From Octopus vulgaris (Eukaryota): a DNA stretch of 64,000 bases. Shown here piece after piece: positions 1-64,000 of the stretch; position 1 is the first letter of the stretch, and every line of letters begins with the position of its first letter. Location: NCBI GenBank assembly GCA_951406725.2, contig OX597816.1:135966001-136030000 (forward strand), given 5' to 3'. The position numbers were made by a program, and so were the translations under genes. The notes below the pieces were generated by a model that was not told the origin of the DNA, made no database searches, and worked only from the letters and a program-made list of their open reading frames with translations.

Positions 1-427
1 GTCGAAGTTGGGTTCATACAAAGATGTGGCTAAAGTACCTGTTGCTTGGCATTGTGATGTAGAACTTCCAAAACTACCAGTTGATGCAGATCTTTGGTGA
101 CATGAACTGGGGACAACAGGTGGTGGTCCTTTTGGTCTTTCAGGGGGTTGTAGACGTCGATGTTCAGATTTCTTTTCTGGTGTCGTTGGCATTTTGTTCT
201 TTTCTCGTTCAGAACTATTACTATTGTTAGTAGTCAAAGTATCCAGTCCACTTGAAGCTGATGCTTTTTCTTCCGATATTTGTCCACCAGTGTTTGTATT
301 ACGGGGCCAGGTCATACAAGACATTTTAGATTGTGCAAATGACGATACAGCTACAGAATGGGGTCGTTCTGGTGGAGGTGGAGGTGCAGGCTTTTTGGCT
401 GGTATTGGTTTCTTTGGAGTAGCTTCA
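1..427 (-). CDS. ARHGAP17/ARHGAP44-like: RhoGAP gene proline-rich tail exon (runs off the window): (V)EATPKKPIPAKKPAPPPPPERPHSV...PPERPKGPPPVVP...YEPNFD
   Basis: tgaaacag|T; open for 142 codons to position 1; phase-2 entry matches exon 8161; KKPAP and PxxP motifs typical of RICH tails. Confidence 0.88.
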
Positions 428-744
428 CTGTTTCAAAGAGACACAAAAATTAAAAGCAACATTTCAAAATGTTTAATAATCACATTTTTTTTTACAAATT
501 ATTTTACATAAAAATACAGACATCATATTTCACCATTCTTTATAAGTTTTATTTACAATAATTTTAAAAATGAATCACACATTATGGAAACTATCTTCTA
601 TCAAATAAATATTTTGCAGTTTGTTTCAAACATAGATATAAAAGCAATGTTATTGCATAGCTGTTACAAGTGAAAATATTGTAGAACATAGACTGAAGGA
701 AAGTCAATGTTCTAGAGATAGTAAGTCAAAGCAATTAATATTTG

Positions 745-800
<56 letters not shown>

Positions 801-805
801 ATATA

Positions 806-2066
806 CAGGGTATCCTAAAATTAAGGCAACCAAAGTTTTGGACTTTAATAACTATCAATAAATGTGGTAAGATATGAAAATTATACATCATTATGAAAAC
901 TTAGTGTGTCTTCTTTTTGTTTCAGACTGAATAAATTCAGATTTATAAATTAGATAATGGTTATAGAGCAAAATATTATTGTAACCCTCCCCAAAGGAGG
1001 TGAAAGCAATACAGCTATAACAAAAAAGTTTAAAATTAACCAAACAGCAGCCTGGAAAATTATCAAGAAATTTCAAGAGACTGGTTCCACCACTGATCGA
1101 CCTGGACATGATTGAAAAAGAAGTGTGCGGCCACCTCAGCTTATCAAAAGTACCAGAGAAAAGATACGGTAAATAAACCACAGCAAAAATAATCCAAACA
1201 TCAGTGTATCGAGTGCTGAAGGAGGATCTCAGGACACACCCCTACAAGATGATCCGCTGTTTTGAGCTCACAAGTTTATAAGGCTATGAGACTGCAGAGA
1301 AATCGTCTCATACTGCATTAGATTTCTGAAGGTATGCTGTCCAACCAGGAGTTCACTGATGAAAAGAATTATGACATTAAACAGACAGTAAATGATCAGA
1401 ATGACCGACTTTGGAGCGTGTCTGACTCCATCAAGGGTAGACTCATAAATTAACATCAAAATCTACAATCAGTTATAGTTTTGGTGGCTGTAACAGTCAC
1501 TGGAAAGTCTCCCCTCATTTTTGTGCCCTTGGGTGTTAAAATTAACACCCAGCAATACATTAGCAACATTCTGGAAGCTAGAACTGTTTTCATGGGGTGA
1601 ACGAGCACTTTCAAGGTGAACCTTGGAGTTTCCAACAGGACTCAGTAGCATCCTACAGCTCTAAACAGATATAAAACTGGAAATACATTCAGAAATACAT
1701 TTCATTGTTCATAGGCAACGGTGCATGGCCCTCAAGAAGTCCTGATCTCAACTTGCTGGATTTTTCTGTTTGGTTCGTTTAGGAGACAAGGGTTGCAAGC
1801 ACTCCTCATGCTTCACTTGCTCTGAAGGCAAAAGTGCACCAGGAATGGGTTTCGATTCCTCAAGAACAGCTGTGTACAGCTTGTGAAGCATTTGCACCTA
1901 AACTTAAGGTTGTGATTCAAAACAGGTGGTTATATTGAATAAATGTGGTAGTGTCATAATTGCGTTTCCTTTACCATTGCATTGCAATGCTTGGACCCGA
2001 AATATAACAATGTTTTGTTTTGGCAAATTTTGTAAAAAACGTTGGTTGCTTTAATTTTGGGACACC

Positions 2067-2069
<3 letters not shown>
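806..2069 (+). mobile_element. Degenerate Tc1/mariner-superfamily transposon (probably DD37D/maT type)
   Basis: TIRs CAGGGTATCCTAAAATTAAGGCAACC / GGTTGCTTTAATTTTGGGACACCCTG, TA flanks inside (TA)n; broken transposase with FQQDS and WPSRSPDLNLLDFSVW. Confidence 0.88.
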
Positions 2070-2109
<40 letters not shown>

Positions 2110-2172
2110 CACAGAAAATTATCACAAAATTATCTTCGAATTATTCTAGTACCTTCAAATTATCACAGAAAA

Positions 2173-2259
2173 TCCATGCTGATGAAGAATATGGTTAGTA
2201 AAGTATATTTTTTAATGTTCTTTATGAAAAAACCTAATTCAGAAACGCGCGTCCATAGA
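2173..2259 (+). ncRNA. Type I hammerhead-ribozyme-like motif (Penelope pLTR type)
   Basis: CTGATGA 2179-2185, long AT-rich stem II, GAAA 2242-2245, stem III AC-GCGC-GT, GTC triplet 2251-2253, stem I ATG/CAT. Confidence 0.62.
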
Positions 2260-2550
2260 CGATCAGATATTAATTGATTTTTGTTACTTTACTCTCTGCC
2301 TGTGTGATTAACCTTCAAGTATTTTGGTTTCTCTGGAAGACCCTTTTTAAAGTAGAAGAAATGGCTAAGATTTTTGGCTGCTATTTCTGAACTTTGGTGT
2401 GTGGTGAGGCAATTCTTTGCTGAACCCTTTTTATTAGTATTACTAAAATTTACCGTGTAACGGTCCTGTTTTCACACCAAATTCTACTTGGTGAAATTTA
2501 TTGATTACTTCTTAATTAATTAATTTTACCCTTTGTTATTATATATATAT

Positions 2551-2790
2551 ATTACATATTATCCAAAATGTATAGTATTAAATATCCATCATGGCTGGTC
2601 TTACCAATCAGTTTTGTGTAAAGAATACAATGGAGTGTTAGGTAACAAACCCATTATATAACGATTCTGGTGAGCGTAAAATTATATAATCGGTTTGTTA
2701 CCTAACACTCCATTGTATTCTTTATGTGAAACCGATTGGTAAGACAAGCTGTGATGGATATTTAATACTATACATTTCAGATAATATAAT
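2551..2790. repeat. ~240-bp palindrome containing a hammerhead-like motif (2663..2745, +)
   Basis: Arms such as AAAGAATACAATGGAGTGTTAGGTAACAAACC / GGTTTGTTACCTAACACTCCATTGTATTCTTT; CTGGTGA 2667-2673 and GAAACCGATTGGTA 2728-2741. Confidence 0.85.
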
Positions 2791-2860
2791 CATTCTACTA
2801 ACAGATATACAAGTGCATCTTTTCCCTGACTTATGGTCTCTTAGACAACTCTCACGTTCA

Positions 2861-2920
<60 letters not shown>

Positions 2921-2922
<2 letters not shown>

Positions 2923-4180
2923 GGGGTTGGACAAAAAAATGGAAACACCTAGCATCATAATTTTGCAATATCTATAAAACCGTCAAAAGCTTGTTTATTT
3001 TTATGTTTTGGGATTTATTATTAGTGTTGCTTAATGTGTTTTGCTAAAATTACTGTTTCTTTTCAGATATCATCAGGAAAAGGTAATTAAAATTCATTAA
3101 AATGATAGATCTATTGGACTTTCAAAGAGGTCAAATTGTTGGTGCTTGTATGCAGGCGCTAGTGTAATGAAAACAGCCGAAATGTTTGGTGTATCAAAAA
3201 GTACTGTCTTGAAAATAATGACAGCCTTTTAGAAAGAGGGAAAAACTTCCTCGCCAAAACAAAACTCTGAAAGAAAACCAAAACTTTCAGATGGGAACCG
3301 TCGGACTCTTATGTGAACTGTTCAAAAGGATCACAAACATACAGCTCCCAAAATTACTGGAGAGCTTAATGACCACCTCAGGAACCCAGTTCCCACAAAA
3401 ACTTTGCCAGGAGCTGCACAAAGCCAGATTTCACAGGAGGGCTGCAACCAGAAAACCACTTCTTTCAAAAACAAACGTTGCTAAGTGTTTAGAGTGGAGT
3501 AAAACCTACAGAATTGGTCCCTAGAGACATGGAAAAATGTTATTTTCTGGGACGAGTCATTCATTACCTTATTTCCAACCACTGACTGAGTATACATGTG
3601 GAGACAGCCAAAAGAAGCATTTGACCCAGAGTGCCTTCTTCCAACTGGTAAACATGGAGGAGGATCGTGATGATCTGGTGGGAGGGCTATATCTTGGAAA
3701 TCCACTGGCCCAATGGTTTCCCTTCATGGAAGAATTAATAGTCAAGACTATTTAAGCATTTTATCTGATCAAATTCATCCTATGGTTGCAGAACTGTTTC
3801 TGGAGGGAAATGCAATCTTTCAGGATGATAATGCACCAATTCACACAGCTAAAGTTGTTACTGAATGGCACAAGGAACATTCTAGTGAAATTGAACATCT
3901 TATCTGGCCACCACACTCCCCATATCTCAATATTATTGAACATTTATGGTGCATTTTAGAAAAACAAGTAAGGAGTTGATATCCTCCACCATCATCACAT
4001 GAACTGGAGACTGTTTTAAGTGAAGAATGGACAAAGATTCCTTTGGAAACAATTGAAACTTTGTATGAGTCCATACCTCATAGAATTCAAGCTGTAATTA
4101 CAGCCAAAGGCGGTCCTACCCCATATCAAAGTAATTTATATGAAATTTTAAGGTGTTTCCATTATTTTTTTCAACCCCAG
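2921..4180 (+). mobile_element. Tc1-like transposon with DD36E-spaced transposase pseudogene (~3102..4129)
   Basis: TIRs CAGGGGTTGGACAAAAAAATGGAAACACCT / AGGTGTTTCCATTATTTTTTTCAACCCCAG, TA flanks; MIDLLDFQRGQIVGA...FQDDNAPIH...WPPHSPYLNIIEHLW...AKGGPTPY with frameshifts and stops. Confidence 0.93.
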
Positions 4181-4233
4181 TATATATATATATGTATAAA
4201 ACCTACTTGGAAAAGGATGTGTGGCATTCGATC

Positions 4234-4737
4234 ATATAATAATGTAAATATATGCATATATACATGTATATATGTACATACATACATATATAATATATAC
4301 ATGCATATATAGGTACAGGACATCAAAAAAAACATGAACAGAATGAGAAACGAGAACATAAAAAATAAAAACATAGAAAACAAACTTTTTACGAACAACG
4401 AAAAAACAAACAAACAGAGAAACGAGACATGCAGCATATAGAACATTTCCTTCATCAGTTGTCCCTTATTTTATCTACTCTGCATTTCAACTTCGAAACA
4501 TGGAGTAGATAAAGCAGGGGACAACAGATGAAAGGAATGGTCTTTATGCTGCATGTGTCGTTTCTCTGTTTTTCCGTTGTTTGAAAAAGGTTCGTTTTCT
4601 TTATTTTTTTTTACGTTCTTGTTTCTCATTTTGTCTGTTTTTTTGATGTCCGTCCTGTACCTATATATGCATGTATATATACATATATATGTAGGTATGT
4701 ACATATATGTATATATGCATATATTTATATATTATAT
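4234..4737. repeat. ~500-bp near-perfect palindrome (inverted-pair element)
   Basis: Arms mirror around ~4490, e.g. ACAGAGAAACGAGACATGCAGCATA / TATGCTGCATGTGTCGTTTCTCTGT and TTTATCTACTC / GAGTAGATAAA. Confidence 0.88.
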
Positions 4738-6119
4738 ATACATATATATATACACACACACACATATATATATATACATACATATATATAAGTCTCAGGA
4801 CATACAAGTTAGACAAGTTGATATACAAAAAATACTAAATACATTTAATACAAAAAATGTATATATCATTGTTATTATGCAAAAGTGCAAGTCCAGAAAA
4901 TAGCTTCACCATTCTATTTCTTTTTACATTAGCAAAAGATTCAGCTTATCAATAATACTTTGTTGGATGCATAAAATTGTAACTCCATGAATGTATGATA
5001 TATTCAGCCAGAAATATTTTTGCCAAACTGTTGTATGTGGCACTTACTACACTTTTAGAAAATGCTAAACCATTTTACTATACTTTGGTAATTCTCATAT
5101 CTTGGCATCCGAAGCAGCTGGAGATATGATAGTTTAACCAAAAGAACCAGCTATTGCAAACAAAATTAAATTTGAAAAAAAAAAACACATTTAGTTGAAT
5201 CAAATTCGGACATAGGACATAATAGCAAAAGTATGTAAGCTATAAAAAAGTCTGACTTACACAGAATTTAAGAAGACCCCCACTCCTTTGAAAACTAACT
5301 AATCTACCTCTAACCCCTCCCTACTCACACCCTTCTATTCAATTCCATTCTCTTCCCTTTACCATAACACCACACCTCTAATACCAACCCAATTCCTTTG
5401 TCCCACTAACAACTACTCTTGACCACCTTCTCACTCCACTCAGCTACTGAGCCAGTCAACTCATTTCCCACAAATCATAGCCATCCCTTTTCACTTTCTC
5501 AACCTTTTAAATTCATACAAACTAACTCAAAGGTCATCATTCACATACTACCTAAATCACCCTTTCCCATCCTCCCACTTCTACTACTATCACTAACTTC
5601 ATTATTACCACCCCTCCCGAAATCTATTTTCTCCTCCCACTACTCTCTATCTACCCCCCCCTAACTCCTCTTCCTAATACACTTAGTTCTCCACAAGATC
5701 ATTCCATCTTTAAACTCCATTCTGTCAACACCTCAAATGTAAAATTCTTCTTTGATGACAGAGGCTGGTGGTATCCATTGATGGAATCAAGTTATAATCA
5801 TTATTTTGGACAGCCAAACCCCCAGAAACAGTTGTTGGACTCATAAAACTCAACTCCTTTAATCCCTGATATCATTTATATTCTGTGTATGTTGGACTTT
5901 TCTATATGCATACATATGTACATTTTTTGCATTAAATGTATTTAATAGTTTTTGTATACCAACTTGCCTAACTTGCTTGTACTTACATTTACTCCTCTAC
6001 CTGCTCAAGGTTAAATCTCTTGAGCACTATGAAGTATATTCTATACAGAGAATATCTGTCTCTAATCTATAAACTACATACACACACACACACATATATA
6101 TATATATATTATTTATATA

Positions 6120-7235
6120 CTGGGTTTTGCAAAAGTCCTGCTACACTAGGTTTTGATCTTTCGAGAGATGCCGTCAAACACTTAAAATTCTACTTTTCCA
6201 GCACGTGTCATTAAAATGTCTTTTTCATTGTATGCAGGTGTATCGAGATGGAAGCAAAAAGAATCTATATCTGCTCTTCTGCACGTGGGCTACAAGTCCA
6301 ACATTACCAAGTGGCTCAATGTCAGCCAGATGACTGTCCACAGAGTTGTGGAGAGGCTCACGAATAGGAAAGACTTCAAAGATCGACCTTGATCAGGCAG
6401 ACCTCCAGTTGTCAACTGTTTGGCTGTGAGAAAGGCCTTCAAAAGTGATTTGAAGCTCAAATTGACAGTGCTTGCAAAGAACATCTTGGTGGTCACAGTG
6501 TCCAGAATGAGGTTGGCAAGAGCTTGAGGTGCATGCAAAGGCCTCTGCTCACCAACCATATGCAAGAACAACGTCAGGAGCATTGCTGTTGCTTTCTCAA
6601 TGACTTGACGTGTCATGGCAATTGAATTCTCATTTTTTCTGATGAAAAACACCTTCACAGTTGATCCAGCAGAACAACCGCATGGTCAGCTTTAGGTCCT
6701 CTATGTGTCCATGACCAAGCCTCCATAATGATGCTTGGCATTGTGGCTTTGAATGGTGAGAAGATGATGCCAGTGTGTTTCACAGCTGGTTACAAGCTCA
6801 CTGCAGTCAACTACAGGGACATAGATCACAAAGAAGGCAGGATGGTGCTCTGGCCTACACACCCAAGGCTGTGAAAGAGTGGCTGGGGTTGAACATGAAC
6901 TTCTAGTCAAAGGGATTTTGGCTGCTGCAGTTGCCCAATCTCAACCTCCTCAACTACAGCATAAGGGCACATGTCGAGGGCAAGGCCTGCAAAGTCGACA
7001 AGCTGAAGTCCTCTGTCAACCATGTGTGGGCCAGCAGGAGAATGGACTTTGTTTGCAACATGTGCGCAGACTTCAGGTCTCACAGCCGCCAAGGGTGGCT
7101 ACATTGATTTATATTAATATTTAAACACATTTTTATATGTTAAAACAATAAAAACATATCTAACTGCATCAAAGCTAACATTGTATCCTTTGGTGAGATT
7201 GTTGTAACAAGTGTAACAGGACTCTTGCAAAGCCC

Positions 7236-7237
<2 letters not shown>
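6120..7237 (+). mobile_element. Degenerate mariner-like (DD37D-type) transposon
   Basis: ~28-bp TIRs CTGGGTTTTGCAAAAGTCCTGCTACACT / AGTGTAACAGGACTCTTGCAAAGCCCGG, TA flanks; FSDEK-FTVD remnant and FWLLQLPNLNLLNYSI (decayed WPPxSPDLNPLDYSIW). Confidence 0.85.
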
Positions 7238-7285
<48 letters not shown>

Positions 7286-8160
7286 TGAATATGAGAACTC
7301 AGTGGTTAGATTTATCTGGTTAATATTTAGTTTTAACTATGGCAGATTAATGGTTAGATAGAGAGCATGTGGTTTTCAGAGAAGAAAGCTTGACAAAAAA
7401 GTTTAACATTGCTGTTTACTAGGTGAGAGTGCATCAAATGAGGTTTAAATAGAATGATATTGCATTGGTGATCCCAGAAAAGCAGAAAATGAGAGCAGCA
7501 AATAGAAGAGAGAGAGAGAGAAGCAATTTAATACAGAGTTGGTTGTTGTGGAATGTCATCTATTAGATGAGAATTTCTTTGAGGTAATCTAATGCGTATT
7601 TTGGGTACAGTTCCTTAAATACTGCTTCATATATGTAAATAAGCAGGTTATTTTTTGCAAATCTCTTTATATATAATGACAAATAATGTATTCTTTTTAA
7701 TTCTGAAGTTGTCAGTTGTCATTTTCAAATTTTTACTGATAACTGTACATCTGCCTATATCTGGTATTTAAGTATTACTGCTACATCTTGGTACACCCTG
7801 TGCACTCTGTAGAATTTCAAAGTCAACATTTCAAACTGCTTAACAAATATTTGCAAATATTTTCCCTATGAAATAAACTGCCAACCATTTGTATCAGGAT
7901 ACATCTTTTGCAAATAGATCTCAAGGAAAGCAAAGGAGGACTTTGTTCAATAACTAGAACACGTATCAACAAGCGAGTTTTATAAGCTATGGTCACCTAA
8001 CTTTCACTTTTTTCTTTAATGAATAACAATAAAACATAATACCTCAAGAGCATAGAAGCATTAGTAAAATGATACAGAAGATATCCATGTAAGGAATGAA
8101 TATGATTGTTTTTTCTTTTTTATATTCAAAATAAAAACAGCCATGCAAACTAATACTTAC

Positions 8161-8458
8161 ACATCAGAAGGAAAATTAGTAGCTATACAACTTGTAGAGA
8201 GATTCTGAGGTTTTTTTGATAATTCTAAATTAGCTCCAGTTTGCATTGCAATAGGTTGAGGAGTAGGAAGAGTATGACAAGAAGTACTAGTTGCTGGTCT
8301 AGTTGTTGATTTTGGTACTGTTTGGATTGTTGAACTTGTCCCACTCAAAGCATTTGTAACAGTTGAAGCAGTCATGACTTCATTCTTACTAGTTACAGAA
8401 TTTGTTGAGGTGTTGATTGTATCGGCAGAGTCAACAAGTGCAACTGAGAAATCAATAT
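8161..8458 (-). CDS. ARHGAP17/ARHGAP44-like: RhoGAP gene exon, Thr/Ser-rich tail: (D)IDFSVALVDSADT...TNFPSD(V)
   Basis: Within ORF 8157..8501; ctctgcag|AT...GATGT|gtaagt; 298 nt, phase 1->2, which bridges the neighbouring exons. Confidence 0.82.
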
Positions 8459-9666
8459 CTGCAGAGAAGCAGTAAAAAACACAAGATAATGGAATCAACA
8501 TAACAATCGTGCCAAATATATTTTAAAACTTATCACAATCACAAAGCAGTTTCTTAACATTGTAAAATGAAATTTAGTTGAGATTAGTTATAGAAAAAGT
8601 TATGAAAACACAGTATGATATATGAAGATAATGTTATCTTGAAAGGATGACTATTTGAAGGCTAAAGTATACTTCTAAATACTAATGAATATATCAGATT
8701 TGTGAAAGAAATTAATGACATAAAAAAACATGCTTGTCTTTTGTTTTTTCATGAAGAGTTTATTACCAACTAAAAATTTTAAAGCTGACATTAACATTAG
8801 AACAATGTCCCTACTGCCCAGGTTATTACAGATAAAGTGGATTGCTCAGACAATATAACACAAAAGAAACAACTGTTATATTAACAGTTTATGTTCCTTC
8901 AACACTTCATTGTGTCTCAGGTCAAAATATATTTCAGTTTTATATAGTCTAGATTTTCTAGCTGAGCATAGTACCACTAGGTTGGAATGACTTGCTTCTG
9001 TAATTAGCAACTCACAGATTAGAACAGAGTCTCCTAATTGTCTAAGGCAATCTTGCCATTTGGTTTATACTTTGTCTGATCAGCAAAATGAAGAATAAAA
9101 AATGAAATAAGGAATAAAATTTATCTCAAAATGCTTCATTTTGTTCTTAGTTCTATTATGCATTTTCTTCCTTAGAATCTGACCATGAAGATAGAATTGT
9201 AACCTATAGTGAACCTGACTCCACCCCTACTTTTTTGTCCATTTCTTTATTTCTGTAGTTTGTACTTTGATTATAATTGTATTTTGTCTGTCTCTAAATC
9301 TATGGGTTTGGTTTTGTCTGTAAACTGCTGAAAATGACACAACCCTTTGAGTACCTGTTCTAACACTGAGTGAAATAACAGGAGAATCTAATGAAAGACT
9401 TATTTAAACAATCACCTGTGGAAGCACATTTTACTTTAGCTGCATGCAATGATTATACAACATCTCACCTATTACTACAGGTGTAGAAATATGTAAAGAA
9501 TGATGTTCATTCCATTTTTTATCATTTATATAAATTCTACAGATACTATGGAATTCCTGATGTATATCCAGTAGCAGGAGCATTTCCACTGTATGACATC
9601 TGGTAGCCAACAACTGCAAATGAGCTTTGAATAGCATTCTACAGAGTTTTTACTTGAATCATATGC

Positions 9667-9745
<79 letters not shown>

Positions 9746-12700
9746 AATATTTGTTGATTCGCCAAATATTCATATGGTAAATATTTCAAAAGCAAGTGGA
9801 AATTATAAGGATTAATTATAATAATTACAAGATTTACTTTGGAATCATCTGCAATTTCCTACTTAATAAGCTATATATTTAAAATTATTCAAGTTAATAA
9901 CTTTCAGCAATATGTATATGTCAATGAATAGGAGAGAAGAGAAAAAGAATGTGTGTGTATGTATGTATGTGTGTGTGTATGTATGTGTGTATGATACAAA
10001 TATAATAATATAAAAACATTAACCAAGTGAGTGCATTATGTTAACATGTCTTCCATTAAGCAAAGAATAAGAATGAAAAAAAAAAAGTTAATAGCAATAA
10101 AATTATGTAATGATATGCAGAATGATTCGTGATTGCTCAGCTAAAGAAAGTGGCTTTTTGTAAAAGTCTATATGAAATACAAGCTTTGGCAAGACAAACA
10201 AATACAAGCAGGAAACTAAGATAGTATACAATTTAATGTTTTCTGAGTGAATAAGTAGCAAACAGTCACTTTGATCCAAACTCTAATTGAATGAACTTGA
10301 AATAAAATTCTATTTAGTTACAATTAAAAGTGTGATAAAGCAGGATCCTACAAATTGATCCTGTAGTTTTAAAGTAACCAGCTGGAATCAAAAGAAAATT
10401 TCACAAAAAATTAAGTCATACATTTTTAACAGATGGTAGTTTTAAAATAAAGATCCAAATGAGTTCACAGTTATGGAACTAAAAGTTAAGCTGAATGCAG
10501 CTAATGTGACATAGTTCAGCTTTTAAAGAATTGAATAATAATAATAATAATATGGTTCAAGGTTCTAAAAGAAAATGAAATTATACCATAGCAAAAAGAA
10601 ATTGAATAACAGAATTAATAATAATGCAACTCCCATCAGATCCCCTACATTATTCTGCATGGATCATGTTGTATTTCAGTTCAAAAGATAGGATTTGACA
10701 GAAGAAAATTTTAGAGCACTGATACATCCTTAGTAAACTATTGATTACTGTTCAACCAGTTCTAACAACTGACTATTAAATCATTACAATCAACTATATA
10801 AAAAAAAATTAATAAACAATTCACTACATTTATTCTTATTTGCTTATTGTGTGAATTCTCAAGTGGGTTTTAAATATTTTATGCTTGAAAATATTAATGT
10901 TGAAAATTTAAAACATTTTTTTAAAAATATAAAATAATAATTTAGATGTTAGTCTGCTTTACAAAAATACAAATTCCAATTACCCCTACATCTTAAATGC
11001 CTTAATTAAAATGTGTAAAATACCTCCTTGTAGTTAATTCTAAAAACATGGTCCACTTTCAGAGTTCAGTGTAAAAAATTATGAACAATCTGTTTCAATA
11101 ACTTTACTAAAACTAACTTTATCACAGAGAAGGCATTTAGTCATTATAAAGTCACCCAGAAACAGATTTTTGCACATATTGGTTTGTTTAATTAGGTACA
11201 AGGTTGTTATTTTTGAAACAGAACAAAATAATTTATTACTGAAACCTATCTTACTGACTCCAGAGTGAAATCAGAACAAAATGATGGATTCACAAAGATA
11301 ATTTAATAAATTTAGACTAATCACAGATTAAATAGTTATTGCAGGTAATTTTCTATATTGTTAAGTAAACTGGTTCCTCTCATCAAAAAATGGCATTATC
11401 TAAAATCTAGAAGCTATATAAAAATTTGTCACTCAATTTCTTCCTGTTGCAAATGGTAGAGGTTTTCTTATATACACGAGAAGTATTTTTTTTATAACCT
11501 CAATACTGAAATGTTAAAGTGATAATCTAATAATTTAAGCTCTCAACAAGAAAGCACACTACATTTTGTGTATCAGCTCCAGAAAGCCTCACCAATATAC
11601 TCAATTTATTATTTTATGTCTTAACAATCTTAAAGCTTCAATGGAATCTTTTGAAAGCTTGATCTTAGATGAAACTTATATTAAAAACTATCTTCTGCAT
11701 GCATCAATTTCCATTTATGATAAATTCACAAGACTTGATAATAATGGTATACCAGTACAGCTCTGCATTCTGACCAAACCATATCTCTATAAGGAACAAA
11801 TAATGATGTGTCTTTTAAGTTACTGATTTCTTATATTTGCACTTATCAAAGAGCAAATAATATTTCTGTCTTTAAATGATTAGTATAGCCTGTCATTTCT
11901 ACACAGTAACCTGTATATTTTATTTAACATTTGATCTATGTAAATACCTATCATCACAGAAATATCCATGCAACCCTTATATGTTTCACAGACTTATTTT
12001 TAATATATTGCAATAGACTATTATTTCAGTTTTCATTACATGAGTAATTTTTAAAAAAAGTATATTTCAGCTTTGGAATTTAAGAAAATCTATTATTTTC
12101 TACAAACATATTTCTTACATTGTTTCAAGTTATCCTAATAACAAAAAATTCTATTAATTTCTCAATGTTAAAAGCTAAAACAAAAACAAATGACTGAGTT
12201 AGAAAAACTGCTGACCTCCCACCTCCCAAATGGTTTTGTGAATGTTATACTGGCTGGAACCAGTAAAGTGTAAAAGAAATTTTAAAAAAAACAACAATCA
12301 TTGGTCAATTCAAAATAGCAATGCTTGGAGGCATTTTTGAAATAATTATAATAGTATTTATTAGAAAAATGAGAATGTTGGAAAATTAAAACACTTTGAG
12401 GACTTATAAAAAAACTTAGGAAATGATCAAAGGAAATAAAAAAATTAAAATACAATTGAAGTAAATGTTTAATTGCTTATTTGAGGATGATTTAGTGTGG
12501 AGAATTGCAAATGGTTTGTGTATGTATTTGGTAATCTGAAAATCTTAGACATTTTCAGTCATACTGAAATTATGTATTAAGTGTAAATAATGCAAGGGAT
12601 TAAAAGAGCATTGCTTTTTGAATGAGACCAAAGTAAAGAACATATAGCACCTGTAAAGGAAGTAAAGAAGATAACTGCAAAGGGAAAAAGAACTCTATGA

Positions 12701-15700
12701 ACTGTCAACAAATAGCAATTAAAATATTGAAAATAATTATTAAAAGCATTTACTTAAATTCATATTCTGCCTGCCATCAAAAGGCCATTAAAGAAAAGAA
12801 AAAAAAATGTTTTTTTTTTTCGTAAACACAGCTGCTAGATAAGAGACCAAACCAAAACAAGCCTGTGACAAGTGAGAATTAGATTTCTAATTACAGAATG
12901 AAAACAAACGATAAAGAAAAGCACATTTTTCAAAAAAGGAATTAGAAATATTTATTTCTTTTTATTTTCTTTTTTTTTTTTGCATATTGTAAAAAGAAAT
13001 GTTATAATATCCCAGTGATGAGGCAGCAGTTTAGCTGAGATATCTACAAATTAGAAAGAAATTTTTACAAACAGAAATGGTGAACTATTTTATTCTACAC
13101 TTCATAATATTGAAAATAAAACAGTTTATATGAATTAGCCAACGATTTTTTAATCTTTCCCACTGTTTCAAGTGATCAATCTATTTAGTTTTCATAATCA
13201 ACAAGAGACAATTTCCAAGGAGCATTTTCAGTTAACAAGCTGAAGAGAAATTTGTTTTAAAATGAAATTCAATAATTGATATTTTACAACAGTATATAAA
13301 TATATATATAATGTGACACTATAGAGATATTGTGGATATAAGTATTAAAGAAAGACTAGGAAGTTATAGTCCTGCTTATTCCAAGAAGATTAGAGAATTT
13401 AATAAGCAATAGGCTTCAAACTTTATTTGGTGGAGACTGTTTGCTGTACAGTATCTTTGTTATAATATTATGTTTAAAGCTGTTTTGTAACAAAGATACA
13501 TTGAGGATTTGAGTGATTACTTTCATATAAAACAAAAATTAAATGCTTTCAAGAGAGACAAAAAGGGTTTTATCTTCTCTGTAATTGCTACTATTGGTTT
13601 TTAAATAACAACTCTATTACTAAACAAAAGTTTGAAACCCAGTTAAAAAAGGGGGAATTTTGCAGACATGTCTATTAAAAACGTAAATAAATAGATAAAA
13701 ACCAATCCTTACTCTCAACTATTCAATGTAAAATAGAAGAAAATTTTTTACCTGAAACTACGCAAAGTTTCTTATTTGATTATCTGTATATAAAATCTTG
13801 ATAACATTATTTATCAGAAAATAATCCCTTTTATAAATAGGAGCTGAATTACCTGTTTTAGAAAGGGTGAAATTAAACCACAATAAACCTTGATATTTAA
13901 AAATTAATTACAAATACATAATTAGAGTTAATAATCTAAGAGTTACTTGAGACATGTACCAATAAATACTCTTGCAGAATATCTTTGTAATTGTTCAATC
14001 CTGTCCACTTGTACTATCTGGCAGATTAATTAAGCTAACATTATTTGAATCTATTAGAGGACAATATTCTTTCCATTCTGAGCAAATAAACGATATCAAA
14101 ATTGTAACATATTGCAATTTATTTACTTCGCTAGCAAGAGAAAGATAGGGATAACAGCAGACTAAGTAAATTAGTATGCTCTCTCTCTCTTTTACGTTGA
14201 AAATAACAGAAAGAAAAAAGTGGTTGACCTCATTAGAAAGATACATAATACTGAATTAAGGTAAATATATCCTACTGTAGAAAATTCCAACCCAAAAGAA
14301 AATGGAATAATGCAAGCCAAAATATGACAAAACTTTAACAAAATTAGCATTCTTCATTGAATTCCATAAAAAGTCAAAAACTATGATTATTATCTTTTTT
14401 TTTTCTCAATCCCATTTCTTTACATTATTACCAATCCCAAAATTGTAATCTATAATAACAAACAAGAAATTCTGTCTGTGTGGGACCCCTGTATCTCAGT
14501 ATACATTTGCTCTACATAGACATATTATACTTTTTTGGAATCAGGATGATCCTGGGATTGACTATCTGCCCTTCATTTAGTTCTTGAACAACCAGCATTG
14601 GGATCAAATTTAAAAGCATTTGGAATGCTATTTCTAGCAGGTAAAGCTTGTCTGATTCACATCATCTTGGTTGGGGCTTTTCAGATGATGTCAGAGATTT
14701 TATATTGAGATAAAAACTTTGGGACAAATTGGCCAACAGTTGGAATTTAACTTGGGACTGGAACAATAGAATGATTGCATTACAGAATAAATTCTCATCC
14801 GTCCTTAGCTTCTGATCAGACACCACCAGGGCATATAGTCATTACAGACATATTATAATCATGCTATTTAGCTCTTTTTAGTTTTGGGCTACAGGCTCAA
14901 TTAGCCCTATGCAAGAGCTAGCCTAAAAGTCCACACAGAGTGTGGCTCTTAAGCTAGTTATTTCATAAGTGGTTTCTGGAATATAACTAATAGAAATAAA
15001 AAATACATTTAAACAATTCTAAATATGAAATATAGAATAAATTAATAAGTGGAAATAAAAATTGCTTTAAATAAATAAATATATAGATAAATAAATAAAT
15101 AAATAAATAAATATATAGATAAATAAATAAATAAATAAATAAATCTCAGATTCTTCATATTCAGATGGCATGGTGATAATTATTCAGTTTCTTTGGTACT
15201 GAATAAAGTAAGATCGGATAAAATTTAAAGCTCACATGAAGTTGACAATAATAACTTAATGTAAAGATTATAAACTGATGTAATTAATTGTATAAAACAG
15301 CCAGAAAAGGAAGTATTGACTGATAACTGCAATTAAATAAAATGAAATGGTTTATAAAAAGGTGGTGGTGAAACAAAATCTCCAATAGCAAAAAAAAACC
15401 TAAATTGAAAATATCAAACAATATTTTGATCACCAGTTTATACAGAGAAATGAAAAACTGGTTAATCTTGCACACAAAGAGTATGTATTTTTACTAAAAC
15501 CGCACTTGCATTTCACATATGTGTGCTTTTTGAAATAATCTTGCAAACATAGCAGTACAGTAGTAGTCTGTTTTCAAACTCATACAAGAGGCTTCGATAG
15601 CATCTTCTCTTAAACTGCTTCAGACAAATTCTTTTCAAAAACTTTTGAAGCGCTTATTTTATTCATTTTCACTAGCTACTCACTAAGCACTTCCCGAGTA

Positions 15701-17120
15701 ACTCTGCTATTTTTTAAATAGCAAAATCATAGAACTGACACATTATGAATCAAACAAGAAGGTTGATAATTTATATTCTACAATTAAACCAATTCATGGT
15801 GATTAATGAAGACAGTAAACAAAATAATGAGGGCACTGGAATATTTCATATTACGTGGTAAATGGGGAGAGAGGTAATTTAATCTAACAAGAAAATTAAG
15901 AGATACTTTTTATTTTCTTTTATGAGCAGGAACTAATATTTGCACTTCCAGGTGGATTGTGTCAGTGTTGCACTTTACTAATCAGTACAAAGCAAAAGCT
16001 GTCTAAAAGAAGCGAAAATAAAGACACAAGCTAATAATGATAATAAGCAATAGGAGCAAATAATTGTGGAAAAAAAAATGAAAAAAAATTAACATGGGCA
16101 AATAAAAAGACACTTTAAAGCTAGAAATAAAAATAGACACTTTTAGAGATGTAAATAATCATATAAGCTATAAAAGAAAAATATGAAAAAAAAAAAAAAA
16201 CTCTAAAACCTAAAATTCTTGAAATTTTTTTTCATACAGTGCAAGATGAATTGTAACTGTAAAACAATATTCCTAAGAAAATAATATAAAGTTCATGATT
16301 TATAACTTGTAAATGAATCAAATTTGGGCATAAACTTAATTGTCTTAAATATTTTTCATTTTTCTCAAAATTAAAATGAGTTACAAAGAACAATAGCTTA
16401 AATAATATGGTCATGAACAGCTTTTATTATTGTGGTGTTATCAGTTGCTCTAGTTTTTCTACAGCTGACGGACCAATAATTTGATGTTATCTGCTTTGAA
16501 ACCAGCGGATATAACCTGTTCAGGCCATCATGAATATTTTGGCAGGGATCTTCAAATACTAAGTCTTCAGAAAGACAGGTTATTAAAGAATTGAAGATAG
16601 AAGAATGAGATTTCTACTTTTCCCTTGCATTTTTTTTTCTTGCCTTAGCATCTCTTGTGCATTGATCTATCAAAGGAGCTTTGATATACTGTAAGTAGTT
16701 AATATGAATATAGTTACTAAATCTTTGAGTATACAATCACACAGCCATGGACTACCAATGCCATGAATTAGAAGGTCACAGCATTAATCCATAAGAAGCT
16801 GAGAATATCAACAAAATATAAATAATTCTAAATGTTTAACAAAAATTAAAAAAATAAAATGAAATGATGTATGAGAGATAAACATATGACCTGGAGTTCA
16901 TTCACTAAAAAGTTTTGAAAAATCTAATTTCCTTATTCTGATAGTTGATTAGACTTGTGATTGTAAAACAGAAGTTTATGTAGAGATTAAATTGTTTATT
17001 ACTACGTCACGACATTTGAGTTAATTTGATATACATTTAATTGAGCTTGTAAAATAGACTATATTGACTATAATAATGATGATGATGATGATGATGACGA
17101 CGACGACGACGACAATTATA

Positions 17121-17360
17121 ATCTTTTCTACTATAGACACAAGGCCTGAAATTTGGGGTTGGGGGCAGAGCCAGTTGATTACATTGAGCTCAATACTCAA
17201 CTGGTACTACTTATTTTACTAACCCTGAAAGGATGTAAAGCAAAGTTGACCCTGGCAGGATTTGAACTCAGAACATAAAGACAGATGAAATGCCACTAAG
17301 CATTTTGTCTGGCATGCTTACAATTTTGCCAGCTCACTGCCTTGCAGCAACAGCAGTAGC

Positions 17361-17408
<48 letters not shown>

Positions 17409-17638
17409 TATAATAATTATAATAATCCTTTCTACTATAGGCACAAAACCTGAAATTTTGGGAGAGGGGTTAAGTCGATTACATTGACTGCAGTATTCAA
17501 CTGATACTTAATTTATTGACCCCAAAAGGATGAAAATCAAAGTTAATCTTGGTGGAATTAGAACTCAGAATCTAGTGACAGGCAAAATGCGGCTAAGTAT
17601 TTTGTTTGGCATGCTAACGATTCTGCTAGCTCACCACC

Positions 17639-17640
<2 letters not shown>
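17121..17640 (-). mobile_element. Two tandem tRNA-derived SINEs (family A) separated and flanked by (AAT)n
   Basis: Minus strand reads AGGCAGTGAGCTGGCAAAATT...GAGTTCAAAT...TTTCATCCTTT...AAGTACCAGTT; the same unit recurs ~17 times in the window. Confidence 0.85.
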
Positions 17641-17690
<50 letters not shown>

Positions 17691-19484
17691 AAAAAAAAAA
17701 TATTATTATAAACTTCTTCCAGTAATTGAGAGTAATTCATTATCACTGTTTTATTCAACTGATTAACTTGTTTCTCCAGTGTTTGATATAACATTAAATG
17801 CTACAAAACATTTTTTATAATATATGCTTTACAAATCAAAAAAAAAAAAAACTTACAAATTTCCATTTTCATCAGAACTAAAATAATTATTAATAACTAT
17901 TAAATTTGGTCCATAACATCTATTAACTTGTTCAATCTTAAAGCTTAAATATATGAACTGTCACATTTATATTTTTACATCTGTATTTTTATGGGTTGAT
18001 CAGGTCTGCAAAATGTCCCATCTTAAGTATTCCTTACCATCTTTTTTTTTCTTTTCAATTTTAAGCCCCCATACACTATGTTTTTTGGAGGTAATCTTAC
18101 TAACTAACACTAAACCACTTAACTTGCTTAACTGGAATGATTTCACAAGAATTATATTAACACAGAATTTTTGTTTTTTTCTAATCATTCTAAGAATCCA
18201 TGAAGAGGCAGAGTTAGAGCAAAAGAAAAGGATAGAAAAAATGGAGGCTTATAAATATTTGAAACCAGAATACATCTTAAAAAAAATTCCACTCAGCTAC
18301 TTACAGATTATAAAAGAATCAAATAAGAATGAAAGATATATATTACAAAGTAGAAATAATAATTTACTTTAGTAATGATCATATCCTTTGAATTTTGTCT
18401 CCTTAGATCTGAAACATGCCTCAGGTTTACCTAAAATATGCTCATTTCCTAGTCACTGCACCTACTGTCCTTTAATATAATCACATTAACACTAATCTAT
18501 GAATCATACACATCTTGACAGTAAAAGGAGTAAAAATTTTAAAGTTCAATGAACATTTCTCTGATTTACAACAACATATACTAGCAGTAACAATATGGGT
18601 TTGAGTAACTGAATTTCTTTTTATTATTTATTAGAATAATAACTTAAAGAAAGGATATTCCTAACTTCAATATGAAATATCTATCTATATATGTAACAAA
18701 ATTATTTTATATAATTCACACAGTTATTAATAATTATTTGGAAAAATAAAAAAAATATCCTAAATACCATTTAGGAAAGACAATTTTATATCACTGTGTC
18801 TTACTTTCTTTGAGGAAATTGAAGATTATTATAATAAAATATGATAATAAACAAATCAAAGGCTTGTGAGGAAGGTAGTCTCTTATTATTGCTGCTGTGT
18901 TCGAGATGATAAACATACAAATATTTATAGAAGTGTCAATTATTGAGAAGGCAAGAGTGGCAGCAGGCAGAGAATAAAAGTGCTTAAGTATATACAATTA
19001 CAAGCATCATACTGGTGGGTGAATGGTGCTGAAATAGCCATGTGCCCAACAGAGACAAAAGCAACAAAGAATGGAAGAATTATCACAAACATAGGTAAGT
19101 ATCATTGTCAAGATGAAATATTTACAATGAAAATGGTATCCACATTGCTTAGTTGAGGTAAGCAAGAGTAGAAGAAAAAAAAAGAAAAAGAAAACTCAAA
19201 GACCAGAACAGCACGACCTCCTTTGAATCATTCATACCATGCATATGTCAAACATTTTTCACATACAAGATAATTCAATATATATAATTACAAAAATACA
19301 CTATATTATAAACCTAAAAGACATTACATATTCTAGTGCAAGCCAGTAATTAGTTTGGTATATATATATAGTAAGTAGCTTGCTTACCAACCACATGGGT
19401 CTGGGTTCAGTCCCACAGTGTGACACCTTGGGTAAGTGTCTTCTACTATAGCTTCAGGCCGACCAAAGCCTTGTCATTGGATTT

Positions 19485-19540
<56 letters not shown>

Positions 19541-19998
19541 AAATGCTAAGAATTTTTGAAATTATTTTATTACCCCCTTGTGCTTGTTCTTTCCCAACTA
19601 TTAACTGGGAATAATAAAAGCAGTAATTGTATAGGCAATTAGTGCTCTAAAAAGGATTAACTTTCCTGGTTATCTCTAAGACTAATGCACCAAAGTTTGG
19701 AAAGGCTTTGGCCATTGTAACTGCTGAATATATTGACTAATTTAGAAAATATAATCTGAGATATTAACAATCTCTGCAACTCCAGCCCTGTTACTGTTTT
19801 TCCTTTACAAATATTGGTCTACTGATACTCAAGTAGAACATCTGTAAAGGCTATGAACATGTCAACTCTTCCTTGACTAAATAATATTGATGAAAAAAAA
19901 AAAAAAAAAAATTTCAATATATACATATATTCACACATACAATCAAACAGGCTCCAAAGAGACTTGTTAGTCTGCATCAGTTAGACTTGTATTATTTC

Positions 19999-20238
19999 GT
20001 AAAAACTGACAAAAAAAGTAGGGTGAACTTGCCATGAGGAATGGAAAATTCAATGTTTCAGACAGAGTCCTTCTTCTCAGGGATAAGATAACAGGAGTGA
20101 AAAGATAGACAGAAGAGTGTTACATCTTCACTTGCCTCTTTAATTTCACTCCTGTCATCTAATCCCTGAAGAAGGACTGTCTGGAATGTGGGATTTTCCA
20201 TTTGCCATGGTAACTTCACCATACTCTTGTCATTTTAC
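19999..20238. repeat. Inverted-pair element with degenerate hammerhead-like motifs in both arms
   Basis: Arms ~19999-20102 and ~20144-20238; AATCC-CTGAAGA-AGGACTGTCT-GGAA-TGTG-GGATT at 20161-20195. Confidence 0.75.
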
Positions 20239-20317
20239 CATACCTCAAACACATACAACACATATTATACATATATATATATATATATATATATAGATAT
20301 ATTATATATATATATAT

Positions 20318-20460
20318 GGCGTTAGGAAGGGCATCCAACTGTAGAAACTCTGCCAGATCAGATTGGAGTCTGGTGCAGCCATCTAGTTCGCCAGACCTCA
20401 GTCAAATCATCCAACCCATGCTAGCATGGAAAGCGGACATTAAATGATAATGATGATGAC
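20318..20460 (+). mobile_element. RTE-LINE-type 3' tail / SINE tail ending in (GAT)n
   Basis: AGGAAGGGCATCCA...CCAACCCATGCTAGCATGGAAAGCGGACATTAAATGATAATGATGATG; related tails at ~24730, 35050, 44600, 44940, 47700, 49830, 61660, 61880 and 62880. Confidence 0.75.
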
Positions 20461-20689
20461 ACACATATACATATAATATATATTATATATACATACATCA
20501 CATATTATATATATACATATATATTACATAAATATTATACATATAATACGTATGTATATATATACATATTATGCATATATTTACATATTTTATATATATA
20601 TGTATATATATATATATATTATATACATAGATATTATATACATATACATATATATATATACATACATATTTTATATATATCTGTATATA

Positions 20690-20736
<47 letters not shown>

Positions 20737-21325
20737 TACATAGATATTATATAAATATTATACATATATATACATACAAATTATATATATATATATATTA
20801 TATATATTCAGATATATACATATAAATATATCATAAATATATATACATACATTTATATATATATACATACATATATATATATATATATTATATATATACA
20901 TAGGTATTATATTCATATTATAAATATATATACATACATTTATATTTAATATATATATAGAATACATACATAGGTATTATATACATATTATACAAATATA
21001 TACATACATTTATATTTAATATATATATAGAATACATACATATGTATTATATACATATTATACAAATATATACATACATACATATTTTATATAGATATTA
21101 TATATATATTAAATGTATATATACATACATATATTTTATATATGTATATATATATATATATTATATATACATAGGTATCATATACATATTAAACAAATAT
21201 ATATTATATATATATATACATAGGTATTATATACATACATACTTTATATATATATATATATAACACACACACATATATATATAACGCACACATATATATA
21301 TATAACACACACACATATATATATA

Positions 21326-21381
<56 letters not shown>

Positions 21382-21390
21382 TATATATAA
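20461..21390. repeat. ~930-bp degenerate (TA)n/(TACA)n microsatellite
   Basis: Almost pure A/T alternation with an internal ~60-bp tandem duplication near 20925-21070. Confidence 0.95.
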
Positions 21391-21710
21391 AGACAGACAT
21401 TCATGTCTATATGTATGGTAAACTATAACATAAATGAAAAGCTAATGGGTATGTTTAAAAAAATGGTAACATGTCTCGACCTGTTACTATTTTTTTAAAC
21501 ACCCATATAGACGTGCATACACATTGATATGTCTATCTCCCCCCCCTCTTCTCTCTTACTATTATTATTACTGTTATTTTTGCCCCTTTTAAAACTTACT
21601 TGTAAATATCTGATTTTTTTTCCTATAACCCCATTTGTATTCTCCCTTATTGTATCTTAGTTTAATTGGCTTTATTGTATTAAACCTTTTTTTATGTCCT
21701 TACAAATTTC

Positions 21711-21817
21711 CTCACACTGATGAAAATGACAATGCATAAATTTAATTACAATTACTATGTTTATAATTTTTTTTCTTACATATTTGTATTGTCCTTTGAA
21801 ATACACATATGTATTGA
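21711..21817 (+). ncRNA. Degenerate hammerhead-like motif with long stem II
   Basis: CTGATGA 21717-21723; AAATGACAATGCA pairs with TGTATTGTCCTTT; GAAA 21798-21801; stem III ATACA/TGTAT; stem I poor. Confidence 0.42.
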
Positions 21818-22053
21818 ATCCTATTTTGTATTAAATCTAATTTTGATTCAACATCTTTTTCTCCTTCATTTTCTATACTTGTTCAGGGTATTTTTATACC
21901 TACAACAATATTTTTCAACTATTATTTTCATATTCTTATTACTTGCTCTGGTTGATTTTTATGAATATGATGAATCTTTATTAGAAATCATACTTTCTCT
22001 CTTTTTGGATCTCTCAAAAAGTTTAAATTGTTCTCTTTTGAACTTATTTTTTC

Positions 22054-22101
<48 letters not shown>

Positions 22102-22134
22102 ATATATATATATATATAAACATATATATGTAAA

Positions 22135-22167
<33 letters not shown>

Positions 22168-22934
22168 CACTACACATTATATATATATGACACATATTAT
22201 ATATATATATAATGCATGTATGTATATATTTGGTGGACAGATTAATTTGAGTAATATTGAAGAAGGGTGTAATTTTTTATTGATAATTTTGCTTTGAAAA
22301 TTCAATCCAGCTACAAAACTATTCCTAATTACTCATTTAAGAAGGAAGGGTGAGACCTGTTGTCAACCACATGGTCTGAGGCAAGCAGAATAATAGATAT
22401 TGCCTGAAATTAAACGTTTCCAAAATACAATGGCATGTGTGGATGCATGTGTTTCTCTGTGTGTGCATGTGTGTATACATATACACATATACACACATAC
22501 ATATACAAACACACATCTTGCACCACAATCATGTATAAAAAGACTTTCAATGTATTTGTCCATTCACAGAGTTGTATACATAAGAGAACAAAAGACTGAA
22601 AGAGAGAGAGAGAGAGAGAGAGATGGAGGAAGAAAGAAAGAGATTGAGCTAAATGCTCACAGGAAGATATTACATGCTAATCACAGAACATTGAGCAAAA
22701 AAAAGCAACACCAAAATTAACAGAGATAAGGGATTAAGGTAATGAGAGGTGGAAGGGTGCAGAGGGATTAAAGAAATACGAGGTAGAAGGGGATTAAAAT
22801 AGTGAGAGATGACAAGGGATTAATATAGTGAGGATTAAAGTTGTAAGAAGTGAAGTGGGATTAGTGAGAGATGGAAGGGTATTGAAGTATTGAGAGGGAG
22901 AATTACAGTAGGAGGAGGATTAATGATAAGAAGA

Positions 22935-23159
22935 TTAAGCCTTTAGGATTTAAACTGGTTATATTAGGCCCTTGTATTGTACCTATTTTATGTTTAAACT
23001 GACCAGGTCCAACCTCTCACACCTACACAACAATGTTATTCTAAAAATAAACTTTCACATCATTGAAACCTTGAAGCTACAGGATAATGTATGCTTAATT
23101 TAAAACAAAATGAATAAATAACCATAACATTTGACATGTAAATGCTAATAAAGGATTAA
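22935..23159 (+). mobile_element. TTAA-flanked MITE (piggyBac-like), inserted in a GGGATTAA purine-rich degenerate repeat
   Basis: TTAA-GCCTTTAG...AAAGGA-TTAA; homologous to copies at 35890-36109, ~40495-40630 and 57183-57388. Confidence 0.7.
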
Positions 23160-23716
23160 AGGAGAGGTGGAAGTGAGAGGTAGAGGGAATTAAAATAGCG
23201 ACAGGCCGAAGGGATTAAGGGGTGAGAGGTGGATACTATATAGACTCAAATGGGAAAAATAGTAATAGTAGAACCTCTTTCAAAAGAAGAGATATTTGAT
23301 GTGAGTTGGATTATTGCAAATTTGAAAAAACAAATGTTGTTAATCACATTGTTAAATCACTAGTTATAGACTGGATGGCAAATCTCTGGTGAACAAACTC
23401 TGAACCAAGTTCAAATTTAGTTTAAGCAATTTCTTTTATTTCACTAAAGTCCCTGGTAAAAGTATATACATTATATCTCTCATTCAGCCAACTACTAAAG
23501 CCAGTTTGGATGATTAACTATTGATAGAACCTCTAGTCTCAACATTGAAAAAGCCAAGTTTTTATTGAAAAATTAGTGAAGAAACTGAGAATAATCAACT
23601 ATTAATAGTACTGCAAATCTCAAAGTTGAAGAAGTTGAATATTTATCAGAAATTGGTAAGGAAACTGAGTCCATGGGATAAATAGTTATATAATTTTTAT
23701 AAATTACTTAATAATA

Positions 23717-24040
23717 TTCTTTTCAACTCTAGGCACAGGGCCTGAAATTTTTTGGGAGGGGGCCAGTTGATTAGATCTGCCCCAATATGCAACTGGTACT
23801 TAATTTATCGACCCTGAAAGGATGAAAGGAAAAGTCAACCTCATCGGAATTTGAACTCTGAATGTAAAGACAGACAAAATACCGCTAAGAGTGCTAACAT
23901 TTCTTTTCTACTCTAGACACAAGGCTCGAAATTTTTTGGGAGGGAGCTAGTCGATTAGATCGACCCCAGTATGCAACTGGTACTTAATTTATTGACCCCA
24001 AAAGGATGAAAGGCGAAGATGACCTCGGCAAAATTTGAAT
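23717..24040 (-). mobile_element. SINE family A dimer
   Basis: Two partial units head to tail, flanked by AATTACT(T)AATAATATT-like direct repeats. Confidence 0.8.
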
Positions 24041-24179
24041 TACTTAATAATATTAAAAACAAACTGGTTACAATAGACAAAATATCAGAAAGAAAGCTGA
24101 CTGTTTCAGAGAAAGATAACTAGAAGGAACTGTGGTGGAATTTACATTAGCTACATGATGACGTTGTTTTAGTATCATT

Positions 24180-24560
24180 CATCTTTTACTTATTTCAGTC
24201 ATTAGACTGTGGCCATGCTGGAGCACCGCCCTGAAGAATTTTAGTTGATTCAACCCCAATAATAATAATTTTTTGTAAAACCTGCTACTTATTCTATCAG
24301 TCTCTTTTGCTGAACTGCTAGATTACAGAGACATAAACACACCAATTCCAGTAGTGAAGTGATGGTGGGGGACAAACAGACACAAAGATACACACACAAA
24401 CACACACATACATACACAACAGACTTTTTTTTCAGTTTCCGTCTACCAAATTCACTCACAAGGCTATAAGTAGAAGACACTTGCGAAAGGTGCTACACAG
24501 CAGGGCTGAACCTGGAACCATGTAGTTGGGAAACAAACATACCACACAGCCATGCGTACA
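24180..24560 (-). mobile_element. tRNA-derived SINE family B (long form)
   Basis: Minus strand GGCTGTGTGGTA...GGTTCAG...AAGTGTCTTCTACT...CTCCAGCATGGCCACAGTC...TGAAATAAGTAAAAG; relatives at ~19370, 25000, 34800, 45450, 47940, 52380 and 56290. Confidence 0.78.
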
Positions 24561-25825
24561 CCTAGTACACCAATCAAATATTGTACACTACCAAAATATT
24601 AAATATTTCACTGACTAAACACCATCAATGGACATCTTGCTATCCAACACTGAATTAGAAAAAGCTGTTAACATTAACTTGTTTTCTAGTAATTTCTAAT
24701 AAACTATTAATATCCACTAGGTTGTTTCTAATCATCATCATCATCATTTCAACATCATTATTTAATGTCCACTTTTCCATGTTTACATGGGTCAGATGGA
24801 ATCTGTTAGGGCAAGTTTTTTTATGGGCAAGTGCAGATGCCCTTCCTGTCACAAAACCCCTAGTTACCAGGAAAGGTAATATTTCCCCCATAGCTAGACA
24901 TAGTTTTCATGGCAGACTGGAAACATACATCCTTGCTTGCATGATAATGATGCTCATTTACAACCATCATATCTAGGCATGGGTACAAACACACACACAC
25001 ATGACAAGCTTCTCTCAGTTTCCATTTACCATATCCACTCATAAAACTTTAGTTGACCCACAATTATAGATGACACTTGCCCAATGTGCTGTGCAGTGGG
25101 GCTGAACCTGAGATCACATGATTGAGAAGCAAGCTTCTTAACCACAGGTGTGCCTATTTCTAAGTATATACAAAAGTAATTTACCAAAAAATGGTAAGGG
25201 CAGGTTCTATAAATATTATACAATATTTATTTCAGAGAGACTGGACATCAGTATGCATGTGTACCAAAATGTTCTTCAATTTTATGTGAAATATACAAAA
25301 AATTGATAAACAACACTGATGTTTTTCTCTATTCCTGCAATAATATTTTCAAACTATTGCAGGCTGGACAGACTGAAATGGACTAAATATTTTCATAATA
25401 ATGATTTCTTCCTTTATTTTAATAATAATAATGATGATCTATTCTATTTCATTATATTCCCCACCACCCATAAAGAATGTTATCTTTTAACAATGCTGGA
25501 TCCACTGACACACAATCAGGAGTTCAGCATTTTCAGAAACCATGGCTAAAACTAATAATTTTCCTTTGTCTTAAGATGCTAACAAATTTTCTGTTGTGTT
25601 TACGTGATTAATAGTAGTAAAGATATTGAATTGATTATATTGAATTTCCCATGTTCAATCCATTGCAGGCTGAGGGCCTAAGCATATTCTCTCCATCAAC
25701 CACAATCTTATGTGGAAGCCATGAATTTGAGCTTGAGATCACAATGGGTTGATAAGCCTTACTGGCTCAACATGACTAGGCAGAGGGGTACAGTTTTTTT
25801 TTATATACTCCTACTCAGGACTAGT

Positions 25826-26680
25826 AAAGTCGATTACATCAACCCCAGAGCTCAACTGGTACTTATTTTATCAACCACAAAAGGATGAAAGGCAAAGTTA
25901 ACCTCAGCAGAATTTAAACTCAGCACATAAGGACAAACAATCTACTGCTAAGCATTTTGCCCGGTGTGCTAATGATTCTGCCAGCTCACTGCCAAGTAAA
26001 GGTATAATTCTTTCTACTGGAAGCACAATGCCTCAAGTTTGGGGGAAGGGATTAAGTCGATTACATCGACCCCGAAAGGATGAAAAGCAAAGTTGACCTC
26101 GACAGAATTTGAACTCAGAATGTAGCGGCAGACAAAATACCACTAAGCATTTTACCTGGCATGCTAATGATTCTGCCAGCCCGCCACCTTAAGTAAAGGT
26201 ATAATAATGTTAAAACAAACCACATTAGCAATGAACATAACAACATAAGAATAATAATTTCTAATTTAGGCACAAGGCTAGTAATTTTGCAGGGAACTGA
26301 CTTGTCGTTATCAACCCTAGTATTTGACAGGTACTTAATTTTATCAAGCTAAGAGTGATGGAAGACAAATTTCATCTCAGAACATAAAGGGCTACAAGAA
26401 ATACTACAAGATATTTTTCTAATGCCCTATGATTCAACTGACCATCATCCCACAACAATTGTTTCTAATATAGTCACAAGGCCCGAAATTTTGGAGGGAG
26501 AAGTTAGTCAATTAAGTCCACCTCGGGATTTAACTAGTACATTATTTTATTTTAATCCCTGGAGGGATGAACGGTAAAGTTGACTTCTGCAGGATTTGAA
26601 TTCAGAAATGTAAAGAGACAGAAGAATTATTGCAAGGCATTTTGTCCAAAGCTCTCAACAATTCTGCCAATCTACAGCCC
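25826..26680 (-). mobile_element. Cluster of four SINE family A copies
   Basis: Repeated GGCACAAGG...ACTGGTACTT...GGATGAAAGGCAAAGT...TTTGAACTCAGAA units; one copy has a 15-bp TSD AAGTAAAGGTATAAT (25994, 26191). Confidence 0.82.
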
Positions 26681-29600
26681 TAATAATATTGGTTATTATT
26701 ATTATTATTATTATTTGTTTATCAGCAGAGCATTAAAAAAAAAGAGAAAGAAAACATTACACAACAAGAACTCAAACAATGAGTGACACAAATATTCATT
26801 CAGATAAAGGATAGTGTGGATTATAAAGTTGCATAAAGCCATTGTTAAAAAAAAAAGCAACATATACAATTAATAAATAAAACAAAATACCCAAGAATGA
26901 AAACAAGTGAGTAGGGGGTGGGGAGCAGTGATGCTGATAATGTTAGGACATTGTCTGCCACATCCACTCGCTGTTAACCACCCCAAAATGGACTTTCTTT
27001 GTAAGAACAAAAATACCAGAATGTACCTTTTAGACTAAGACTGCTTTCACCAAAATATTTGGTGGTTAGGATCCACTTACCAAATAAGAGATGTGGGCAC
27101 TGCAAAAATCCAAGCTGAAAACCTCATCTGTATCAGCCTTACACATCTGGGAGGGCTTACAAAGGTAATGAACATTGCTCCAACTTTCTAGAGTAGTTCC
27201 ACCTCTCTGGTGCTAAGTCTAGAAACTTTTTAAATCCTTTTATTGCAGAAATCAGATATATCCCCTCAAATTTTCATTAGCATTAACTGCAGGAAGCAGT
27301 TTTATATACTAATATATCTTTTGTTAAAGAATACCTTGTTTCAAACTATTTTCTCTTGAGATATGTCAAGTTTATTGAAGCAATGTGACTTGCAGAAAAT
27401 ACCAATTCTATTTTTATGGTAAATATTCAATATCATTACAGGAGCAACAATGAAATTTGATTTCACAGTTAAAGAGCTAAATTAATTGGTCAACAGCTAC
27501 TGGTTAATTGTTAACCAAAAATGAGATGTAATATTGTCATGCTTTTGTTAACACAATTTTTGTTAGCAATTATATTGGTAAATAATATAAGATTTTATTT
27601 ATATCAATATTTTTTATATTGTCACAATAAAATGCTCAAAAACCATGTCAGACAATATACTAAAATTACATGGCACATTATATCCACTGACGTTTGTTTA
27701 AAGTTATTCATTTTTTCCAAAATTTTACTGTTTCAAAAACTTTCTTGATTCTATTGTCTAATATGATCTTCTTGGTTAAATATTTGAATAATAATTTGAA
27801 TATCTAATATGGAGATAATTTCAGTTACAATGTGACCTTCATCAAAATTTAACACATTTATTGTACTAAATTCATTTGAAATTCTGTTTCTCTAGTTAAC
27901 CATGATGGATGCTGAACAATGACACTGATAAATACCAAATGTAAGTTGATGAACATGAAATTAAAGTTAATAGTGAAATCGAAGTTGACAATGACAAATT
28001 TCAAGTTGATAATGATGTAATCAAGATAGACAATAACGAAACAGAGGCTAATGATGACGAGAATGAGGTTTATGTTGATAATGTAAAATTTGAGGGAAAC
28101 CTTTTATATGCATATATGTACATAAATAAATGTGTGTGTATGTGTGACTGTGTGTGTGTACATATATAGAATTGCTGACAACATTATATTGGCCTAACAA
28201 GTATAACCCTCTATAGAAGGCTGACATTACACCACCAACAAATTAAGGAACCATATACAAGAAAATCTTTCCAGAGTTAATGTAGATAATTATTTGAGAC
28301 AAACCTTAGCATTTATTATTATTTCTCTGTTTTACTAGTATAGCAATTCAATACGGGAACAATAATAGATCAATAAAGAAACACAATCTACACAAAACTA
28401 TCATCTGGAATTAAATGTATTGTATTTTAATTGACATTACTTATTACAGCCCTTGTAACTAATATGCTTACATTAATAATGCTAAGGGGAAAATCTGTGG
28501 TTATTTTGAAACTATATAAAAACATTTAGTAACCCTAAATATTCTCTTAATACAGTTCAAAAAGATTGGTTAAGATTTGTGACTATTTTTGTTTTATATT
28601 GCATTTTTAAATTATGTAACAACATTAGTGCAATTAAACTTTTTTAATTATTTCAGCATGGCTGCAGCTTTCAAGCTGAATCTGATTAAAGAATTAAACA
28701 CACACACAACCACTCCCCCTATCTTAAGATTCTCCCACTCTCAATTGACATTCATCACTCTCTGCAACTATTAGCCCACATCTGTTACTATCCATTACTC
28801 AATCTCTCTCTCATACACAAACACACCAGCAAACATGTAACTACTATCACTATCTCTTTTCCATTATCACCTGCAATTGTCTCTCTTACATTACTCTCGC
28901 CAGTATTATTACTCTCTCAATACCTTTCTCTAGCACCCTCTCAGCCCAATCATATTCGTAAATCCTTCACTCACTCTGGTCCTTCTGTCAAAACTATCTC
29001 TTATATTCAACCACTGCCTTAATTGAACAGAGACACTGCAGAAGAGAGAGGCACAAGGCAACCTCATTAATGTCAGTGCCATGATAAAGTATAACCAATA
29101 CACTCTATTAAGTGATGTGCTAAAAGTGGAATGTTTAAGTGAGACGTGGTTCACACTCGTTTATGAACCGCAAGAAAATCGCCATAATACCAATATGCCA
29201 TCAATATCCTTCTACCTTTCATTTCCTTATATTATTTCAATATTCAATCCTTTTATTTATTTATTGAGCCAAATTTTCTGTCAAATTCCTACTCTTGTGT
29301 CCAGCAGTTTGGCTGAGGCTTACTTCCCTTCAATCTTTCCAGAGTAATTCCCCTTGTCCTGATGTATAGCTAGCTCTCACTTCACTGTTTCTTCAGACTT
29401 GTTATATACTGTGAGGCCAAACACGATTTGTGTTGTGTTCTGTAGTATTGTTTTTGTTTTGAAAATACTATACAGGTAGACATGACATATTTAAGGAGTT
29501 ATACTCTTTTAGTCTTGGCAGCATTATCTCAGAAAGTGATAATATACCAACATATTTAAATATACCAATACTGACTGATGGAGAGAAAAGAATGATTGCC

Positions 29601-30926
29601 AGCCAATCTAACAAACAAGGGCATGCTATATATCAATATATCAATCCTAGGAGACATTATATCTCTAGAACTGAAGAAATTATCCAGATATAAAAACCCA
29701 GAAATCACAACATCAAGAATCAATGTGGTTGCAATGATAAAAGGACACAGAGACAATGAGAATATACACATAGCATACAAAAACAGCAATTCTGTCCACT
29801 GAAAATATTTTATATAGAATACTATGAATATAATGAAAACAGATACAAGAACTGCACATATCCAAGGCATATAAACTATACCTGGTTATACACTGAAAGC
29901 ATGCAATAAATAAGACTTACTGAAATAATAGTGAAGATGATGATGAAAATTAATTTTTAAAAAATGGTTGTAATAACAAAATAATAATAATAACAACAAT
30001 AACAATTATGAATGTGAGTTGTAAGTACAATTTAGATAGAGCAAGGAGTTTTTAGAGTATGTTTATGAAAATGAGGGGGAAAAAAATCAATAGATTTACT
30101 ACAATAATTTCTAAGAACATGTACAAGATCAATAACGTTAGTATGATAGATGCAGATGTTTTGATAATACTAGATTGTTCTTACTATCTGTGAGTGAGGT
30201 AAAATGTTACTGAGTAAATAACGAAATCTGTAGAATGAAGGTAGAGTGTGATGACATGCCCCATCCCAGAGTATTTCCATGGAATCTAAAGGGAATTAAT
30301 TTTAGCAGCATATGGTAAAAAATTGTCTTGATTTAAAGAAAATCAGTAAAAATTCAATTGTAAATTGAAAGTAAAATTTTTTTTAGATTTTTCTGTCAGA
30401 AAGATGCAAAATTAAGAGCAACTGAGACATCAAATAAATACAATTTAGCAAATACAAATAGTATAGAAAATATAGGGTTAAAATGAAAACATGCTATTAG
30501 ATAAAGGAGAGATAATTTTTCAGTGAAAGACAGGAAAAGGAAACATGCAGAAGAAAATATGTGCAGAAGTAATGCATGCTGCAGATAATTGACACTAAAA
30601 TTGTTACAGTAATACAGCAAAAGCAATGGCTATTTGTTCCACTTGGAAGCAAGCTGGGGGTGGCAGGCAGAAAATTTAAGTTTTCCTTTTTTCATTTTTC
30701 ATTTTTGTATCAAAAAATTATTCTTTCCTGCAAGCCAATTTTAATTCCCGTTACACAAGAAATGGAAAAATTAATAAAATAAAAAGCTCCTAGTTGACAG
30801 TTCCACAGAGTTTGCTAATTTCCACTGTAGTGTACCAATATTATCAAGACACAATTGATAAAGTAGCACTTAATAAAAAAAAGTGACTACTATGATAAAT
30901 TCGAAGAAGGAATTTAAAATTCTGAC

Positions 30927-31679
30927 CTGCTGGGGTGGAACCATTCCGTCCTGTGCCCCCACTGCTAAGACCTGCTAAGTGGTTACTCTCTGTGGAGGCC
31001 GAAGGCTGCTTTGTCAAAAACTGGTCATCCCACATAGCTCTAACTTTTGTCATATAGCCAGAGCAATTTCCATCACCCAAAGAGTGGAGGGCAAAAGCTG
31101 TATTGTATACATCTGAATGAAAACTTTTGGAAACTAGAGCAGGAGGAACCGACCTGGAGCGTGATGTCTTTATAGCATTCCCAGGCTCAAAGTCAAGAGA
31201 AGTGTTAGTGGCTTTAGCAGTGCTACTACATTCCAAAGGGTTCGAAATTAATCCTTCACCTTGATAGGGCCCATTGCTAAAACCAGTATCATCGTCAACC
31301 ATGTTGAGTTTGTCTGGTAGGGAACTGCCGGTTAGTGTTGAACTACCACTGCTCTGGGTACCGATAGTATCTGCTGAAGGCCGATGAAGATTTAAAGTGC
31401 TTGTATGAGCAGACTGTGTACTTAGCTCAGACAAAGGAATCACAGATGTTGTCAGTGACATTGATGTTCCTGCAGTAGAAGTGCTTGATTGGGCAGGAGC
31501 AGATTTTTTGTGCAGCGGTGGTATTTGCCCACTTAATGAACGCTTGTGGCAAGATGAAGGAGAAGGGAGATCACTTATTTGGTGGTGAGTACTGGCATCA
31601 GAGGAGAGTGTTGTTGGTTGTTGTAAGGTGATGTTATTGGTTGCGACTGAGGCCGTGGCTGTCAAGTGAAATTGTACGT
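30927..31679 (-). CDS. ARHGAP17/ARHGAP44-like: RhoGAP gene large symmetric exon, Ser/Thr-rich tail: (D)VQFHLTATA...GRNGSTPA
   Basis: Within ORF 30844..31710; ttattag|AC...GCAG|gtcaga; 753 nt, phase 1->1; visibly higher GC than the flanking intron. Confidence 0.85.
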
Positions 31680-33133
31680 CTAATAAAAATGGAGATGAAA
31701 AAATAAACATTAATTCTGGATAAATAATAATGAAATAGAAAAAACTCCATAAAATTAATTTTAAGCAAAGTTTCTTCTATAAAGTGGTTTCCATGACAAC
31801 TAAACTTACTGCACTGGAAATTCGAACAACTGCTAGTATTGACTGGTTGATTGATTGATGATCAACAGGGAATTTGAAATAAAATAGTATTGGAAAGAAG
31901 GAAAGACTGAGTCAAGTAATAAATAATTAAACATCAATAAAAGAAAAAACAGTAACAGCTGTTTTTACAGTTTAGAAAAGTACCTTAAAAAAAATATATA
32001 TATATGTATTAGCAATTTCAACGTGATGTTTCTTATTTGAAATTTGAATTTCAAATATTTTCAACTTCGAGAATGAAGAATAAAAAATAATAAGTATCTT
32101 CAGAGAAATCCAAAGTGAAAATCAACAAAAAATGGCATTAACATGCAGATTATTTATAGATTCCTCTGTATGGATATGCTAGAAAAAAAAAGTACAGTCA
32201 CATTAATAAAAGAAGGATTGGTTTAAATATTTAAAGCATAAAAATTTAAAATGATTAGATTAATAATTGAACAAAATAAATATCATAAACTATTATCTCT
32301 CTTCCCTTTAACTATAAAGTTTTATGCCTTATCAAGATATATTTATAATATAATATCTTGATATTACATATGACTGCTGTTTCGTAAAAGATCCTGACCA
32401 GGTCATGCATGAACTAAGTTTACTGCATCATAAGTCAAAGAAGAATGAAAGTATACTGACTTGGGTGGAGAAGTCTATGATAACAAAGATTTCCTTAGAA
32501 AAATAATGAATTACTTAGATTTACAAAGAAGAGAGAAGATAAATATCATGGAGTAGTGTTACCAAAATATTGTGATACCAATATTCACCTTAGTGACTAC
32601 AAATATTAGAGATTTTCTCTGGGTAGTACAAATGTAAAAAGCCAAAACACCATCATTAACTGTAGAAAACAACCAAAGTTTATCAAAACTAGCAAACATT
32701 TACAACCCTCTTAAAATAACAATAACAACATTGTATCATAAGCAAAAATAAATTCAAAGAGAAATAATTAAATACACATACTTTGACAAATTCAACAAGC
32801 TAAAGCTGCACACTAGAATAGACTATAAATGCCCAATAGAAACTTTTCAACGATCCAGTACAAAAACAAAAACAATAAAAAAACAACTCAACACTTACAA
32901 ACCACTGTACCTGAAAACATAACTTCTTTCCTCACAATGAGAATATAATGGCTAAAGTATAAAAAAAAAACAACGACCAAAAAGCCATCTAAACACACAG
33001 CAAACATTCACAAGTAAATAAATATTCAGTAATTAGAGGTCAAGACTCGAAATGAAGTTGGTGCTCCAGAGTACATGAAAAATTGTGGAAGAAATAAAAG
33101 CATAAATATAGAAATAAAACCATTCCATTGGAT

Positions 33134-33737
33134 AGGGTGGATGTGAAGCAGCTAACAGCAACAGCAAGACTTGGCTGGGTGAAGTTCAGGGAATGTGGAG
33201 CACTGTTATATGGGAAAAGGTTCTCATTGAAGATGAAAGGAAAGGTGTATAGGAATTGTGTGTGAGCTGCAATGCTGTATGGGAGTGAAACATGGTGTTT
33301 GAGGGAGAGAGAGATGGCAATTTTGAGAAGGACTGAGAGAGCAATAGTGAGAGAAATGTGTGGGGTGAAGCTGTTTGATAAGAGGAGGACTGAGGACTTG
33401 ATGGGGGATGCTGGGGTTGGAGGAGTCAGTGGAACAGCTGGCAAGGGCGAATGGAGTGCAGTGGTATGGACATGTGTTGAGGAGGGATGAGGAGCATGTT
33501 CTGAAGAGGGTGCTAGACTTTGAGGTAAATGGACAGCGAAAGTAAAGTAGAATGAAAAAAATGTGGAGGGGACAGGTTGAGGAGGAGATTAGGAAAGTTG
33601 GCTTGAGAAAGGAGGATGCCCAAAACCAGGCAAGATGGCGAGATGGTGTGAGGGTAGTTGCTATGGTACTGAGGTAGATCCAGCTACCCCCATTAACGGG
33701 GACAAAACCCAGATACAAAATGATTGATGATGATGAT
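33134..33737 (+). mobile_element. 5'-truncated RTE-clade LINE fragment
   Basis: GWVKFRECGALLYGKRFSLKMKGKVY...AMLYGSETWCL...WYGHVLRRDEEHVLKRVLDFEV, then a (GAT)n tail. Confidence 0.88.
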
Positions 33738-35889
33738 GTAAATGTCTGTACCAAAAGTGAAATGCAAACTACTTTGCGATACTTGAAGGACTCTCAAGAG
33801 CTGAGAGCCTTATGCTGAGTAAGAAAAACAAAGTATATGTGGAGTGTAAGGATAATGTGAAGGAGTGAAATAAATGCTGTAGTTCTGGTATATAGAAAAG
33901 TTCCTGATGCATGATGCTGTTGACCAAATTGCTTATAGTATGCAAATAAGATGCAAATGACAGCATTATGGTATAGCAAAATACACAAATTAAAAGATAT
34001 TAGCAACTGGGGGGAAACAAATATATTAAACGACACAAGACAGAAAGTAAAAGTGGAGAAAGAGGCAATGGTAATAACAATGATGATGATAAGGAGAAAG
34101 ACAAAATATATCTGAGAATGAAACAGTGCATCTGATTTATTAAGGACAATGCTTACAATAATTTGTACTGAGGTCAGACAGATGGATGGAGAAACAGATG
34201 AATGTTAACTTCATGAGTTTATGGAAGGCATATTTCAGAAAATAGATTTATTTTAGAATCTAAACATAATAGAAGTAATAATAGTAATCAATATATTTTG
34301 ACCATTTCATTGTTGAAATACAGAAGTGGATTAATGAACTTGCAAAAAGTCTCCAGGACTGGTATGGGAAGAAAAGTGGCATTGCTGGAGTGCTTGCTAT
34401 AAGAGTAGACTCTGCTAAAGACACCCAAAGGCTATAAGGTAGTGTTAAGCAAGAAAAATAGAACAAAATAAGAAGGAAGTCATTGAATATACACTGTGTA
34501 TATCCTGCAAAAGCTGCAATGCTTGCATCTTCTTACAAGGGCATCTGAGAGGGAAAAAAATGTAATAAGTTGTGAAGACTGGATCAAAGAAGAGGTGAAG
34601 AAGTTGGGTTAGTACATAAAGAATAGTTCAAATGTGTAAAAAAATAAACAAGATTACAACATGGTGATGGTTAGAGGAAAGCAATCTCAAGCCAAACACT
34701 GAAATTTTCATATTTACAGAATGTTACATCAAGTTTTGTACAAGCAAAACAACTGTATCCTCACTCAAGGCTATGTGGTAAATTAGTGAAAATGTTTCTC
34801 ATAGGTGCAGGTGTGGTTATGTGGTAAGAAGTGTGTTTGCAAACCACATGGTTTCAGGTTCAGTCCCAATGAATGAAACCTAGGGCATGTATCTTCTACT
34901 AGAGCCCTGGTTCAACTAAAATCTTGTAAGCCTGTCATATATATGTGTAAGTGTCAGTTTGAAAATGAGTGTCACCATAATGCAAGTGGTGTCCTTCATT
35001 TCTAATCTTCTGTGAAAGCACAAGTGGTCATGGAGAAATATTACCTTATTCAGAAACAGGTGAGGGTAGGCAACAGGAAGGGTATCTGGCCATACAAATC
35101 CTTCTCAATAAATTCTGTCCAACCCAACCAAGCATGGAAAAGTGGACATTGAAACAACAATGATGATGGTGATGATTACCCATATCATATCAAAGTGTGT
35201 AAAAAGTTAGTTTAAGATGAGTATAAATGGTCCTTCTTGAATTGGATTGGAAGATTAAGTAGTGGAGGGAATATGATGTAGCTATAACCTGGAGTATGTT
35301 ACAGAGGATGAAGAAATTAGTATTTTGTGAGAGTTTCACATCAGATATGATGTATAGAGGAGAACATAGATTGACATTATGAATAATGAAAATGAATTAC
35401 TTGAATATAGAAGTGGCAATCAGGAAACTTCAGCAGGAAACTTTAAGATGATGTGAAAACAAAATATAATCATAAATCAGGACACTGAAGTATGAAGAAA
35501 TCAATCCATTACTAACAGGGGCACTAAGTTAGCAAAAGGGTTACAGTTGAGAACTTAGGTTACTGGCTGTGAGCTTTCAAGAAAAACATAACAGTAAAGC
35601 AGAAAAATTTCAAGGATGGCAATATCTTTTTGACCAGATACAAGAACATATTTTGTCTGGTAGCATGCATAGTTAATTTAAATTGAACTCTTGCACTCAG
35701 CTTATCAAGCACAAAAAGTGGCATTATAATGCAAAACTGTATTGCCTCAAAACCAGAGGCATTTTTGTCAAGTACTATTTTTAAGTACTTGAATACTGGA
35801 AAATAATTAAAATATTTCATTATAGCACATCACACCAAATTATCAAAGACTATATAGCAATAAATTTACCTGACAAATGCAAAAATTGA

Positions 35890-36109
35890 TAAACTCTTTG
35901 GCATTTAAACTGACCATATCCAGCCAAAATACTCTACTTGCTTTATATCCAAACTGGCCAGATCTAGCCTTTTATACCTACCCTAAAATGTCCTTTTAAA
36001 CATAAACAATCACATCATCAAAATTCATGGCTACATTATAATGCAGGATAAATTCAAAATAATGTGAATAAATGAGCCTTACATTTGACAGAGTAATCTA
36101 AAGGGTTAA
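35890..36109 (+). mobile_element. TTAA-type MITE
   Basis: Ends AAAGGG-TTAA; internal sequence matches the copy at 22935. Confidence 0.72.
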
Positions 36110-37492
36110 TGTTTAAAACGATAAAAATTGAGAGGAAACAAAACCAAACTTCATAATTTTTATTCTATCATAGATGTTATACTATCCAGTTTATCTTAAC
36201 GCCTCCATTAGCAATAGCTTCTACACAATGAATACATGACTAGAAGTGGTGTACAACGAATTTACAACAAGTATATCCTCCAAACTGTTTATCAGTAATA
36301 ACTGCAATTATTAGAGCACCGGCTATCACGTGATGAAAATTAAACTATCACACAGTTCATGGTACACATCTTACTATGGGATCAAAAGTACCCATTGCAA
36401 TGCTAGCATAGGTTCAGTTTAGTGTGAGAGGATGATGTGGGCAATAAGTTTGGAAATATCAGAATAGAATCCAAATGCAATGAGTTCAAGGTATCATAAG
36501 AATTGCATTATTTTTCTACTTTAATAACGCCATTTAAACTTATATGAAATGTGCATCATTGTGTCATCAGATTTGAAGAATTGGTTAAGATGAGAAGCCT
36601 ATTGTAAAATATGTATTCTAACAAATCATGAAAATCTGTAAATGAGTAGAAACAATCAAGTATGGGAAACGTGATGTAAAATGTCAAAAATAAAATTATA
36701 AACAAATGAATCAATAATTATTTTCCAGCTTTTCCAATCTAATTAGTAAAATATGAAGTGATAAGAATTTAGAATGGAATCACTATACAAGAAAACTATG
36801 CCTTTTAGCCAACTGACTGGTAGAAGTTGTGAAGCAGTAGACAAAATATTTTACAATATTTTTTTTATTCCCAAATTAAAAATACAATCCAACCAGGACT
36901 AGTTTTGGTTATTATCCCCCTATGAGTGAAAATAAGTAAGATGCATATAGTGATTAATTCAATAAACTATACTCTCCTTTTCAAATATGTGGCAATGTTA
37001 AAAATCAATATTGATAAATGATGAGACATAATATAAATAGTTGAACAGCAAACTTCAAACAACAGAGGAAATAATTTTTTTTTCAAAAACTGAAGACCAA
37101 GATTTATATATAAATTGTGAGCATGAAAATTACTTTTGAATAAAACCCAGGAAAATAAGTTCAAAAATATATCATTACTGTCATCTCAATTAGTCAAAAC
37201 TTATTAAACCTGATGTGTTTTTCAGTAGAAAATTAATATATGTAAAAACAATAAAAACAGACAAAATATATTATTGATAAAGAGGAAAAACATATACGAA
37301 AAGAAAACTATTCAGCTTATTTGACTGGAAAAAAATAGTTTTTTTAGTTACACATCTGCAAAGCAACAAAAGAAATTCAGATGAAAAAAATATATACTAA
37401 TCTTTAAGGAGACTTAGATTTTAACAAGTTTGTTTTCTGTTGTAATTTTATTCTTAAATTAATAATCCTTCCCTACTATAACACACAATATT

Positions 37493-37707
37493 GGTTTCTA
37501 ATTTTGGCACAAGGCCAGCAATTTCAGTGGAGGGGGAAAATCAATTGCATCAACCCCAGTGCACAACTGGTACTTATTTTATTAACCACAAAAGGATGAA
37601 AGGCAAAGTCAACCTCGGCAAAATTTGAACTCAGAACTTAAGGATGGATAAAATGTTGCTAAGCATTTTGCCTGGCATGCTAATGATTCTGCCAGTTCAC
37701 TGCCTTT
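37493..37707 (-). mobile_element. Full SINE family A copy with perfect 17-bp TSD
   Basis: CTATAACACACAATATT at 37476-37492 and 37708-37724. Confidence 0.9.
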
Positions 37708-40315
37708 CTATAACACACAATATTAACAAGCTATAATAAGCAAGATACTGAACAGAATTTTATGCCTATTTAATAAAATATAATAGATGTTCCAATGTAT
37801 GACTATCTCTTCATATAACACACTAACAGTATATAAAGGTTAGATTTAGTTGGTTGATGTAGGAGAAAGAAGACATAGCAACATTAGACATAATTGAAAT
37901 AGCTACCATGTTTATCATGTTTTCAAACCGAAGTTTGCTAAATCACCCAAACCAAATAGTTTTCTTGAATTCAATATCAATTCAAGAATGAAATATCCAA
38001 AGGTGATGATGAAACAAAGAATATTATGCAAAAGACCTAAATAATATGAAAACATTTATTTTTATTATTTAACGTACTATTAGACATACCACTGAGACAA
38101 TTTTAAACAAAACATTCTTTTTGAAAGAGAAATTGCCACTGTCAAGACATGCTGAGGATGGGAGATAAAGTATAATAGTCAAACAATTAGAAGCAATATT
38201 TCTCAGCACATTGTCACATCAATATCATTAGGAATTTTATATACAGGTAGAGTTATAAATAGGCATATACATCACTCTCTCTCTCTCTCTGAAAATATTA
38301 TATACAACCCCATAGCTGACGTAAATTACAGATCAATGCAAATTTGATTTTAAATGATTAAGGAAAGAAGCTGATGTAATTTTTATGCAAACAGGAATAA
38401 TAAGTCAATAGTTTCCTTCAATAATTATGCAGTCTGCTGCTGGTATGTTGGGTGTGGTAGAATGCTGTCTTCATGCAAAAGTATGTTTTGGTCATGACTG
38501 GAATATTTAAACTTAACTCCAGCACAAAAATTCTTGAATATGGCATACAGTTTTTAAGTGATATGCAATTTTTGACAGATTCCAAGCATTACACAAGATT
38601 AAATAAATTTAAAATTACCTAGTTGTAATATTTTTTTAGTCAAAATATACACTTAATAGATTTTAAAACAATTCATGAGGCTTCTTAATTTTTTGATTAG
38701 AATTATATGTATAAATATATATACATGCATCATTTGAAGACATGGTGCGTGATAAAAAAATCAAAGAAAGAGGTAGAGGGTTGGTACCAACAAACCGTTT
38801 TCTAGAATCATTATTTTAATGATTCAGATGATGATTTTTCAGTTTCATCTTTATAAGTTGGCTCTCTGAGTGATGAAGATCCTAAAGAGAACACTTAGGA
38901 GGAATATTTAGCTTTGGAGCCTTTACTAATAATGAGACAGTGTTAGACTTACATAACATTTTGACAATAATTCAAACCTGTTTATAGATTTACAACATTA
39001 TTTTATTGATAAGATAGGATGAAAAATGGATTCATTAGATTTTTATTATTATTTGAAACTGATTTCTGTTATTAACACAAAAATAAAACATAAAAAAGCT
39101 ACAAAGGAAAATGTTTTGAGATGTTCAGAGTAAAAAAAAAAATATAATTCTTTGCTTATTATTTTTTTTTTGTTTTTTGTCACTGTATTTAAGAAGGAAC
39201 TGTTTTATCTATATCATCATTCTACCATTCTTGAATCGAAAAGAAGAGAAGTGAGGGAAACAGGCATTGTTAATGAGATTTAGAGTTTGAAGGTTAATGT
39301 ATGGTGAGATCACAATACATGGGAGAGAAGGGGCCACCTCTGTTTTGATAACAGGTCTAATGAAATAAATAGTTCTGGTGAAAAGAAGCAGGAGGTGGGT
39401 GAAATAAGATGGCATTCTACCAAACAATTCTGAAAAATAGAACACCTAATAGTATCAGTAGAAAAAGCACAAGAGCACAATATGACAGTGGGGACGATTT
39501 ATGAAGATTTTTCTATAAATAAAAGTTTATCTATGAGGAAGATGGCTTTTCAAAAACAATCTAAGATGCAGGTAATCAAAACAAGTGAACCAATATAAGA
39601 AAAGTGTTTATATTGTGCAACATACTCTGCCCTGCAGAGCAACTATAGCTTAGATATTTATAGTTCTGAAGATGGAAAACCAGGTCACCTAGACATAGCT
39701 TTCATAATATTAAGAATATATGAAAGGCCAGTGAAAATAGTGTGTTCAAACATGTGAAGTTGTTTGGTAGTGTGGTGCAGTTATCTGTCCTTGAAAAATG
39801 TAATATTTGCCTTGAGTTTGTTACCAGATTACACAGGGACATATATTTTGAATTAGACCAAAAATTATTAAAATGCTTTTGTGGATAACATTTATATATA
39901 ATGTGTATACAGACACAGACAGTCACTAGCTATAATATTTTGTCTCAGAGAAACATTTCAAAAGGACTTGTGTATTATAAAAACAAGATTTTGGTCAAAA
40001 TGTCAATCAGTAAAAACTGTTTCAATTGAGTTCATTTTATGTTTGATCAGAAATATTAAAAATAAATTGAGTGAAAACTAACAACTGAAATGTCACATGA
40101 AAAAAAAAAAAAAAAATTGAAGAATATTTCTTCATTTTTAAATGAAATATTAAATATATATAGGAAACTAAATAATGTAAGTATAATACTTCAATATTGA
40201 CTGGTAACTAGGGAATAAATTCTGTGAGAAAACTGAAAAAGAAAAACATAGAAATTTCTATCAATGTTAATAAATGAAAAACAGATTTAAAAATTCATAA
40301 ATAAATATATCTTAC

Positions 40316-40395
40316 CTCCAGGAAAAATGTAATCAGCATTGTTGATTATTGTTTCAATAATGACACTAAAATTACCAGTTGATAGTACTGTTGGA
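40316..40395 (-). CDS. ARHGAP17/ARHGAP44-like: RhoGAP gene exon (end of GAP): (L)PTVLSTGNFSVIIETIINNADYIFPG(D)
   Basis: cattcag|T...GGAG|gtaaga; 80 nt, phase 2->1; resembles IEPIIQHADWFFP. Confidence 0.94.
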
Positions 40396-41157
40396 CTGAA
40401 TGAAAAATATATCAATAAATGAAAAATTCCATAGATATAATCAGGTAAATACAATTATTCTCTCTTTTGGTATAATAATTTAATTACCAAATAATAAACC
40501 TTTAGCATTTAAACCAGCCATATCCGGCCCAAATATTCTGTTTTGTGTTCAGACAGACCAGATCTGGCCTCTCACACCTATACTACAACATCTCAAAGTT
40601 ACAAGACAATACATGATTAATTCAAAACAAAAAGATTAATTATTTTTCTTTCAGATACTTTAAATCAGGCATGGCCCATCATCAGGCAGGCTGCACAACT
40701 AAAATAAAAAATCCAAGATAATTTTTTTCGTTCAGATTGACATTCACGAGTCCTACAGGTTACAAGTTGCCCATGGCTGGTTTAAATGTTAACAGAACCT
40801 GTTATAATGCTAACTTGAGGTTGGATTTAGGTTGAAGGAAATAACTGAAGGGGATAAAGTAGTTCAAAGGTCATGCGGTCATATTTTTGCTGCAGGAATC
40901 TTTGAAAAGGACATGTAATTGTTTTCATCATGGCTATAATATGAAATACAATAACATTCATACACAAAACTTCTCTTGGAACCCTCTAAACCACTGTTTT
41001 TAACACTACATGCATACAACCACCATTTGAAGAAACTTAGTGGGTAACTTAAGCCAAACAAGATCCTTCAGACATTACTCCAAAATAATGTGCTCTTCAA
41101 GTTACTCCTAATCAAAAACACATCAATGTTTCTCACATTATTTAGTCCATTATGCAC

Positions 41158-41390
41158 AAGGCAAAATACAGCTTAGTGGTTAGGGTGTTGCATTCACAAT
41201 CACAAGATTGGGGTTTCGATTACCACACAGGGCAAAGCATGGTACTCTTGAGCAAAACATTTCATTTCACGCTTTTGTCCAGTGATCACTTCTACATCTG
41301 GCATGTGTCACACCATGCACCAGTACAGGTAATGCCAGTTAAACAAATCAGCTGTGCAGATTGTTTAACAAGATGTTGTCATTCACAATA
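41158..41390 (+). mobile_element. Old tRNA-headed SINE
   Basis: A-box-like CAGCTTAGTGGTTAGG, B-box-like GGTTTCGATTACC, then CTTGAGCAAAACATTTC. Confidence 0.5.
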
Positions 41391-42035
41391 GAAGAGTCCA
41401 CATACTTTCTATTAACTTGAAAACCTCATTTATTACCTAAAATCTAGAACTTTTTTTTTATTACTGGCAATGTCCTTGACACCATTTCAAGGACTATGAA
41501 ACTCATAGACATAGGGAAGAAAGTTATTCACAGATTGGAGAAGAACTGGCCTGAATGCTTACTAAGAGTGAAATCCACTCAAGGTACTGCTCTTCAACAA
41601 TAATAAACTACCATCGTTAATCTGACCAGAATTTTCCAACATATTGCTCCCCAACTGCTGTTGAAGACGCTGTCACCAACCTTTATCCAATTGTCTTCGT
41701 TGTACTTCAAAAGGTACCTCAGCCACTTTCTACGTCTATATATTAATGATCTACATATGAATGAAATCATTCAAAATTTTTCCATTTTTCTTTTCTTTTT
41801 TTTTTTTTGTGATTTGAAATGGAACAACAACAGAACATGATTGTAGTAAAATAATACAAAGTAAATAATAATTTCTTTCATCTAAGTACAATTTAGTAAA
41901 TATTCTTATCTAATTAACTGAATCAATGCTGGCATCAATGGTTATATATTAGATTTTTGGAAGAATTAAGAATATACTTGGTGACAGTGTCACACTTACG
42001 ATTAAAACAACTAGTTTAATAATATATCAATAATA

Positions 42036-42432
42036 ATTCTTTCTGCTATAGGCAAATGACCTGAAATTTTGGGTAGGAAGCGGGGCTAGTCAATTACATC
42101 AATCACAGTACTCAACAGGTACTTATTTTATTGCCCTTGAAAGGATGAAAGACAAAGCTGACTATGGTAGAATTTGAACTCAGAGCTGCAAGAAATACCT
42201 ATTTCTTTACTACCCACAAGGGGCTAAACACAGAGGGGACAAACAAGGACAGACAAACGGATTAAGTCGATTACATCGACCCCAGTGCGTAACTGGTACG
42301 TAATTTATCGACCCCGAAAGGATGAAAGGCAAAGTCAACCTCGGCGGAATTTGAACTCAGAACATAACGGCAGACAAAATACCACTAAGCATTTCGCCCG
42401 GCATGCTAACGATTCTGCCAGCTCGCCACCTT
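42036..42432 (-). mobile_element. SINE family A dimer; the right unit is young (CpGs retained)
   Basis: GTCGATTACATCGACCCC...TATCGACCCCGAAAGG intact; ATATCAATAA direct repeat flanks the whole dimer (42024, 42437). Confidence 0.85.
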
Positions 42433-42506
42433 TACAATATCAATAACAATAATAGTACACATACATAAAGATATATTGTTCAATGTGTTAAAAATTTAAT
42501 ACTTAC

Positions 42507-42623
42507 AGACTTTCATCTGATGACCAAAGCAGATTAGGACCTATCACGATAGCAATATTACTAGCTGTCATTTTATTAGTATCGGAACACTTTGCTAATT
42601 TTGCAAGAAATTTCACTAAATAC
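42507..42623 (-). CDS. ARHGAP17/ARHGAP44-like: RhoGAP gene exon: (R)YLVKFLAKLAKCSDTNKMTASNIAIVIGPNLLWSSDES(L)
   Basis: tttgcag|G...TCT|gtaagt; 117 nt, phase 2->2; NKMxxxNIAIVxGPNL signature. Confidence 0.96.
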
Positions 42624-42834
42624 CTGCAAATATAAGAAATAAAAAAAATATGATTTGGTTCAATTAATCCACATCCACAAAAATATTAATAATATTTTCC
42701 TTAACATTTCCACACATTTTTCTATACTTGTTTGGACTAGCTATATTTTTTTTTAAATTTTGTATTTGTGCTTCAGTAATTAAGAGAGAGATGCTTTTCA
42801 TTAGACTAACCATTTATGAGAAAAACATGTAGAA

Positions 42835-43151
42835 CAGGGGTTCTCAATCATTTTTTACCTATGGACCCCTTTGATTACTATTTTATTTTAGGGGACCCCC
42901 ATAGTTATCAATGTTTACAAACTAGCTTTACAAATACTTCTTTCAAAATTCTTATTTTGTTATTCACACATTAACTTGTGTATGCTGAACTATGTAAAAT
43001 GTTATAGAAAGAAACCTAGCTGCTTCTTGCAATAGACACATTTAAATCAAAACTTTACATGGACACTTAAAATACTACTGTGGATCCTCAATTTACTATT
43101 TTGCTAGTATGGACCGCCAGAGGTCATGTGGACACTAGTTGCAAACCACTG
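42835..43151. mobile_element. hAT (Charlie-like) MITE
   Basis: Termini CAGGGGTTCTCAA / TTGCAAACCACTG; 8-bp TSD ATGTAGAA / ATGTAGAG. Confidence 0.8.
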
Positions 43152-43421
43152 ATGTAGAGTATTAATAACAATTTCTTTCACAGAAGCCTGATCATAGCAC
43201 CTAAGCCTAATAGCTCTTTCAAAAGATATGATGGTTGTGTGATAAAGTTGTTCATCAAATTTTAACTTATAATTTAATTTTGGTTTTTCAACATAAAATT
43301 GTGTTTCTGCTTATCCAAATGCAAACTAAAAGACATAATCCAATGACTATGTAATTAGGTGATGTAGCATAGAGTTACAATTTTGTCATTGTGTCGTATG
43401 ATAGACTACTTAAATCTACTA

Positions 43422-43737
43422 TTGATTTCAAATTTTGGCACAAGGCCAGCAATTTCAAGGCAGGGAGTAAGTCGATTACATCGAACCCAGTGTTCAACTG
43501 ATACTTATTTTATTAACCCTAGCAGCATAAAAGGCAAAGTTGACTTCAGCGGAATTTGAACTCAGAATGTAAAGACAGTAATTTTGAGGCAGGGATTAAG
43601 TCAATTACATCAACCCCAGTGTTCAACTGGTACTTATTGTAACAACCTTGGAAGGATGAAAGGCAAAGTCAACCTCCTCAGAATTTGAACTCAGCAAAAA
43701 TGGATAAAATGAACAATTCTGCCAACTTGCTGCCTTA
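43422..43737 (-). mobile_element. SINE family A dimer
   Basis: Two units flanked by TTAAATCTACTATT / TTGAATCTAATATT. Confidence 0.8.
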
Positions 43738-44216
43738 CTTGAATCTAATATTAAGAACAATATTTTTTTTTTGCTTTTCTCTATCAATTTTGTAATGTAA
43801 GTATAGGTAATATAATTTTTTTTTGTTGTTGAAGCAATTGCTTTCAGAGATGATGCTCTTCTTACCACTAAAAAAAAAGTTAACAAATTATTATGTGGTG
43901 AGAAAAAAATATTAGTAAATATATAATATTTTCATTTATTTCAACATGAATGGGAGTCAACTCTAGATATGTTTTAGCCTTATTATGATGATCTCATCAT
44001 CACAGTACCTGCTGAAGCGGGGTTGAAAATTATCACAGTAAATGTATAAGAATGCCCACTGGTTTCTATAAGAAACTAAAATTGTTTAGAGATTTAGCAA
44101 AGCTGGAGCAAACAGAGTTATGGCACAGCACACAGTTGTAGTAATGTAATTCAAATACTTAAAAGAATAAATTTAATTTGAATATCAATCTAGAAAATAT
44201 AGCAAATATTACACAC

Positions 44217-44291
44217 CTAAAATTGTCATAATTTTCTTTAGGCAATTTATTTACAGTGGCAGTTAAAGCAGCCAGACGCTGGTCTTGTGGT
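44217..44291 (-). CDS. ARHGAP17/ARHGAP44-like: RhoGAP gene exon: (L)PQDQRLAALTATVNKLPKENYDNF(R)
   Basis: atttcag|A...TTTAG|gtgtgt; 75 nt, phase 2->2; LPxxN motif. Confidence 0.93.
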
Positions 44292-45393
44292 CTGAAATGA
44301 GATAATAAAAATATTATATAAAACATAACAATGGACTATCATGTTCTTGTTACTCTCCTTCACAAATAACAATGACTTCATATTTTATTATTGAAATGGA
44401 GAGGACTAGTAAGTTTTCCCAAAGACAAAATGATCTCTCTAGTGCTGGTGCTATGAAAAAATTTATCTGATATGTTCTGTCAAGTGATTAGTGTGACAAA
44501 GGGCATTAAGTCATAGAAACCATGCCAAAAATAGAGTATCAGAGTAAGGTGTGGCCCTCTGGCTTATCTAGGATGGCTGTTGTTCTAAACAAGGTCTGAC
44601 TTGGACCATTATGACCCATGCCAGCATGGAAAATAGACATAACATGATGAAGATGATGATGATGGTGTATCAAATATAAGGGAAATGTCTACTTTAAGTC
44701 TTTTTTACCTCATAATAGCTTGAACTTGGTGAATTTGCAACACCACATAACTGCATATAATTCAACCTTTTCTTCTCTAATTTATGAACCTTAAAGTTTC
44801 GACTGAAATAATTTTTCCCCCCAAGTATTCCAAGGAACTATTTCTGCCATGGCTACCTTCCACTACAAAATGACAGTACAACCTCCCAATACGCACACAT
44901 ACATGAAAACTACATCATCATCATCTTTGTTGTCCTTGTCATCATCATCATCATCATCATCATTACTTTACATTCTTTCTCCATGCTGGCATGGTTTGTA
45001 CAGGTCTTCATGTTCTAAGTTAGTTCTTCTGGGAGCCACTTTTTTGAAAGTCAAGTTGAAGGACTGTACATAACTCTTTTGGCATAGTGGCTGCAGCTGG
45101 ATGCTCTTCCTCACACCAACCACTTTACAGAGTGTACTGAATGCAATTTATCATCACACAGGCACAAGAAAAGTTGTCAGGTCCTCAGCAAGGGAAGACT
45201 AAAGGGTCCTCTCAATCCTATGCTTTCTCCCTATGTTTGTCAGCCATTTTACAGAATACACAGAGTACATTTAATGTAGCACCAACACTAAAGAGGTTCT
45301 CATGTCCTCAAAAACACAGGATTAAAAGGGTCTTTCTCACATAGTGTTTACACTGCTTATATATATATGCGTCTGTACAGGTTCTCTTTATGC

Positions 45394-45431
<38 letters not shown>

Positions 45432-45639
45432 CATACATACACACATACATAGGTTCAGGTGTGGTTGTGAGATAAGAAGCTTGCTTCCCAACCACATGGT
45501 TCTGGGTTCAGTCCCACTCTATGGCATCTTGGGCAAGTGCCTTCTACTACAGCCTCAAGCTGACCAAAGACTTGTGAGTGGATTTGATAGGCAGAAACTG
45601 AAAGAAGCCTGTCATGTATAAATATACATAATATATATA

Positions 45640-45801
45640 TATAGTTCTATATTTAAGAGATGAGGAATTGTGTACATTAATTACATTTGACGGATATTTG
45701 TTTGTTGTTAACACGTTTTGGCTGATATACCCTCCAGCCTTCATCAGGTGTCTTGGGAAAATTTCGAACTTGGGTTCTCATTCCTAAGGTATTTTTTGAT
45801 G

Positions 45802-45835
<34 letters not shown>

Positions 45836-46046
45836 CATCATCACTATTATTATTATTATTCAGGTCACTGCCTGGAATCGAACTCGGGATCTTGGGGTTA
45901 GTAGCTTGCACTCTTAACCACTATGCCATATGCCCACGGGCACATGGTGTAGTGGTTAAGATAAAGGCTGGAGGGTATATCAGCCAAAATGTTGTGTTAA
46001 CAACAAACAAGATGAGGACGAATATCTGTCAAATGTAAATAATGTA
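45640..46046. mobile_element. Head-to-head pair of tRNA-headed elements carrying a hammerhead-like 3' module
   Basis: Minus copy from 45935: GGGCATATGGCATAGTGGTTAAGAG...GAGTTCGATTCCAGG, (AAT)n, then GACAC-CTGATGA-AGGCTG...CAGCC-AAAAC-GTGTT; internally deleted plus copy from 45938. Confidence 0.78.
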
Positions 46047-46201
46047 ATATATATATATATATATACATACATATATATGAAGAGTGTTGTAGTTCACTTG
46101 AAGCATTGTAGTACAGAAGTAGAATAAGAAATTAAAAGGGAAAGAAGTCACTGCATTGTTAGAAGCTTTCCTCATTTTCCTTTTCATTTATCATTTTACT
46201 T

Positions 46202-46239
<38 letters not shown>

Positions 46240-46273
46240 ATAGTATATGAAAAGATGCAAACGTAAGACTTAC

Positions 46274-46358
46274 AATTGAACTGATTGCACAAATTCTGCA
46301 TACAAGTGGAACGTCAAAAGAGGTTCAGGAAGTTCCCTTAAATACTGTTTCAGGGCGC
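46274..46358 (-). CDS. ARHGAP17/ARHGAP44-like: RhoGAP gene exon: (G)ALKQYLRELPEPLLTFHLYAEFVQSVQ(L)
   Basis: acttag|GC...AATT|gtaagt; 85 nt, phase 1->2; LKxYLRELPEPL signature. Confidence 0.96.
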
Positions 46359-46474
46359 CTAAGTAATTAAAAAATAGCAAAAAAATAAAATTATATAAAA
46401 ATTAATATTTGAGGTTAAACAGCAAAAAGACGGTAACATTTAAAATGTTTACTGGACAGAATAATGAAACTTAC

Positions 46475-46538
46475 CTGCTACAGTATGTAAATCATGCTCG
46501 TATTCCTCCATATCTACTATACCAGCATCAAATGATGC
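46475..46538 (-). CDS. ARHGAP17/ARHGAP44-like: RhoGAP gene exon: ASFDAGIVDMEEYEHDLHTVA(G)
   Basis: tttttag|GCA...GCAG|gtaagt; 64 nt, phase 0->1. Confidence 0.94.
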
Positions 46539-46777
46539 CTAAAAAGAAAGAAAATAATACTTCTTCATCAAAATATCCAACACAATTTGAATAAATACAA
46601 AAAATTGATAGAATGTTTCTTTTATTTTACCAACAACTAAAAATATGCAACTTTTCAGTGGAATACAAAAATTTATTTATTTAAATATTTCAGCCTTATC
46701 TCGCATAAGAGAAAAAAAACATTCCACAGAGGTCCTTTTTCAATAACCTTAATGAGAAATAAGAAAGCTAAATGTTG

Positions 46778-47320
46778 ATCATCATCATTATTATTCGACC
46801 GTGGTCGAGACAATGGAATTTACCATGCTATGCCAGACTTCACGGTAAACTGTAAACCAGTACAACCTGTGTCAGTGGGGTAGAAAGGGCTCCTTAGCCG
46901 TAGTGAAGGCAATCTTGTCTAGGGAGATAACCTTACAATAAATCACTCGGTCCGTAGCTTAGAAATACTGGGTTGATGTCCAGTGGGAACAGCTTTGTTT
47001 CATGGAGGAGGAAAGATCTTCTTTAGTACTTGGTTGTACAATGCTTTCCAATGTGTGTAGTAGTGGCGCGCGCACACATTATTAGCCATTTGAAAAGACT
47101 ATGGAATTTACAATTAACTGCACCAGGGTTCCTCTTCCCCAGGGAACCAGACCTAATGGTATACCTGCGGATATAGATCCAGCCCCTGCTTTGCCAGGTC
47201 CTGTCTCTGATCACGTTGCACCTCCAAGGGCATCCATTGACGGTGATGCCCTCAATCTTAACAGACAGGTATCAACTGATGGAGAAGAGTCAGCTCCCAA
47301 CCAAACAACACCAAACAAAC
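46778..47320 (-). mobile_element. Probable short non-autonomous LINE derivative with (GAT)n tail
   Basis: GC-richer island; minus strand ends CTGGCATAGCATGGTAAATTCC...GAATAATAATGATGATGAT; no coding homology recognised. Confidence 0.5.
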
Positions 47321-48354
47321 AAATGTTGATACTTGAGTACTGAGAGCTATTAATGATATATTTGAAGAAATATGAACCAGATTATTTATTCAGTAAAGAA
47401 TTTAGGGTCCAACTAACTCTTCTAAACCTCTTCTCATATAAAAACTTGTAAAGTACCTCTATATGGTCCTGATATGCTACAAATAGCAACCTAATTACCT
47501 TAAAACTACACTTTATCATCTTTACAAAAACCAAAAAAGCCACATTTGATAATGTAGTCCTAGATGCATTGTCTGAAAATAAGATGGTATGGTCATAGTA
47601 GGAATCTAATAATAATTGCTTTCTTTAATTAGAAGTAATCTGGCATTAAACAACAAAAAGCCCAATAGATTTGAAATGTTTGTCATTACTGTTTTAACGT
47701 CAGCTTTTCCATGCTTGCATGGGTTGGGCAAAGTTTAATGTGGCAGATTCTCTACAGCCAAATGTCTTTCCCATCGCCAACCCTCAACTATTTCCAAGTA
47801 AGGTAATATTTTCCCCCTGGCCAGACATGTTTTTACAGAATTTTGAAAATGAATAACTTTGCCTGTATGACAGTGGCACTCATTTACATCTATTGAGCAA
47901 TGTCAAGACAAGGGCACACACACACACAAATATGTGATGGGCTTCTTTCAGATTCCATGTACCAAATCCACTCACAAGGCTTTGGTTGGCCAGGGAATAT
48001 ACTAAGACTTTTGCCCAATGCAACTGAATCTGAAACCATGTGATCGGAAAGTAAACTTCTTAATCACACAGAATTGCATGCACTAAGTTAGAAACTGTCC
48101 TACATTTTACTGTTCATTAGAATAGGAACATATAAAGGAATAAAAAGTTTGCCAGATACTTGTTTCTAATAAACTGACTTTTCAGAAATTCGGAAAATTC
48201 CACCAAAACATTGTCTTTGTATAACAAGGATACCAGAATTAAAGATGTTTAATAGTTCTGAATTTATATATTACCCTGTATAACAAAGTTGTTGTTGTTG
48301 TTGTTTTGTTGTTGTTGTTGCTGTTGTTGTTATTATTATTATTATTTTTTTTTT

Positions 48355-48733
48355 TTTAGTCTTTGGTCAGTAAGTGTTATTTCCTATTTGCTTCAATCTA
48401 GAAATCAAAGGAAATGACTACTATTCCCTTCAAACTTTGCTTTTGTAACCTGGACATCAATGTTTTGAAACTGACCTATTTTCCATTACATTTCAGATAT
48501 ATTCCACATTGAGTTGCTGAAGCAGAAGTTTCTAGAAGTTTTAACAACTTTCAAGAAGTTTCTAAAAGTTTCAAGAATTTCTAGAACATTCTGGCAACAC
48601 AGTTCAGTTTACTTCTAGCTGTCCAAGTGGAGACAAATTTGAGGAACGCAAAGTTTGAAAGGAGTATTAGCCATTTTTCATACTTCCTAGGCATAAGCAA
48701 ATAGGAAATAAGAGTTGCTACCCAAAGACGAAA
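48355..48733. mobile_element. MITE-like element with ~90-bp TIRs and internal AGAAGTTTCT-like tandem repeats
   Basis: TTATTTCCTATTTGCTT...CCCTTCAAACTTTGC / GCAAAGTTTGAAAGG...AAGCAAATAGGAAATAA. Confidence 0.75.
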
Positions 48734-49036
48734 ATCATGTTACACAATGTTATTTTTGTGAAACTGCTAATTTTACCATTGACAGAAATGAGAGACATTA
48801 AAAATTCTAAAGTTATCTATATTTTCTATAAGCAAGTTTGTCAGAACATTAACATCATAGAAACATGTTGCACACACATCTTATAGCTAATTTTTCACAA
48901 GCTTTGGATTTATGTTTTTTGCTGTACAACAAAACTAATTTAAAAAAAAGATTATTAGTTTAAATATATTATCAAGTAATTTTTTAACATATGTAATTAT
49001 TATCTGAATATATGAAGTAATGTTTTAGGAGTTTAC

Positions 49037-49084
49037 CTTCAATTTTTTTACTTTTGAAGCCATTCCTGCTATTCTAAATAAACC
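49037..49084 (-). CDS. ARHGAP17/ARHGAP44-like: RhoGAP gene exon with catalytic arginine finger: GLFRIAGMASKVKKLK
   Basis: gtttcag|GGT...AAG|gtaaac; 48 nt, phase 0->0; completes the EGLFR motif. Confidence 0.95.
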
Positions 49085-49985
49085 CTGAAACAAACAAAAA
49101 TGTTTAAAATGTTAATGTCAAAAAAAAAAAAATTTTTTAAATAAAAATCACAAAGAAATCTTCTAATTCTACATTCATTATTTTAAAATCACCATCATCA
49201 TCACCATCCTCACCATCTTTGTAACTCATTCATCCATTTTCCATGCTGGTATGAGCTGAGCAGATCATCAATTCTTCAATGTTATCAATGTCTGAAATTG
49301 ATCAGAGAACTATGATTCCCTTGCACTTTCCATTTTAGCACAGTTTACATGGCTTGATGCCTTTCCTAACATCAACCACTTTACAGAGTTAAAGTATTTC
49401 GGCTTTTATTTAACTGAAACAGTCAGTATCTGATCTCATAGAAGAAAATATGTGAAAAGGGAAACTTATTACACCAACCACCTTAAGCAAAATTCAAACT
49501 TGAAAATTTTTAATTATCTCCCCCTGATAAACACACAGCTTACTGTGTGGGGACCGGCATGCCAAAGAATAAGCCCAATTCCTCTGTGTGTCATAAAATA
49601 CAACTAAAAAAGGTTAAGTTAGGATTTACACTTTGATCTCATAAAACCCTCACCAGTGGCTACTACCTAAACAAACCCATGAATCAGAAGGTTGTCCCTT
49701 GGCATTGCATGATAGTTGTAAACAAATATCATCATCGTGCAAGCAATGTCTCATTTCCAATCTGTAAAAATACATCTGGGCATGGGGAAATATCACCTTG
49801 TTTGAAAACAGGTGAAAGTAGGTGACAGGAAGGGCATCCAACTGTACAAAATCCACCTCAACAAATTGCATCCAAGTCATGCAAGCAAGGAAAAGTGGAC
49901 ATTGAAATGATGATGAAAGTGATGATGATACCAGTTTTACTTAGTTTTAGTTTGGAAGAAAAGAAAAAATAAATAAAAGTCCTAC

Positions 49986-50113
49986 CTCCTCCTCTAAGCC
50001 TGTATCTACTAAAGTACAGACACAGGCTTCAGTGACTAAGGCAATATTTCGTCCAGTAACTTTTAAATGGTCCAACAGACAGACACCATAGACAGGTTTC
50101 ACAGGATTAGTGT
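49986..50113 (-). CDS. ARHGAP17/ARHGAP44-like: RhoGAP gene exon (start of GAP): (D)TNPVKPVYGVCLLDHLKVTGRNIALVTEACVCTLVDTGLEEE
   Basis: ccacag|AC...GAG|gtagga; 128 nt, phase 1->0; lies inside ORF 49947..50141. Confidence 0.95.
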
Positions 50114-50316
50114 CTGTGGAGAAAACAAAATTTGAAAACAAAAGTAGTTGAACAAGGTGTAAACAAGTATTTCATAAATCTGAAATATTTCACAAATTAG
50201 TTTATCATTTCTCTCTTCTGAATATTACAAAGCATACAGCGAGGCAATGTGTTGAATAAAATTTCATCAAATGAAAAGTATATATTTAAATGACATTTAA
50301 ATTATTACTAGTAATA

Positions 50317-50700
50317 ATTCTCTCTTATTTTAGAAAGAGACCTGTAATTTTAGGGAGAAGAAGTAAATGAATTGCAATGACACCAATACTTAACTGGTAT
50401 TTATTTAACAAACTCTGAAAGGATGAGAAAGAAGTAAAGTTGACCTCAGCAGAATTTGAAGTCAGAATTTAGTCGGAAGAAATGATGCTAAGCATTTTGT
50501 CCAACAAGCTGCCAATTCTGCCAGTTCACTGCTTGAATAAAAATAATAATCCTTTCTAGGCACAATGCCTGAAATTTGGCAGAAGGTAGGGGTAGTTTAT
50601 TATATCGACTCTAACGTTCAACTGGTACATATTTTATCAACTCCCAAAAGGATGAAAGATCAAGGCAACCTGAACGGAATATGAATTGAGAATGTAAAAC
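50317..50700 (-). mobile_element. Two degenerate SINE family A copies
   Basis: AACTGGTA...AAAGGATGA...AATTTGAAGTCAGAA...CTAAGCATTTTG...TTCTGCCAGTTCACTGC. Confidence 0.72.
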
Positions 50701-51988
50701 TTAGGTGAGATGCAATCGAAGTTTATGCCAAGAGAGGATACCACCAACACTCTCTACCTAGTGAAATAACTACAGTAGACATTCTGAACTAAGGGCAAGC
50801 CACTATACCTAGCATTCATTGACCTTGAGAAGGCCTTAGACAGGCTTCTACATCATTTGGTGGTCTCCATGAAAAGTAGGTGTAAATGAATGGCATTTGA
50901 GAGATGACCAAATGATATACAGAGATGTTGTAGGCAAGATGGCAATTAACAATGAGTTCAGCAAGCAAGTTAGTATGCAGGTAAGACTCCTCATATTTAT
51001 TTCCAGACCCTTCATATTTATTCTAGTTCCCTGCATCAGTAGGAACTCCTGCAGACCAATGATCTAGTTCTTATAGCTGTCACACTTGAAGAATTAGAGA
51101 AGAAATTCCAAACATTGATGCAAGGCTTAGAATCAAAAAGCCTAAAATAAACACAGCAAAGAAAAAAAGTTTTAGTAATCAGAAAAGAATACAAGACTAC
51201 TCTACTGCTGTCAAGGATGGTAGCTACATTAAATATGCAGAAAAATAAGCAGGTAGAAACTCTGTACTCTGTATCAAAAGTAAACTGGGGGTGTACAAGA
51301 GACACAGTAGAATGAAGGCCGGACAGGACTTTATATCTAATAGATGCACAGAACTAGTAGCAGTAAGATTACCAAAGAAATAATATTTTTCAAATGCTCA
51401 AAAAGCTCTCTTAGAATTAGTTGTCAGCTTCCATTGTCTAGGAAATCTAATTAGCAGTGATAGTGAATGTTGTGAAAGCATAAAAGCCAGACTAAGAAAA
51501 GGGTGGAAAAAAGTTTTAAAAAGCATTCACTTTGTGTGTGAAGGGCAGATTGTATGATGATCATGTACCAAGTGCAATGTTGCATGGTAGTAAAACATGG
51601 GAACTGAATGTGGAGAAAGTGCAAAGGCTAAAAAGAAATGAAATGAGCATGCTCTATTGGATAGGTAACGATACTATACATGAACAGTAGAGCACAAATG
51701 ATCTGAGAAAAATACCTTATACAAAAAAAAATCAAATGCAGCATTGAAGAGAGATGACTGTGCTGGTATAGAAATGTGATGCATATGGGAGATAGTAGCG
51801 TAAAAGAAGTGCCAAGAGACAATGTAAAAGAGTCATGTGGAAGAAATAGGAAGAAGTGGTGAAGATAATTCTCAAGAGGCTGAACTTCACAAAGGAGATT
51901 GCAAATAAATGGCAAGACACTTTGTTAGCAGACCAGTTAAACCTGTGCTAACATGGAAAACCAGACATAAAAACACTGATGATGATGA
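50700..51988 (+). mobile_element. Highly degenerate RTE-clade LINE
   Basis: Remnants YLAFIDLEKALDR, EELEKKFQ, LYDDHVPSAMLHGSKTW; ends CATGGAAAACCAGACAT...GATGATGATGA. Confidence 0.78.
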
Positions 51989-52379
51989 GTGTGTGTAAAT
52001 GTGTGTGGATTGGTTAGGTCCAATAAAAACACCTTGTTATATCCCTTCTCACCAAAAGTAAACCAAGCCATTTGATAAATAGAAAGCAATACAATAAGTA
52101 CTAGACAAGGTACTAGGGTTTAATATAACTAAAGTCCTTGAAGGTGGTACCTCAACAAGGTCACAGGTCAAAAACTGAGATCAGTAAAAGAATAAAAGAA
52201 AAAACAGCTTCTAACAAACATAATTATTGCAACAAACATAATTATTGCAACTGGAAAACTTAAAAGCACAGCAAGAATGAGTCTTTGAAATTATACAACT
52301 CAGTGATAGAAATAAAGAAAATGTTTATTGATTAATATCATGCCTGCATGTTCCACATTATTAATAATTATAACAAGTA

Positions 52380-52760
52380 CAGGTATAGTAATGTGATTTG
52401 TGTGGTTAAGAAGCTAGTTTTGCAAATATGAGGTTTTGGGGTTCTGTCCCACATACTGCACCCAGGCCAACTAAAGCCTTGTGAGTGAATTTGATCAATG
52501 GAAGTGATGTGGAAACCTGTCAAAGTATGTGTCTTTCTTAGCACCCCATCACTACCATCTCACCCCACCACTTAACATCCAGTGTTAGTTTGTTTACATC
52601 CCTGTGCCTAAGTGGTTTGAAAAAAGGAGACTGATAGGATAAGTACCAGCCTTTAAAAAAATTAATACTAGGATCAATTTGTTCAACTAAAACCCTTCAA
52701 GGTGGTCTCCCAGCATGACCACAACCTATTGACTGAAACAAGTAAAAGATAAGATAAAAG
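52380..52760 (+). mobile_element. SINE family B (long form)
   Basis: AAAGCCTTGTGAGTGAATTTG...GATAAGTACCAG...CCCAGCATGACCACA...GACTGAAACAAGTAAAAG. Confidence 0.72.
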
Positions 52761-53289
52761 ATCCAGTTGAGAATGTCCCTTAGTGGTTGACAATATGTGC
52801 ATCTTTGATCATGAGAAGGAGTAGTGGGGAAGCATCATAGCCATGTGTTGAGCTTTGGGGTTTGAATAATTCATTTCTGGAAACATGAGTGTTCCTTTTG
52901 AACTGGATGGGCTACTTGAAGAAAATTCTAACAGAGCAAGGTCATGTGCTGTTTATCTCGATATGAGATCACTGTCACACACACATGGTCATGATGCATG
53001 TGCCTAGTGTATACCCTTCTCAGATGGGTATATTGGGCTTCATATATTTGTACCCCAGTGTCACTTTGATGGCATGCGCTGCTCTTTCACTCAATAATAA
53101 TAATGAGGTGTGTTTTTAGGTTACTACCAACAAGTATTTTTATAGAGACACCATCTTTATCAAGGTAGTCCATGAAGGCGGAAGGGGCTTAGCTCCCCTG
53201 GTTTTGAACTCAGAGTGGTCCTTCTCCTAGGCTGCTTGGCAACCAAGGCTAACGAGTACAGATCAACTAGGGGAGGAAGACATTTAACA

Positions 53290-54420
53290 TAGCAACTTTA
53301 GTATAATCCATTCAGACAGGGAGAATAGGAGGACTGCTTAAGAGTAGTTGTAAACATGGAAGTGAGGTAGAGTGACACTGATAGGTTGTACTTGTATAGA
53401 AGAAAGGGTGGGAGAGATTTGATCAATTGCCAGGATTGTATTGAAGCAGACGAAATCAGCTTAGGGTGGTATATTAAAAATGCTGTGGAGCCATTGTTGA
53501 AACATATGAAGAAGGTTGGCATCATCAAAACTGAAAATTGTGTAATTAAGAGAAAAATTGAAACAAGTAATGAACACAAAAAAAGAAAAATCATGGAAGG
53601 GAAAAAATGTACGGTCAGTTTGCAAGAGATGTGAATGCCAAGACAGATACAGAGGACTGGTGGCTATGGATGAGGAGGAGTGACCTGAAGATAGAGACAG
53701 AAGTACTCGTATGTGCAGCTCAAAAACAAGCGATAAGAATCAAGTATGTGAGTGCAAAATAGACAATACTACCAACAGCGACAAATGCAGAATGTGATGT
53801 GTGGTGAGAGGAGCAAAACGGTATGGCACATCATTAGCAAAAATTGGCACAACATGAATACAAAAGATGCTATGACAATGTGACAAGAATGATCCATTGG
53901 GAGCTCTGTGGAAATCACAGACTACAAAGAGCAAAGATGTGGTATGAGAAGCCCCAGAAGGAGTCACTGAGAATGAGAATTGCAAAATTCTATGGGATGC
54001 ACTGATCCAGTGCGATCACTTGACCAGACATTGGAAACCAGACATTGTTGTGGTGAATAAAAAAGAAAAAACATGCATGATAATCAACATAGCATGCCCT
54101 GGTAACAACAGGATCAATGTGAAAGAAGAAGAAAAAATAAACAATTATGACAATTTGAAGTGGGAAATACAAAGGTTGTGGTCAATGTGGTCAATAGTAA
54201 TTGGTGCACTTGGAACTATCAGCACTCAACTACCAACATGGCTGTAAAAGATTGGTGCAAGTGTGAAGGTAAAACACCTACAAAAATCAGCATTGCTTGG
54301 AACTGCAAGAATTCTTCACAAGGTTCTTGAAGCATGACCAGTAAACAAGTGTCACCTTAGTCTGCTGGCTGTGGACAGCTGACACTTTCCATTATACCCA
54401 GCAAAAATAAGCTGTGAGTC
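53290..54420 (+). mobile_element. 3' fragment of an R4/Dong-like non-LTR retrotransposon (REL endonuclease), pseudogenised
   Basis: LYLYRRKGGRDL; ETEVLVCAAQ; DKCRM zinc-knuckle remnant; KILWD; KPDIVVVNKKEKTCMIINIACP; VIGALG; LQKSALLGTARILHKVL*. Confidence 0.87.
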
Positions 54421-54598
54421 TTCAGCACATCATCATCATCATCATTTAGCGTCCGCTTTCCATGCTAGCATGGGTTGGACGGTTCAATTGGGGTGTGGGA
54501 AGCCAGAAAGCTGCATAATAATGATAATGATGATGATGATGATGATGATAATGATAATAATAATAATAATAATACTAATAGTCATCGTCATAATAAAT

Positions 54599-54638
<40 letters not shown>

Positions 54639-54640
<2 letters not shown>

Positions 54641-54853
54641 CCTTTCTACGATAGGCACAAGGCCTGAAATTTAGTGGGAGGGGACGAGTCGATTACATTA
54701 ATTTTAGTGCATAACTGGTACTTATTTCATCAATTCCAAAAGGAGGAAAGGCAAAGTTGACCTTGGCAGAATTTGAACTCAGAATGTAAGGACGGACAAA
54801 ATAATGCTAAGCATTTTGCCCAACATGCTAATAATTCTATCAGCTCACTGCCT
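54639..54853 (-). mobile_element. SINE family A copy, ~27 nt from the exon 54881 donor
   Basis: Full unit adjoining a long (AAT)n tract. Confidence 0.85.
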
Positions 54854-54880
54854 TCAATAATGATAAAAACAACAACATAC

Positions 54881-54962
54881 CAATCATTTGTTTCACCTTC
54901 GGTATCACTCTATCGATTGTTTCAAGGGCATTTTTGTGGTAATTGGCTTGTGCTGTCATGAG
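54881..54962 (-). CDS. ARHGAP17/ARHGAP44-like: RhoGAP gene exon (end of BAR): LMTAQANYHKNALETIDRVIPKVKQMI(D)
   Basis: gttgcag|CTC...ATTG|gtatgt; 82 nt, phase 0->1; AQxxYH BAR motif. Confidence 0.93.
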
Positions 54963-55094
54963 CTGCAACGAGAAAGTTTTCATTATTACATAACATACAA
55001 CAGAACATCTGCATTAGTTAATATTATAAAAGAAAACACATTTAGCCTAGCTATGAAATAATTTTAATGTCATAAACTCTCTAGTGAACAAAGA

Positions 55095-55157
55095 AACCTC
55101 TACGTCTTGCATGGGCAATCTTTACGTCTTGTATGGGCAACCTCTACGTCTTGCATG
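55095..55157. repeat. 22-bp minisatellite, ~3 copies
   Basis: AACCTCTACGTCTTGCATGGGC / AATCTTTACGTCTTGTATGGGC / AACCTCTACGTCTTGCATG, with no spacers. Confidence 0.9.
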
Positions 55158-55470
55158 ACTTATCATTAGGTAGACTGAACTACTAAGAAAATTCAAGGTA
55201 ATTTTTCAATGGCATGCCATTCAGGAAGTCCTGTATGCTATTGTTAACCCATGACTGTGCTACATATTCCCTTAGCATACGAGAAATAGCAGCTAAATCT
55301 CTCTCAAAAAAAACTCTGTCATAAAAATTGAAAGACAGATTGATTAACATAGCCCTAGATACACTGATAAAAAGTTATTGGGATGACTACAGCTGGAATA
55401 TCCTTGATTACAATTCATCTCAATCACATTTTCAATACGATTTTGTGTCTGTCAAACAAACATGATCTCT

Positions 55471-55700
55471 TTAACCCTTTTGATACCAACCCACCTGAAA
55501 CCACCTCTGGCTCTGTAGTACAAATGTCTTGTTTCCAAAAGTTCTGAATTAAAATCTTCCACCAAACCTTAGTCACAATTTATGTTCCTAACACTAGCTT
55601 AATGATAACTAAGTTATTTTATTGAATTCTTTGTTATATTTAAAATTAATTGAAAGAAACACAGAGGATCTCAACAGAAATATTGTAACAAAAGGATTAA
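55471..55700. mobile_element. Second TTAA-flanked MITE family
   Basis: TTAA-CCCTTTTGATAC...GTAACAAAAGGA-TTAA. Confidence 0.7.
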
Positions 55701-57182
55701 TGATGATAAACTAAAAGTTGTTTCATAGCAAAGCAGAAATATATTCATAAACAGAATTGATATTCCTTTGTTATTCAGCAGTAACTATAAAAAAGCATTT
55801 TGAAAATTTAAAAAAGAATTTAAATTTAGGTTAATAGTTTGATCAGTGTAAAAATGTACGCAAAGAAGAATCTAGTCTTTAGTTATGTTTCTTTGTAAAG
55901 TACAAATATATTTTATATTTCCTTTGGATGTCAAGGACCATACTAGGACCATGTACACAAGAATAGACAAAGTTGTAAGCAGATATGCAGGTGGTTTTAG
56001 GCTCATTATAATAGTTTGGACAATATACTATAAGTTTGCTTAAATTAGTATTTAAGTGATTAACAGTGATTAAGTATGAAACAATTATTAATGATTACAC
56101 AAAGACAATTAACACATTTGGTTAAAGTGTGTTTCTGATTAAATTAATGGAGATACTTTTTACTTAATACTTTTCTTGTTACATGTTTGCTTTATACAGA
56201 TTGGTGTTACCTTTCACTCGATACTTTTCATGTGGATGGGGTAACACTAGTTTTGTTTTGTTGATATTTAATGATATTTTTATATTCTTTTACCTGTTTC
56301 AGTCAATTATTGCAGCCATGCTGGAACACTGTCTTTAAGGGTTTTTAGTCAAATGAATCAACCCCAGTACTATTTCTTTTTAAAGCTTGGTACTTATTCT
56401 ATCAGTGTCTTTTTGCCAAACTACTAAGTTACAAGGACATAAACACACCAACACCAGTTGTTGAGTGGTGATGGGGGGATCAAGCACAAATACAATGACA
56501 CATACACATAGATATATACATATATGTGGCACGTAAAAAACACCACAGTCTAAAGACTAAAGCCAGTAAAAAAAGAGTAAAGAAAAAACTACTATCAAAT
56601 TCTCCTTGACATTTTTCTCGTTTTTTACCATTTTTACTGATACTCAATATTACAGGCAGTTCTTACGTGTAAGATTTACAACCACTTTTGTTTCAGTTCC
56701 CTTGTTTTATCTATCCCTTCTTTTAATCATTTCTCAAGAATACAATTCACCACTGGCCTGTATAAAGTATATTTCAAATTTATGCAGCAGTCTTTAATAT
56801 CTCTTATACCCAACCTCTTACATGACACTCAAATTACATATTTAGTCCCCCACCGCACACCAAAAAAAAACAACAAACATTTCTCATCTCAGTAAAATTA
56901 TTATATCAGTAATGATCCTTTAAGATTCTATTCACTCTTGTATCTTTTTATCTAAGGAAGCTGTAACACATGATTTGGAAAACTGTCAGGATTGGTATAT
57001 TAGATGATGAGTTGCTGTATTGTATCTCGATATTAGCTCCAAAAACAAATCAAATGTGTGATACTGAGCACTGGCTTAACCTTTCATTCTTCTGGGACTG
57101 ATAAAATAAAGACCAATAATACCTAATACATACTTAACTATATACCTCAGCAACACAGTAAAATACATCATGTCAACAGTCC

Positions 57183-57388
57183 TTAACTTTTTAGCATTCA
57201 GATTACTCTGTCAAATGTAAGGTTTATTTACTCACATTGTTTGGAATTAATCAAGCATTATCTTGTATCTTTGAGATTTCAACGATGTGATTGTTTACTT
57301 TGAGAATGACTTTGATATGGCTGGTTTGAACATAAAACAGGGAGGATATTTGAGTTAGATATGGCCAGTTTAAATGCTATAAGGTTAA
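57183..57388 (-). mobile_element. TTAA-type MITE (inverted relative to the copies at 22935 and 35890)
   Basis: TTAA at both ends; reverse complement matches the 35890 copy. Confidence 0.75.
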
Positions 57389-57410
57389 ATTAAGTGTTAA
57401 AAATACTTAC

Positions 57411-57479
57411 TGCTACTAGTTTTTCACAGTGGTCATTCTCTTTTGCAATGAAATTAAGCATTTCAATTGCTAAAGCATC
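57411..57479 (-). CDS. ARHGAP17/ARHGAP44-like: RhoGAP gene exon (BAR): DALAIEMLNFIAKENDHCEKLVA
   Basis: ctttcag|GAT...GCA|gtaagt; 69 nt, phase 0->0; resembles DQLAADMYNFMAKE. Confidence 0.93.
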
Positions 57480-57649
57480 CTGAAAGAGAGCAAATAATTA
57501 TTAACAAAGAATTTATGTCAAGTCAATATAATTACTGAAGCTTCAATGTTATGAACAATATGTGATTTTTAAAAGTCCAATGAATTTATTTTCTATGTGC
57601 AAATAAATACTTCTGTTGAGTCAAGACAGTTCTTAATATTGTAGGAACA

Positions 57650-58900
57650 ATTTAGAGCAATTCACAAAAAGAGCTTTGGATTAGCTAAAAGTTTTTCGTT
57701 TGGCCTGACATTGAACTGACCCAAGTCTGCTGCCACTGCTGCCTTTCATTGTCAGTTCACTGCATTTTGACAACTTACATCTAAATCAGCACAATCAGTC
57801 ATCCAGCATACTTTACATTGATATCTTCAATGCTCAGCTACTCTCTTAAAATCATTTATTTTACTTTCATACAAGTTCAGAAAACACATTTAACCATTTA
57901 CATTCACCTCATTTCTCCTAGTTCCCATACATCTCCATTCAAAGCTCATACCATATCACACTTTTAGAACATGTTTTGTACAGTATGCTTTTTATTCAAC
58001 CTTTGGAACTTTTTCCATGTCTTACTTTCATTACAGCCATCCCCAGGTCTAATTTATTACTGCAAATAAGTCTGTTGTCAGCCTTCAGCTAAGGTATGCC
58101 ATAATGCAGTTAAATCAGAAATAGTAATTCATACCATTTACCCATACTTCCTATGGAATGCTTCTAGAAGCACTCTGAATTTTCCCTTTCCAATGCTTTC
58201 TAGACTTTTGACAAGCAAGGAGGAATATCTGGAGGTAGAGCCATGATTTTCACTTCAATAACCAGATTGATGTTAAACCATTCCTAGTCACGTGCTTGTC
58301 AATCATGACTTCTAAGTATGTTGCTGCAGCAATCAATATTGGAAGATCCATCAGCAAACTCAGAACTTGATTGAACCAAATTCTTCAATAAGTTTACATC
58401 AAAGCAATCACCAATGGAACTCTCTCCAGCAGAACCAGTCTCATCAATTCCTTGAAACACTTTGAACTTCCAGGTGAGACTATATCAGTGACAATTCAAG
58501 GACATGGATACTTGCTATGAGCATAGAGATAAATAGTGTCAATTAATTTTTGACTTGTTTTTACTGTTGGGGTTAAACTATCTAAACTTATCTTCTCCAG
58601 GTTCAAAGAGACATCCAAATAAAGATGGCCTCATCAGCCAACAATGACAAAAGTCCTATAGTTTTTAATGGCTAGACATAATTTAAATGAATGACCTAAT
58701 CAGCTCAACTTCATAGTTAGTCACAGTTCAGAGGAGAGACCTAACTGTAGGGTATGATTACCCAAAAATGTCACTCCATCATTTTTATGAAGGAAGGGCA
58801 ACTACTACATTTCTCCATAGAGCTTCAAGTCATTGTATAGATGAGAGGAAAATGTGGGGTCAAGAAAATAACAATAAGTAGAGCAATAGTGATATTTTCT
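57650..58900 (-). mobile_element. Very old LINE-like remnant (probably RTE)
   Basis: Minus strand is purine-rich with fragments reminiscent of an RTE RT C-terminus; no clean ORF. Confidence 0.4.
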
Positions 58901-59190
58901 AGTGAGCCTCTGAGTTCAAATGTAAAAGTCATGTTGTTTAAGAAAGTTATGCCCCAGAATTATACAGGATCACAAGTTAAGTAACACATCTAAATGTACT
59001 TTTTTTATTAAAAAAATATAAAAACATAAGTAGATTTGAAATGCTAAAAGATGAAGAAACAATCTGAATAACCAAGCCTGTTTGAAGATGTAGAGAAAGC
59101 GAGATTCCTGCAAATATCATTGTCATCATTGTATATGAAATTGATGGCCAAACAAATCTTGAGTAAAACATCAATACATTGGTTGCCCCC

Positions 59191-59277
<87 letters not shown>

Positions 59278-59280
<3 letters not shown>

Positions 59281-59467
59281 TGATCGCTAGCCACTAAACC
59301 TTTTTTATTTTCTCTCTCTGTTTTTTTTCTGTGTTCCTTTCTGTTGAAGAGCCTAGACTCGAAACGTAAAAGACTTTCTCACTTCCCAAACATTAAACTA
59401 ATACATCTGTTTGTTGTTTACACATCTGCCTTCATCTTTTGTTTTGTTTTTTTGTAAATTCCAACTA
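59278..59467 (+). mobile_element. Short pLTR-like insert between microsatellites with a minimal hammerhead-like motif (59337..59372)
   Basis: CTTT-CTGTTGA-A-GAG-CCTAGA-CTC-GAAA-CG-TA-AAAG. Confidence 0.6.
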
Positions 59468-59844
59468 TATATATATGTATGTATGTATGTGTGTGTGTGT
59501 TATTAGCTTTTTTATGGGTATACATATACACACATATAGACATACAAACACAGATAAGTATACATACATTAACCAAAACACAGATTCATACACACAAAGG
59601 AAGGCCAGCATGTATGCATACAGCAAACACACACACACACACAAAGACTTAATTGATGTCTAAATTCTATAGAAAGAGTATGGTTTCTGGGTTAGAGACT
59701 ATTTTTTAATTGGAGAAAAATTTGAAAAATAAAACCAGAAGAACAAATATACATACACATAAATACACATGTACACACACACACACACACACGCACGCAC
59801 ACACACATTTTTTATATTCTCTCAAATATCAAGGAATATCATAC

Positions 59845-59965
59845 TTTGGCACTGTCTACTTTGTTCGCTGCATCTTCTAACTCTCCACGAATCAAGTCAG
59901 CTTTGTAAGCAGCAGCTGCCATGTTGTTGCTGTTCAACTGAGATTGACGTACTGCTGTGGTCCAC
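59845..59965 (-). CDS. ARHGAP17/ARHGAP44-like: RhoGAP gene exon (BAR): (R)WTTAVRQSQLNSNNMAAAAYKADLIRGELEDAANKVDSAK
   Basis: gttgcag|G...AAA|gtatga; 121 nt, phase 2->0. Confidence 0.92.
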
Positions 59966-60049
59966 CTGCAACAGACAAACATCAACTAATCAATAATAGT
60001 AATTTGTTTCCATTTATTTTTCATTAGTTTAGTCAGGGGAGACAGAACA

Positions 60050-61500
60050 GAGCCCATTACTGATTCAAACTTTCCTAGACTGGAGGATTAAGACTGCTGA
60101 GTGAAGTTAATACAATTAATGTGTGCTTTCAAATCTGCTTTGTTTCATCATTTAGTTCAGAGAGGAGATGCAGCCTCTTTAGCCTTTAAAAATCTTGTCA
60201 AGGTTGATGAGACCAATATTCAGTATGAACATCTGAAGGTTGATGCTTGCAAGAAAAACACAGAGGTGGGATAGTTCCAAAAGGTTACAGTTTTAGAAGA
60301 GAAAGATTGAAAAGTTTTTAGTCTGATATATAAAGGAAGTGGTGCACAGCTTGTTAGTTCTGATCAGTAGAAATATATTATAGTAATTATAATAATAAGT
60401 TTCAGAGAAAAGAAATAGCAAATCATTGGTCATATCTGTTGATGAGTGGAGGCTGGAGAATTAGTTGAATAAGCATTTTATTTTGGGGATGGAGTCTAAG
60501 ATGTTTGCTTGTATGTAACATCAGTATCATCTCAGATATGTGATGTTACACTTTAGGTTTATAGAAAAATCAGCAACTTGTCAGAACTGAAGTATGTTTT
60601 TGACACTGAAGAAAAACAAAGCTTTTGGAATGTAGTTTTGGCTGAGTTATTGATGTGTATTTCCCTGAAAGATGATCTAAGATCATGAGGTAATAGTTAT
60701 AAATTTTGTGTGAAGTTTTTAGTTGTGAGTTGTTCATGAATAGAGGATATGTTATGTTGTATGTTTTGTTTGTTGTGACTAGGTTTTGGTGCTGTAAAAT
60801 AGAAATTAAGGTAGTCATATCACTGTCAAGAGTTTCTCAAGATCTTTGTCCATTGAAAGGATGCAAGTGTGAGGTCAGTTAATAAACTATATATAAATAG
60901 GATATTACTGAAATTGAGACACATCTGCATTGATAGAAAATAAGTTAATAAGGGCTTGACCACTAATGCTATAATGGAAGGGCTTGATAAAGGAGAAAAG
61001 GACAGAGACCATATGCAGAAGGTTCTCAGAAGTGTGGTAGTGAAATGAATAGAAGTGTGATGGCGAAATGAATAAGAAGTTTTCATTTCAGTATTTTGTG
61101 TATATGTGCGTGGATATATTAGAAGCAAAACGGACAGCAAATATCGTGTCTTTTTCAGGAAAGCTACTGCTAATGACCTATCCTGGTTAAAGAGAGTCAG
61201 ATGAGATGATTCTGTAAAATTTGTAGAGCACTTTGTGGCAGAATAAATCATAGTCATCTGATGATGAGACATATACTGAAATATTTTAGGCCATAATTTT
61301 AGCCTGACAGTAGAGAGTAAACCACTTGACATATTTTGGTTAGTGGAATTTGGTTGTATGAAGGATGTGAAAAGACACACCACAGAATATGATTTCAATA
61401 GCTCACAAGACAAGGAAGCATATTAGCTAACATAAAGTTCAAGGATGTTTGGAAGGAATAGGATGACATGTGATAGATTGATGTGGGATGGGGCATCTCA
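60050..61500 (-). mobile_element. Degenerate LINE remnant (CR1/L2/Jockey-like)
   Basis: Minus-strand fragments near 60230-60300 resemble the SFF.RT...WN.LP 3' end of such RTs; many stops. Confidence 0.45.
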
Positions 61501-62032
61501 GTTGCATAGTGGTTGGATAATCCAATAGAAACTACAGCTCCTGGGAATTTTCCCACTCTTTACTGGCAGTCATCAACATAGAAAGAAGTTCAAACTAAAC
61601 AGCACACACTGGGGGCTTGGCGCAGCTCTCTGGCTTACCATCTCCAGTCAAACTGTACAACCTATGCCAGTATGGAAAACAGACATTAAATGATGATGAT
61701 GATGATGATGACAACGACAATGTATGTGTGTTTGTGTTTCAGTGTACCCTGTCTTGACATCTTGTGATGGGTGTTAACAAATATCACTGTTATACAAGCA
61801 ATGTTGTTAGTCTCCAGTCTTCCATGAAAATATATCCAACCATGGGGAAATATTTACTTGACTTGGAAGCAGGTGAGGGTTGAAAACATGAAGGGTATCC
61901 AGCCATAGAAAATCTGCATTTAAGAAAATTCTGTCTGACCCATGCAAGCACAGAAAAGTGGATGTTATACGATGATGAAGATGGTAATTAACAGAAGAAT
62001 TAATAAAAAGAAAACAATAATAATATATTTAC

Positions 62033-62109
62033 CGATTACGTGCAGAATCCATATCTAATGTTAACTTATTTAGATGCTTTCTCAATTTTACAATAGTAGG
62101 GATGTCATT
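62033..62109 (-). CDS. ARHGAP17/ARHGAP44-like: RhoGAP gene exon (BAR domain): NDIPTIVKLRKHLNKLTLDMDSARN(R)
   Basis: ttttacag|AAT...ATCG|gtaaat; 77 nt, phase 0->2; resembles EIPNIQKQRKQLARLVLDWDSVRAR of ARHGAP17. Confidence 0.93.
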
Positions 62110-62729
62110 CTGTAAAAGATAATTAATTACTCCAATCATATAAGCAAGATATCAAAATTGATCATTTTTTTTTTTTTAAATGAACAAACTAGAATGTTAG
62201 TTTTATGTATATTTTAATCATTGCAAAAAGGATTTGATTAACTATAACTAAAAAAAAAGTAAAATGTTCAAAGAAATACTTCATTTGTGGAATTGCAATG
62301 TGACCCTTCTGTATTGTCAGTACGGAAAGGTTTCCAGTATTGCAATGCATGTAAAAGAGCTTGCAAAACCTCTTAGTAGCTCCTGCACTTTCTCTGTGGG
62401 GCAAAGCATCTCTGCTTTATATGTTGTCTATATATTTCATCCATATATGTATGAGTGTGTCTAAGCATGTATATATGTAAGTGTATGTACATACGTACAT
62501 ACATACATACATGCAAACATACCTACCTACCTACCATATGTTACATATATATTATATCATACCTTGATACTGTGTAAACTAAGATCCCTGTTGATAGGCT
62601 GCTGGTTTTTATAGTGTTAAACATTTTCAGTATGCAAATTAGGGACTTCTTCATAGAGTAATTGCTGCATTTGTTGAGTATATAAACAGTTTGGCCGCTT
62701 GTTTCTCTGGAGACTGTCAGAATGATGTA

Positions 62730-62779
62730 GACACCTCTGATGAGAACCCAATAAGGTTTGAAAATCAATTAAGGTTGTT
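62730..62779 (+). ncRNA. Type I hammerhead ribozyme motif with complete catalytic core
   Basis: Stem I ACCT 62733-36 / AGGT 62772-75; CTGATGA 62737-43; stem II GAACC/GGTTT; GAAA 62760-63; short stem III; TTA triplet 62769-71. Confidence 0.7.
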
Positions 62780-63029
62780 CATCATTTTTTCAGTCTGTGG
62801 AGAAATGGCTAAAATTCCATATGTTACACACACACATATATATATATATATATGTATATGTGTATACATATAGGATTTGGAAGGGCATCCAGCTGTAAAA
62901 ACCATGCCAAAACAGGAACAGAAGTGTGGCACAATCTTCTGCTTGGCCAGCTCCTGTCAAACCATCCAGCCCATGCCAGCATGGAAAGTGAACATATGAT
63001 GATGATGATGATGAATTAATTGCCACATT

Positions 63030-63246
63030 TAAGGCAGTGAGCTGACAGAATCGTTAGCATGCTGGCCAAAATGCTCATTGGCATTTCATCCACTTTCACA
63101 TTCTGTGTACAAATGCTGCTGAGGTAAACATGACTTTCTTCCTTCTGGGGTTGATAAAATAAGTACCAGTTGAGTACTGGGGTTGTTATAATCGACTAGC
63201 TCCCTCCCCCGAAACTGCTGGCCTTGTGCCAATATTTGAAACCAAT
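63030..63246 (+). mobile_element. SINE family A copy (the only clear plus-strand one)
   Basis: AAGGCAGTGAGCTGACAGAATCGTTAGCATGCTGG...GATAAAATAAGTACCAGTTGAGTACTGGGG...GGCCTTGTGCC. Confidence 0.85.
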
Positions 63247-64000
63247 AAATAGTTGCATTCATGATGTAAAATAGAAAAGCCAATAAATTACATTGGTTCA
63301 AAAATTAAAGACCATGCAGTTATTCCTGTACTGATGTTATGTCAACCAAAGGCTGTGACCATGCTGGAGAACCACCATTTTGTATTTTTGTAAATTTTTT
63401 CTTTGTCATTTTACAGTGGATTCATTTGTAACAACAGATACAGAGAAAGATTATTTTATTAAGTTATCTGTGTTTTAGCCTTTACATATTATACATGGAT
63501 AGAGAGAAAGCAGCAGCTGCCCAAATCAGTTTGAAAAATAAAACTGGATGGAAATCCATTTGGACAATTAGTACTGTCATTTTCACATCATTTTAAAATC
63601 ATTATAATAGTATGGTAATGACTACTCAATTAAGTTGACTGAGATAATGTGATTTGCCTAAGAATATAAGACAATAATTACATGAACAAGTCTGCAACAT
63701 ATATTGCTACTCATCTCATTTTTATATTATCATGCTTGTGAGGTTCAATCTCTCCATATCTAATCTGTCTTTGTTTTTTGTTTTTTTTTGGGACTCTACT
63801 ACAGGTATTAATTCGTGTCAATATATGGGGAACATTTTCTTTCCAGTTCATGCATATCGAATGTTCACAAAAGGGAAACTGTCCTTCCTGTGCACATTCA
63901 GTGATGTCTTTAGTAACCAACCACTTCCACAGCTCACTTCAGCTTTTCATCCAGGTTAACATAACACATCTAAGGAATCATATTTCCATTTTCTCTAGAA

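Follow-up and report, generated by a model that had tools for sequence, protein, structure and literature searches.

The window analysed here is a stretch of 64,000 nucleotides of the Octopus vulgaris genome (G000:C3:135966001-136030000 in a 2.8-Gb assembly), and the locus of interest within it consists of two unequal arms inserted head to head in a (TA)n target. The long arm (45643..45940, minus strand) is a pLTR piece that runs from a tRNA-like head to the distal 3′ end, tail included. The tRNA-derived head (45861..45940, minus strand, with tRNA position 1 at 45935) carries an A box motif, TGGCATAGTGG (45918..45928, minus strand), and a B box motif, GTTCGATTCC (45874..45883, minus strand). 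It is followed by an (AAT)n(AAC)n spacer (45801..45860, minus strand), probably the 5′ UTR of a downstream ORF. The likely start codon of this Poseidon-type ORF lies at 45779..45781 (minus strand); in tandem copies, the frame runs through the hammerhead into the ORF. The remnant of a minimal type I hammerhead ribozyme (45710..45752, minus strand) comprises GACAC (45748-45752), CTGATGA (45741-45747), stem II (45720-45739), and AAAAC-GTGTT (45710-45719), all on the minus strand, and is predicted to be dead, with G12 changed to A and 3 nt (GTT) missing at the predicted cut site. The arm ends in a Penelope “tail” of ~30 nt (45643..45672, minus strand), the segment between two classes of 3′ ends, which is present in the minus arm only.

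The short arm (45933..46046, plus strand) contains head positions 1-27, an internal deletion that joins head position 27 to the hammerhead core, a hammerhead remnant in which the 3 nt at the cut site are retained, and the proximal 3′ end. Given the loss of GTT from the minus arm and the internal deletion of the plus arm, neither arm holds an intact ribozyme. The two heads share an 8-nt overlap in a self-complementary junction (45927..45946), within which the tRNA-like starts at 45935 (minus) and 45938 (plus) lie 2 nt apart, and the 5′ boundary of the family (head −2/−1) maps to ~45941-45942. The (TA)n target borders the insertion on the left (45631..45642) and on the right (46047..46065), and at this locus a target duplication is indistinguishable from the microsatellite. 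The motifs, the head-to-head arrangement, the 2-nt spacing, and the start at 45938 were all present where the original prediction had placed them. Two other features of the window were recorded. A different tRNA-SINE-like repeat adjoins the insertion (45450-45620) and has an inverted partial copy 2.3 kb off (47930-47986), and a second hammerhead-like motif (2170-2257, plus strand), CTGATGA...GAAAC-GCGC-GTC, the stem II region of which is long and rich in AT, is unrelated to the Penelope/Poseidon-type family described below.

Both the tRNA-like head and the hammerhead were recognised by motif and alignment only. Rfam recognised neither a tRNA nor a hammerhead, and ARAGORN made no tRNA calls in the window or in any of 49 family loci (49/49 without a call). 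The head of a better-kept copy (L219) was closest to host tRNA-Arg genes among 11 tRNAs compared (49-51 of 73 positions identical, z 7.6-7.8). The head has no tRNA fold or tRNA score and is not a tRNA gene. A separate locus (L096, G000:C12:25267077-25270148) has seven tRNA calls within 3 kb, of which most are tRNA-Cys and some have variant anticodons.

An exact 24-base head pattern matched the genome 4,051 times, against 0 for its reversed control, so the head family is not a product of chance; since the copies are ~90% identical among themselves, this count is a lower bound. Several heads share upstream sequence, which is the end of a reverse transcriptase (RT) ORF. Thirty loci were fetched with a piece of the ORF, and after the query locus and one locus with a match that stopped early were left out, the ORF end led into the head in 28/28 informative loci and, in 27 of these, further into the hammerhead module or tail. 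On the other side, a search with the 5′ part of the ORF returned many tandem copies in which the tail continues directly into the ORF start. In natural copies, one frame opens with an ATG that precedes the ribozyme and continues across it into a Poseidon-like N-terminus, and the ribozyme-coded peptide motif opens the full-length relatives P0005, P0124, and P0128 (3 of 35 long proteins). The order of the unit is ORF end, tRNA-like head, (AAT)n, ORF start enclosing the hammerhead, two fixed 3′ ends, and the remaining ORF.

Based on the contiguity with the ORF at both sides, the head, spacer, ribozyme, and tail together make up the pLTR, a partial-tandem repeat that contains the ORF start, as is characteristic of Penelope-type elements. 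Judged from its sequence, this pLTR would be the 3′ UTR of one unit and the 5′ UTR plus first codons of the next. We regard it as nearly certain that the locus is the pLTR of a Penelope/Poseidon-type element, and the 3′ module, for which the original prediction had asked whether it matches the pLTR of an autonomous Penelope-like element (PLE), belongs to the pLTR of this coding element. The module was also present in assembled RNA contigs from runs labelled as three organisms; these contigs carry no start or strand information. One locus (L246, G000:C2:16238337-16239137) consists of 5-6 tandem 150-bp units, each combining the final 118 nt of the ORF with the initial 31 nt of the head.

Pfam RVT_1 was matched in the frames of L052 and L243 (E 1.6e-5 and 2.6e-6; below the curated cut-off) and also in P0005. 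Of the 819 covered columns, 468 were identical to P0005, and the commonest codons ran without a stop. A VYSIPCSCG...GKT motif follows the RT in this family. The Pfam GIY-YIG domain had no match in proteins of the Penelope/Poseidon-type family or in P0005 and is present (precomputed) on the homologues P0022, P0050, and P0079; the type was assigned from the architecture and from the absence of the CxxC linker of a co-resident Neptune-type family. Relatives P0001-P0008 are at 54-70%; DNA was retrieved from relatives at 35-57%, which were without the head. Phenylalanine was lower in the 8 nearest proteins (0.027 vs 0.033, too weak a difference for use), and a search for solved structures returned none that was informative. 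No intact ORF was found among 145 scored matches (of 10,401 candidates), so the family looks inactive in this genome.

The Neptune-type family, which was the main result of the genome search with Pfam GIY-YIG, was considered as the partner of the tail-bearing copies and was rejected, as its 30 loci share nothing with the tail; it was reused as a control. This Neptune-type Penelope family (L067, L072, and others) is young, with numerous open frames of 781 codons, and at L069 a different hammerhead is present 1.3 kb downstream, in both orientations.

The 3′ ends of the copies fall into two classes ~30 nt apart, and insertions consist of a long and a short arm placed head to head, usually within a 10-16 nt duplication. 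Among 45 head-to-head pairs, 38 combined a long with a short arm, one was short with short, none was long with long, and the other six involved truncated or ORF-running arms. A target duplication of at least 10 nt (mode 13 nt) was present in 34/56 long/short pairs, compared with 2.5% in a mismatched-pair control. An inverted partner, a tail at one end, and a target duplication form the PLE signature as described in the available text of two sources (10.1101/2021.04.23.441226, PMC3846280), and the idea that Penelope machinery made the insertion is thereby upheld. Thirty heads were also sampled by position, without selection; the tail lay downstream in 23, an inverted partner was present in 21, and an upstream extension toward the ORF was found in 4. 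Head and ribozyme thus co-occur as had been predicted, and their chance nesting is rejected. Six of the seven tail-less heads were inspected, and each led into (AAT)n and then into other sequence. At L122, L140, L147, L216, and L234, other mobile elements have landed in the (AAT)n spacer, as they often do, and part heads from tails. At L018, L024, and L026, recurrent internal deletions have fused the A-box region with the head end via short shared motifs.

Intact copies, L015 and L219 among them, fit the minimal hammerhead in their core, stems I and II, extra base before stem II, and palindromic positions 15.2-16.2. The original prediction had read the two window arms as implying a GAAA consensus with a decayed CpG, and this was confirmed across the family, where the position is G in 121 arms and A in 41, the ratio found at another CpG of the element (118:40). 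The G12 to A change is ordinary CpG decay. Stem variation among copies of this single family reflects decay only, and relatives are known as protein only. Folding energies of the hammerhead were unremarkable (z −0.3 to −0.7), and a dimer fold did not recover the two cores.

Of 168 arms, 24 could not be scored at the predicted cut; among the other 144, a 3-nt deletion directly next to this cut was present in 42. In arms that were not selected on the tail of the window, it occurred in 26 of ~132, with the next commonest deletion in 3, making it ~9 times commoner than any other deletion, and it was unlinked to non-adjacent variants. Slippage as the sole cause is disfavoured, given that a neighbouring perfect AACAAC lost 3 nt in 2 arms versus 26. 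There are about even odds that the deletion is the scar of an RT jump from the 3′ to the 5′ cleavage product via a shared GU; a co-active in-frame (master) variant could be the other source. No pile of copy 5′ ends was found at the predicted cut site. Copy 3′ ends lie beyond it by ~55 and 85 nt, and the 5′ ends of truncated copies are scattered along the tail. The deletion state was discordant between the two arms in 11/33 pairs, where 12.6 would be expected under independence, and the arms of the window are also discordant. That arms differ in this way argues for copying from different RNA molecules and not for fold-back.

The 5′ ends of the copies were located by counting genome matches to three patterns of equal specified length. 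One inside the head had 4,051 matches, one that spans the ORF/head junction had 609, and one covering the 40 nt immediately upstream of the head had 616. This is a 6.7-fold drop at the tRNA start. Of the cDNAs that reach the head, approximately 85% end where it starts; the number of those that continue stays level across the following 40 nt. In a set of 50 heads with no inverted head next to them, upstream agreement was 0.54-0.68 at positions −2 to +4 and ~0.3 from −3 outward, with 0.30 at a decayed CpG (head +5). The A box starts 14-15 nt downstream of this boundary (head −2/−1), which is the usual spacing between start and A box in tRNA-type Pol III promoters.

Animal Pol III terminates at runs of four or more T (T4+). 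The coding strand of the element was read over ~2.9 kb as the commonest letter in each column (median depth 28-32 copies) and contained no T4+ runs, compared with 5.2 (P = 0.004) or 2.9 (P = 0.04) in shuffled sequences. A codon-aware test over 796 codons also found 0 T4+ runs where the expectation was 2.7 (P = 0.03) or 4.8 (P = 0.003). No significant deficit was seen in six control ORFs; one of them (L204) was low, with 2 runs against 4.4 (P = 0.08-0.13). In natural open frames, 21 of the Penelope/Poseidon-type family contained 13 T4+ runs against 58 expected, 11 Neptune-type frames contained 43 against 31, and 11 other frames contained 43 against 37, with five low-complexity frames tallied apart (7 against 7). 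Since the copies descend from one ancestor, the deficit counts as one observation of moderate strength, with P values from 0.003 to 0.04 depending on the null.

The locus is best explained as a two-armed insertion of a pLTR piece from a coding Penelope/Poseidon-type retrotransposon, the tRNA-derived A/B-box cassette of which is likely its own Pol III promoter; we hold this account as a whole with moderate confidence. Use of Pol III by the element appears fairly probable. Copies that start at the head, taken with the lack of T runs that would stop Pol III, point to a whole element read by Pol III, and full-length transcription of the coding unit by this polymerase may be put a little short of an even chance. 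The fullest version of the account is an autonomous element wholly under Pol III, in which a tRNA-Arg promoter was captured, terminators were purged over 2.9 kb, thousands of SINE-like run-offs were produced, and the 3-nt scar records hammerhead cleavage in vivo. This version remains tentative, slightly more doubtful than not.

The T-run deficit is predicted by Pol III read-through and by none of the rival explanations. The strongest of these, which we consider unlikely, takes the cassette to be a passenger, a tRNA-derived SINE that landed in the pLTR of a Pol II-driven Penelope and the A and B boxes of which are unused. Known PLE promoters are of the Pol II type, and a natural hairpin located at the 5′ boundary of the head could, with no promoter involved, stall RT or favour snap-back. 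In ORF-linked copies this boundary is crossed by a near-palindrome, an inverted head adjoins 38 of 91 heads, and the available text on rotifer Penelope describes palindromes at pLTR 5′ ends and self-priming (PMC3846280). Snap-back would yield identical arms, yet the 3′ ends of the arms differ and their deletion state is as discordant as that of unrelated arms. The boundary also persists in the 50 heads that have no inverted neighbour, and the passenger explanation does not predict the shortage of T runs.

Explanations that give the short copies a life of their own were less probable still. The original prediction was of a hybrid between a SINE and a retrozyme that had borrowed a Penelope tail, and in this form it failed, as the head, spacer, and ribozyme are native to the pLTR of the autonomous element. 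A Pol III SINE that propagates independently from master copies of its own, with a borrowed Penelope ribozyme tail and mobilisation in trans, is improbable, although ~85% of heads are without an upstream ORF and both promoter boxes are kept in short copies, where re-transcription would be possible. Against it, the tail, like the head and spacer, is native to the autonomous unit, and none of the 15 polymorphic tail columns, compared across 168 arms, distinguishes arms that start at the head from those linked to the ORF once a correction is applied (lowest P = 0.006). The short copies also end at RT start sites, without the downstream sequence that anole Poseidon requires according to the available text of PMC11167929. 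The family has the tRNA-derived head with A and B boxes of a SINE; it is not a non-autonomous family distinct from its partner, and in place of a LINE-type 3′ end (poly(A) or simple repeat) it has two fixed ends inside coding sequence. A non-LTR retrozyme, the ribozyme-to-ribozyme monomers of which circularise and undergo rolling-circle reverse transcription, is very improbable. One locus (L158, G000:C2:2734207-2735862) does hold ~10 head-less units of ~216 bp with (AAT)n, hammerhead, and long tail, and animal retrozymes derive from pLTRs according to the available text of a preprint (bioRxiv 10.64898/2026.07.22.740005). Yet the copy ends, with 3′ ends past the cut and 5′ ends spread, are not at the cut site, and most L158 units have a dead ribozyme and carry the 3-nt deletion. 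This was the one multi-unit array of the tail module among fetched loci, where the inverted pair is usual and the tandem non-coding units of retrozymes are rare. Each L158 unit is apparently inserted in the spacer of the next.

Under the favoured account of a coding element with its own Pol III promoter, Pol III would initiate 14-15 nt ahead of the A box in the upstream pLTR and would read the entire ORF for want of a terminator. The RT/endonuclease would then make a staggered cut of both target strands, and each target end would prime reverse transcription at one of two internal sites, as has been demonstrated in vitro for anole Poseidon (PMC11167929, available text). Priming in the first pLTR would run off at the RNA 5′ end and give SINE-like arms of ~250 nt, and priming in the downstream pLTR would give ORF-bearing arms. 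Two cDNAs from different RNA molecules would be joined by the self-complementary 5′ end or by microhomology. More tentatively, RT may at times cross a ribozyme-cut RNA via GU microhomology, dropping 3 nt in frame. In the simplest reading, the short arms are run-off cDNAs from the RNA of the element itself, primed in the first pLTR; some secondary spread from short copies is conceivable. A Pol III transcript is normally uncapped. An ORF of ~850 codons on such an RNA would need another route of translation, to which the (AAT)n(AAC)n leader, rich in A and free of structure, may contribute; in yeast, Pol III pre-tRNAs have been reported to be capped (PMC13451320, in the part available).

As far as their available descriptions go, anole Poseidon PAc (PMC11167929), rotifer Pen2a_Av (PMC3846280), and D. 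virilis Penelope resemble the octopus element in having a single ORF with RT (and, in the octopus element, a putative endonuclease) and tandem pLTRs that include the ORF start. The Penelope/Poseidon PLEs described there also share a hammerhead over the ORF start, an inverted 5′ pLTR, a 30-40 nt tail at one end, a target duplication, and AT-rich targets, and in anole Poseidon the ORF likewise overlaps the hammerhead (PMC11167929). The octopus element differs in bearing a tRNA-derived A/B-box cassette where these descriptions place TATA/Inr or intron-overlapping Pol II promoters, in the piling of copy 5′ ends at this cassette, and in a coding strand without T4+ runs. Its hammerhead matches the minimal type I hammerheads of metazoan PLEs, as given in the accessible portion of PMC4209133, in CUGANGA, the extra base before stem II, G10.1-C11.1, GAAA, the loopless palindromic C15.2-G16.2, and a 5-bp stem I. 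That portion already notes opposite-strand hammerhead pairs 100-700 bp apart and does not describe the in-frame loss of 3 nt that recurs at the predicted cut in the octopus element.

The pairing of a tRNA-related Pol III promoter with a hammerhead that follows it is already known from Sm-alpha and Sj-alpha of Schistosoma (PMC6765202, PMC2770079, PMC8490949; available text). Those elements are non-coding, often tandem, and freed as monomers by cleavage, whereas in octopus the two modules sit in the terminal repeat of a coding element and the cut does not set the ends. A small-RNA-derived Pol III promoter inside a terminal repeat is likewise described for the TRIMp3 elements Cassandra, Helenus, and Ajax, but these are short non-autonomous LTR elements, the autonomous partners of which are argued to need Pol II (PMC10886601, in its available text). 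Crocodilian Tx1 LINEs (Kojima 2015, as cited in the available text of PMC4758252) are autonomous and have a small-RNA-derived 5′ end common to short elements; they differ in being LINEs and not PLEs, and in deriving that end from U1/U2 snRNA and not from tRNA A/B boxes. The word “tRNA” is absent from the available text on pLTR-derived retrozymes (10.64898/2026.07.22.740005), and Penelope is not mentioned in PMC9115989. In the literature surveyed, as far as available text extends, no PLE with a tRNA-type promoter and no Pol III-transcribed autonomous retrotransposon was found; Repbase or Dfam may already hold the family. No hammerhead cleavage in vivo was detected in anole RNA-seq, according to the part of PMC11167929 available.

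The thousands of copies form a countable record that bears on two points of PLE biology, the making of the inverted arm from a second RNA template and hammerhead cutting in vivo. In practice, SINE-like pLTR copies of this kind are prone to mis-annotation as SINEs. Autonomous retrotransposons are usually considered to rely on Pol II (or on Pol I co-transcription), and Pol III is assigned to short passengers without coding capacity. Were a coding Penelope driven by a tRNA promoter, this division between Pol II and Pol III would fall, the question of translation from an uncapped RNA would arise, and an autonomous element would be seen to give rise directly to SINE-like repeats.
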